From positions 434,001 to 498,000 of the forward strand of contig MU008189.1 of NCBI GenBank assembly GCA_010909165.1: a DNA stretch of 64,000 nt, read 5' to 3'. This DNA comes from Anthoceros angustus (lineage: Eukaryota; Plantae; Anthocerotophyta). This document shows, in pieces, positions 1 to 64,000 of this stretch (position 1 is the stretch's first letter; every line of letters starts with the position of its first letter). Position numbers and translations under genes: made by a program. The notes beneath the pieces are model-generated. The model saw only the letters and a program-made list of their open reading frames with translations. It had not been told where the DNA came from and did no database searches.

Positions 1-1890
1 ATTATGTTCAGACCTGCAGTCGTGTATTCATTTCCATGAAGTAAAACTCTCCCGTAAGAGTATCCACAATAAATTCCACTGTTCCTGCACTTTCATATCC
101 GACAGCCTGTTCAAAGAAACCAGAATCAAGGACGCGGCGTATCTTGCCTGCCAACAGCTACATACTGACAGAAGAGACACAACCAAAATGGAAGAAGGAG
201 GGTGACCTTTGCAGCGTCTACTGCCGCCTGACCAATCCTGTTGCGAAAATCTTCAGTGATGTGAGGCTGCATACAAGCTAAAGAAGCCTCTGTTAGACCA
301 AGTCACAGTTCAGTAACAATGTACTCAGACCACAACGAGTCTTCCCACCAACTCTCGAAAGGCGATCTCATACCGCTGGGGATTCCTCAATAATCTTTTG
401 ATGCCTCCTTTGAACGCTACAATCCCTTTCAAATAAGTGGACAACATTCCCATGCTTGTCCCCAAATATCTGAAACAACACACAATAAGGCTCTTTCAGC
501 TAGTGGCCTGTTGGCTGCTATCTCCTATCTCCAGATGCAGGTCAAACGGGTTGCCCCGCTGCAGCATTCAAGACCAAGTCCGACATTCACCAGGACCAGG
601 AATAAAATGAGTTTGACAGGGACTACCTGCACTTCAATGTGCCTTGGTTGAGACAGGTATTTCTCAATGAGAACGTGATCATTGCCAAAGGCAGATTTTG
701 CCTCACGTTGAGCTCCTGCTAAACTCTCCAAAAACTGGTCTGGATTAGGAACAATCCTCATCCCCTGAAAAATGAAGTATACGATGCATCAGAGTCAAAA
801 CCAAGACCCTACATTTGACTGTAAGCGGCCACCTCCTTTGCTCAACGTACTACAACATACCATATATGGTACCATAAGTGCATATACCTTTCCTCCACCG
901 CCCTGTGTGGCCTTGATCAGCACCGGATACCCAATCCTATCTGCCTCGCGCTTCAGGACTTCAGTGGTCTGATCGTCTCCATGGTATCCAGGCACAACAG
1001 GCACACCCGCAGCAGTCATCAAGCGCTTCGAGACACTGCACACCAAAAAAACCTTCAAAGAATTAACAGAGGTTATAAGAGCATCATAAAAGTGGGACCA
1101 TGATTGTGCATGTTTTCACCTCTTATCTCCCATGTCATTAATGGCAGATGAAGGCGGACCAATGAAGGAAATGCCCTGTTCCTTGCACTTCTCAGCAAAT
1201 TGCATGTTCTCGGAAAGGAACCCGTAACCTGGATGCACTGCCTGAACCAACATGAAATCCACAGCACGTCAGTGGAAAAGCAAACAACTTGGCAGATAAC
1301 TACGCAGATAACTACTCACAAGAGCGAGGCACCCTCACCTGTGCACCAGTCAATTTGGCTGCCGCAAGAATGGCGGAGCCATTGAGATAGCTTGCCGCGG
1401 CAGGAGCCGGGCCTATAAACACTGCCTCATCCGCCTCCCGCACGTGCATTGCCAACCTGTCCTGCTCACTGTACACGGCTACAGTCTTCACTCCCATCCT
1501 CTTGCAAGTCTTTATAACGCGGCATGCGATCTCACCCCGGTTGGCGATCAACAGTTTCTTGATCGGTCCCGCCTTAGGCACATCCAAGCCCCGACCAGAT
1601 CCAACTCCAAAATCCGCGACCCCGCGACCACTAGAGAAATCCTTCACACAGGGAAACCATCTCCCGGGCGCAACGAGCGGATGCAAATCGCGCAGCGAAA
1701 GCTGAGGACGATTCAGCTCAGCGACAACACACAGAGCCCGCACCAGAAAGCCACGAGAATCGAAAACTCGAGACCGGTCGCCTGCTCCACCACACGCTCC
1801 TATACACCGATATCCAGGAAACACAGAAACCACACCCGAACAAGAACGCTGCCCGCACAACACAAGGTGCAGAATTCTTTTGCGGCCCAT
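1..1890 (-). CDS. MCCA: 3-methylcrotonyl-CoA carboxylase alpha subunit (biotin carboxylase domain); multi-exon, 3' part runs off the left edge
   Basis: Spliced minus-strand exons encode [45 protein letters not shown]...[62 protein letters not shown] and [15 protein letters not shown] at 1890 has a strong context (caccATGG). Confidence 0.9.
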
Positions 1891-1978
1891 GGTGACAACG
1901 GCCTAGTCTCAGACAGCAAACGTTTACACCAAATTAACGCATCCACACCACACGCCTCCCGAGGCCCTCCTGCCTGCC

Positions 1979-2161
1979 CTACTTATTCAGCCCAATGCGC
2001 TGCGCGACCGAGGGCTTCAGCGGCTGCTCGTTGCACTGCAGAGACGCGGCCAGCTGCTGCTCCGAGGACATGCCCGCGGCTGTGGCGTTCCTGCGCGCCT
2101 CGTCGTACTCTTGCTTGTCCTCCGCCTTCAGCTCCAGCCGCGTAGGCTTCCGCCGCAACAT
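1979..2161 (-). CDS. CDC26: Anaphase-promoting complex subunit CDC26 (APC12), 60 aa, intronless
   Basis: MLRRKPTRLELKAEDKQEYDEARR...RIGLNK*. The N-terminal MLRRKPT-x-L/I-x-LK-x-ED motif is diagnostic of CDC26, and the C-terminal RIGL matches plant CDC26. It lies within the 1979..2458 ORF of the track. Confidence 0.9.
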   Translation of the reverse strand: MLRRKPTRLELKAEDKQEYDEARRNATAAGMSSEQQLAASLQCNEQPLKPSVAQRIGLNK

Positions 2162-2597
2162 CCTCCTCCTCCTCCTTCCCCTTCTCCCCGCAGCAAGCAC
2201 GCAGCCAAGGAACAAGGAACTAGGAACAACACGCCCAGCTGATGAGGCTGACGAGCTCTTGCCGTTGCCTTCCGTCAGCAGGCTCTCCACAAATATAGAG
2301 GCGAATGTGTATCCCGTTTCTGGAGTTTCGCTACAAATTCTCGATTCAGTGAAAAATACGATATATGCACTAAACCGGATGTGTACGGATATGAAGAAGA
2401 GCCACGTGGGCAGAGAGTGAAGTGGATCTCCACTTGGCTGCTTCTGCGCGTCTGCCACCGACGCTTACACATTTGGCATCGGCCTTGTGCGGTGACTGCA
2501 TTTCCAGCAGATCTCAAGCCTTGAGCTCTTCAGAGCTGCAAATCTCGTCTCCCTTCATTCGGTTTGGAAGACAGGAGTCTCATCCCGCCGTCCCACC
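2162..2597. promoter_or_regulatory. Short divergent intergenic region, probable bidirectional promoter (CDC26/MCCA vs catalase), with a G-box
   Basis: 436 nt separate the two divergent ATGs; gcCACGTGgg lies at about 2401-2410. Confidence 0.45.
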
Positions 2598-4901
2598 ATG
2601 GATCCCAAGGTGCAATCTGTTTCCGAATTCGAGGCTTCCATCTTGTGCAGATCTGAATCAAGCTCGGCTGAAGGATTGCCTGACAAGAGGAGTCTTTGCA
2701 GATGCGGCCTTCGAGTTCGCACAACTCGATGCATTTCACAACCAATCAAGGCGCGCCTGTGTGGAACAACAATTCCTCGCTCACCGTGGGCCCCAGAGGT
2801 GAGGCAATTGCAAGGAATCGTAGCTTGATGTGGAGAGGGAGTGGAGAAGGTTGTTGACGCTGGAGTGATTTGTGTTAAATTGTGAGGTTCGTGCAGGGCC
2901 GGTGTTGCTGGAGGATTACCACCTGGTGGAGAAGCTGGCGCAGTTTGATCGGGAGCGGATCCCGGAGAGAGTGGTGCACGCGCGGGGGTTCTCGGCCAAG
3001 GGATTCTTCGAGGTGACGCACGACGTGTCGCATCTCACGTGCGCGGATTTTCTGAGAGCGCCGGGCGTGCAGACCCCGCTCATCGTGCGCTTCTCCACCG
3101 TCATCCACGAGAGGGGGAGCCCGGAGACGTTGAGGGATCCCCGGGGCTTTGCGGTCAAGTTTTACACCAGGGAGGGTAATTTTGATATGGTTGGGAACAA
3201 CATTCCTGTGTTTTTCATCAGAGATGGGATTCAGGTACGTGTGAAGCTGGTTGTGGTTGGGTTTCGGGGCGGCGGTTGCGTGGTTGGTGCACTGGATTAC
3301 TGGTGGATGGATTGGATGTGCAGTTTCCGGAGATGATTCATGCCCTGAAGCCCAATCCAAGGACGCACATTCAGGAGAGCTGGAGGATAGTGGATTACTT
3401 CTCATTCGTGCCTGAGAGTTGCCACATGTTCACGTTTCTGTTTGATGACTGGGGTATTCCCGCTGATTTTAGGCACATGGAGGGCTTCGGTGTCCATACT
3501 TTTAAGGTAAGGGTGTGACGGTTATGGGGTGATGGAGGGACTGGTAGTGGGACCCGGAGAGACTTGTCGGTGCTCACGGCTTGGATGTGGGTCTGCAGTT
3601 GATCAATAGGGAGGGGAAGGAGACATATGTCAAGTTCCATTGGAAGCCGACCTGTGGGCTTAAGTTTCTACTGGACGATGAGGCCATTGTTGTTGGCGGA
3701 ACTAACCATAGCCATGCCACTAAAGATCTCTATGATTCCATTGCTGAGGGGAACTTCCCAGAGTGGAAGCTGTACATACAGACCATGGACCCAGCGACTG
3801 AGCATCAGTATGAGTTTGATCCACTCGACGATACCAAGACTTGGCCTGAAGACAGGTTTCCTTTGCAGGTATGTACATCTCTCAGCTGTCTCACGCATAT
3901 ACATGGCTGATCTCTTACATCATATACGTTGACTCTTGCGTGTATGTCTGTGTGTGTGGTACCAGCCAGTGGGGCGGATGGTTCTGAACAAGAACATAGA
4001 CAACTTCTTCCATGAGAACGAGCAGCTTGCTTTCTGCCCTGGGGTCATTGTGCCAGGCATCTATTACACGGACGACAAGATGTTTCAGACCAGGATTTTC
4101 TCCTACGCGGACACACAGCGTCACAGGCTGGGTCCGAATTATCTCATGCTACCAGTCAATGCTCCCAAGTGTCCTCATCACAACAATCACCATGAAGGGT
4201 TCATGAATTTCATGCATCGGGATGAGGAGGTAACGAAGGTTACACTCCCCTTTTGTTTGGAGGTTTCGGTATGGATTCCTGACTTGTATTTGTCCGGTAC
4301 AGGTGAACTACTTCCCGTCTCGATATGATCCAACTCGTCATGCACAACGGACCCCTGTACCGCGGAACCAAGTGTCAGGAGTTCGGGACAAGGTCGGAAG
4401 AGTCCTGTCCCAGTATCTGCAATGCGAAACCGTAAGAATGACGATCGTCTTTCGCTAAGTTCGGTTGTGCCCCTGCAGATCAACATAGAAAAGGAGAACA
4501 ACTTCCAGCAGCCCGGAGAACGATACCGCTCTTGGCCGAGCGACAGGTAATGACAAAACAGGCAGTTCGCGTTTTCCTCACGTTGGCTGAGGACAACAGT
4601 TGCCACCCAATGATACGTTTTGAATTTGGTTCCCACAGGCAGGACAGGTTCGTAGAACGCTGGGTGAAAGCTCTCTCGGATCCCAAAGTAACGCACGAGA
4701 TTCGGAGCATTTGGATCTCATACTGGACACAGGTAAGCAGTTTCACAGTGCATTCACTGCAACCCAGCAAATCTTCAGTCACAGCGCTGCTAGACCTGAT
4801 AGCTTGCACACTAACGTTTCTTCTCGCTTTCGATGAATCAGTGCGATAAGGGGCTGGGTCAAAAACTCACCTCCAGGTTGAATGTGAGATCCGCGATCTG
4901 A
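2598..4901 (+). CDS. CAT: Monofunctional heme catalase (plant type), multi-exon
   Basis: Micro-exon MDPK, then MRPSSSHNS...[32 protein letters not shown] (catalytic His), [13 protein letters not shown] and [14 protein letters not shown] (heme-ligand Tyr). The C-terminus is [17 protein letters not shown] introns. Confidence 0.97.
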
Positions 4902-5099
4902 AACCAGGCGTTCATCTCCCCGTTAACTTGCTCGGTTTTGGCAAGTGAAGTTACTAGCTTGTTAGTTTCGGCCAGAGTGTTTGCGCTCCCCTTTTATACA
5001 TAAGGAAAGTCGAGTTTGTGTACAGACATACCTACTGTTTATATAGATCAAATGTGTTACCTGCGTATCGAGTAGGAAACGCACTCTTGTTATTACAGC

Positions 5100-8000
5100 C
5101 CCATGACCCCAACATCGGCGCGATCCGATCCTCCCATGGCATGCTCCATGCGCCATGCCCCATACCCTATGCCCTAAAGGCGCCCTAAGTCGCCGCGATG
5201 CGCTCATGTCTAAAACACTATACCGTACACCATGGGGTGGTTCCGTGGAAATGAAATAAAATTCTAATTTGCTAGAAATCAAAATAGATGCCAGAGGATC
5301 AGTGGTCGAAACACCAAGACCGCTGTGTCGGGAGAGGTCGAGGGAAAGGGGCCGCTGAAGCCGGCTTTTCTCACGGCGGTTTCGCTCAAGCCCGGAATCT
5401 GGGCACGGCGGTTTCCCTTGAGCCCCGGAATCTGGGCCCAGGCAAAAGTTCGGGGCCAGCGCGGGATAGAAGAAGAAGACGAGGGGAATAGAGGGAGTGG
5501 ATGGTGATGGGAATGGCGGTAGGACATGGAGCGTAGGAAATAGGCAATAGGATATAAGAAAAGAAAAGCAAGAAATAAGAAATCAAAACCTCGCGCAAGA
5601 TGGGGTGTATGACATTCAGGGTGTCATTTTGACCCGTCCCAAGCTCGGTCCCGGTCCCGGCATGTGTTAAAAAAAACATGGGACAGGAGGTTCTTTAGGA
5701 CTTTGGTCCTCACTCTCAGTCCCCTATTTTTTTCGGGGACCGAGGGTTCATAAAAGGTTCGGTTTAAAATTAATAAATTATTTAATTTTATATCTAAGAA
5801 TTTATATTTATTATGGACACATGGACCCATCTTATAATTGGTATGGTCATAAAGACACTTACCATGGATGTATGGGCTATGTCTTTATTTATCTAATACC
5901 ATCCATGGCCTATTAATATCGCCTTTATTCTATAAGATTTTATTAGCTTATTTTGATACATCTATAAAAAGTAGATATGTAATATTTTGCTTTGAATGTA
6001 GTTATTAATGTATACAATAATTTGTTGATATGCACGCTCATCCATGAAGATGGACTAAGATATGGTATCTCAACCATAGGCTTACACAGGACTCTTATCA
6101 TGCTATGAATAGACACCCTTCAAGAGTACATAAGGCCACAAAACTAGAATTTGGAGCATCACTCATTGTTGCTCTCCTCATTGTGGTGTGCTTGTTGTTC
6201 TTCTTTCTTGCTTTTTATTCTTCTTCCTTGCTCCTTGTTGTTCTTTCTTAGTAAGAGCTCTTCTTTTTTAGAGCTTATCTCTTTTTGAGCTCTTTAGGTT
6301 TAGAGTTCATTTTTGTTTGAGCTCATCTCTTTTTAAGCTCCTCCCTTTTAAAGCTTTGTTTTTTGGCTCTTCACTTGCTATATTAATTTTTTAAAAATTT
6401 GCGGTAAAGATGGCTCATTTTCTCAAAGTTCAAGATCCGGTTTTTGGAGGGCTCACGTGATGACCAAACAAGGAGTGGCGACAATAGCCAAACAAGCCAA
6501 CCGAGTCAAAAGAGACAAAAGGTAAAAGGCAAGAGTCTTCAAGGAAGAATGGAAGGTTGCATTTCATTGGGTGGAGTTGCTCAATCAATGGAGAATCGAA
6601 TGTTTTGTGTTGTTTGTGAAAAACATGGTCATGGTAGTGGGACAAGGGTCACACTCAAGCTTGGGTAAAAGCAGAATAACTTTAAGAGTGCATTGGAGGA
6701 CCATGCAAGGAGTACATATCATTTAGCATCAAGATGAAGAGCAAGCCAAGGCTCAACAACCAACTATGCAACGAACTTTGGAAATGCATTTTTCCAAAAG
6801 GATAAGGAGATTCTCAACTTGTTGAAGTTCGCTATTTCATTGCTAAGAAGGATTTGAGTTTCCATACGAGGACCTTTGAGAGTTCATGGGGATATTGGAG
6901 TGGAAGGCATTCCAGGTGAAGACATATGGTTCATATCTGAGATAGTGCTTGCAAAGAGCATGTGGTTCTCATAGCCAATTTTTTACGAACAATGTAAGAG
7001 AGGTTATGCAAGTCCATGGTATGATACTTATAGATGAGGATGCATAGATGGTGCAACACATAATTATTTTATGATATATGATAACGGAGTTTTGAAGCTA
7101 GCCAGCCAACAAGTGCACGCGGAAGGGATCTTCAACGCCTTGGTTGAGCAATTGCAACTCTTTTGATCGGACATCAAAAAGTGGATTTGCTATGGAGCAT
7201 CATGATTGGCGGGAGCCAAGGAGATCACAATGTGAAGTCATGAATGTGAATCCGTATTTTGCTCAAACTCATTGTGTTGCTCAACGGCGCTTGCAGAGAG
7301 GCAGATCCAAGGTTCCGACTTTGAGGGACAAGATTGTCAAGAAATTGCACGCTTTCATCATTCAAGTAAGAAGACTACGGCTGAATTGCAAGTGCAATTA
7401 GAAATGCAAGTCTTAATCATTGTGAATTCATGATGTCCGTTGGTTGTCTAGAGGTCAAGCCATAAGTAGAATAGTTTGTCTATTACCGACTTTACTTAAA
7501 TTTGCTCAAGAGGATGAGAGCCTAAATTGGCCAATAAGGGTCCAAGTAGTTCTTCTTTGCAAGACTATCTTCCAAGCTTTACTAACTACTAAGGCCTTGT
7601 TTTCATTTCACTTTTATCGATATTTTAGAGGTCCTTAATTCCTTGAATACTAACTTTCAACGTGATTATCCGGAGCCGCTTAGCATAGCTCCCTCATAGA
7701 TTCTATGTTGTTTGTGAAAAACATGGTCATGGTGTAGTGGGACAAGCTAATGCGACTCAAGCTTGGGTAAAAGTTGGCGTCGAACTTTCGGAAGAGTGCA
7801 TTGGAGGACCATGCAGGAGTACATATCATTTAGCGTCAAAAGATGGAGCAAGCCCAAGCCAAGGCTCAACAACCAACCATGCAACTTTGGAAATGCATTT
7901 TTCCAAAAGGATAAAGATTCTCAACTTGTTGAAGTTCGCTATTTCATTGCTAAGAAGGATTTGAGTTTCCATATACGAGGACCTTTGTGAGTTCATGGGG

Positions 8001-9530
8001 ATATTGGAGTGGAAGGCATTCCGGAGGTGAAGACATATGGTTCATATCTTAGAGATAGTGCTTGCAAGAGCATGTGGTTCTCATAGCCAATTTTCGTGAA
8101 CAACGGAAGGAGAGGTTGCGTGCAAGTCCATGGTATGGATACTACTTATAGATGAGAGAGACAAGGCGATGGTGCAACACATAATTATATGTGTATTATT
8201 TGCATAATGGGGAAATGCGAGTTTTGAAGCTAGCCAACATAACAAGTGCAGTGCGGAAGGGATCTTCAACGCCTTGGTTGAGCAATTGCAACTCTTTGAT
8301 GGACATCAAAAAATGAGTGGATTTGCAAGCGATGGAGCATCGTGATTGGCGAAGGCCAAGGAGATCACAATGTTGTGAAGTTTCGGAATGTGAATCCGTA
8401 TTTTGCTCAAACTCATTGTGTTGCTCACCTTGCCGACATCCAAGGTTCACTTTGAGGTGGCGGACAAGATTGTCAAGAAATTGCATCGCTTTCATCATTC
8501 AAGTAAGAAGACTACGACGAATTGCAAGTGCAATTAAATGCAAGTCTTAAGCTTGTCGAATTCATGATGTCCATTGGTTGTCTAGAGGTCAAGCCATGAG
8601 TAGAATAGTTTGTCTATTACCGACTTTACTTAAATTTGCTCAAGGATGAGAGCCTAAATTGGCCAATAAGGGTCCAAGTAGTTCTTCTTCTTTGCGGAAA
8701 TCTTCCAAGCTTTACTAACTACTAAGGCCTTGTTTTCATTTCACTTTTATCGGATATTTTAGAGGTCCTTAATTCCTTGAATACTAACTTTCAACGTGAT
8801 TATCGGAGCCGATTAGCATAGCTCCCTCATAGATTCTATTGTTGAAGGTCAAAAGTATGTATAAAGTTGATAGGGTGAGTATGGGAAGTAGAAAGCTTTC
8901 TCTTTCATTGAAAACTTGAAAAAAGTCATGGAGTGTATAAGGGTTTTGTAATATCTGACTACTCTGAAAGTGAACTAAGTTCTTGCATTGCTAGTACTAA
9001 CAAATATGCTTTAGCTGTTGTTGATGCAAAGAATAATAAGTTTCCTGATCTTTGTGTGTTGCATGCTTGTCGTCTATTCAGTCCTAAATTTTATCCTGAA
9101 GATGCAGATGGGCGTATACATTTAGTTAATAGTTTGTTAGAGGTATTGTTGAAAAAGTTTGGAACTAACTCTTTGGATGCAAATACTAATGTAATCGACC
9201 CTTTTGTAGTTGATGAGGTGTGTAAAGTTGAGTTGCTAACATTTGTGTCCATCTTGAAGTCTTCTTGAGCTGGATTGAGTATGTTGACTTACAAAATATA
9301 CTCAACAACTCGGAGTGGGTAATCTTGACACCCTCTATATCTTTTAATTATGTTTGGTCATACCTTGTAATCTTATATATGTAGCGGGATTTTCTAAACA
9401 AAACTTTGTGATGAATAACATGAGAACTAATCTTAATATTTTGACCCTTGATGCATTGATGAGTATATCCATCAATGGTCCGCCTGTTAAGGAGATAGAT
9501 CGGAATGGTATTTTTAAAGCTTGGAAAGAC
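5100..9530 (+). mobile_element. Degenerate hAT-superfamily DNA transposon (ZNF862-like transposase pseudogene, about 6410-9530); ends approximate
   Basis: Frameshifted remnants: F-C-x2-C zinc finger, WYG-x-L-IDE (first catalytic D), AQTHCVAH (CxxH), HDVRWLSRGQA and GFSKQNFVMNNMRTNL...LDALMSISINGP (hAT dimerisation domain). AT-rich body with GC-rich GGGAC/GTCCC motifs in the flanks. Confidence 0.75.
6608..8844 (+). repeat. About 1.1-kb tandem duplication inside the hAT transposase (6608-7705 and 7706-8844)
   Basis: Both copies start TGTTGTTTGTGAAAAACATGG and end CCCTCATAGATTCTA, with TGTTG microhomology at the junction. They differ mainly by small deletions. Confidence 0.9.
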
Positions 9531-9840
9531 CAAGAAGAAGAAGAAGAATTTTATTTTAGTCCACTACGGACGGATTTCGGTCATGGGACTTGGTACTTCA
9601 CAACTTGTAAGAGTCATGGGACTTGGTACTTAACAACTTGTACCAGTCATGGGACTTGGTACTTAACAACTTGTACCAGTCATGGGACTTGGTACTTAAC
9701 AACTTGTACCATGGTGTGCCTAAGCTACTTGCACCAAGGGCATCCACTCCCTTTAGGCACCCCATCTAAGTACCGATCCAAGCTCAGGATGCTTAATCAC
9801 GGCATCGTTATAAATGTGTGTCCACACCAGTCCCGACGAT
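9530..9840 (-). mobile_element. 3' end of a (TTC)n-tailed retroposon-like dispersed repeat
   Basis: The minus strand ends GTGGACTAAAATAAAA(TTC)n. Homologous sequence occurs at about 32860-32935 and 47520-47660. Confidence 0.5.
9580..9711 (+). repeat. 33-bp minisatellite, 4 copies, inside a dispersed repeat
   Basis: GTCATGGGACTTGGTACTTAACAACTTGTACCA units start at 9580, 9613, 9646 and 9679, with no spacers. Confidence 0.92.
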
Positions 9841-10141
9841 AGAATATACTAGACATTTATATTTTTATATTATTATTTATGAATTATTTATTTACTATTT
9901 GTTATATTTAGTGACCAAGGGTCGCAAAAAGGCACGGCCCCTGCTCGGTCCGGACCGAGCGTAGCCAGGCTAGGCGGTCCCGGGGACTGAGATAGTACTC
10001 GGTCAAAATGAACAAACACTGTATGTTCGACCTCGGTTCAAAGAGAGTCTGGCTACGTCTTTGGATTTTCGACTGGGAATCAGCCCGGAAGTTTTGTGGT
10101 TGGTAGTTCTTCCGAAGGCTGGTGGTGGAATTAGGTCCCAC

Positions 10142-11732
10142 TCAACTCATGCCAGTCGGTCTCGACTTCCTCTCATGTGAGCAGGGGCGAATTAAGTTAC
10201 GGCTGCACAGCGACGTAGTTTGAGAGGGAGACCCAAACGATATGAGCCACCTCTCTACATCTCGCTTCTTCGCGAGCAGGGCACCTTCATTTTGTCTTTC
10301 AACTGTGAACGGGCTTTGCATGCATCCTAGAATACCGATTACCATACCCTTGACCAAGGATTTGCCTTGGACTTCACTATGCCTGCCCCACCCGGTAACC
10401 ACTTCAATGACCCCGGAAGAGATTGCATCGGCTTCATTGTCCCGTAAAGGCCCATGTAATCTTTGCAGCCAGAGCAAGAGCGTCATGAGGGCAGTACCCA
10501 ACTCCATTCCGTGGAGATCAATTCGGGAGGGTTGCACAACTGCGTCCGCCATTAGACCACGGGCGAGCAACTCCCGCACCACCGTCAGCTCCCCGTCTTC
10601 AGCGTACAAACTCTGCAGCACGAGAACAAGGTTCTCTGGACATCGTGATAACTGCTTCAGGACAGCTGCAGGTGTTGGTGGTACATCTCCTCTGATCAGC
10701 ACCCTGAGCCTCTCCAAGACTGCATCCGAGAAGATGACCTTCATTTCACCTTCACAATGCAGGCTGCTGGCCATCAAAGTAAGCACCGGGCAAGCCTTAG
10801 AAACAGCATTCCAGGTACGCACGGATGGTGAAACTCCTGAAGCAGCCATCATGTGCATGATGTGCACCATTTGGTCATACTGCTTGGCCTGCGAGTAGGC
10901 AGCAAGATTCATGTTAAAAGCCGCCCGATCCACCTCCAACCCTAAACTCCTCATCTCCGTGAACACCACCTCCATCTCTCCCAGCAATGCGCTCTTCCCG
11001 AAGGCCTCAAGCACCACCTTGAAGTCATCCGAAGACGGCCGGATCCCTGCCGCCTTCATACCCGCCAACACCTTTTCCGCTTCGAAGGGAAGCTCCAACA
11101 CACTGTACGCCCGGAGCAACGCTCGCTGGCTCATCACCGCAGCACTTCCAGCCTCCCGCATCTCCTCATACACTCCCACCAGGCGCTCGCGAAGGCCGCA
11201 CCGCGCATAGCTCTCGATCAGCGCACACTTCAATCGCAACCTTTGCCCCGCACTCTGCCCCGCCGAGACCTGGAGACACAGGGTTTCCGCCTCCTCAACC
11301 CGCTCCATCTTGGTGAGCACAGCCACCAGCCGCGCCTGCAAGGCCACATTGTCCCTGTACCACGCCCCTTCCTGGCCGCTGCGATACACCTTCAACCACC
11401 ATCTGGCAAGATCCCATCAGCTCGCAACACACCTTGCTGCAAGACCCGGAAACGCAGGGCGAAGACGCACCATGAGAGCCAGCTCCCACTCGTCCTGATC
11501 CAGCAGCGCGTGCAGGAGCTCCAGATGAACAGGCCGGGCAGCCCGTGCGCCCGCCGAGCCAGCCCCGCCGCGCCGCCGGCGATGGGGCCATGTGCAGCTG
11601 CTCCAACGCCCGCTGCGCCCGCTTGCTCAACCGCGTCCTGCTTCCTTCCACAGCTGCGGCCCGCGGCAGCGTCGCGCTAGCGCGAGCCGCAGCGCCATGG
11701 CCAGGAGCTTCAACCGCCAAAAGCCACGCCAA
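10142..11732 (-). CDS. PPR protein with C-terminal Smr domain (PPR-SMR); 5' end uncertain, apparent frameshift near 11550-11580
   Basis: PPR-like helices (ALIESYARCG, FKVVLEAFGKSALLGEMEVVFTEM, FNMNLAAYSQAKQYDQM, PSVRTWNAV) and Smr motifs IDLHGM, VVTGWGRHS and NEGALLA. An upstream exon HLELLHALLDQDEWELALM is joined by a GT-AG intron. Confidence 0.85.
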
Positions 11733-12176
11733 TAAAAACGACGGACATAAGACTTGGCCGCTTCACCCGCCTTGTCCAACGGGAAGAAGCGAGCCTGCGT
11801 GGTTTGAAGTTGAACTGCTCTGAAGCTCGCGATGCCCGCGCTTGAAGAAGATGTCGGTGCAGGCGGCGGGAACTGCGCAACGCACGTGCTCTATGGCGGA
11901 GAGTTGAAGCTACCTCCTCCTGCGTTTTACGCGCTGGCAGGCGGATAAATTTGTCCCGAGGCAGCAGCGGCCCCAGGTTTGCGCAGGTGCTACATCTTTT
12001 GCTAGAATTGCAGGTTCCATATGCAGCCCGAAGAAAGCAGGTGTTGCAACGTGCAAGCACGACGGGGCTACTCCTGTAAAGTGTGCATCTGTATTTGAAG
12101 TTACATCCGGAGCATGTGTGCTACAGGAGGATGTTTGCTGTAGGAGTTCGATCGGACGGTTGCTACCGCCACCGTC

Positions 12177-13501
12177 ATGCAGCTACAAGCAGGAGTCGTG
12201 AGATGTGTTTGGCACAATCGGAGCACAGTGCCTGTTGTCCGAGGTTTTCGAGCAGCATCGATCGCACATTGGGCATCCGGTGCAAGAGGTCCTCGTTCCG
12301 TTGTGCACAGAGGAGTTTCGAGGATTCGCTTAGGGCTGGCAAGATCTGCTGTTTGGTCGGCTGTCAGTTACAGTGGAATGTAAATGGACTGTCAGCATAC
12401 ATGAATGTAAGTGGAATGCTACAGTCGGTGGAGATTTTGCGTGGGGGATGCTTAAGATTTTTAGCATTTTGAGTTCTGTTCTTGTTCTGTAGCCACTGTG
12501 GCCCTTTACTTCGTGCCTATGATTGATTGGAAAAACTCTTGTCGGCTCTTTTGCAGCATAGCAACACAAGAGGGAGATTGATGCCTTCGGAGGTGGTAGC
12601 CGAGGGGGGTTCGATGAGCCTGGATTCTCCTCGTCATCCAGATGCAGGGTTTTTGGGCGAGTTGGTATGGAATATTAAAACTGCAAAGCCTTGCATGTGG
12701 GGAGGGTACTCAGCAAGGCACAGTGACAGTGGAAACCATGCCATGGATGGCCCTGACACTTTTTCTGGCTTCCTTCCAAAGGTGCTCAAATATGGCCGAT
12801 GGCTGTTGAAGAGGAAGGAAAACGACAGGAGTCAGCCTTCCAATGCCGTTTTCCTGTCATTGAATCTCAGGATTGTCTCCTTCCCTGTCACTGCCGGGAA
12901 CAAGTGCATGCAGTGGCTGCGAGAGCATAAGTTGTTGGATGATGGAAGCGGCGGTTGTAATTGGGGAGGAAGTGGCAAGGGAAAGGCTCTCACAGGAACT
13001 GAAGGAGCAGGGGATCACTATTCCGGTTCTCAGGCACCTCGGTTCTATCTTGTCTGGGGTTTTTGTATTAGCTTGGCCTGGATGCTCCTCCGGGTAGTTG
13101 CTTTTCACAAAGGGGTATCAGGACTTGGCATTACCTCGGTTTCCGACTGTGTGCTGGGCATGCTGTGGCTAGGTTGGTTGTGGAGCTTCATCGCCCTTGT
13201 TCTATGGATCACCAGAATGCCCGTGCAGTTACTTTGCACATACAGCCCCGAGCGGTTCATTGGAAGGATTCCCATAATATCTCAGGTGAATCGGCTCAGG
13301 CTTCACGAAAGCATGGCCAAGCACCTCGGTTTGGTACCAGCGTTTGCCTTGTCTTGGTTCTTCTTTTCTGACCTAGCCTCTTCGTTGAAGCAAGTCATTA
13401 GCAGAGACAAGGTGAAGCTCCAAAACGCTCGGGAAAGGAGTTCCTCAAAAGCCGTACCGAGAAGGAGGAGAGGTGGCAGTTTCCGAAGGAGGACCTGGTA
13501 G
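12177..13501 (+). CDS. Hypothetical membrane protein, probably plastid-targeted (about 3 hydrophobic segments)
   Basis: Open frame 12527-13501 has hydrophobic stretches (FYLVWGFCISLAWMLL, VLGMLWLGWLWSFIALVLW, LGLVPAFALSWFFF). A possible Arg/Ser-rich transit-peptide exon starts at 12177 (inferred). Confidence 0.5.
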
Positions 13502-13682
13502 TTTGCATTACGTTGGTTGGCTTGCAAACACAGTGGACTGCCTACTCACTGGCACAAGGAAGTCTTATGTGAGGTGGCACCCGCGGAGGCATGCAAGCCA
13601 CCTGGCGGCCGGGTTCTCACATTTCTACACCCTCCAAAGGATCTCGGTTGGCGAATGTGCAATTTGGATTCAGAATTTTGCA

Positions 13683-14333
13683 ATGAGCTCGGTACAGCAG
13701 CTGTGTGGTCGGGTACTTCGGGCGCAGAAGCAGGCTCGGGGCATCACCTTCAATGCAGCACTTGTGTCACTCTGCAGCAGCAGCAGCAGCTGCAACAGTG
13801 CATCGGGCAACCTGAGCTCCGCAATTAGAGCGTGCGGTCTGCACCCTCAATACCCTGGACGAGGTATCCATGCCACCACTAGCCAGAGCTTGAAGGCGGC
13901 AGGGAGGTCAGGACCAGACACCGACGACAATCATGGTGGTCCACCGGGAGGCAAATTGCGAGACCCCAAAGACGGAGCAGATGAGAAGGTGGGAGCGCCG
14001 AGGACTTCAGCTGCCGCGCCACACGACGCCATCGGGGAGGAGCAGAGGGTGGACACCTTTGTAATGGACGGCTTGGCAAGCCCTGCCACCGACGAAACCA
14101 AAAGCCTCAAAGACACTGTCAAGAACACAGTGAACTCCGTCGGCAAGAAGGTGAAGGATTTGGGAGACTCCATGAAGGGAGCAGTAACTTCTTGTACCTC
14201 TACTTCCGACTCCGAGTCATCCTCGGACGACTCCGAAACTCTGCCGGGTTCGAGCGACGTCGTGCAGAAAGTCGGTGACACGGTGAAGGGAGTTGGAGAG
14301 AGCATGGAGAACACCGACATAGTCTCGCAGTGA
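13683..14333 (+). CDS. Hydrophilic LEA-like protein with probable mitochondrial presequence
   Basis: MSSVQQLCGRVLRAQKQARG...RGIHATT resembles a presequence. The C-terminal amphipathic K/D/T/V repeats (LKDTVKNTVNSVGKKVKDLGDSMK; VVQKVGDTVKGVGESME) resemble LEA proteins. Confidence 0.55.
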   Translation: MSSVQQLCGRVLRAQKQARGITFNAALVSLCSSSSSCNSASGNLSSAIRACGLHPQYPGRGIHATTSQSLKAAGRSGPDTDDNHGGPPGGKLRDPKDGADEKVGAPRTSAAAPHDAIGEEQRVDTFVMDGLASPATDETKSLKDTVKNTVNSVGKKVKDLGDSMKGAVTSCTSTSDSESSSDDSETLPGSSDVVQKVGDTVKGVGESMENTDIVSQ

Positions 14334-15902
14334 GCCTGTCACACCGTCAATGGTCATCCGCCAATATTAGTGTAGAGAGCGCGAGCAAGCTTGTCGGAAC
14401 TCCGATGCTCTCTCTTCACGCACACAAGTTGGAGACAGGCTGGTGAGGTAGTTCGTCTTCCCGTCCCTGGTTCGGAGCAAAGCACGATGTCCCGTCCTTC
14501 GGCAAGTAGGAGAGTCGTGACTTGCCGTCCCACGAGTCAAACCCCGTGGTCTCCCTCCTCGACACCTGCTCAACATGTAAACGGATATAGGATCACGGCG
14601 TGACCTATGCTATCCGCAATAACCACCATCGATGATATGTAATATTTAATACGAACGAATAGTTGTATCACTGATATTGAGACTTATTTTCAAATGAGTC
14701 TTCGGTATCTATGTAGGTACCTGTGTATAGCTTGGTGTGCTCCACAATCTACCTCGGACTCACATTAATGGGCGCATAAACGCGATGCGACATTTACGAG
14801 GAATTCCCTTGGGGCTAAGTACTGTACAGTAACTTGAAGAAGAGGGCTACGTACAATACACGAGAAAGCTACGTACAGTACTGTGTATCTGGGCGAAAAG
14901 CAAGGTGTCAGAACGGGAGCGTAATAATATTAGAAGTGCGGAGCGTCTTCATTCCTCGTTCCCTGATTATGAGCGGAAGGCGGTGATTGCACCGTCCCTG
15001 CAACACATGGGAGCAGGCAATGACAAGCAGCTTGTCCCTGTCCCTGTCCCTGTCCCCACGGGAGACAGAGCCCGGCCCGGCCCGGGGGCCGGGAGTCGGA
15101 GACCGGGTCCGGGACCACCTCAGAAGCTGCAGCGCGATGGAAGGCGCACAGGAGAGCCACGAACGGAAACGGGAACGCCGCGATTCGCGAAGCGCCGAGG
15201 GCCGAGGGCCGAGGGCCGCGAGGGCCGTGGGAAGTGCACCATTTCCTCGTGGCCCGTCTTGGATGATGGAATAGGCGGAGAAACGAGAAACAGACGGCGG
15301 TCGGCCCCGGTCGCCGGTCACGCGGAGGGCCGGGCCAGGCTGGGGCGCCCGTCGTGGACTCGTGGGTGCCCGGCCAATCGCTGCTCATCTCCCTCTCGTG
15401 GTCGCCTATTTAGCTGCATTCCGCTACCACCGAGTTCTCCTCCCACGAAGCCTGAAGGTAGTGTGGGGAACGAGCATGTTGTGCGTGGGCTCGGGCCGGG
15501 ACCGGGACTGGGAACAGGACTGGCCACGGACTGCCCTGCGCCCACACCCGCCTCTGCAGCGCCCACCCCTGGCTCTTGCCCCTCGCCTGGCTTGGCCGCT
15601 TGCGATCATCCGGCCGAGTCCTTGTCCTGAGCGTGCCCCTCACGCCCCGCCTCCCCATGAGGCCCCCGGCGGGCGAGTCTCCATCCCGCCTCCGGATTCC
15701 ACCCCGCGCATTGCCGCATCTGGATCCGCTTCTCCCCCAGCTGCGCCCATGGCGGGGTTTGCCGAGATCGGGCGGAGCTGAGGGAGGGGCAGGGCAGGGG
15801 GATTTGTGGGCGGTAGAGATCGGTGTGGGATTTGGTGGGCGGTAGAGCGCCTTTGGTGGGCGGTAGGGACCTTTTGTTGGGCGGTAGAGAGCAGCAGCGG
15901 CC

Positions 15903-18210
15903 ATGGGGAGGAAGGCGTCCGCGGGGCACCAGAGATGGTTCTGGTCCAACATGATCATGGCCTTCATGCTGGTGCTGGCCGTGCTCAAGCTCGGGCTGCA
16001 CGCCTTCTACTGCAGCAGGCAGGAGGGGACGGCGGCCATGGACGGCACGATTGACCTGAGCCTGGAGGAGAGCAAGCGCTGGGCGAGGAGCGGGGCGGGG
16101 ATGGCGGACGGGCTGGTGGCCGGGGCGTCCCGGAGGTGGCTGGCGGACGGGTCGGGGACGGGAGGGACTGGGCGAGGGAGGCAAGGGCCGGGTGGTGCAG
16201 CAGCCAGACTTGGAGCTTTCCATGACCATCTTCTGCGCGCCCAAGCCGTTCGACATGGAGGATCCTGATGACGCGCAGCAGCAGGCGCTGCTGTCGTGGC
16301 TCCGCCTCCAGCCAAGACCCAAGATCGTGCTGCTCGGGGACGACCCGTCTCTGGCCGCCATAGCCAGTGAGTTTCCGGAGGGGACTGTGACGGTCGAGGA
16401 GGATATCGACTACAATATGCGGGGAATGCCTATGTTCCACAGCATCATGTACAGGGCCAGGAATGCGGACACCAACGTCTCCATGGTCATCAACGGGGAC
16501 ATCATCCTGCTGGAGGACTACATGGTGGCGATGCAGAAGACGGCCAAGATGTTCGACAACTGGATTCTGACGGCCATGCGTTGGGACATGCAGGCGCTGC
16601 CGTACCGGTTTGTGCACCGGGGGAACGGGGTGGTGGATTTGGTGAGGGCCGGGTCTGGGGAGAAGGTGACGGATGCCGAGGTTGCTGCCCATGGGAGGTC
16701 GCTGGGGGTGCTGCATACCTATGGTGGGGTGGATTTCTGGGCTTGGAATGTGAGGGATCCTGACATTCCATTGCACGAGACCATCATGCCACCGTTCAGC
16801 TTTGGGAGGGGGAGGTATGACAATTGGCTGACACACCACATGGTGGTGGAGGCTGGGGAGAGGGCGGTTGTGGATGCCAGTGATGCCATTGTCAACATCC
16901 ATGTCGCCCATGCTTATGCCCATGTGGGGACTGGGAATGATTCTGCACCTGTGAACTTCTGGAGCTCCAACAAGAAGAAGAGCTGGGAGGCGTTTTCCAA
17001 CATTCATCTTTCGCAGACTGTGGGGAGCTTCGTGAACCAGATGGGCACTGCACTGCACATTCCCTGGAAGATGGTGACTTGTATGGAGCCCAATTTGGGT
17101 AACCTGTGCATGACCAAGCGGGTGAAGCCGGCTTCTTGCACCTGCGAATACAGCTCGCACGTGAACAACACCCAGACTGAGCCCAAGCTGGAGGCGAACA
17201 GGTGGCGGTGCGGGTCGGTGTCAGTGGACCAGCCTTTCGAGATCGACCCTGTGCCCACCAAGAATTCCGTGCCCGGGCTGCCCTGGACGCTGGACCAGCT
17301 GCTGCCGGAGGTGGCGGATGAGAACAACACCGTGGTGCTGGTGGCTGTCACGGCGGGGTACAAGGAGATGTTGCTGAATTTCATCTGCCGGGTGAACAAG
17401 ATGGGCATCAAGAATGTGCTGATTGCGGCGCTGGAGGAGGATTTGTACAAGTATGCCTTCACGCAGGGGCTGCCGGTGTATTTGGAAAACATTCCTGCCA
17501 CGTTCGGGAACCTGAGCACGGCGGAGTGTCCCTTCGGGTCTCAGTGCTTCAGGCAGTTCACCAAGCTCAAGTCTCGGGCTGTGCTGAATGTTCTCAGGGC
17601 TGGGTACAACGTGCTGTGGACGGATGTGGACATTGCGTGGATGAAGAATCCGCTGCCGGACATGATGTCTTACGGGCCTGGGACTCTTCCGATTCAGAGC
17701 AATGAACCCAATGATGCCATTCCCGGGAGTGGCATCCGGAGGATCAACTCGGGCTTTTACTATGCCCGGGCAGATAACATGACCATCGAGGCCTTCCAGG
17801 CGATTGTGACCCATGCTGCAGGTACCAAGCTGTCGGAGCAGCCCAGCTTCTACGATGTTCTGTGTGGCGTCAAGGGTGAGAAGAAGGTCAGTGACACCGA
17901 GTGCGTCTATGACAATGGGCTGAGGACCATATTCCTTGACCGCAAGCTTTACCCCAACGGAGCTGTCTACAAGATTTGGGAAGAACCGGATGTGACAGAA
18001 GCGTGCTTGAATCTGGGCTGCCTCATGCTGCACAACAACTGGATTGCAGGCAAGGGTAACAAAACGGAGCGTTTTGTGGCCAACGGGATGTGGCACTACG
18101 ATGTGGAGAACAGGATGTGCATGCACGACTGGCATCCTTTGACAAAGATGAATCGGGCCCAGTTCAAAACCCATATGATGGCAAGCTTGAACAGGACCGG
18201 AGCCCTTTGA
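15903..18210 (+). CDS. RAY1: RAY1-like beta-arabinofuranosyltransferase (GT77, nucleotide-diphospho-sugar transferase); intronless, apparent frameshift about 16100-16190
   Basis: A type-II anchor in frame 15903 (WFWSNMIMAFMLVLAVLKLGL) precedes TIFCAPKPF, PMFHSI, GRGRYDNWL, VLWTDVD (DxD), INSGFYYAR, SEQPSFYDVLCG, FLDRKLYPNGA and HNNWIAG. Confidence 0.85.
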
Positions 18211-18283
18211 TGTGGACTCAAGTCTGCAGTCACCGCCAGGCAAGCCAGGAGAATAAACGTGGAATCTCTTATAGTATGCGTCC

Positions 18284-20566
18284 TCTGTATCTTGAGAGTG
18301 AAGAAGCCGGCATCTTCCTCTGGAGGCTGTCCGTAAAAGTCACCGAGTCGTGGGTGGAACTGTGCTGACTGAACTTCCACCACATGGGATGTCCTTGAAA
18401 GTTCTCCATTGTCCAGTCCGTGCCGCTACTCATGGTGTAGCTGATCTTCGCAGCACCTTTGGACTTGATCAAGGATGCTCTATGCGCCGTTCGGGCAGTG
18501 GCCAAGCTGAGATGCGCCTGCACGGCATCGAACAATTCGTTGGGCGTATGCCCCACGTTCTCCTGAATTTCGTAGTAGACATAGCGATTGAACCTGTTGA
18601 AGTACGGCACCATCCAGTCTTTGACGTGGTGGATGTACTCCAACGGGAGCATCTGCAGGATGGTCCAGAATCCCAGCAGTGCTGTGATCTGGGCTCCCAG
18701 CTGGAGGAAGCTGCCCGGGTCTGCGAGTCGTTCTGCCATTGTCGGCCCGCGCAATTCTGCTTCCATGCAGCGGTGACACAGTGAGAAAACCGAGCCGAGA
18801 GGCCACACAATTCTGATCCCACTTCAGAGGCGTGGAAGAGAGGGCATTACCTGCGGAGCTGTTCAAAAACAGGCTCCTTGGCAGCTCCTGGGGAGCATGG
18901 CAGCACAGTAGGTCACGCTGCCAGGACTTGAAGGACGCAGGAGATCAGAGCAGGGCAGGCCTGCTGTTTGGCTTGTGGGCACTTTGGGTCTGGATCAGGG
19001 CTGCCTTAATAAGGAGCAAGAAAGTTCCATCCGGGGAGCAAAGCAGGCAGGACGGGAGGAGGCAAGTTCCGGCAGCTACAGGTGGCTGTCAGTCCTGGCA
19101 CTTGCGTCGGCTTTTTAATGTAGCCCTCACGAAGTGTTCAGTGTGACGACAAGCGAGCGATTCCCAAATGCATATGGACCCACAACGCACTCAAGGCATG
19201 AGGCGGTTGGTGAGGTCCTCTGCACCTGTGAACTTCTGGAGCTCCAACAAGAAGAAGAGCTGGGAGGCGTTTTCCAACATTCATCTTTCGCAGACTGTGG
19301 GGAGCTTCGTGAACCAGATGGGCACTGCACTGCACATTCCCTGGAAGATGGTGACTTGTATGGAGCCCAATTTGGGTAACCTGTGCATGACCAAGCGGGT
19401 GAAGCCGGCTTCTTGCACCTGCGAATACAGCTCGCACGTGAACAACACCCAGACTGAGCCCAAGCTGGAGGCGAACAGGTGGCGGTGCGGGTCGGTGTCA
19501 GTGGACCAGCCTTTCGAGATCGACCCTGTGCCCACCAAGAATTCCGTGCCCGGGCTGCCCTGGACGCTGGACCAGCTGCTGCCGGAGGTGGCGGATGAGA
19601 ACAACACCGTGGTGCTGGTGGCTGTCACGGCGGGGTACAAGGAGATGTTGCTGAATTTCATCTGCCGGGTGAACAAGATGGGCATCAAGACAAATAAAAG
19701 CCGACACCTGTACAGTTGCGAGGGAACTGCATCGCGTCTTCTCTCGGTTGCCCCGTCTCCCCTCTCCCTCCTGCGCCCCCTCAATAAGGCCGGGGACGCT
19801 CCTGGAACTGGCAGCATGTGCTCCTTGCAAGCTCCAGACTCAGGAGTCTGAATATCGCGAGCTATGGTGTTTCAAGATGCATTCTCCGCTGTTGGGGTGG
19901 TAGCTCATGTCATTTGGTGGGCTGCGTTCTGATGTTTTGCGATCTGGAACCACCTAATTTTTGGCTCTTGATCAACAGGGGCCTCATTCCGCAAAGAAGG
20001 GGGTGCGTGGCATCCGGAGGATCAACTCGGGCTTTACTATGCCCGGGCAGATAACATGACCATCGAGGCCTTCCAGGCGATTGTGACCCATGCTGCAGGT
20101 ACCAAGCTGTCGGAGCAGCCCAGCTTCTACGATGTTCTGTGTGGCGTCAAGGGTGAGAAGAAGGTCAGTGACACCGAGTGCGTCTATGACAATGGGCTGA
20201 GGACCATATTCCTTGACCGCAAGCTTTACCCCAACGGAGCTGTCTACAAGATTTGGGAAGAACCGGATGTGACAGAAGCGTGCTTGAATCTGGGCTGCCT
20301 CATGCTGCACAACAACTGGATTGCGGGCAAGGGTAACAAAACGGAGCGTTTTGTGGCCAACGGGATGTGGCACTACGATGTGGAGAACAGGATGTGCATG
20401 CACGACTGGCATCCTTTGACAAAGATGAATCGGGCCCAGTTCAAAACCCATATGATGGCAAGCTTGAACAGGACCGGAGCCCTTTGATGTGGACTCAAGT
20501 CTGCAGTCACCGCCAGGCAAGCCAGGAGAATAAACGTGGAATCTCTTATAGTATGCGTCCTCTGTA
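18284..20566. repeat. Mosaic duplication alternating AAA-locus and RAY1 fragments
   Basis: 18284-19228 = 23026-23975; 19219-19690 = 16942-17413; 19682-20015 = 24294-24633; 20007-20566 = 17729-18289. Confidence 0.92.
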
Positions 20567-21703
20567 GTACGAGCTTCCAACCTACAGTGACATAACCATT
20601 CTGGACGCAGCTCGTGTTGTGCATGGTGGAACCCCTGAGGCTCATGTTCCTGCTGTCAAGTTTATGGGATGTGGGAGCCTTGAGTCGAGAGAGACAGCTT
20701 TGCCTGCGGATGTAAAACCTCGTGGCAGCAGGAATGTTGCGGGTCATCAGGGGATTCTGGCAGCGAGCACGACATGTGTCCCAGTTTTGCCCACCTCGGC
20801 TTCACCCCATTACAGCTGTGATTCCTCAAGCGTTCTAAAATATGTGAGCTAATCGGACAATCCGGAGAGACCGAGGGACCAGCTGCACAGCCGATAAGGA
20901 CTGGTGTCCTCCTCCCGAAGCCAAGGGTGAGTTTGTAGAGTGGAGCTGGCCGTAATTGTATCTAGCCTCATTACACATAGCATGAAGATCTAGAATACAG
21001 TAAGCAGACTTTGCAGTTGTTATTTGAGAGGCTACGCGCAAGCTAGCCTGTCCTGCTGAAGTTGCACAAGATCATTCTTTCTAATACAGTTCTATCAGTT
21101 TTACTTAATGCTTGCTGGTGCTGCTGCTGCTGCTGCTGAGGATGATGATGTCTGGATGCAAAATGGTTCCTCTTTCCCTGATTTGCTTAAACGTCACCAT
21201 GACCTCGGTTCAAGAATCCTGCTTTCGAGAAAGAAAATTTGAATGACCAGCAGGAGCTGGCTTACGCCATCATTGTCATGACCTCACTGGCAACATCCAC
21301 CGACAAAGACCGCGGGTGGGTCTGCAACTGCATTCACCACCGACCTCTTATAAAATAGTCGATGAGCCAAAATCGCCATCATTCACGGCATTATTTGCCG
21401 GGACACTTGGCTGTGCTTGGGCAGGATCAGAAGCGAGCCACATAGAAAACCCAGCAGAATTCTGCGGCAGGAGAGCAGCGCGCAGCAGTTGCGGTTGGGA
21501 CAAGCCCGGGACGCCTGCATTTTCTGTAGTCTAGACACCTGTTCTCTCGCAAAGGTAGTTGGACAAAATTGGCCTCATAAATGTGCTGCAGATCTGCCAT
21601 CGCGGACAACAACAGCTCCTTTCCACAATCCGACGAGGCTCGAATACTACAAGGGAATGTTTGGTGTGGGTTGTGCAGCCTCAGAAGCCGCTCATCATGC
21701 TCA

Positions 21704-23485
21704 TCACGTTCCCAGCATATGAGCTGCAGTGCTTTCCGAGCTTGCTTCTGCTCCAGTCGTTTCTTGCATGGCTACACCCTTGCCAGCGTTTCCTATTTCA
21801 GCTGTGGGTTTGGAATGCTCCTGCTCCACATCGTCTCTCTGCCCTGGCGCGTGCGATTCCCCTCTTCCTGCTGCTATACTCTGCATACTAGTACCAGCAT
21901 CGTCACCTACAGATGCTTCTCCTCGGTTTTTCGTCTCCTGAGCATGTGCTGCATCAGCATTCTTGCTGCCGATCCCACCACTGCCCCCCTCGCCTGCAAT
22001 CTCCTCAGCCGAGGCAGTACCCTTGTCGTCTTCATTGGGCAGTGGCTGCAGCTTGTTCCTCTCCAGACCTGCAATTAGGTCTGTGAGAGCTGTGTCGGCA
22101 TCATTGCTGTTGATGAGGTACTCCGCCACATCTGCTGGAGTCATGTGCGCCCCTTCCATGGCCTCTTCCACCTGGTCATACATCTCGTGATGCTCGATTC
22201 CCAAGTAATTTTTTGCGAGCACCTTGAAAGCCGGGAACTGGCAAAAGGAGAGATGAATTTTCATGTCCATGCGGCCAGTGCGGAGCAGAGCTGGGTCAAG
22301 CTTCTCGATATGGTTGGTGGTGAAGATAATGATTTTCTCGGATCCGCAGCAAGACCAGATCCCGTCTGTAAAGTTGAGCAGTCCAGAGAGAGTAACTCCA
22401 TCTTTCTTCGTAGCCTTTCCCTTTTTCTCCTTCTCCTCCTCCTTTTTGTCCTCCTTTGCACGGTTTGTCAGGTCGATGCTGCAATCGATATCCTCGATTA
22501 CAATAATCGACTTACTGGTTGTCTGCAACAGTAGCTTCCTCAGCTCCGAGTTGTTGGCCACCTGTGTCAATTCCAGGTCGTATATGTCATAGTTCAGGAA
22601 GTTGGCCATGGCAGCGATCATGCTTGACTTGCCAGTTCCAGGAGGTCCGTAAAGCAGGTACCCCCTCTTCCAGGCCCTCCCCACCCTTTTGTAGAATGCC
22701 TCACTCTTGACAAACTCTTTCAGGTCATCCAGGACCTCAGCTTTCACACCAGGATCCAGGGCAAGTGTGTCAAAGCTGGAAGGATGCTTCAGGGGGATGG
22801 AAGCCCACAGCCGGCTCCGCCAGGGCAGTCCTCCAGAGTTGGTATACAGCTGCCGCTCCCGGTTCACCTGCTTCACCTTCTTTGCATTGACCATAACGTG
22901 GTCCATGTAGTCGTCCAAGATCTGACATCAGACAACTATGATCCTATTTCAAGCAGGACAATGGGGCAAGTACACAATCACATAGAGCCAGGTGAGGTGG
23001 GCAATTACCTTCCCCTTGTGCTTCTTCTGTATCTTGAGAGTGAAGAAGCCGGCATCTTCCTCTGGAGGCTGTCCGTAAAAGTCACCGAGTCGTGGGTGGG
23101 AACTGTGCTGACTGAACTTCCACCACATGGGATGTCCTTGAAAGTTCTCCATTGTCCAGTCCGTGCCGCTACTCATGGTGTAGCTGATCTTCGCAGCACC
23201 TTTGGACTTGATCAAGGATGCTCTATGCGCCGTTCGGGCAGTGGCCAAGCTGAGATGCGCCTGCACGGCATCGAACAATTCGTTGGGCGTATGCCCCACG
23301 TTCTCCTGAATTTCGTAGTAGACATAGCGATTGAACCTGTTGAAGTACGGCACCATCCAGTCTTTGACGTGGTGGATGTACTCCAACGGGAGCATCTGCC
23401 GCAGGATGGTCCAGAATCCCAGCAGTGCTGTGATCTGGGCTCCCAGCTGGAGGAAGCTGCCCGGGTCTGCGAGTCGTTCTGCCAT
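21704..23485 (-). CDS. Plant BCS1-like AAA ATPase (AAA_assoc + AAA); 2 exons (23485-23009, 22921-21704)
   Basis: N-terminal hydrophobic segment, NELFDAVQAHLS, HPSSFDTLALD, AWKRGYLLYGPPGTGKSS (Walker A), IIVIEDIDC (Walker B), TLSGLLNFTDGIWS and LDPALLRTGRMD. Confidence 0.93.
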
Positions 23486-24477
23486 TGTCGGCCCGCGCAA
23501 TTCTGCTTCCATGCAGCGGTGACACAGTGAGAAAACCGAGCCGAGAGGCCACACAATTCTGATCCCACTTCAGAGGCGTGGAAGAGAGGGCATTACCTGC
23601 GGAGCTGTTCAAAAACAGCTCCTTGGCAGCTCCCTGGGAGAGCATGGCAGCACAGTAGGTCACGCTGCCAGGACTTGAAGGACGCAGGAGATCAGAGCAG
23701 GGCAGGCCTGCTGTTTGGCTTGTGGGCACTTTGGGTCTGGATCAGGGCTGCCTTAATAAGGAGCAAGAAAGTTCCATCCGGGGAGCAAAGCAGGCAGGAC
23801 GGGAGGAGGCAAGTTCCGGCAGCTACAGGTGGCTGTCAGTCCTGGCACTTGCGTCGGCTTTTTAATGTAGCCCTCACGAAGTGTTCAGTGTGACGACAAG
23901 CGAGCGATTCCCAAATGCATATGGACCCACAACGCACTCAAGGCATGAGGCGGTTGGTGAGGTCCTCTGCACCTGCCTGCCTGCTTATCAGCTTGACCGT
24001 ATCCCAGCAGCAGGCACAGACACAGGCACAGGCACAGGAAATGCTGGGTACTTGGGGCGTGACAGGAGGAGTTAAATTGCAACTGGACCCACACGGGAAT
24101 CCGAGCAGAGGCCCCAGCGCAAGCCAGCCACTGTGCATGCAAGGGAAGGTTTCTGAGCTCCTTGTTGCTTGTGCCCCACACTATGTTCCCGGGCAAACCA
24201 GAACCCAGCAATTGCCCGGCAGCTTCTAGCGAGCCATTGCTGTGAAAGTGGCGTTGGGCGCAATCTGACGAGTTTGACGCAAGGTACCAGAGCGCATCAA
24301 GACAAATAAAAGCCGACACCTGTACAGTTGCGAGGGAACTGCATCGCGTCTTCTCGGTTGCCCCCGTCTCCCCTCTCCCCTCCTGCGCCCCCTCAATAAG
24401 GCCGGGGACGCTCCTGGAACTGGCAGCATGTGTGCTCCTTGCAAGCTCCAGACTCAGGAGTCTGAATATCGCGAGCT

Positions 24478-26162
24478 ATGGTGTTTCAAGATGCATTCTC
24501 CGCTGTTGGGGGTGGTAAGCTCATGTCATTTGGTGGGCTGCGTTCTGATGTTTTGCGATCTGGAACCACCTAATTTTTGGCTCTTGATCAACAGGGGGCC
24601 TCATTCCGCAAAGAAGGGGGGTGCGTGGCATCCTGGAGGCTGTCAACGTGCTGCAGGTCGGGGCAAATGCAACGGCCACGCTGGTCTTCCTGTCCCTTCT
24701 GCGTCAGATGGTTCCGCGGAGGTATTTGGACGTGTTGGCTAAGTGGCTGGAACCACTGCTGGACAGGATCAACAGGTACTGCTACTACAAGGTTCCTGAG
24801 AACTCTTCGGGACAAATTGTCAACGAGCTATTCGATGCTGTGCAAGCGCACCTTAGTGCAACCACAGCGCACAAAGCAGACAGAGCCTTGTTGCTGAGAG
24901 AGAAGGGGGCAGCCAAGGTCAGCTACATTGTTAGTTCCGGCAATGGCTGGATCAAGGACAGTTTCCAAGGAAACTCAATTTATTGGAAGTACAAGGTGTA
25001 CATACCCCCGCCCAGGAACGGTGAAGTGATGGACAGAGCGCAGGAACACCGTTCCTTCAACCTTAAGATTCACAAGGCAAAAAGAGATGAGGTGGGCTGT
25101 TTATGGCTATGAATTGGTAGTGTAAAAGCTGGACAGCTCTCCGTTTACACTTCGGTTTCTGACCTGTTTGAACTTGTTGCTCGTGGGCAGGTCCTAAATG
25201 CCTACATGGACCATGTGGTGAAGAACGCGGAGAAGATCATGGCTGCTAAGCGAGAACGAAAGCTCTACACTAATGCGTCTAAGTACTCGTGGAGCTCCAA
25301 AAAGTGGGCCGGCATTCCATTTCATCATCCATCAACTTTCCAGACTCTGGCCATCGACCCGGATTTGAAGAAAAAGATTGTGGATGACCTGACAGCCTTT
25401 TCCGAATCTGAGGATTTCTATAACAAAGTTGGGCGGGCTTGGAAGAGGGGGTACCTGCTCTATGGCCCTCCTGGAACTGGCAAGTCGAGCATGATTGCTG
25501 CCATGGCCAACTTCATGAACTACGACATATACGACCTGGAGTTGACAGCGGTCGCAGACAATTCGGAGCTAAGGAAGCTGCTACTCCAAACCACCAGTAG
25601 GTCGATTATTGTTATTGAGGACATTGACTGCACCATCCCGCTTGACAACCGGGCCAAGACAACTGTTGCGACAACGGAGAACGAGGAGGCGGGGAAGAAG
25701 AAACCTAAACCGGTGGAGGAAAGCAAGGGTATCACTTTGTCAGGACTTCTCAACTTCACCGACGGCATCTGGTCCTGCTGTGGCTCGGAAAGGATCGTCA
25801 TCTTCACAACAAACCACATTGACAAGCTTGATCCGGCTCTGCTGCGTACTGGCCGAATGGACATGAAAGTTCACCTGTCCTACTGCACATTCCCCGCGTT
25901 CAAGGTGCTAGCCTCAAATTACTTATACATAGATCACCACGAGCTTTATGACAAGCTGGAGAAGGCTTTCGACGGATCTCACATGACTCCAGCTGATGTG
26001 AGTGAGTACCTCATCAAAAGCCGTGGGGTGGAAAGTGCTCTGCTGATGCTGATAGAGGCCTTGGAGAAAAACAAGTTGGAGCCCCGAGCTACGAATGATG
26101 ATGCTGCCCCGAGGGCTGAGATTGGTGATGAGAGTAAAGCGATTGAAGAATCAAACTCTTGA
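24478..26162 (+). CDS. Plant BCS1-like AAA ATPase, paralog of the divergent neighbour; probably 3 exons, start inferred
   Basis: Same motifs as the neighbour (NELFDAVQAHLS, HPSTFQTLAID, GPPGTGKSS, IIVIEDIDC, LSGLLNFTDG, RTGRMD). The intron at 25092-25190 is at the same position as in the paralog. Confidence 0.9.
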
Positions 26163-26449
26163 CTCTTCAGACGGGAAATAAACCACTCGAAGGTCCTCCT
26201 TTTCCCATCCCGATCTTCCGGGTGAATGATTCCCCTTTGAACACATCGATGTTTCATAAAGTCATCCTTGAACCAAAAGCTGGAGACTACTGCGTACAAG
26301 GAGTGTGAGCTGAGTCACGGCCATTGACCGTGGGAAACCGCTACAGCTCGAAATGAAATGTGTTCATGGCTATCCCTCTCCGTGGAAGTATAGTGCTTTG
26401 CAAAATTTGGTTAGTGAGAAGTTAAGTTGAGAATTTGGCTAGCCGAACG

Positions 26450-29284
26450 TTACGCTTGCACCGATGCCTGAATTAAAGGTTGAAGTACCCCCTGTAACTC
26501 TAGTAGCGACTCTTGAAGGCGAACCTCCACCTTGACGTTCTCTTTCAGCACCTCAATCTGCAAAGCAGAAAATTTTTAAGATAAGAGACATGTCCTTGAT
26601 GCAACTTGTATGAGACTCCCATCAGCATAAGGTGAAGCAGAGAGGCGTACTAGATGCCTGATCGATGATGACTGTCCGAACACATTCCCATAAATGTCAA
26701 TTACTCTCTGGGCAACAGGGACCAGAAGTTTGGAGTACCTTGGCATAGTCACGTACCTACAAAGCATGGGTGAGCACCAACTCAACTGTAGTGACGCTAT
26801 CAGTTTTTGACGATATCAGTATTTGACAATGTCAGAATATCATCTTACTTACTTGACGAGAAATGAGAGGAGTAGCGCAAGACTAAGTGAGTCGCGATTA
26901 GAAAGTGCTGAGATCAGACCACTCCGAGCTACCAGTTCCTCCATCACAGCCACAACCACCTGCAGAAGAGGAGACTGTACATTAGCCTTGAAATTTGACA
27001 ATCATAGAGAAGGTTCTTGCTAAGACATGACCAGTCCACCAAAAGTAACCTACCCTAGGCTCAGCGGACTGGAGAGCAGCGTTCAGAGCTTCCTTGTACT
27101 GAAACTGCCGTAAGAATCGGTCATGCTCAGCCAGATGTGGCCGTTTCTCCTTGGCAACATAGTAATCTTCATCCTGTATTGCAGGACTGTTGAAGTCAAT
27201 ATCAGAAGCTGCCTTCTTGCAACAGTAGGAGATCAAGATAGAGAGTACCCACAAGGAACAGACTACTTACAGAAGCTTTCTCTGAATAACCACGGATGAA
27301 GTATCTGTAGTTGCTTGGATTCAAAGCTCTTTGCCTCCTGGGCCGCATTGGTCCACTTAACAGACCCTCATCAGAGGGCACTAGTTCTTTAGACTGCTTC
27401 CTTTGTCGGACATGAAGAGTTCCAGAAGACATGCCAGCAGCTAATGTGGTACCAGCTGGGGAAATGTTTAGAGACAGTATCGGGTGTGGATAGAGTATTG
27501 AATGTGCAACCTGTGAGAGATTGCTCCGGTCATTCCCAATGCACCAGATAGGGACGAAACAAGTGGCAAACCCACAGCAAAGTGACAAGCATCTAGAAAT
27601 TTGAGGATTCACCTTGAAGTTATCCAGATCGAAGACCTTGACATGCCCATCCAATGAGGACGTGAGCAATCGTGGGGAAGCTGGAGCTGAGGCAGATCCG
27701 GATTTAAGAGGGGGTGTTATAATTAATGATGTAACTGTCTTCTGGTGACTTCCGAGCACATGCAGCAACCTTCCACCTCCAATAATATCCCAAATCTTCA
27801 CTTCATTTCCTCCTGCGAATAAGATCCCCACTGCGTCAGTTTAAGTGTTCGAGAAAAATATTAATCAGATGCTGGTTTCAAGAACAGCCATTACCAGCAG
27901 TTGCCAGCAGTCCACCAGAAGGGAAAAAGAGCACATCTTCTATAGGTTTTCCATGCTGTTCATAGTCACGCTTACAGAAGGTTACAGGAGTGAACCAACG
28001 GCGGTCACAAAGAAAGCAACTACCACCCATCCTTCAGTGGATGAATCTAACCTGAATCTGCAATGAGCTTCTAGCTAAGCGCAAGTCCCACAATCTGACT
28101 GTGTGATCATAGGATCCCGTTGCCCTGTGGAATAGATTCAGTCCATCAGCAAGAATTACTGCAAAGGAATTACCACTGACAGTCAAGTAGCCTGAAGACT
28201 CTGGTCCACATACCATAGATCAGCACTTATAGGACTTGCAGTACCACATCGTACATAATCTGTGTGCTCCTCAAATTTCAAGAGCTCTTCCTGCAACCAG
28301 ACCAAGCTCAACTTAGCAAAATTTTGACTTGCTTTCACTGGAAAATTCTCTCACGAGAATGGCCCTCCAGTAGGCACATACATGCCATACGTAATTCACA
28401 TAGTCTGATCCTTGCCTGGGCTGCAACATCCCACCACCGCACGGTGCAATCATCACTGGCTGACAGAACATGAAGCTTCTCCAGGAGTGAATAGCGCACC
28501 CAGTGAACAGCCCTGCATGATGAAAAACTCGGTCACCGGAAGTTTGCAAGTCTAGAATGTATCCAACGCATCTTGCCAGCACAAACCTTGAATGACCCTT
28601 CAGCTGACGCAGAATCGTCCGACTATTAACATCAAAAACCTAAGTATCACAAAGGCACACAAATCAGCTGAAAGTTCGTTGGACACAAAACAATACACCA
28701 ACCGTTCTTCCATATACGCTCACCTGGACCATACCAAGCTCACCCCCCGCCACGAGTAGTTGCCCATCAGACCTAAAGCTACCAGAATAAGCCTGTACCA
28801 TCAAACACAAAATTCCTTCACGATTTCCTCATGTGTGCTCAACTCATTCACGCCACCAAACACGGTGGAATCAGCAATGGAGAATTGCCATACCACATCA
28901 GTAAATCGACCAAAGTTTTTCTTTTCTTGTGCTGTCTCTCCATTGTACACTGCCACCTGTGGAAAGAAACAACATCAGTCTCCAACTCCTTAACCGAGCT
29001 CAGACAAAAAAGCCCCATTCCCTTTGACGGGCTAACACCGAGGCAGACCAAATAAGAGGCAGGCCGCAAAGGGGAACGAAGCATACGCGAGTAGACGACG
29101 TGACTGCAAAGTCATAGGGAGGCACAGGACAGAAGTCTATGTGGGATATCCCAGCAAAATGTTGTGGAGTCGACACAGTCTTGAAAGATTTCCAAAAGCT
29201 TGAGTCACGCTCCGCCGGATTGCGAGGCGCTGGCGGTTCCAGCACCTGCACCGGCAAATACTGACCCGCAGCCGCTTTCTCCAT
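26450..29284 (-). CDS. UTP15: U3 snoRNA-associated protein 15 (WD40 + UTP15_C; SLOW WALKER1-like), multi-exon
   Basis: ISHIDFCPVPPYDFAVTSSTR, ATGSYDHTVRLWDLR, AGGNEVKIWDIIGGGRLL...HQKTVTSL, NYRYFIRG and HDRFLRQFQYKEAL; C-terminus LLELQGVLQPLIQASVQA*. Confidence 0.9.
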
Positions 29285-30179
29285 TTGGGATGGTTGGCTT
29301 GACTACAAGCCTGACCACAAATAAGATGCACATTCTTCTATGTCCATCCCTTTACACATATAGAGAAGACAAGTAGCGTAGCGAACTAATTCTTTGGCGA
29401 GAATCTTTAGCGAGACAATGGAACTAGTTGATTAATTTTATAGCAAGACTAGTTGATTAATGGTTTATAATAAAATTTACTTTATTAGTTCCCGACCCTT
29501 ATCGGTCTTATTTTATTGGTTCTTGATTTTATCCTTCCTGACCTCAAATCCTTTGAGGAGTAAAGCAGACATAGCCGTTTCTTGGTGACCCCTTGACATG
29601 TGTGGGATAGAATCTCAAAATCTTGTTGACTCTTTTGTGAGACAAGGATGAGGTCTCAAAAACCTTGTTGATTCCCTTAGAGCACCCGGATATAGGATCT
29701 CAAAAACCTTGTTGACTCCTTTAGGAGATAGGAGATACCTATCTATCTATCCGCCTTGACTTTATGCCCGACCACAAATAAGATATATGTACATACCTTA
29801 ATCTCTTTTTGGAGTGATGTAGGAGCTTATTTATATTTTTTACATACAAATATAGAAGACAAGTAACTAACTAACTATTTAACCAGAATATAACTAGTTA
29901 ATTAATTTTTTAATAAAACTTCTCTATTAGTTCCCGATCCTCAGTCTTACTTTATTAGTTCTCCATTTTTATTGTTTCTAACCCTAACTTGCTAAGTACA
30001 ACGTAAATCGTCAGCGCCGCCTCAAGATCGTTAGAGCACCTCAAGACCGTAAATGTCACCTCAACCTCCAGTACTATATATGTTTTTAGATCCAAATATA
30101 AAACAAAAGAATCTAATTAACTTGAGGAATGGAACAAACGGAACCGTCTCTTGCCGCGGAGTATATGGTATGCAGGATG

Positions 30180-32870
30180 AAGTTACATCCATGGGCTGTT
30201 AGGCTTTCTCGTTGTTTTCTTTCCTTCCTTTTTTGTTAACATGAAGTTCATGCATGTGGCCTTTACTGCTAATGTTTCAGATCAAAGGGCATATTCAAAG
30301 GAATCTTAACGCAAAAATTAACCATTAATGTTAATAACAAAGATATTTTTATTTGAGAAAATATCGAGAGAAACGTACATTGCTCGTCAACAGTATTGGT
30401 AGGAGATTGGTGTTAATTCTATTCAAAAGCTTGGGAGAATGTTGTACAACATGTGAAAATTGCACAAGCTAAGTCTCAAGAATAGCACACAGTTAAAATT
30501 GATTGTACACTTGTACAATTCGGCTAGCCCCTCAGCCCCCAGCTCACCGCGCGGTACGCATCCAGTCAGGGGTGTTTTGTCGCACGCGGGCTGGGAGCAT
30601 ATACCTTCAAACTTAAGAAATGGGTTACTTAGGAAGGGCGCGTGAAGAGCAGCATGTGATGCTCTTCACGCTCACTTCCTACTTAATGGCCACATCCCGG
30701 CAGCCCCCGCTTTCATGTTTGGAGAGGGCGGCATGTGCAGCGCCTCTGCCACCCGTCAATTCTTTAAAAAAAAAGGGTGAGGATTGGGCTATGGAACCGA
30801 TCCCCTTGGCCCTGTTTGACATGAGATCTTGATTGAAGAGGTTGCATAATTCTATGTATTTCACTATGTATGACGATCATGATTTATTTTGTGTTGTTGT
30901 ATTCGAGAACATATCTCTAAGAGCTTTGTGATATTCTCCCCTAACCGGAGCTTTAGATGCTTCATCATTTTGTAAAGTTCTGTAGTTATGCTAGAGAAAA
31001 GGTATAGAGTAGACGTAGAGGTAGCCTAGCCTAGTATCCGGTACACGGTAGGAGTGTAGCTAGCTAATACTCTCTAGAGCAGCCAAATTTTGTCACTAAC
31101 ATCCATGGGCCGTTAGGCTTTCTCGTTGTTTTCTTTCCTTCCTTTTTTGTTAACATGAAGTTCATGCATGTGGCCTTTACTGCTAATGTTTCAGATCAAA
31201 GGGCATATTCAAAGGAATCTTAGCGCAAAAAGGCTAAGGATTCAATTAAGGGTAATTATGAAGATTCTGATGGATAATATTTATTTTGAGATTCACCTAT
31301 ATTTATTACCTATGTATTCCATAAATATTCTAGAAGATTCTAGATTTCATCTACTGGACATTTTAAACCTAAATTAGGAAGATATAAAAGGTGTCTAACT
31401 CCTCTCGAAATTTTTAATACAATGGTATAATTGTCTCAGTCTAGTAAGATGTCACCGATTATGCAAACTTCGATACCAATATCATGAGAGACTTTATATT
31501 CCCACTTTATTCAAGAATGGGCTTGTCATTGGATTTGACAGTGGTAGTGATCTTAGCCTTCCGAAAAGCCGGTCTTCAAAAAAAATTAACCATTAATGTT
31601 AATAACAAGGATATTTTTATTTGAGAAAATATCGAGAGAAACGTACATTGCTCGTCAACGGTATTGGTAAGAGATTGGTGTTAATCCTATTCAAAAACTT
31701 GGGAGAATATTGTACAACATGTGAAAAATGCACAAGCTAAATCTCAAGAATAGCACACAGTTAAAATTGATTGTACACTTGTACAATTATATACTTAGTT
31801 GCACTCCTAGAGCATCTCCAAGTTCTCAAGCTACTCTCATTGATAAATATGATAAGACGTAAACTTCGCCATAATACATGTTCAAGCCTTGTTGAGAAGT
31901 AGGTAACTTATTACGAATCATTTCCTGTAACCTCGTAATGTGAACAAATAATTGCATTTACCAAAATTTTACGCCTATTCAACCAGATATTCTTAACAAA
32001 TTCCCCATATTGTTTCCAAATCGTTTTCTCTCCCTTTTTTCCAGTTTCTTGATAGTATCCTCTCCAATTTCTTGATAATATCCTCTCCAGTTAGGTATGG
32101 TCTTGAGCTTGATCGACTTGATATTGTGTCTTCCAGAAATAGTAGTAACTTAATTGCAGGAATAATCGATAGGAATGTTGCATCTCAATTTCTCCAATAA
32201 ATAGTTATAAACTGTAGATGAAATGCTTTTAATCTCATCATCATCATTAATAAAAAGTTCATTGTAGCTTGACAATTCAATGGAACTAGTCTACTAATGA
32301 GTGACACTCTCATATCTAGTGTACCACTTTCCCTCGCTAAATTCATGTGAAGAGGGTTTCTTGTTGCAAGTTTGATTTAGAACTACTTGTTCATTAGAAA
32401 ATTAGCGACAATCTCCTCTACGGACAAGGCACCCTTCTGGACTTGAGAGATAACGAATACAATGTTACGAGCTCGATTACTTTTGATATCATGATCAAAT
32501 GGCTTGGTGGTTTGCAAGAATGAGCTATTTGCACAATTCCTTCATGGTCATCGCTTTTTAAATTGTGCTAATGAAAATGTGAGCATGTTTTCTTTCCTCT
32601 ATTCATTCATGAAATGATTCATATGTCTCTTAAAACCTTTAAATTAAAATTCAACAAGACTTCCCCAAACTTAGCAAACTTTGGACGCACTTAGCAGATT
32701 ATGTCTAGAAAGAGGAATCTAGCCCTTGCACAGCTACAGAAGAAGCGAATCAGGAATATTTCTGATCTATTGATATTCAAATTTCGTTTCATTGCTGCCA
32801 GTTTTACTTTTTAATTTTTGGATGAAATGGTATCAGTCCAAGTTACCCGACTTAGAATACAGAAGACGAA
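30180..32870. pseudogene. Rearranged, degenerate copies of the AT-rich orphan gene/element at 44.1-46.6 kb
   Basis: 31380-31790 matches the reverse complement of 46400-45640 with a deletion. 31790-32610 matches 44690-45600 in the same orientation. 32630-32870 matches the reverse complement of 44380-44140, and 30780-31095 that of 44675-44395. Confidence 0.8.
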
Positions 32871-33167
32871 GAAAGTTTATTGTTGTCCACTTAGACGGAA
32901 TTTCTGTCATGGGACTTGATACTTAACTTGTCAGAGACCAACAGCATTTCACCACGGCTATGACAGCCCTCCATGCATGCAAGAATGTTGAGCCCACGCT
33001 CCATGTGCCTATCCAGATTGCTTGAAGCTCTGTCGAGGTACGTTTTACTGATCCCAGCAGCCAGACGGGGTGCTCGACCCCCAGGAACGATGACGTGGCT
33101 GTTGTAAGAGAACGAAATACTTCAGTGTACGAGTCGTAACAGGACTCCTCATATCCCTGCGCCCGGG

Positions 33168-35607
33168 TCACTTTCCGGCTCCCCCAAGCCGTAGGGCTTG
33201 AAGGATACGGGTAGCCCCAGGAGATGGATGCGGTCCCGTGTATCTTCCAAGCTGCAAGGACCGTGTCTCAGAGAAAGAGAAAAAGAAGATTGACATGAAA
33301 AGCAAAGACTAGGCGCGGCATTACCTGAGCTTCAGAGTTAGCTTTTGCAAGGGCCACAAGCCTCTCCTGGGCGGCACTCCAGGTCTCTTCCTGCGGGAAC
33401 CTCGCAATGTAAGAGACTTGCAACATACAAGAAGTAGAGTTTGGACACCGCCTCGATTACCTTTCCTGACCAAATCTTGAGAGTACTCGACTGTAGAGCA
33501 CGTCCATAAGAGAATGTCAAGGACCATGGAGTTGGTCCCACACCCTGCGTAAGCAAAGGAAACAGCTCAGGGGTCTGAAAATGTAGAACAGGTTGATCCC
33601 ACAGACAATGTGATTGATGGGTCATATTTTATTACCTGTAGCGCCTGGAGGTTCAGGGTTGCCTCTTCTTCACTCATTCCACCAGACAAGAAGTGAATTC
33701 CTGCAAATAGCCGCATCGGATAGGTGAAACTGTTCGTTCACATAATCCTGCTCGCGGGCCGCTGAATTGTGCTTGCTACCTCTGCTAACGTACCTGGAAC
33801 AGCTGCTGGCACGGATCTCAGCATAGTTCGGTAGGTGTATTGAGCTACCTCCTCAGGAGCAGGAGTTGGCACATCCAGCCCTACACAATCGATGTGTCAG
33901 AAGGAGGCAAGAAGATTTCAAATCTTAAGAAGGATATTGAAGGGGAGCATCATAAGGTACGGTGCCTCTGTAAGGAAACCGGCCTTACCCGGCAATATCA
34001 TGTTTGGTTTCAGCAAGATGCCCTCCAGTATAACGCTGCTTGTCCACAAGGCCACAACGGCAAAGCATCCTCAGACATGGTTGGAATTCCAGTAACTGAC
34101 AAGGTGAGCGGTATAACTCACTTGTATTCATTCAGTAATCGGAAGACATGTGAGTTGACCTTCTCTGATATGTAAGCTGTCCTCTCTATGCTGCAAGACA
34201 TTGTAGAAGAATCAAAGGCTTGCAGGATGGAAGTCTGTATCCTGCCAGCGAGGCAACTCGAACGAGAAAAATTACCTGTAATCCCCAGGACCTAGAGTCA
34301 CCTCGGGCTCTACTATTGGAACCAGACCATTAGCCTGGAGAATAGCCATCCAAAGATTCCACGAGCGTTATCAAACCGGCTCTACAAGAAAAGGACTGTG
34401 CTGGGTCACGGCTGCAGAATTAGCGGGTGAAGGCAGCTTACAAAATCGGTTACAAGAGAATGTGATCGTACCTGACAAATTTGGGCATAGCGTGCAAGGC
34501 CATGAGCATTTTCCAGGATGGCTGTGGAAGATGGATGCTTCTCGGAGTCGACCTTGATTACTGCCCTCCACTTGGCGAACCTAGCTCCCTGTTGGTAATA
34601 TCTGCAGGGGAAGCCCGCAGAAAGGTAGAACATGAGGGATGGTGTGTATGAAACTCCACCTCAGCAATCGCAACTGCAGGAACACAGTACCGCAGAAGTA
34701 GGAATAGGATACCTTCGACACCGATCAGCAAGGCCATCCAACCCCTGGGTGGCAGTCTCACCGTCTGTCCCATCGATTGGCTGTAAACCTGTATCCACCT
34801 TGATACCGGGCAGTATCCCTTGTTCCTTCAAGATGTCAACGAAAGGTACTCCTGCTCGGCTCAACTGGAATAAAGTCTCGTCGAACATGATAGTCCCGCT
34901 TATGTACTGCTCAGGTCACAGAAGGCAACACAATTTGAGGACTTGCTGCGTGGCAATCCCATCAGCCAAACAACATGCTTTCAGGAGTCTACTCCAGCTC
35001 GCCAAACACAATATTGACAGCTTTACATTACCAAGGCCCGGTGCAGAGTACAGCAATTCACGCCACGCCTGCCTATTTGCCTCCGTGTTCTCCAGACCAA
35101 CAGTTGCCAACCTAAACCACAGGCGGCAGCAGCAAGCCCGTTACACAGAGCCAGGCGGGCCAATCGACAGTTACTGCTACTGGTACCAACCTCTTGCCTG
35201 TCGTGGCATTACTCTCATCCGACGCAAGGATTCCTCTTCCAGGTCGAGCGATGTATGCCGCAGTGCGCTTCAACTCCGCGGCAAAAGGATTGCTTTTCTC
35301 GAAATCGGAAGTCATCACGGTTGTGAGCCTGGATTTGCTGTGATGGACAGTCGGAGACAGTTGCAGTTTTGCGAGGTGAGCAAAGTCTGGAACCAAGCTG
35401 GTGCCGAACATATTGGTGCGACAGGAGCTCAGCTGAGCCATGGATGCGCCTGTGAGGCCCTATTCAGTACTGTCATCAGACACTGAAGAAGCCGCAAAAT
35501 GCAGAGAAGCGAAACCTCGGGGACAGCAACGCAAGCTTACGATTCACGTCGAAGTGTTGCGACCCGAATGCACCGGCCGTGGCCTGCACAGCCGTGATCG
35601 TCGACAT
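33168..35607 (-). CDS. FBA: Fructose-bisphosphate aldolase class I, plastid-targeted, multi-exon
   Basis: Transit-peptide-like N-terminus, then [57 protein letters not shown] (Schiff-base Lys), [12 protein letters not shown] and [12 protein letters not shown]. It ends [13 protein letters not shown]. Confidence 0.95.
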
Positions 35608-36252
35608 CGCTGGTGCTAGTTGGGACAGTCCGCTCGTCCTGAAACCAGATAGGCCGCGACTCAAATGTCTGGTCCACAATTTCCTCCCGCTGGTCTTTGC
35701 TTGTGATTGTCTGGTGATCACGATGGTTCAGGAGTTCGTTTGCTTTGGATATGTGTTCTCTCCACTTGGAATGGCTAAGGCTACTTTCCACGGACGTCTG
35801 TCTTATCGAGAATTTACTTAAAATCTATAAAAATATTTGAAGAGTAATAAAAAATCCTCAAGCAAAACCGAGGAGAGAAACTAGAAATCCCAGGTTGGGC
35901 TCACGGGAAGTGTCACATTGCATCACTCTAGACAGCAGCAACATCGGCATCCACATCAAGAAGAACGATTAAATTTTTTTGAAGTCCACTAAGGATGTCT
36001 ATATAAATTGTGATTAAAATGTTTGGACTAATTAGTCTGAAGCCCGTGTCTGAACCTGTGGAAGACCACATGTACACTAACCCTTCCCTGGACTGTTGGT
36101 TTGAATGTTTTTTTTGTTTTTCTTATGTTTTGTGTGATGGAGTGCTTAGGAAATGTCCGAGGCAAGGCCTTTTATACTAAAAGTGGTCCTTGGCCCATGG
36201 CAATATTACTTTTACAAATAATTAGTCCTTGGGCCTCGAACCTGTGAATATC

Positions 36253-38265
36253 AGGCCAGGCTAGAAGGTCCTTGGACCTTGGGATTTTTAGGAATAAAAA
36301 TTGTCTATATAAGGTGGGGGATCCTTCATTCAGCAACAGTGGCGCAGGGAAGTGGGGAGGTGGCTAGTTCCACAATGGTGGCCGAATATGGAACGTACAG
36401 ATACAGGCCAGGGGGAGATAACAACCCTAGTTGCGGAGCCGGGGTTGACAGTGAGCTGAGCACTAGCAGAGTTGGAGTGCAATTGGAAGAAGACCACACC
36501 TTGGTACTGTGATTCTACAAGATTTCAAGGGGCCAGGCGAGCTGAAGTTCGGCACCCGGGCGGGACTGCAGTGAAGTTAAGTGAAGGAGCCGCATGCGAC
36601 GAATGAGGAGCTCCACAATGAAATTTCACGAGCCCAGGAATTGGACGAACCTCCGGAAGGCTCCGAAGGAGTGGAGGGGGAAGAAGGGCATGGGGACAGC
36701 ATGGGGGCCTTGGTGGCCCTGTTTGGGGACGACGGCAGCGGCGGAGAAGAGCCCCAGGAGGAGCAGGACGCGGCCAACACAACAGACCTGGAGGTAAGAC
36801 AGCCGCAACCAGTCAGGGAGGATAGAGACGAGGGTCCCGGAGGAGGTGAGGAAGGAGGAAACCAACCGGATCCGAGCCAGGGAAGGAGGTCAGCGAGGAC
36901 GGACCCCTAACAGTAGGTGGTCCGGGGGTTGGGGGTTCGGGACTTGAGGACCGGACCCTGGTAATAAGTTCGGACCTTGAGGTCCGAACCCCAGAGATGA
37001 GACCGGACCCGGAAGACCGGACTCTGGAAATAAGTCCGAACCCTGAAGTTCGGACCCCGGAGTCGAGACCGGACCCCGAGGTCCGGACTCAGGAGGTGAG
37101 GGGGAGCCCCCTCCGACTCACGCAAGGGGAGCAGTCAGTCGGTGGCCCTACTGGGAGGGGACCCACTCGCGGGCCAGGAGAGGAAGATGTGGTGGTTACC
37201 GCGGTTGTCAGACCGCCGCCGGTAGCCCAACCGGCTGTGATTCCGGAAGGAAAGGGGTCCCCGCGGATCATCCGATTGGTCTTGTATCGAGGCCAGGCTA
37301 GAAGGTCCTTGGACCTTGGGATTTTAGGAATAAAAATTGTCTATGTAAGGTGGGGATCCTTCATTGAGATGGCGCGGGGAAGTGGGGAGGTGGCTAGTTC
37401 CACAATGGTGGCGAATATGGAGCGTCTGGTCTGGGGGGAGATAACAACCCTAGTTGCGGGCCGGGGTTGTGATGGTGAGCACTAGCGAGTTGGAGTGCAA
37501 TTGGAAGAAGACCACACCTTGATGTGATTCTACAAGATTTCAAGGGGCGGTGAGTTCGGCACCAAGGGGCCGGACTGCAGTGAAGTTAAGTGAAGGAGCC
37601 GCATGCGGCAGATGAGGAGCTCCACAATGAAATTTCACGAGCCCGGTGGGCAGACCTCCCAAGGCTCAAGGAGTGGAGGGGAAGAAGGGCATGGGGGCAC
37701 ATGGGGGCCTTGGTGGCCCCTCTTTGGGAGCAGCGTGGCGGAGAAGAGCCCAGGGAGGAGGCGGGGCCAGCCAACACAAGACTGGAGGTAAGACAGCCGC
37801 AACCAGTCAGGGAGGATAGAGACGAGGGTCCCGGAGGAGGTGAGGAAGGAGGAAACCAACCGGATCCGAGCCAGGGAAGGAGGCTGGCTAGCGAGGACGG
37901 ACCCCTAACAGTAGGTGGTCCGGGGTTGGGGTTCGGGACTTGAGGACCGGACCCTGGTAATAAGTTCGGACCTTGAGGTCCGAACCCCGAAGATGAGGCC
38001 GGACCGGACTGGAAATAAGTCCGAACCCTGAAGTTCGGACCCTGGAGTCGAGACCGGACCCCGAGGTCCGGACTCAGGAGGTGAGGGGACCCCCCTCCGA
38101 CTCACGCAAGGGGTGATCGGTGGCCCCTCGGGAGGGACCCACTCGCGGGCCGAGAGAGGAAGATGTGGTACGGTGGTTACGCGGTTGTCGACCGCCACGG
38201 TAGCCCAACCGGCTGTGATTCCGGAAGGAAAGGGGTCCCCGCGGATCATCCGATTGGTCTTGTAG
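36253..38265 (+). repeat. About 1-kb tandem duplication (36253-37289 and 37290-38265) of GC-rich, TE-like sequence
   Basis: Both copies start AGGCCAGGCTAGAAGGTCCTTGGACC and end GGATCATCCGATTGGTCTTGTA. The second copy has many small deletions. Both contain GTTCGGAC/GTCCGAAC inverted motifs. Confidence 0.88.
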
Positions 38266-39032
38266 TCGAGCGAGCGAGGATTGGGCCACCCCCGATCTGG
38301 AACCAAGGTCATCCCCAGGCCCACCGCCGACGACGGAGATAGGAGGAAGGGAAGAAGATGGTAGGCGGCCGATTAGGGCGTACTGAGCTGGCCACCAACT
38401 CAGAATAGGGGTGTAATAAGGACGCCGACTTTGGGGGTAGTATAAGGGGGCTGAGGCTGCTCTAGTAAAGTATCTTTCTCTTGGTGTTGATGCCGCGTCT
38501 TCTTGCAGGCCCTTTGTGTGCCTTCTTGCTAGCGTGAGTCCTGATTCTTGGCAGCTCCCGGAGGCGATCAAGGTCCCGTGACGGACCCTAACGTGTGGTG
38601 GTGTGTGCAGGGAAGGGCGACCCGGGACCCTTGCTCATCTCGGCGGCCAGTCAGGCGGCCGAACGCGTGAGCCGAGGAACTGAGGCGGCAGAGCCGGACG
38701 GAGAGGCTGGCGGCGGAGAAGGTTCGGACAGCGCCACCGCGATTTTCCCAAGGATAATGAGTGAAGTGTGAATGGTGAGAGGAACGGACTAGAGGGACGA
38801 GTGACAAACTTGAATGACACGGACGCGAACGGGTCCTTAAACGTTTGGCCACGCCGGGCCTGTCCGGTGAATGTTACGGGTAGTTAGTCGTAAAACGATG
38901 AATGTGTGTGGAGTCTAAACGGTACTACGTGAGGTGAGAAACGATTGAAACGTGGCCAACGGAGCCTATCATTCTCTTGGGAACGGACCTCCTTACTACA
39001 ACAACACGGGATTGTGCGCGCCCGGCTGACCG

Positions 39033-39467
39033 TCAGCGAAAGTCGCGCCACACCGACATCAACCAGCCGTTGGACGACCGTTGTGTCCCCGACCTCAGCA
39101 TTGCCGCCTTCGCCGCTTCCACCTTCCCCCTCACCTTGAGGGTCTCCGGGACTACGCCCCCAATTTCTTCCACCGGGCGGTTGTAAACCGCCTTCAAGAC
39201 CTCCACGGTCCACCTCCTGGGATCCTCCCTCAAGCTCTTGGAGCGAACCTCCTTGTTGGCAACTGCCAGCATCTTCCTGGCGTACTCTCGAACGAGAGCA
39301 ACGCTGTCAAATGTCCAAACCGCACTGAAGATGTCCAAGTGCCATTGCTCCACCAGTTCTTCCGCTTCCTCCAGCCAAGGCCCGAAGTCGGGGTATCTCT
39401 TGGTGACAATGTTGCGCTCCACCAAGCGCCAGGGCTCCCATACCTCCGCTGCCTTCTTGGGTCCCAT
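39033..39467 (-). CDS. Hypothetical protein fragment in the repeat block (possibly a TE accessory ORF)
   Basis: Protein-like frame MGPKKAAEVWEPWRLVERNIVTKRYPDFGPWLEEAEELVEQWHLDIFSAVW; no family recognised. Confidence 0.35.
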   Translation of the reverse strand: MGPKKAAEVWEPWRLVERNIVTKRYPDFGPWLEEAEELVEQWHLDIFSAVWTFDSVALVREYARKMLAVANKEVRSKSLREDPRRWTVEVLKAVYNRPVEEIGGVVPETLKVRGKVEAAKAAMLRSGTQRSSNGWLMSVWRDFR

Positions 39468-39800
39468 CGCCGTGCTTTTCTCGCTTCGCTGTTGGAAATT
39501 GTGCCACGATACTCCGCTGCCCTTCCGTCGCCGCGTTGGCCGCTCCAACCACAAAGGTGAGCCGCGTGCGAGAGTGCCTGGGCGCTCGAAAAGACAACGC
39601 CAGAGAGCTGGGTGTCGGAGCGCGAGAGACTGTGAAAAGTGCCGCGGGGTCGTGAGAAAGAATGGCCTTCCTTCCGGCCTGTGACGTCGGGAGTAGTCAC
39701 TGGGCGGGAGGGTGTCTCTTCGCTGCCCGTAACTGTCAGAGGCCTGCATGGATTACTCCCGCCTTACGCTTCCGCTTACTCTGGCCTTACGCCGCCGGTC

Positions 39801-39928
39801 CTACTCCGGAGTCCTTCTGCCTACTCCGGAGTCCTTCTGCCTACTCCGGAGTCCTTCTGCCTACTCCGGAGTCCTTTTGCCTACTCCGGAGTCCTTCTGC
39901 CTACTCCAGAGTCCTTCTGCCTACTCCG
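39801..39928 (+). repeat. 20-bp minisatellite, 6 full copies plus a partial, with palindromic core ACTCCGGAGT
   Basis: CTACTCCGGAGTCCTTCTGC repeated head-to-tail, two units with a single substitution. Confidence 0.95.
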
Positions 39929-40072
39929 TAGTGCAGTCCGGAGTACTCCGGACTTATTTCCTCCTTTCCGCCTTATTTTCTACTCCGCGCCTACGAAAAA
40001 AAACAAAACCTAACTCATTTCTTACCCCAGGGAAGAGTCCGCGATCCACATGGTCATCAGCATCGATAGTAG

Positions 40073-40350
40073 TCATTCAAGAGTGCGGTCGAGCGACTCG
40101 TCTATGCCTTGTGCCGATACTGAGTCAAGGACCACCACCAAATTCCGAAGTCGGTCCATATCCTCTGCGTCAAAGCTGTCATTCTCCTCCAATGCTTGCT
40201 CGTATTCATTAGTATAATTCTTGGGCTGAGCTTCGGACGGTGTCGACTGCCACATAACATTTAGGGTCTGCTGACCCTCATCCAGAGCTTGCCAATCGTG
40301 GTCTTCAACCTTCTGGCATTCAATGCAACCACTTGGGCTTTACAGCAATG
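40073..40350 (-). pseudogene. Diverged, inverted fragment homologous to the C-terminal extension of the methyltransferase ORF at 42714-43442
   Basis: KAQVVALNARRLK...LDEGQQTLNVMW...EQALEENDSFDAEDMDRLRNLVVVLDSVSAQ aligns with QAQVVPLGFNRMK...LDDGQRTLSAVW...ENAMQENDNFEDPDHALLRNVDVVLDSVSGQ. Confidence 0.8.
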
Positions 40351-40411
40351 CCAGCGTCCTTTAAATGAACAAAGTTGGTTGCCCATGCGCCCATGCAAGC
40401 GTCCTTAAAAT

Positions 40412-41794
40412 CAACAAAGTTGTGTTATTAAGAAGATGTAGGTTTCGAACATGGAACCTCCACATTACTACACCATAATTTCCCAACCACTTGACCAACT
40501 TTTCGCAAAATTCGAGCCGCTAAATATTGATTTTCTTAAAGATGCCCATGAGGAGGTGTGCTAGGGGAGGCGCCGGCCGCGCCCATGAGGAGGTGTGCTA
40601 GGGGAGGCGGCCGGGTGCCCATGGGCAAGGCGGGCGTGTTGGGGCGCCGGCCGCGCCCATGAGGAGGTGTGCTAGGGGAGGCGGCCGGGCGCCCTCCCTA
40701 GATCCACCGCATGCACCGACGGTGGTTCTTAGGGAGGCGCCGGCGCCTCCTGCACCATCCTACGGTGCATGCGGGTGAAGCTAGGGGGACAAGAAGGAAC
40801 GCAGTATCCTATCACCGACGGAAGATGTGGCCCATTTGCGGGAAGGGTTAAAAGATTTGCGTCCATAGGTGACTGAAGAGTACAAGTGGTGGGAAGCCTT
40901 TGGGTGGACCAAGGAGATTGCTATCATTGTGGAGAATAACATTGGGCTAGTGCTACAACGTCCTTAGAAGTGGTTTCACGTGCGAAGTGGATCACTGACC
41001 ACTTCAAGAGCGGATGAAGCTTTGCTAGATGAGGCATTATTGAGGACCTCCACGGTGATATGTACTTGGGGGCATATCAAAATGCCGGAAGGCAACAAAG
41101 TTGTGTTATTAAGAAGATGTAGGTTTCAACATGGAACCTCCACATTACTACACCATAATTTCCCAACCACTTGACCAACTTTCAAAAATTCGAGCCGCTA
41201 AATATTGATTTTCTTAAAGACACCCATGAGGAGGTGTGCTAGGGGAGGCGGCCGGCCCATGGGCAAGGCGGGCGTGTTAGGGGAGGCGGCCGGGTGCCCA
41301 TGGGCAAGGCGGGCGTGTTGGGCGCCGGCCGCGCCCATGAGGAGGTGTGCTAGGGGAGGCGGCCGGCCGGCGCCCTCCCTAGATCCACCGCATGCACCGA
41401 CGGTGGTTCTTAGGGAGGCGCCGGCGCCTCCTGCACCATCCTACGGTGCATGCGGGTGAAGCTAGGGGGACAAGAAGGGCAGTATCCTATCACCGACGGA
41501 AGATGTGGCCCATTTGCGGGAAGGGTTAAAAGATTTGCGTCCATAGGTGACTGCTGAAGAGTACAAGTGGTGGGAAGCCTTTTGGGTGGACCAGAAGGAG
41601 ATTGCTATCATTGTGGAGAATAACATTGGGCTAGTGCTACAACGTCCTTAGAAGTGGTTTCCACGTGCAGAAGTGGATCGTACAACCTGACCACTTCAAG
41701 AGCCGGATGAAGCTTTGCTGGATGAGGCATTATTGAGGGACCTCCCACAGCGTGATATGTACTTGGGGGCATATCAAAATGCCGGAAGGCAACA
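40412..41794 (+). repeat. About 0.7-kb tandem duplication (40412-41092 and 41093-41794) with internal CCCATGAGGAGGTGTGCTAGGGGAGGCG sub-repeats
   Basis: Both copies start CAACAAAGTTGTGTTATTAAGAAG, with CAACA microhomology at the junction. Confidence 0.9.
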
Positions 41795-42305
41795 GTGAGA
41801 ATGGCGCGGATGAATGGAGACATAATGGAAATCCGGAAGGGGATGTTTCTGGCAGTGCCGTGCACTATGGACACGCATAACAGGCCATTCTCGATTGGGG
41901 AGAGTCATTGACGCGAAGCTAGATGCACCACGACCTCACTTTCTTATCCACTTGTATCGGACCGAGCACAGAGATGCGTACGAAGGGAGATATGTGTAGG
42001 AATACTTAGTCCGTCAGAGTGCTAACCCATCTGGTCTGATGCCGAGGAAAAAAGGGAATAAGGTCCATTACCCAAAAAACATACAGGAGGTGTTTGTGAA
42101 TGAAACAGCCATCTTGTATTATGGGTTTGTGTTGAACGCACGGAAACATGTGTATGCGGTGGACAAAAAAGCGATAAGGGATAAGCTCTGCGAGTTGCGC
42201 AGCTTCATATAGTTTGCGAGTCAAAGTGCCGCTGAAGATAGTGATGACAATGCTGGAGAAGGTGGACCAAGTGATGACGAAGGATTGAACTCTGGTGATG
42301 AGTGA
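41480..42305 (+). pseudogene. Stop-interrupted ORF remnant, possibly the C-terminus of a DNA-transposon protein
   Basis: Read through stops and one frameshift: EDVAHLREGLKDLRP*VTAEEYKWWEAFW...GMFLAVPC...RPFSIG/RVI...FLIHLY...YEGRY...ILYYGFVL, then an acidic tail. Family not firmly recognised. Confidence 0.4.
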
Positions 42306-42713
42306 AACTGAAATTACGGTTTGTCCCGGGGTCCCAGAGTGAATGTTGTACGTCCGGTTCCAGATGTCACTGTGTTTTGGAAATACCCTGTCCGTGGCTT
42401 TTGTTGTGTCCTTACAAAACCACATTTTCCTCCCAAAACTGAATTTACAGTCGTCCCTTCCCGGAAGGAATGGCCTTCCTTACCGTTCCTACTTTGCATT
42501 AATCCCATAGGTTCGAGTTTGCGACCACCATTCGACAGAAACATTGCTGGATGGAAAGTAAGAACTTTAGTGGGTGACACCCTTTTTTTCGGAGATGTTT
42601 TCCGGAATACCTTACAAACGCTATTTTAGGGCCCCATCAAAAACCCGCTTCAGAGATTATTTACGGAAAACCCCCTTCGAGATTATTCACCCCCTTCAAA
42701 AAATTATGATGTT

Positions 42714-43442
42714 GTGGGGTGTAACCACAAGCAGCAAGAAGAGCAGGGTTTCAATGTTACTAACACTGTCCTCGGCTCTTTCAACAATGGTCGTGCAGTC
42801 ATTGGGCACAACACTGTCGTCAAGAAGCTTGTTTATTATATGTCATTGGACAAGCTCGTGGTATGTGCTTACCAGAGGCCACTAGGGTTGATGCAGAAGA
42901 TGATCAACAACTATTCCAAAGAAGGAGACTGGATATTAGATGCATGTGCAGGAAGCGGGACGACGACACTAGCAGTGCTGCTATCTGGCCGGAATTGCAT
43001 CGCCATGGACTTGGACAAACGATGTGCGGAATTCATTCCCCAAAGGATACAAGGATATGAGGTACTTCCAGACGCTGAGGAGGAATTGAATCATGAGCCA
43101 CACCGACGGGGACCTGCCCAATTCTGGGCAAAGGAATTAAGCTTGTCCGAGAAGGGTCACTCGCAAGCACAGGTTGTACCTTTGGGTTTCAACAGGATGA
43201 AAGAGAAAATGGGGCAAATTCTAGATGACGGGCAGAGAACTCTGAGCGCAGTGTGGCATCCGGACTACAACACCGAAAGCAATCCTCCTGGTCTTTTGGA
43301 TGTGGAGAATGCCATGCAGGAGAACGACAACTTCGAGGACCCCGACCACGCCCTTCTCAGAAACGTCGATGTTGTATTGGATAGCGTATCTGGGCAATGC
43401 CCACCCGAGACTCAAGCTGCCGGCGAAGATTTCGGTAGTTAG
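42714..43442 (+). CDS. Beta-class DNA amino-methyltransferase (N4-C/N6-A, N6_N4_Mtase-like): C-terminal SAM-binding half plus about 120-aa extension; apparently 5'-truncated
   Basis: YQRPLGLMQKMINNYSKEGDWILDACAGSGTTTLAVLLSGRNCIAMDLDKRCAEFIPQRI follows the beta-class pattern (Q/K)P-x2-L...GD-x-(V/I)LDPF-x-GSGTT...GR-x2-IG-x-(E/D). No clear D/SPPY catalytic motif upstream. Confidence 0.8.
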   Translation: MGCNHKQQEEQGFNVTNTVLGSFNNGRAVIGHNTVVKKLVYYMSLDKLVVCAYQRPLGLMQKMINNYSKEGDWILDACAGSGTTTLAVLLSGRNCIAMDLDKRCAEFIPQRIQGYEVLPDAEEELNHEPHRRGPAQFWAKELSLSEKGHSQAQVVPLGFNRMKEKMGQILDDGQRTLSAVWHPDYNTESNPPGLLDVENAMQENDNFEDPDHALLRNVDVVLDSVSGQCPPETQAAGEDFGS

Positions 43443-44072
43443 GTTATTGGACATTTACTTTGTGTTGCGTAGCCAGCTTGGAAGCTTTTTCCGGGGCGCC
43501 GGCATGTCGGCATCCGCAAACATCCTCTATTATCTTTTATTGCTTTTTATGGCTGTGTATTGCTTTTCGAGTAGGTGTTAAAGCAGTCGAGAACCAGTAC
43601 CGATTGAATATCGGCTGTGAAAGACCATTGGCGGGCTTTCCGGCACACTACGACCATAACCGTGCGCACTCGACGAGAAAAGTAGACGATGCTGAATGGA
43701 AGGGAAGGAATGAAACCATCACCAAGAAAACCAAAATGTCTGAATCGCGGAATTCAGTGCCCACCTGGTTTTCCCGCAGTTTGTTTTTTTTTTCTGCAGA
43801 AGCGGCTTTGTTACAAATATTCAGCCGCTTCAAATATTATGCTGTCAGTAGGAGATCCATGGGAGGGATATACAAGAAGACGAAATCGGTGCGCAATTAT
43901 GTGGAATAATTTGCTTTCGCAACCAGCTACTGCTCAGTAAGAAAGGATGACGAGGAGGTAGCCATGGTCGGGGCCGGGCATCTCATTCAAGTGCCATGTG
44001 GCAATGAACCCTAACTTGATTGACATGGAATTGGACAACTGTTCCCAGAGAGCCCTAGCTTGAAGAAGGTAA

Positions 44073-46660
44073 TCAAAAAGGAGTTTCAAAGCGAGCATAG
44101 CCCGATGGTGTTTGACATGTTTGATATGACTTTTCTTCTTCTTCTTCTCTGTACTCTAAGTCGGGTAATTTGAATCGATACCATTTTACCCAAAAAAAGA
44201 AGAAAGCAAAACTGGCAGCAAAGAGATGAAATCTAAACATCAATAAATCATAAATGTTCCTCATCAGCTCCTAATGTAGCTTTGCAAGGGTAGTTACCTC
44301 TTTCTATGCAAAATTTGCCAATACGTTCGCCCAAAGTTTGCTAAGTTTGGTGAAGGTTTTGTTGAATTTTAATTTAAAGTTTTTCTTCATTTCAGTGACA
44401 AAATTTGCTCGCTTTCGAGAGTATTAGCTAGGTACCCGCCTATCCTACAATGGGTATTAGGCTAGGCTATCTCTACAGCTACTCTATACCTTATCTTTAG
44501 CATAACTACATAATTTTGCAAAAGAATAGAGTACCTAAAGCTCGAGCCATGGGAGAGTATTATAAAGCTCTCAAAAATATATTCTACCGCACATGGTGAA
44601 ACACAAAGAATTACAGAATCTTTTCAAACATGTCAAACATTGTTGAGGGGATCGGCTCCATAGCCCAATCCTCACGAGTAATACTGTATACTTGGTTGCA
44701 CTCCTAGAGCATCTCCAAGTTCTCTAGCTACTCTCATTGATAAATATGATAAGATATGAACTTCACTATAATACATGTTCAAGCTCTGCTGAGAAGTAGG
44801 TAACTTACTACGAAGTATTTCTTGTAACCTCGCACTCTGGACAAATATTTGCATGTACCGAAAATCTATGCATGTATTCAACCTGATGTCCTTAATGGTT
44901 ATCTCAAATTCCCCATATTGTTTCCAAATCATTTTCTCTCCCCTTTTTCCAATTTCTTGATAATATCCTCTCCACTTGTGTATAGTCTTGAGCTTTACAG
45001 ACTTGATATTGTATTTCCCGGAAATAGTGGTAACCTCATTGCAGGAAGAATCAAAAGGAATGTTGCATTTCAGTTTCTCCAGCAAAGAGTTACAAACTGT
45101 AGATGAGATGCTTTTAATTCCATCATAATCATCAATAAAAAGTTCACTGTAGCTTGGCTTCAATGGTACTAGTCTACTTGTGAGTGACACTCTCATATCT
45201 AATGCACCACTTTCCCTTGCTAAATTCATATGAAGAGGGTTTCCTGCTGCCAGTTTCACTTGAAAGTCCTTGTTCATTTGAAAATTGGCAATAATCTCCT
45301 CTAAGGATAAGGCACCCTTCTGGACTTGAGAGACAATGAACAGAGTGTTACGCGCTCGATTACTGTTGATGTCATAATATTTCACCGACATCTTCCATGT
45401 TGCTATGCCATGTGGAGCAAAACCACCTTCTATTAAAAATGTACCAAGATTAAGGACCGCAGACTCTCGATGTAGTATAGGTGAAAGTGGCTTGATGGTT
45501 TGCAAGAATAAGCTATTTGCACAAGTCCCTGATTGCCATTGCTCTTTAAGTTGTGCTAGTGAAAGTGTGAGCATGTTTTCTTTCCTCCATTCATTCATAA
45601 TATGTAGATTCACATTTCTCTTTGAAAAAAAGAATTGTACCAACTGTACATTCAATTTTAAATGTGTCCAATATTCTTGAGACTCGGCTTTTGCATTTTT
45701 CACATGTTGTACAATATTCTCCAAAGCTTTTGAATGGGATAAACACCAATCTTCTACCATGATAGCTCGTCCATTCATGTAGCTCTTTTCTATATCATTT
45801 CCACATCTTCGTTCAATATTTTTTACATTGGTTCTCGTATTTGTCTGTTTTGATGTACCACTTCCCACATAGTAGAATACATCAAGTTCTCCAACATGGA
45901 TTGGGTTTTTCAATTTCTTCATCACAATAGATACTAAATATTCATGTAACCAATTGCCCTCTAGCAGTGGGCGAAAATTGAAAACAATATTTTCTTCAAC
46001 ATGACTAGATTGGAGACAAGTCATACTATACTCTATTTTTTTCTTCCGATCTTGGTGCCCACACATGATTTCCCACAAGATTTCTCTCATTTGAAAAGTC
46101 GCCATGCTTACGTTTCTATCGATATTTCCTCCAATAAAAATAATTCCGTTATCAACACAAATGATTACGTTTTTCCCATTCCGGATTTTAGGAAGGCTAA
46201 GATCACTACCATTGTCGAATCCAATAATAAGTCCATCCTTCAAAAAAGTGGGAAAATAAAGTTTCTCATGATATGGGTATCCACGTTGCATAATTATTGA
46301 TATTTTTCTAGACTGATAAAAGCTCAAAATAACAATACAAGTAAGTGAGAGAATTACACTACTGCGTTAAAAATTTTAAGAGGAGGTAGAAACCTTTTAT
46401 ACTTTTTACATTAAGGTTTAAAATATCTTGTAGATGCAAAATAGAATCTTCTAGAATAAAGAAGACAAAAATAGAAGTGAATCTTAAAATAAATATTATC
46501 CAACAGAATCTTCACAAGTACCTGATTGAAGCCCATTAATGGAGAATGAAATGTAAAACTTCTCTTCACTCCTTCGTGGAAGTTCAAAACTCAAAGAATG
46601 TTTTGGTCTCAAAGCGAAAAAATGAGTGGACACAACAAGAGGGATTCTTGTTGCAAAAAG
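44073..46660 (-). CDS. AT-rich orphan gene: 551-aa open exon (44672-46327) with probable flanking exons; multi-copy, partly degenerate
   Basis: A long stop-free frame in AT-rich DNA, GT-AG-bounded candidate exons upstream, and a downstream segment with TAG stops. Homologous copies lie at 30.2-32.9 kb. No recognisable domain. Confidence 0.6.
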
Positions 46661-47519
46661 TCAAGTCAATTAATTCTGATGTGACTACATATATATAGAC
46701 ATATTTATCATTTGATTTCGATGTCAATATTATAAAATAAGTAACAAATACCTCAACAAGTTAATCTGGCTTATTTTTTTGTCTCGACTCAGTATCATGA
46801 ATTTATAAAATACATTGAGATAGTATGTAGCCAATCCATACCTCAAAGAACCTATAAAGATCATGTGTGAGTAGAGATTAGCCATGGATCACCACCTTCT
46901 TGGTTCCCAAGGGATAAGTTTCAATAACTTTTTGTCAAAATTGCAAACAACTCACATCTCACCAATTTGAGATACCTATTAATTGCGAAGGAAACCCATT
47001 TTACGTGGCTAAAACTTGTTGTGTTCTACTATGTCAAACCGTGTTTTGCTGTGTCGAGTGCTAGCGGTGCCTTACTGCAACTAGTAGCTATGTTCATTAG
47101 GCTAATTGTGCTCCAGTTGGTTGTTGTTTAGAGGGCATCCTAGTTTCCTATATATGAGACCACATGGAAGAGAAATCACCTCATATCTACATAACTATCA
47201 TATCGCGAGAAGAATGAAATCTATTAGGATTACCGAATTCACCTTGTGTTGAACCTATGGGACTCCAAATTCTTGTTTGAATAAGGATTAATGTATTTAA
47301 GTAAAACTTTACCTTATATATATATAAATAAATAAATAAAAGAAGACGAAACGGATACGTCATTGTGTGGAATAATCCGCTTTCGCAGCCAGCTATTCCT
47401 TGGTAAGGAAGAGAATTGACAAGAAGGTAGCCATGGTCTGAGTCGCATATCTCATTCGAGTGCTACGGGGTAGTAGATCTCATTCCGAGTACTACGTGGC
47501 AGTGAACGGAGTGAACATC

Positions 47520-48180
47520 GATGAAGAAAGAAATCTACTATAGTCCACTTGAACAACTTATCATGGTGTGTCTAAGCTACTCGCACCAGGGCATCCATTC
47601 CACTCCCCTCAAGTACGATCTAAGCGCATATGCTTAACAACGGCGTTCTTATGTCCATTTGGCCTAAAGGCACTTGGACACAGATTTATGAGAACAACTG
47701 GTCCCATCGAGCCGTAGATGGAAGAAGGTGATGGGAAATCGGTTCCAGGGCGAACCCTAGCCCGAAGGTGTTTGAGATGAGAGTGTGAGCATGTTCTGGG
47801 GCTGCCCGACTGGTGGTCGGTTTGCTGCGAGACGTTGGATTGGAATATGGGATCGATTGTGCTGGGCGGCACAGCAGTATCTGGAGACTGCTCCAGTCAA
47901 GGCAACCTTTCTCGCTAAGATACTTCCACGTCGTATTCAAGTAAGCAGTGCAAAACGAACAAGCGTATCTCAAGAATACTTGGAGTTGGAGTCACAAAGA
48001 CGACGCGCAGAGAATCGACTGTCGTCTAGCATCACTCTTGCATTTGACTGTTTGAAATGGATGCCCATGGAGTCCACGGACTCCAATCCCTCGCGACTGA
48101 GGACTCCTTTGCAGAAAATTCAGCACATGTAGGGATCCCCGATTACGGGGACTCCACAGCCAGGGCTCCTCACCGAGTCT
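47520..48180 (-). mobile_element. Longer copy of the TTC-tailed repeat with a possible LINE ORF2 C-terminal remnant
   Basis: 47560-47660 is homologous to 9710-9810. Upstream, a degenerate Cys/Trp-containing frame (ACSFCTAYLNTTWKYL...DWSSLQILL) is reminiscent of LINE ORF2 ends. Confidence 0.35.
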
Positions 48181-48357
48181 CATCGATGTGGATGCTTACT
48201 ACTGGGAGTGGCAGAGTGCGCAGCTTGCCCTCCTGAAAGTGTGCATTGTGAGTGATCAATCGGGGAGATGGGTAGTGGTAGCATTCCTGGTAGCACGATC
48301 ATGAGGCGTGGAATGCATATGAGATTGCAAATTGTGCTGCTCATGATCGTGCGGGGC

Positions 48358-49013
48358 AACCCGTTGAGCACGTCGTAGCCGCAGCCCAGAACTCCCACCC
48401 CTTGGAGCACCGGTCTGTCTGTCAGCGCTGCCTCTGTCCCCTACGCATTCTACGCAGACAGCCAGAGCTGCCGCGAGAGCCTGCTGGAGTTCCGTGAAGC
48501 TGTGCAGCCTCTACACCACGATATCGGTGGCCTCAGGGCGGACCATCCGGGAGTACGCCCAGAACGTTAGCTGCAGGCTGGGCCTGGAGGGCTCCTACCT
48601 CTTCTTCTCCTCCTCCCTGGACGCCTACACCACCTTCCTACGACTCCGCCTTCACCAACGTGCAGTACAACGTGGGCCTGTACCAGCTCCGCCTCCCCGC
48701 GGATCCGGCCGCCTACCTCACCCCGACTGCGCGGGCCGACATCGACGGCTTGAAGGCCGTGCACCGTGACCATCTTCTGCCTGGCAGCGTGGAGGACTTC
48801 ATCTGGTCCGACCGAGGGACCGGGGCGGACGACGAGAGATACGCCTGGGCCGTCAAACCGCTCTCCTCCTACCCCGCTGACGGACAAGGCTCCGTTGCGT
48901 ACAACGATGATAGAGGCATCAAGCCCTACTTCACGGCTACCGGCGGGTACGATCGTCCCACTTCTCGGGTCTTCGTCCTCGATCGCTCCAAGGTGAAGCT
49001 CGTCAACTCCTGA
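48358..49013 (+). pseudogene. Internally deleted MACPF plus Vps62/beta-tripod-like pore-forming protein remnant; first about 80 nt inverted
   Basis: Minus strand: LTDRPVLQGVGVLGCGYDVLNG. Plus strand: FYADSQSCRESLLEF, SGRTIREYAQNVSCRLGLEGSYLFFSSSL, FTNVQYNVGLYQLRLP...LTPTARADIDG (MACPF N-half), then FIWSDRGTGADDERYAW (Vps62-like motif). Confidence 0.65.
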
Positions 49014-49362
49014 TCCGCCGTAGCCCGATGCGTCGCAGCACTTGCCACAAAAGAATAGCAATCCCTGGAACGAACAAATTGGGTTATGCAATTAGGGTTT
49101 GTGGATGCTGTTATGGCAAGCACAGAATAATATGTCGCAGGTAGTCTGTCAAGTGCAATCCATGGCCACCGCCAGCGTAGGTGGCCAGTTTGAATCTCCT
49201 CCCATGCTGTCCTCAATGGAGGGAAGGTTTTACGAAAACTTGTGCAGCTGCCAATTGCGTGCCAGCTTGCCAAATGTTCGGAGGATTGATCAGGTTGTAA
49301 CTTGCAATGGTTTGACAAAGCCTAGCAAATTGCAGTCAGGGTTCCCCTTGCTCGCTCATGAA

Positions 49363-52300
49363 TCAGGGGCATGTTGTTGGGAGCGGGGTCCCACACAGGG
49401 CAGGGTTGCCTGCAAAATCAGAGGCTGGGAATCGGGCCAGGTTCTTGGGAATGGGACCCGAGAAGTGGTTGTGCGCTACATCCAACACTTGGAGCCCGGG
49501 GATGCCTCCCAAGCTTTGGGGCAGCGCTCCCGAGAAGCTGTTGCTGGCCAGGTTGAGGACGTGCAGCCCAGAAAGGGATCCGATGTTGGGAGAGAGTGTG
49601 CCTGTGAGGGAGTTGCTGGACACGTCGATGGCTGTGGTGGTGGTCAGGAACAAGGAGTTGTCGCTCAGAAAGCCGTTCCGAGTGTAGGAGACTCCATCGT
49701 CGTAGTAGGGTCCACCTAGCACAGGAGGGAGGTCGGCTCCCGTGGAGTTGATGATGGCCGCCAATCCAGACACGCTGTTGAGAGGCAGGGGCCCTGTGAG
49801 GCTGTTTCCGGATAGATCCAGCACCTGGAGAGAGGGGAGGTCGGTGAAGAGGAAGGTCGGGATGGGTCCTGACAATTTGTTACGGGCCAAGCCCAGGACC
49901 CGCAAAGTTGTCCAGGAGCTCAGGTCGGGGATGGCCCCTGTCAGTGCGTTCCCGCTGATGTCCAACACTGAGAGCTTTCCTGCACATTGTGGGAGCCAGG
50001 ATGCGCTGGCCAAATCCCCTGCACGTTGTCCCGGAAGAGGTTAGCTGACAGCCATTGGAAGTGTGGAATGGAGGGGGGCAGAAAGGGCATCAGACCTGTG
50101 AGAAGGTTGTCGTTCAGCGAGACGAAGTTGAGCTCCCCGAGTCCTTCCTGACACGCGGTTCCCAGGTTGGGCACGGGGCCTGTGAACTGGTTGTGGTCCA
50201 GCTTCACCCTCTGGATGTAGGCAGAGTAGCTGAACACCTGGTCCGGAATCTCCCCGGAGAGTTGGTTGTAGGAGAAATCGAGGAAGTTGAGGAAGGGAGT
50301 GGAGTCTGGGAATGTGGTAGGGATGCCTCCCGTCAGTTGGTTGTGTGACAGGTCAAGGGTGTTGAAGAAGATGGATGAGAAAATGTCGTCCGGGATCGTC
50401 CCTGAGAGCTGGTTGTGAGAGAGGACGAGGTTGTTCAGGAAGGGGGAGCCACTCGAGAAGTTGGACGGAATGGGACCTGAGAAGCTGTTGAAGCTCAAGT
50501 CCAGGCTGTTGAGGTTTCGGATGTTGCCGAACTCCTGAGGTATCTCGCCACTCAACCTGTTGCGAGAAATGTTGAGACTGCTCACTGCGGTGAAATCCGG
50601 CCCGAAGCTCGGGAGTGGCGATACGAACTTGTTCACCGACAGATCAACGAAGAAGCTGATCTGCATCTGGAAAACCCAGGCCGGGATTGTACCTGTTGAC
50701 AGATGCATCCATGGAGGAGAATTAGCCTCGCCCACGCAGACATCCTTGTCTTGAAACTCTGGAAGTAGCAAGTCACAGATTTAAGCACCTGAGAAGTCGT
50801 TGTTGTCGATGTAGAGCTGGGTCAAAGGCGTGTTATCTGGACCAAGATCACCAGACGGCAGGCTGGAGAGCTGGTTGAAAGAAAGCGTAAGGGTCGAGAC
50901 GTTCCATAGGGATGTAGGAAAGGCTCCTGTCAGACTATTGTGTGAAAGGTCCAGGGCCCCACGGAGCACACCATTTCCAAGGTTTTCAGGTATGCTTCCA
51001 GTCAGCTTGTTGTTGGACAGATTCAAGCTATCCAGCACGAGGTTGGAGAATTCCGTGGGGATCTCACCTGACATCAAGAGAGAAACGAGTCAGCAGTTTG
51101 AACAGCGGGACCTCACACTCCCCCGCTAAATCCTGAAAAAGGGTGTGTGTACTACCTGAGAGCTGATTGCTTCCCAGCGAAAGGGTCTTGAGAGCCTTCT
51201 TCAACTTTGCGAGAGAAGCTGGGATACTTCCCGTGAGTTTGTTATTCCCAAGGTCAAGTATGGTAAGCTTCTTGAGTCGGCTGAGAGCAGCGGGGATCGC
51301 ACCGGTAAGCGCATTGTCGCTGAGCACGAGCTGCCTCAAGTGGGTCTTCCCAAGGGAGTCAGGGATACTACCAGACACAGAAGTGCCGCGGATCCGGAGC
51401 ACTACAAGACCTTTGGAGTTTCCTATTGCAGAAGGGATGCTTCCAGTCAAGCCGCGATCAAAGCTTATGAGAGCCCCTTGGTCACCTTCTTCACCTCCCA
51501 GCCGAACATCCCGCAGCTTTGTTAGCTTCCCCAGGCTTGCAGGGATGTCACCCGTCAGCTGGTTCCCCTGAAGCCAAAGAGTCTGCAGGCTGGCCAAGTC
51601 CCCGAATGAGCTTGGAATGGGGCCCTCCAGCAGATTGTGAGTGAGCAGGAGGCTGATCAGGTTCTTCAAGCTTCCGATGGAGGAAGGAAGGGATCCTGCA
51701 AACGCAAGTACGTGAACAAACGGTGCCTCAACGATACTCATGTGGAGCACATGGGCTTAAAACTTGTAAGCAATGTATAACATACCTGAAATCTGGTTGT
51801 AGGAAAGCTCAATCTTGATGAGTCCCGACAGAGACCCAATGCACGAAGGGATGGGTCCCGTGAGTGTGCTGGGTTGAATGTCGGTGTTGCTGATGGACAA
51901 GGTCTGTAGGTTCTTGAGCTGGCAGAGGCTTTCCGGCAGTGATCCGCTGATGTCGGCGTTCAAACTCAGGTTCAGGTTCTGAAGGGAGACAATCTCGGAC
52001 CACTCCGCTGGAATGGGGCCCTTGAATCTACTGCTCACAAGGGACAGCGTTGTCAGCTTTCTAAGCGTCTTCAACCCCGCAGGCAGGCTAACATCGTTGA
52101 AGCCGTTCACATTGCTCAAGCTCAGCACCTCCAGTTCCTGCACCACGCATTTGCATATTCCAAGCGGTCAAACAACAAGTCCGCTCCCTCAAAGCCGAAG
52201 CCTACATCAGCGCAAATCCATATCTTCGTGACCACGAGTACCTTGAGCTTCGACAACGTGGTGCCAAGCAAATCAACGTCCGGGTTGGTCTGAGATAGAC

Positions 52301-52583
52301 CTCCCTTGCTGTCGACAACCAGCTTGATCACTCGTCCTTGAGCATTGCACGTTACACCGTTCCAACTGCAACACGATTTAGAGGTCTTCCAGGTGGTCAG
52401 ATCCTTCCGGGGATCCGTCTGTCCGGCCTTGTACTGCAGAAGCGCATCCCTATCGGAAGGAAAGCAGGTGGGGACATTGCTCGGGTGGCTCGCAGACGCC
52501 AGTTGCAATCCCAGGAATGCGAACAGCAGGCAAAGCCTCCACACCAGCCTCGTTGCCGCCACGAACTGACTCGCCTTGGCCAT
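49363..52583 (-). CDS. Secreted extracellular LRR protein A (signal peptide, LRRNT, many plant-type LRRs, island, C-cap; no TM or kinase), multi-exon
   Basis: Signal LVWRLCLLFAFLGLQLASA, CFPSDRDALLQYK...CCSWNGVTC and repeated LxLSxNxLSGxIP. It ends FAGNPALCGTPLPTTCP*. Confidence 0.9.
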
Positions 52584-53281
52584 CTTTGCCAATTCAAGGA
52601 ACTCCTAAATTGATATCAACAATGAGAGTTGCAATGCCACTCAGATTGCCCACTCTGCAGACCTTGCTGAAAGAAACTGGCGAGCTCTTGCTCGCTGACA
52701 GACCTTGTAGTCCCAGCCTCCCCCACCTTTCCCAGCTACTCCCTGGATGGAAAACAGTGTGCGTGGGTAGGACAGACTGCGACACGGGTTCGCACGTAGG
52801 AGCGAACCACCTTCTTTTTCCTCCATCATCAGGATAACATGATCCACTCACAGAACGTCCCTGCCTCGGGCAGTGCCCTTCTGCCCCCTGCAACTGTGCA
52901 GTACTCAGACATTGTTAATTATGACATGCTGCCGTATCCGTGGATTCCAATGCTGGATGCGCAGAGCATCACAGTTCTGCGACCTGTTGAAACTTGTGAC
53001 AGAGCTGCTTTCAGGCAAGCGGAGGCTTCACCACGCTCTTCACACACCCCGTGTGCTCACTTTAAAACAATGATCTACAGCTTGCAAGCACATCACACAT
53101 TCGCAAGGTTTCTACTTGGCAGCGATGCTATGGACAAAAACAGGCTAGGGAGGACGGGCCATATGGCCATGGATGCACCTACGTTCATCTTCTTCTATAA
53201 TAATGTCCACGACCTCCCTGCCCATGACACCACAGCTCGCAAGGGCAGGATTTGTGCGAATTCTTTACAAGATTTTGGGTC

Positions 53282-55500
53282 TCAGATTTTGCGTCGGGTT
53301 GGTAGAGGAGCTCCACGCAGTGCCGAGTTTTCTGGGGTAAGTCTTTGAGGCTTGCCGGGATGGCGCCGGGGAATTGGTTGCTGGCAACACTGGACACAGT
53401 CAGACCTGAAATCCCCCCCCCACACTGTCGGGCAGTGCTGGTGAAGTTGTTGTGGGCGGGATTTAGAACACGAAGGCCGTTCAGAGACGCGATGCTGTGG
53501 GTGATGGGTCGTGTGAGGTGGTTGCTTGACACGTCTACTGCTGTGGTGACGGTGAGGGGGAAAGAAAAGGATGTCCTGCTGTGCAGCACTCCGTCCAGGG
53601 AGTCGGGTCCACCTTGCACAGGCGGCAGGTGCCGTGACGTTGGAAATTGTTATTGCTGGCAGAGCTCTATTCAACTGGTTTCCGGACATATCGAGGACCT
53701 GCAGGCGGGGGAGGTGTTAGGGTTGAGCAGATAGTTGGGGATGGCTTTTGTGAACTGGTTCCTCGCCAACCCCAGCACCTCCAAGGCTGTCCATGAGCTG
53801 CAGTCGGGGATGGTGCCTGTCAGTGCGTTACCGCTGATGTCGAAGACTCTGAACTTTCCTGCACACTGCGGAATCCAAGTTGCTCCAGCGAGAGTTCCTG
53901 CATTTGGGACGAGAGAGGGTGAGAAATGAGGCGCAGGCCCGGTGCAAGGAAAGCACAGGCATCCGAAGTTGTGGTTACCTGTGAGGAGGTTGTCATTGAG
54001 AGTGACAGTGGACAGCGCGTCCCATCCGCTCGTGCAGGCTTGGCCCATGTCTGATATGGCGCCTGTCAGCTTGTTACGGTTCAGCTTTATCTGAACGGAG
54101 GCGAAGCTTCTCAGACATGTTTCCGGACAGCTGGTAGTGGGAGAAATCGATGAGTCTCATGAATGAAGTTGCTGTTGGAGAAGAGGGAAGAGGACCAGTG
54201 AGGTTGTTGTGAGTCAGCTGAACAATGGAATGGTAGAATGTGGATGTGAAGATGGCATCTGGCGTGGATCCGGAAAGTTGGTTGTTGGAGAGGACCAGGT
54301 TGTCGAGGAGAACGGTGTTGGAAAAGCCTGTTGCGGTCACTGAATCATGATCATTTTTGCAATACCAAAGCGACGCACACAGAACATGGCCCTGCCCCCT
54401 GAAGAAACAAGGTTAATATCATGTGAGTAAGAATTGAATCATGATCATGGGTGAATGGTTTTCATTACAACCTTCAGACAGAGACATACGTCCTCCAGCT
54501 ATGTGTACGGGTTCTGATACTCTTGTAGACCTGCATGCTAGCACAACATGTCGTGTCAGAAGCAATGCATGTTTGAGAAGAGCTGGGATGAGCAGTGTGT
54601 GTCCACCACACGCTGAGATTCGATTCGAACCCACGTCCTCTGGGTCATTTCGATGCCTAGTATCATACCACAATCAACCACCCAGACGCTTCACTGGTTT
54701 AATGTCTTCAGAATTTCGCTATTTCTCAACTCGACTCTCCACTCGTATGCAACGGAAAAGTCCTCGTACCTGAAAGCGAGCTGGAATCCAACCAGAGTAT
54801 TTGCAAACGGTAATGGACGTCGGGATCAAGGTGACTGGCAGGTAACCTTTCGATCAGATTGTGAGACATGATCACAAGATTCCGCTAACCACAGGGATGA
54901 TGGGAAGGATCCTGTCAGCTTGTTATAAGGTAGATCAAGGCTGCCTTGCACAAGGGTGTTGCCCAAATCAGAAGGGGTGGGTCCTGTCAGCTGGTTGTAG
55001 GATAGATCCAACGTTGTCAAACTCAGCGCTGTCGCTTATGTCGGTGAGGCTCCCCCTGCATTCCCACAAGGTACAGGATTTGAGCACCAGCCACGGGTTC
55101 CACTGGAAGCTCCGGACCTCTAAAGTACCAGTATTTTAAAAGAACATTTGTCGTACTGTCAGTTGATTGTCTCCAAGGACGACGTTCGTCAGTGTCTTCT
55201 GTCAAAGAGCTGGCAAAACTCCAGAGAGTTTGACCTGCAAAGGAGGCTGGAATTGTGCCTGAGAGTCCATTATTGGTGAGCCCAAGAAAGTCACAGATGT
55301 TCCTCGGATTCGTGAAACTCTGAGGACCTTTCCACCTATTCCAGAGGAAATGCTCCCGCCCAATCCTGGGCTGAAGCAAGCTGCTCCGTCTATGATGAGA
55401 TCCTGTTCTATCCCCGATTCAAACTCCTGCAAATTTACGAGTGCTCCCAGGCTCTCAGGGAGGCTGGCTGTGAAAACGTTCAGGCTGGCCCTGAAGTCTC
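53282..55500 (-). pseudogene. Degenerate copy of the 3' two-thirds of LRR gene B
   Basis: Colinear with 56396-58570 (e.g. MGQACTSGWDALSTVTLNDNLLTG, EQDLIIDGAA). It carries frameshifts, deletions, substitutions and an unrelated insert at about 54340-54700. Confidence 0.85.
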
Positions 55501-55532
55501 AGAATCTGGACACTTGACCGTGTGCACACCTA

Positions 55533-56330
55533 GTTGAGGGGAATGGGTCCTGAGAAGCTGTTGAAGCTCAAGTCCAGGGTTTCGAGGATTCCGATGTTGC
55601 CGAACTCCTGGGGTACTCGCCACTCAACCTGTTGCGAGAAGTGTTGAGACTGCTCACTGTGATGACATCCGGCCCGAAGCTTGGGAGTGGCGATGCAAAC
55701 TTGTTCTCTGATAGTTCGACGAGCAAGCTGGACTCGAGCTGAAACACCCAGGGAGGGATTGTACCTGTTGACGGATGCATCCATGAAAGAGAATTTGCCT
55801 CGTCCACAGAGACGTTTCCTTCTCCCGAAACTCAAGAAGTAGCCAGTCGCAGATTAAGCACCTGACAAGTCGTTTGTGGTCGATGTAGAGCCGTTGAAAA
55901 AAAAAAATCTGGACCAAGATCACCAGACGGCAGGCTAGAACGCTGGTTGACAGAAAGTGTAACGATTGAGACGTCTCATGGGGATGTGGGAAAGGCCCCT
56001 GTCAGACTATTGTGTGAAAGGTCCAAGGTCCCAGAAACCAGACCATTTCCGAGGTTTTCTGGTATGCTTCCCGTCATCAGTTTGTTGTTGGAAACATACA
56101 AGGTGTCCAGCACCAGCACCAGGTTGGAGAACGATGTCGGAAATTCACCTGACATCAAGAGAGCAACGAGTCTCAGTGTGAACAACCCTGACCTCACGCT
56201 CCCCCGTAGAATACTGGCAGCCTGGAAAAGGGTGCATGCACCACCTGAAGCTGATTGCCTACGAGCCCAAGGGCGTTAGTTAGCTTCCCCCGGTTGCAAG
56301 GGATGTCACCCTGGGATTTGGGGTTTCCCT
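55533..56330 (-). pseudogene. Degenerate fragment of LRR gene A (matches about 50460-51180)
   Basis: GTIPPWVFQL...FASPLPSFGPD and GSIPENLGNGLVSGTLDLSHNSLTGAFPTS match gene A; frameshifted. Confidence 0.85.
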
Positions 56331-56395
56331 GACGCCAAAGAACAGGGATCTGTGCGGACTCTTTACTAGATATTGTATGTCAAAATTTGCATTGA

Positions 56396-59300
56396 TCAAG
56401 CACAAGCGGTTGGTAGAGGAGGTCCACACAGTGCCGGGTTTCCCTCGAAACTGGTGACCGGGAAATTCTTGAGGTTTGCCGGGATGGCGCCGGAGAATTG
56501 GTTGCTGGCAACACTGAACAGTTTCAGACCTGCAATCGTCCCCACACTGTCCGGCAGTGATCCGGTGAAGTTGTTGTGGGCGAGATTCAGAACACTCAGG
56601 CCAGTCAGAGAGGCGATGCTGTGGGTGATGGGTCCTGTGAGGTGGTTGTTTGACACGTCTATGGTTGTGGTGATGGTGAGGGAGAATGAAAACGAGTCCC
56701 TGCTGTACAGCACTCCGTCCAGGTAGGAGGGTCCCCCTTGCACAGGCGGCAGGTGAGCTGCCGGCACATTGGAGATTGACATTGCTGGCAGAGCTCCACT
56801 CAACTGGTTGCCGGATAGATCGAGGACCTGCAGGGAGGTGTTAGGGTTGAACAGATAGCTCGGGATGGCTCCTGTGAATTGGTTCCTCGCCAGCCCCAGC
56901 ACCTCCAAGGTTGTCCATGAGCTGAAGTCGGGGATGGTGCCTGTCAGTGCGTTGCCGCTGATGTCGAAGACTCTGAACTTTCCTGCACACTGCGGAATCC
57001 AGGTTGCTCCTGCGAGAGTACCTGCACTTGGGAGGGAGTGTGAGACATGAGGCACAGGCAGGGTGCAAGGAAAGCACAGGCATCCGCAGTTGTGGTTACC
57101 TGTGAGGAGGTTGTCATTGAGAGTCACAGTGGACAGGACGTCCCATCCGCTCGTGCAGGCTTGGCCCATGTCTGGGATGGCGCCGGTGAGCTTGTTATGG
57201 TTCAGCTTGATCTTCTGAATGGAGGCGAAGTTGGTGAATAGCTTCTCAGAAATGTTTCCGGACAGCTGATTGTGGGAGAAATCGATGAGGCTCATGAATG
57301 AAGTTGATGTTGGAACAGAGGGAAGAGGACCAGTGAGGTTGTTGTGAGATAGATCAATGGAATGGTAGAATGTGGAGGTGAGGATGGCATCTGGAATGGA
57401 TCCAGAAAGCTGGTTGTGGGCGAGGACTAGGTTGTTGAGGAAAACGGTGTTGGAAAAGCCTGCAGGAATGGGGCCCGTGAGCTGGTTGAAGCTAAGGTCA
57501 AGAGAGTTGACGTTTGTGAACTGTTCAGGTATGCTGCCACCCAGCCGATTGTGTGAGAGGTTGAGGTACTGAAATAGGTGATGAGCTGTGAGGGGTGGTA
57601 GTGAGGACACCAGCTTGTTGTTGGAGAGATCTATAGAAGAGATTGAGCGGAACTCGAACACCCACGGAGGAATCACACCTGTATTTCCAACCATCTGTTG
57701 AAACACCCTCTTCAAGCAAGCTCTATGAAACCTAGTGCACAGAACAGAGAAGGCCTCGTACCTGAAAGAGCGTTGGAATCCAACCAGAGTTTTATCAAAC
57801 GGTAGTGGACATTGGGATCAAGGTGACCGACAGGTAACGTTTCAATCAGATTGTGAGACAAGATCACAGATCCCACCGTCCAGAGGGATGATGGGAAGGA
57901 TCCTGTGAGCTTGTTGTAAGAGAGATCAAGCCTCCCTTGCACAAGGGTGTTGCCCAAATCAGAAGGGATGGCTCCTGTCAGCTGGTTGTTGGACATATCC
58001 AAAGTTGTCAAACTCAGCGCCGTCGCTAATGTCGGTGGCACTACCCCTGCATTCCCACAAGTAACAGGATTTGAGCACCAGACAAGGGTTCCACTGGAGC
58101 TTCAGAGCTCTAAAGTACCAGTATTTTTGAAAGAACATTTTGTCGTACCTGTCAGTTGATTGTTTCCAAGGAGGACGTCCGTCAGTGTCTTTTGTCCAAG
58201 AGCTGGCAAAGGTCCAGAGAGTTTGTTGTTCCTCAAATCCAACACTTCTAGCTGCTCAAGACCTGCGAGGGAGGCTGGAATAGTGCCTGAGAGTCTATTA
58301 TTGTTGAGCACAAGTTCTGTTAAACTTGTGAGCCCAAGAGATTGTGGGATGCTTCCTGACAAAGATGTCCCTCGGATTCTTAAAACTCTAAGAACCTTTC
58401 CACCTATCCCAGAGGGAATGCTGCCGACCAATCCTGGGCTCAAACCGGCTGCCCCGTCAATAATAAGATCCTGTTCTACTCCCAATTCAAATTCCTGCAA
58501 ATTGACCAGTGCTCCGAGGCCCTGAGGAAGGCTGCCTGTAAAAACGTTGCCCTGAAGGGTCAGAATCTGGAGACTTGTCAAGCTGCCAAAGGATGCGGGG
58601 ATAGCCCCCGTCAGCTTGTTGTTATCTAGCCGCAGAACCTGCAGCTTAGTGAGCCTTCCCAGTGTTTCTGGAATGCTGCCTGCAACCGAGAAATTTTAGC
58701 TGACAACGGGTCCAAAGACTGCACCTAGTTGGAGATTGGCAAGTTATTGTTGTGGTTGAAATTTGCTCACCGGAAAACAAATTATTGGAGAGTTCAAGCG
58801 TTGTCAGCTTCTCAAGAGTACCTAAGCAGTCAGGGATGGGGCCTCCCAACACTAGGGCGTCGTTCATCTCTTGATTTATAGACAGAGTTTGCAGGTCGGG
58901 CAGGTGGCATAAGGACTCGGGAAGACTGCCGTTGAGAACATTGAGACTGATGTTGATATTCTGCAAAGAAGGTATCAAAGACCATTCTGTTGGTATGGAT
59001 CCTCCAAACCGGTCGTCCACAAGAGAGAGAGTGACAAGCTTGGTCAGAGATTCCAGCCCGGTAGGAAGGGTGTCGAACCGAAAATGAGTGAGATTCAAAG
59101 TCTCGAGCTCCTGCAAGGTACCAAGCAGTTGTAAACCAAGTCTTGTGTATATGCCTGCAGGTGCGCAAGCTGGGGAATTGAAGGAATGCGACAAAGCTTA
59201 CAGTGAGCTGGGACAGCGTTGTGCCGATCAAATCGTGGCCCGAGGTCGCCTGGTGAATCCTCGCAAATGGGGCAACCTCAAGCTTGGTCACGCGACCTTG

Positions 59301-59498
59301 TGAGTTGCAGGTTACTCCGGGCCAGAGGCAACAAGAGGTTGAGTTGTTCCAATTTGCAAATTCTTCTGCCGGTGGAGTTAGCCCAGCCTTGAACGCCAGA
59401 ATAGCATTGCTGTCGCCTGCCAGGCAAGCAGTGTGAGCATACGCCGTCAACACATTCAGCAAGGTGAGGAGGAGGAGGCAGAGGCGTCCCGGTGCCAT
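56396..59498 (-). CDS. Secreted extracellular LRR protein B, paralog of A, multi-exon
   Basis: Signal MAPGRLCLLLLTLLNVLTAYA, CCLWPGVTC and LRR repeats, island GGPSYLDGVLYSRDSF. It ends FEGNPALCGPPLPTACA*. Confidence 0.9.
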
Positions 59499-60512
59499 AG
59501 TGTTCCCAACACCTTCTGCAATTGCCGCAAACAGGGCCTAAGGATCTGCACAAAGAAATGGCAAGACAGTCAAAAACAGCTCGCGCATTGCTGACGTGCA
59601 AGCTGCAAGGTTCAAGAATTGCTCAGGACTGCAAATCCGAGAGGAATTGCAGCTAGTCTGCGACAGGAAGGTTCAGTGAACACCAAATTGGCGCCTCCCA
59701 TACAATCCACTCGTAAATTATCGGATCAGCCAAGGTCCGGGAAATCCCTGCACCTTGACGGACAGCCCCATGCTTGTACATGCTGTTCATGAGCAAGCTT
59801 GGAAGAGCAAGGCAGGACTTCGCTGGGCCCCAACCCAACAACAACTAAATTACCTGAAAGTGACTACTACCGGCGCTGAGAGCCAGTCAGGCAGTGAGGA
59901 CTTACCCCGACCAACCGCTCTCAACCTGCCGAGCAGTAAAAACATGGCGACCCAGGGGGCACACTGATGTGAGCTGCTCCCTGCTGGAGCTCGAATGTAA
60001 GATCGGTTGCTAACTCTCTAGGCGATACCTGGAATTGTTTTGTACTATGACACTCACGAGATCCTCCATGCGATATCCTGTAAAGGATGGACATTGCAAA
60101 TCACTGCCGACAGTCTAGTCGATGGTGAACGACGCTTAACCTTCGACTGACTGGCTGTTCAATTACAAGAACTAAGACGAGGAAAGACATAAAGTAGCCA
60201 GATGCGTCTTGCCTGCTTGAAAAGAGGAAAACTTGAGGGTCGAGGTACAAGATCGTTCAACCAGTTCGGTTGATCCCATACTCTCAGACATGATTTCAGA
60301 ACTCGAAAGGCTACCCTATCGCAGATACTTTCTGAGGATCTCTTCAGCCGTTCCTTGTCTCCGAACAGAGTCGAAGAAGGTTACGGTCATGGTGCCCTAA
60401 CATGAGACCATCTTCACACATTCATTTTCCTCTTCTTGAGTCAGTCTAAGCTAGAGTGCTCCGTGTGAAGCTCCAGTTCGTCATTAGCTAATGCAACTAC
60501 TGAGTCTCGAGA

Positions 60513-61627
60513 TCAGAGCTTGGCCGGTTTGGGGAAAAGACTGGGTGTCCACTTCATGGCTATGGCTAGATTTCCCTTGATAGTCATCTTGCCCCTGAAC
60601 ACAAATGAAACAAAACCGATATTCAGGAGCAATCCCGAAGTGGCCATTTCGAGAATGAGGAACTTGAGTAGGCATCAACATGTGGGATTTAAGCACGTAC
60701 GTCAGGAAATCAGTTTGAGGATTCCTTTTCCCCGCAGCAGCTGCAACAAAGTCGGCGTCCACAAACCCGAAGGTGGCATCAGGTTGGATGTCGGGGCGAT
60801 CACCTGCAAGGAAGTAGCCATGTCATGAGCCCGCACTTTGTGTGAGGTAGATACGGGCAAACTACACAGAAATACCTTTGTAGACATCGAGGTTCTTCAG
60901 GTCAACAATAAAGGTCTGCTCAGCCACTCCTAGCTTCTGCTTGAACCAAATAATCGTTAGGATTCGGACACGGAAAAAATGTGCATCCCTGCTGCCAGAT
61001 TCAAATCCTTTCAGACGGACAGGAATAGACTAGGAAGCGGTCACGGGCAGCACGCAGAGTCGGGACTCAGGGAGAGAAGGGAACTTCAACACGCACAAAC
61101 AAAAGACCCTATGTCTTCTTGACGGGTCAACTAGTTGCGGTGAAAGGCAAAAAAACCGACACCAAGCACGAGAACTCGGCATTTATCGACGTACAAAACA
61201 GCCAATCCAGATCGCGCTGTCACATGTTGAGGCAGGCAAACACAAATTCGTACCAAGAAATTCCATTCCCGTTCCAAAGATGCGGACCACTGGATCAAGC
61301 CACAACCGCTGCGGAGCAACACGCATTTCTCTAAACTACCTCCAGCAAACCATCCGAGCTACCAGAAACTCGAGGTCCAAAACAGCTCCAATTACACAGC
61401 TACCGGTCCGCAATCCACCGAGCAAGCACTCCAACTGCAACTTCACAGCCAAAGCAAGAGAGATAGCGGACCTTGGGAGAGATTTTGAAGGCGTAAACAT
61501 GACCATTCTTCTTGGCCACCTCCTTGCCTTGCTCAGACTTCAGGTGCGACCGCATCATGTCAAACAGCGGCTCGGACTTGAGTTGCACGGCGTTCCTCCC
61601 ATGCTTCTTCTCGCCTGCGTCCGCCAT
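60513..61627 (-). CDS. SCP2: Sterol carrier protein-2 (peroxisomal), 4 exons
   Basis: Spliced: QLKSEPLFDMMRSHLKSEQGKEVAKK...YAFKISPK / KLGVAEQTFIVDLK / PDATFGFVDADFV...GKRNPQTDFLT / GKMTIKGNLAIAMKWTPSLFPKPAKL*, ending in a PTS1 (AKL). Confidence 0.92.
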
Positions 61628-62084
61628 CGCTTCTCGCCCGCTATGCTCGTTACCTGCTCTTTACCGTCACAGCTCTTGCCGGACTCTCCGTTTCCTCCAA
61701 CACTACTCCCACTCCTCTGCACCGCTCTATATTACACTTTCGCACAAAGGCCAAGACGTGGCAAACTGTCTTCGGAGTTTCAGCCGTGATCATCTTATCA
61801 CCCTTCTCCCGTGATCATCTCATCATCCCTCTACATCCTAAGTCAAGTCACTCGGCACTCTCCGGCGATAATAATAATCTACGGCGTGGAAGCAGCACCC
61901 CGAGCAATCATATTCACTTTCTTGCAAACCCTGTTCACACTAAGGTATGCAAAACTTCTGGTTCCACATGCAGACCCGAGACCCCCGCCACCCGCGGCTT
62001 GTGCCCCTCACCAAGCCCATGCCAGGAGCTTCAACGCGCCCACGCTCCGGATCGCCGAAGTAGATCGTCGTTTGCAAAGCTTCG

Positions 62085-62686
62085 CTACTGCGGGGATGGC
62101 GGGATGAGATTCACCAGGACGCAGAACAACGCCAGGACTGCGATAGCAGCGTAGAGCAGAAAATCGGCACTTCCAAATGCGTTCAGCACGCGATCCGCAC
62201 CCTCACCCATCTCATACTGGCCACCCCTGACAGCGCCACCCCACTGCAACGCACACAATCAGATGCTTGCTAAGGCAGGAAGAGATGCAGAATGCGGAGT
62301 GGCTATGCACGGACTTCGGTTAACCGAGGGCCCCCGGATTCGCTCCTTGGATCACCATCGGGAGCCCTAAGGTCGGGAGATGGTGGTGCGGGAGCTGCAT
62401 CCCCCTTGCTGTAGCTCAGCCAGGCTTCGTCCCAGTCCCTCTCCTCCCTGGAACGCCCTACGCCCCCATCGCCCCCTGCGCCAGGACAAGACAAGACAAG
62501 ACATGATGAATCCGGCCATGACCTGGTGGACATCATGCACCGCCAATCAGCAAGCAACCACACTTCCACACCAGCCTCGTCCGATCTGCCGTCAGAGACG
62601 CATCGCGGTCGCAGGCCGGAGCGACGCCGTTGCTGCATCCTGGTCTTCAGAACAAGGAATCCATTCCTTCCTGCCAAGACAGGCAT
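62085..62686 (-). CDS. Small hypothetical protein with C-terminal transmembrane helix, probably plastid-targeted
   Basis: Arg-rich N-terminus, RDWDEAWLSY motif, and last exon ...DRVLNAFGSADFLLYAAIAVLALFCVLVNLIPPSPQ*. Exon boundaries inferred. Confidence 0.5.
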
Positions 62687-62959
62687 CCATCACTTCCACG
62701 GCCATGGTCCGCCATGGATGGCTACAAAGACAGGTGAATCCCAACCCACCCCGCAAGGTGTCTAGCTACCTGTTGCCAAGAAGCCAGGGTTGAGGGACTC
62801 CGACACTGCCGGGAAGCAGGGGACAAGATGCATCCCTGTCAAGGATGGAGGCATTTGCACTTTGCAGGCACCAACGCAACGGTCTTCCCGGAAGTCGACA
62901 GGTAGTTCGGAAGCAACACCTTCACACCCACCGGCTGACAGAGATGGTCACCCTACTGC

Positions 62960-64000
62960 CTTGTTAGACGATCGACATCTGTTCTACGCGATTTGTGGAT
63001 GTCCTTGCCTCTCTCTCTATGGGGTTCAGCACAGATATGAAGGGCTCGGGGACCATTTGGCAAATTGGCAGTGGTTCGCGAAAGCAAATCAAACGCCTGG
63101 ATTTGGCGGTGAGCGGGAGCTCCTTCAAGCTCTTGGGCAGCCACCATGACGGCATTTCTGCAACCGCAGCCGTATCTTCTGTGTCCCTGCTATATCCGGC
63201 CAGCACAGCTGCCAGATTCTCTCATCTCTACGATGTTTGCACTCATCGTCCTACACGGAGGAGCGTCTCGGCACCCACAGCCTCCAGCACTTGCATAGCA
63301 GGTGCAATCTGATAGCGGCCTCCAGAACTGCACACCTTGCATGAGCTGCTGTAGCTCCATGTGGAGTGGTGAATCCAGGCCCACCTCGCCGGCTATCAGA
63401 TAGTAAAGGATACAGGTATTAGCTTCCAGAATAAATCCTTCTTTTCTGGGATTGCGCAAGGGACGTGCTCTCCTTCCAAGAGATTTTGTTCTGGAAGGAC
63501 CCGGCCGACCTCCATGCGTCTGCGTGGCCAGATTTCAGTAAACAACGTTATTTGTACACAGGCAGCGGAGCTCGCTGGAAATCGAGAGGCAACTTCTTCG
63601 TCCTCTTCGTCCTGGCTCCGATCGGTGTGCTAAACATTTGAGGGTGGGGAAGTGGCCCTCCGTCAGTCTTGGGTTCCACAGACTCCATTTTTGTTAGTCT
63701 GACAGGTGACGTACAGATTGCACGTTGCCCAGGGAAATGTGCAGCTTGTCCTGGCGGCTCCGGAGTTCGTGGCTGGATAGCCATAGCCTTTGTGGGTTTT
63801 TGCGGTTGGGGGAATAAGAGGGAGTATTCTAGGATGAGAGTGGGAAGTTCTGTGGGGTCGCATTCTGCTGCATGATCTCGAGCTTCGGCAGGATTCTACA
63901 GGAGCGCAACAGGGCTAGGCCTTGTGGACATGCACACGGGTGTGCTTGTGCCAGATGCTATTGTTTGTGAATGAGCACTGGGGGTTATCCTGCACCCAAG
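62960..64000 (-). other. Possible exons of an unidentified gene entering from the right edge
   Basis: Several protein-like minus-strand frames (63548-63784, 63190-63459, 62964-63206) with no recognisable motif. Confidence 0.2.

Follow-up and report, generated by a model that had tools for sequence, protein, structure and literature searches.

The minus strand at the beginning of the window, a stretch of 64,000 nt from Anthoceros angustus (contig MU008189.1) with a GC content of 50.4% (versus 49.6% reported for A. angustus in PMC7027989), carries two ORFs that do not overlap; both have a start and a stop of their own, and both code for a conserved protein. The first ORF (1979..2161) is intronless and encodes the APC/C subunit CDC26, a protein of 60 aa that runs from the ATG at 2161 to the TAG at 1981-1979. 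It matches the Pfam family PF10471 at 35 bits (cut-off, 24.5) and contains the MLRRKPTRLEL-type N-terminal segment that binds APC6. Its PDB matches are human and fission-yeast CDC26, with human residues 1-28 matched. CDC26 is preceded by a 5' leader (2162..2279, minus strand) without any ATG. The outer limit of this leader, 2279, marks where the matching transcript contig stops and does not represent a mapped TSS, and the contig of a relative aligns as far as 2302. MSA-like AACGG motifs near the start are not above chance in the window. Beyond the leader, a catalase gene is oriented head-to-head with CDC26 (2469-4700, plus strand), and its probable ATG at 2598 lies 437 nt from that of CDC26. 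The catalase gene is seen spliced in the runs of relatives; in run X1 it was not seen, and only a paralogue aligns. A G-box is located near 2405, between CDC26 and the catalase gene.

The second ORF is MCCA, all exons of which lie on the minus strand. The coding part of exon 1 (1339..1890) starts at the ATG at 1890 and comprises a basic N-terminal extension and the biotin carboxylase N domain, which Pfam places at residues 110-184. Intron 1 (1242-1338, GT-AG) separates it from exon 2 (1120..1241). Exon 3 (888..1035) and exon 4 (627..764) are covered by a transcript contig and by PDB matches, exon 5 (374..469) and exon 6 (207..266) by the transcript contig, and after exon 7 (14..106) the gene runs on past the window start. 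The six introns are of the GT-AG type and 84-157 nt long, and the frame is kept across the exons. The identity of MCCA was established by exon-by-exon PDB searches. For exon 3, the best five matches are all MCC alpha (57-61 bits, versus 40 for PCC), and the top match of exon 4 is also MCC alpha. PCC alpha was rejected as the identity on the basis of these two exons, exon 1 being non-discriminating since it puts PCC first by a small margin. In the diverged relative L001, the carboxylase gene carries a biotinyl domain with the EAMKME motif at its C-terminal end. The N-terminal extension of MCCA, of ~109 aa, is basic and poor in acidic residues (five R/K and no D/E in the first 30 aa), and may represent a putative mitochondrial presequence. 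A start further downstream was discarded, as there is no further in-frame ATG ahead of the catalytic domain in the window and MGRK is kept in L001. Moreover, L093, an unrelated plant MCCA, has an extension of 96 aa and no CDC26 in the 2.5 kb upstream. Given this similarly long extension in a gene without CDC26, the ATG at 1890 can reasonably be taken as the start, and the linkage of CDC26 with MCCA is specific to its lineage.

The two ORFs are separated by an exonic spacer of 88 nt (1891..1978, minus strand). This spacer is weakly structured (z +1.9) and folds worse than shuffled sequences, which led us to reject a structured, IRES-like element. It contains no AATAAA, and the only near-signals are AATAAG over the CDC26 stop and TGTAA at 1928. 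It also includes an ATG-CGT-TAA mini-ORF at 1942-1934 (minus strand) in a weak context, which was dismissed as a conserved element because a 1-nt deletion at 1937 alters it in three relatives. These features agree with the preliminary description of this DNA, which had placed the intact CDC26 ORF, the 88-nt spacer and the mini-ORF at the same positions, had noted the lack of an obvious poly(A) signal in the spacer, and had named MCCA as the downstream gene.

Transcript contigs connect both ORFs. The RNA nature of the runs was guessed, but the removal of introns shows that they originate from RNA. In run X1, which comes from the same sample, one contig of 3,157 nt covers 12-2279 with 0 mismatches and with all six introns removed. 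This contig is unbroken over 1338-2279, so that the leader, CDC26, the spacer and the MCCA start form a single exon. Another ~1,560 nt lie past the window start, which fits the remaining part of MCCA plus a 3' UTR. No other CDC26-like contig was found in X1 at a likeness of 82% or more. The same structure, at ~93-94% identity, appears in runs X2, X6 and X7, which come from different studies under three further organism labels. In addition, a second contig of X6, 80-85% identical, holds CDC26 and the spliced MCCA exons, separated by 748 letters of other sequence. The reading that we consider probable is a bicistronic CDC26-MCCA mRNA, a rearranged derivative of the CDC26-TTM3 arrangement of other green plants in which the partner is exchangeable.

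Two alternatives bear on these contigs. A CDC26-MCCA fusion protein, produced by stop readthrough, frameshifting or splicing, might be suggested by L001, where the two ATGs share the same frame. However, the ATGs are out of frame in the window, both species have additional stops after the CDC26 TAG, CDC26 contains no strong donor site, and no splice joint occurs within 1339-2279 in any run. We rejected the fusion on these grounds and regard it as extremely improbable. On the other hand, de Bruijn contigs merge overlapping transcripts and flatten depth, leaving single molecules and ends invisible; neither polyadenylation of CDC26 within exon 1 nor an MCCA TSS located in CDC26 or the spacer would show up in them. 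MCCA could then come from a shorter mRNA starting in CDC26 or the spacer, and CDC26 from a longer mRNA that either leaves MCCA untranslated or ends in MCCA exon 1, the assembler having merged these overlapping or nested products. The many intervening ATGs of L001, which would hamper cap-driven translation of MCCA, point in this direction, as do the many Arabidopsis readthrough transcripts that, according to PMC9768141, coexist with monocistronic ones. Nevertheless, such an arrangement requires a promoter within 271 nt, two-thirds of which are coding and whose spacer portion is unconserved, and a canonical poly(A) signal is absent. Moreover, five contigs from four organism labels are all unbroken through CDC26, and the known CDC26 locus is bicistronic. 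Hence, we deem nested transcripts unlikely and favor the bicistronic mRNA.

The closest homologue of CDC26 was found in L001, a genomic contig, with 55 of 60 aa identical (92%). The two CDC26 genes differ by 20 synonymous and 5 non-synonymous codons, and 57% of the four-fold sites differ between the window and L001 (JC 1.07 substitutions per site). In L001, CDC26 lies 135 nt ahead of a complete carboxylase gene starting with MGRKK. The spacer is unalignable (135 versus 88 nt) and the frame offset has changed, and no catalase gene was found in the 1.2 kb upstream of CDC26. Thus, the CDC26-MCCA pair has outlasted its gene neighborhood. The second X6 contig, with mismatch counts of 25/24/26/28 and an insert of 748, comes close to L001, for which the values are 27/26/29/29 and ~746. 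This contig therefore belongs to an L001-like lineage and provides RNA support there, and the colinearity of CDC26 and MCCA is kept in both. Synteny in relatives, a check suggested by the preliminary description, is preserved in L001 at ~1.07 substitutions per four-fold site, and CDC26 would have arrived in front of MCCA before the window species and L001 parted. The 92% conservation of CDC26 could also be expected of a regulatory conserved-peptide uORF, in which CDC26 controls MCCA by stalling ribosomes upon a metabolite signal; the uORF of CDC26 in Arabidopsis first appeared in a list of CPuORF candidates (PMC3426882). However, the same study treats the Arabidopsis locus separately, as a putative dicistronic transcript, and the conserved residues are those of the universal APC6-binding N terminus and of the C-terminal RIG motif, none of them partner-specific. 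We find peptide-mediated control very hard to credit, and the bicistronic reading is retained below.

In other green lineages, the gene that follows CDC26 is TTM3. It lies 170 nt after CDC26 in Marchantia, 264 nt in a second liverwort-like locus, 285 nt in an algal-like locus and 34-40 nt in angiosperm loci; in chlorophyte-like loci CDC26 is followed by a split TTM3. The land-plant TTM3 ORFs that we examined are intronless. In agreement with these loci, the CDC26-TTM3 arrangement has been reported for plants and green algae (PMC11892635, PMC7943633). By parsimony, CDC26-TTM3 is the ancestral state of green plants. TTM3 (CYTH) is absent from the window and from L001. Since it accompanies CDC26 in liverworts, flowering plants and chlorophytes, the CDC26-MCCA pair is best explained by a partner swap in the window lineage. 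We also considered that TTM3 had decayed in place between CDC26 and MCCA. No remnant was detected in the spacer (p 0.22-0.84) by a search that did detect the Sphagnum control, and the swap thus represents a relocation and not an in-place decay. In the Marchantia locus L009, a gene encoding ANAPC3 and TPR domains (6024-7766) is located head-to-head with CDC26-TTM3 at a distance of 234 nt; it is probably an APC/C TPR subunit and possibly has a promoter in common with the pair.

CDC26 does not always have an intact partner. In Sphagnum, a degenerate N-terminal TTM3 remnant (32% over 81 aa) persists 78 nt downstream of CDC26, which apparently reflects an ancestral bicistron losing its second cistron. 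Within the Sphagnum cluster (L005:6280-6864, L008:331-819, L010-L015), a spliced transcript-like contig continues to carry the remnant. In Ceratodon (L096:8001-8183), there is no annotated gene and no trace of TTM3 within 8 kb downstream of CDC26, and the same holds for 10 kb in the lycophyte Diphasiastrum (L003:10001-13275). These stand-alone CDC26 genes contradict a review statement that places plant CDC26 upstream of TTM3.

In other lineages, CDC26 was also found ahead of other ORFs. In 15 high-GC loci (L042, L043, L047, L048, L052, L054, L057-L059, L061, L066, L072, L078, L080 and L089), an LRR protein of ~370 aa is located at -4 to +39 nt from CDC26. The six copies tested are 52-78% identical; several loci show an ATGA overlap, and none of the six checked has an ATG between the ORFs. 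We regard the CDC26-LRR pair of these eukaryotes as a strong candidate bicistron that has not been described before. Three transcript-like contigs (L090-L092) carry a KH-domain protein 572 nt downstream of CDC26; in L090, CDC26 occupies 39-245 and the KH ORF, of 678 aa, 818-2854. Single contigs place an SLC35F gene 110 nt behind CDC26 (L017:303-1370) and a kinase-like ORF 188 nt behind it (L049:490-2001). In L087 (472-1110), a single short contig, an ORF with a gamma-butyrobetaine hydroxylase-like N domain begins 73 nt behind a CDC26 of the animal type.

Altogether, the architecture with CDC26 as first ORF recurs, yet it is not obligatory, as Ceratodon, Diphasiastrum and Sphagnum lack an intact partner. 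The earlier proposal that CDC26 kept its uORF position and acquired a different downstream cistron is supported by the spliced MCCA contig, by the pair in L001 and by TTM3 elsewhere. Its corollary, that selection acts on the bicistronic architecture rather than on TTM3, stands in part: several other partners argue that TTM3 is not what matters, but a need for the bicistron does not follow, given the stand-alone genes of Ceratodon and Diphasiastrum and the decay of TTM3 in Sphagnum. The same loci favor a neutral origin, compatible with a bicistronic mRNA, in which a rearrangement placed CDC26 and its promoter before MCCA, whose own promoter was then lost, so that two needed genes became locked together by one shared promoter. 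In line with this, we know of no functional tie between the APC/C and leucine catabolism. Hornwort genomes are also gene dense (PMC8075897). A neutral origin is, however, less readily reconciled with the presence of CDC26 as ORF1 before at least five unrelated ORFs across lineages, one of them in 15 loci at -4 to +39 nt, a recurrence that at first sight looks above chance. As stand-alone CDC26 is clearly viable, neutral lock-in stays a worthy rival to any benefit, and we hold it to be quite possible though not the outcome we expect. Conversely, CDC26 might be a recurrently re-hosted first cistron that settled independently in the leaders of long, mutually unrelated housekeeping ORFs (TTM3, MCCA, LRR, KH, SLC35F and kinase-like), because a translated downstream ORF stabilizes or doses the tiny subunit, with survival of the CDC26-MCCA mRNA from NMD hanging on translation of ORF2. 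We advance this generalization tentatively and with considerable doubt.

The best-known conserved bicistron of plants is CDC26-TTM3, described in Arabidopsis and green algae by Lorenzo-Orts et al. (2019), as cited in PMC6973038, PMC7943633 and PMC11892635. The locus studied here shares with it a CDC26 of 60-70 aa as first ORF with its own stop, a short spacer, and an unrelated metabolic enzyme in a strong start context. Unlike CDC26-TTM3, the partner is MCCA, a putatively organelle-targeted enzyme, and the CDC26 stop is followed by at least seven introns, whereas the land-plant TTM3 ORFs examined lack introns; the pair is known here from ORFs and contigs rather than from translation. The locus works like CDC26-TTM3 yet is no member of that class, because TTM3 is absent. 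Green algae possess exclusively bicistronic loci (PMC7896298, PMC11892635), with reported AUG depletion (PMC11892635) and median spacers of 40-183 nt (preprint PMC11291117). The CDC26-MCCA locus resembles them in its short ORF1 and long ORF2, in a spacer within the reported range, in the maintenance of colinearity and, as far as the +4 position goes, in an ORF2 context stronger than that of ORF1. It differs in belonging to a land plant, in the lack of AUG depletion in L001 and in being seen in contigs rather than by Iso-Seq or Ribo-seq. A further parallel is the HG8 twin-CX9C uORF, a small and widely conserved protein that has different main ORFs by taxon and is free in others (PMC3426882). 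Although the protein is different, CDC26 likewise is a small, widely conserved uORF protein with varying main ORFs that is free in some taxa. Partner swapping of this kind hence has a published precedent in HG8, and the principle is not new. A literature search that did not extend to most subscription journals found neither CDC26-MCCA nor the other partners of CDC26 described. In summary, the locus is real, old and probably bicistronic, and MCCA is probably a new partner for CDC26.

We envisage that the locus derives from a CDC26-TTM3 ancestor in which CDC26 lost its TTM3 neighbor and came to precede MCCA. A single RNA polymerase II unit would start ~120-300 nt upstream of CDC26. The candidate promoter interval (2280..2468) lies between the end of the CDC26-MCCA contig and the 5' end of catalase in relatives (2469-2473), and may be shared or back-to-back with catalase. 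The spliced mRNA would be ~3.2 kb long, a size at which the arrangement indeed appears as one contig, and its long first exon would comprise CDC26, the spacer and the MCCA start. Two separate proteins would be made from it. CDC26 would be translated by ordinary scanning to the first ATG, and MCCA by ribosomes that bypass this ATG and/or re-initiate past the CDC26 stop, a mixture being likely. The preliminary description had noted a CDC26 start context weaker than that of MCCA and had pointed to leaky scanning at bicistronic loci of green algae. The contexts do differ at +4, where CDC26 has a T, but this T is imposed by Leu2, which is invariant in CDC26. At -3, both starts have an A, and this position is a purine at both starts in the window and in L001. 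Furthermore, the AUG depletion upstream of ORF2 that marks leaky scanning in algae is absent from both: counting the CDC26 ATG, there are 3 ATGs up to the MCCA start in the window (3.5 expected) and 8 in L001 (5.25 expected). As the protein sequence imposes the difference in context, and as 7 ATGs separate the two starts in L001, leaky scanning is not established; for MCCA this route is weakly supported. The ORFs between the CDC26 and MCCA starts all end before the MCCA ATG in the window and in L001, a pattern equally compatible with re-initiation and with an extra internal TSS. Sixty codons are long for efficient re-initiation.

The CDC26 stop lies 640 nt ahead of the first of the MCCA introns. 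A stop upstream of exon junctions exposes an mRNA to NMD, and this position predicts that the mRNA should need translation of MCCA to withstand junction-triggered NMD. In Arabidopsis, the CDC26-TTM3 transcript rises in NMD mutants, and translation of TTM3 raises CDC26 (PMC11892635). By analogy, the likely benefit of the arrangement would be that a long, constitutively translated second ORF holds the mRNA of a tiny ORF1 on polysomes and off NMD.

A review describes CDC26-TTM3 as a plant-wide arrangement (PMC7943633), a view that suggests that polyphosphate metabolism and the cell cycle are functionally linked. The long-kept swap to MCCA, the decay of TTM3 in Sphagnum, the CDC26 genes that stand alone in a lycophyte and in other mosses, and the further eukaryotic partners all argue against such a link. 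In the series of CDC26 partners, nature provides a means to examine if a small protein profits from a second ORF, and the test is feasible since hornworts are transformable (PMC10952725). Gene callers would overlook CDC26 at this locus by treating it as 5' UTR of MCCA, and MCCA knockouts or promoter edits could yield cell-cycle phenotypes. Elsewhere in the window, a 564-codon open frame (44675-46366, minus strand) coincides with an AT-rich stretch (GC 0.37) that is unlike its surroundings.
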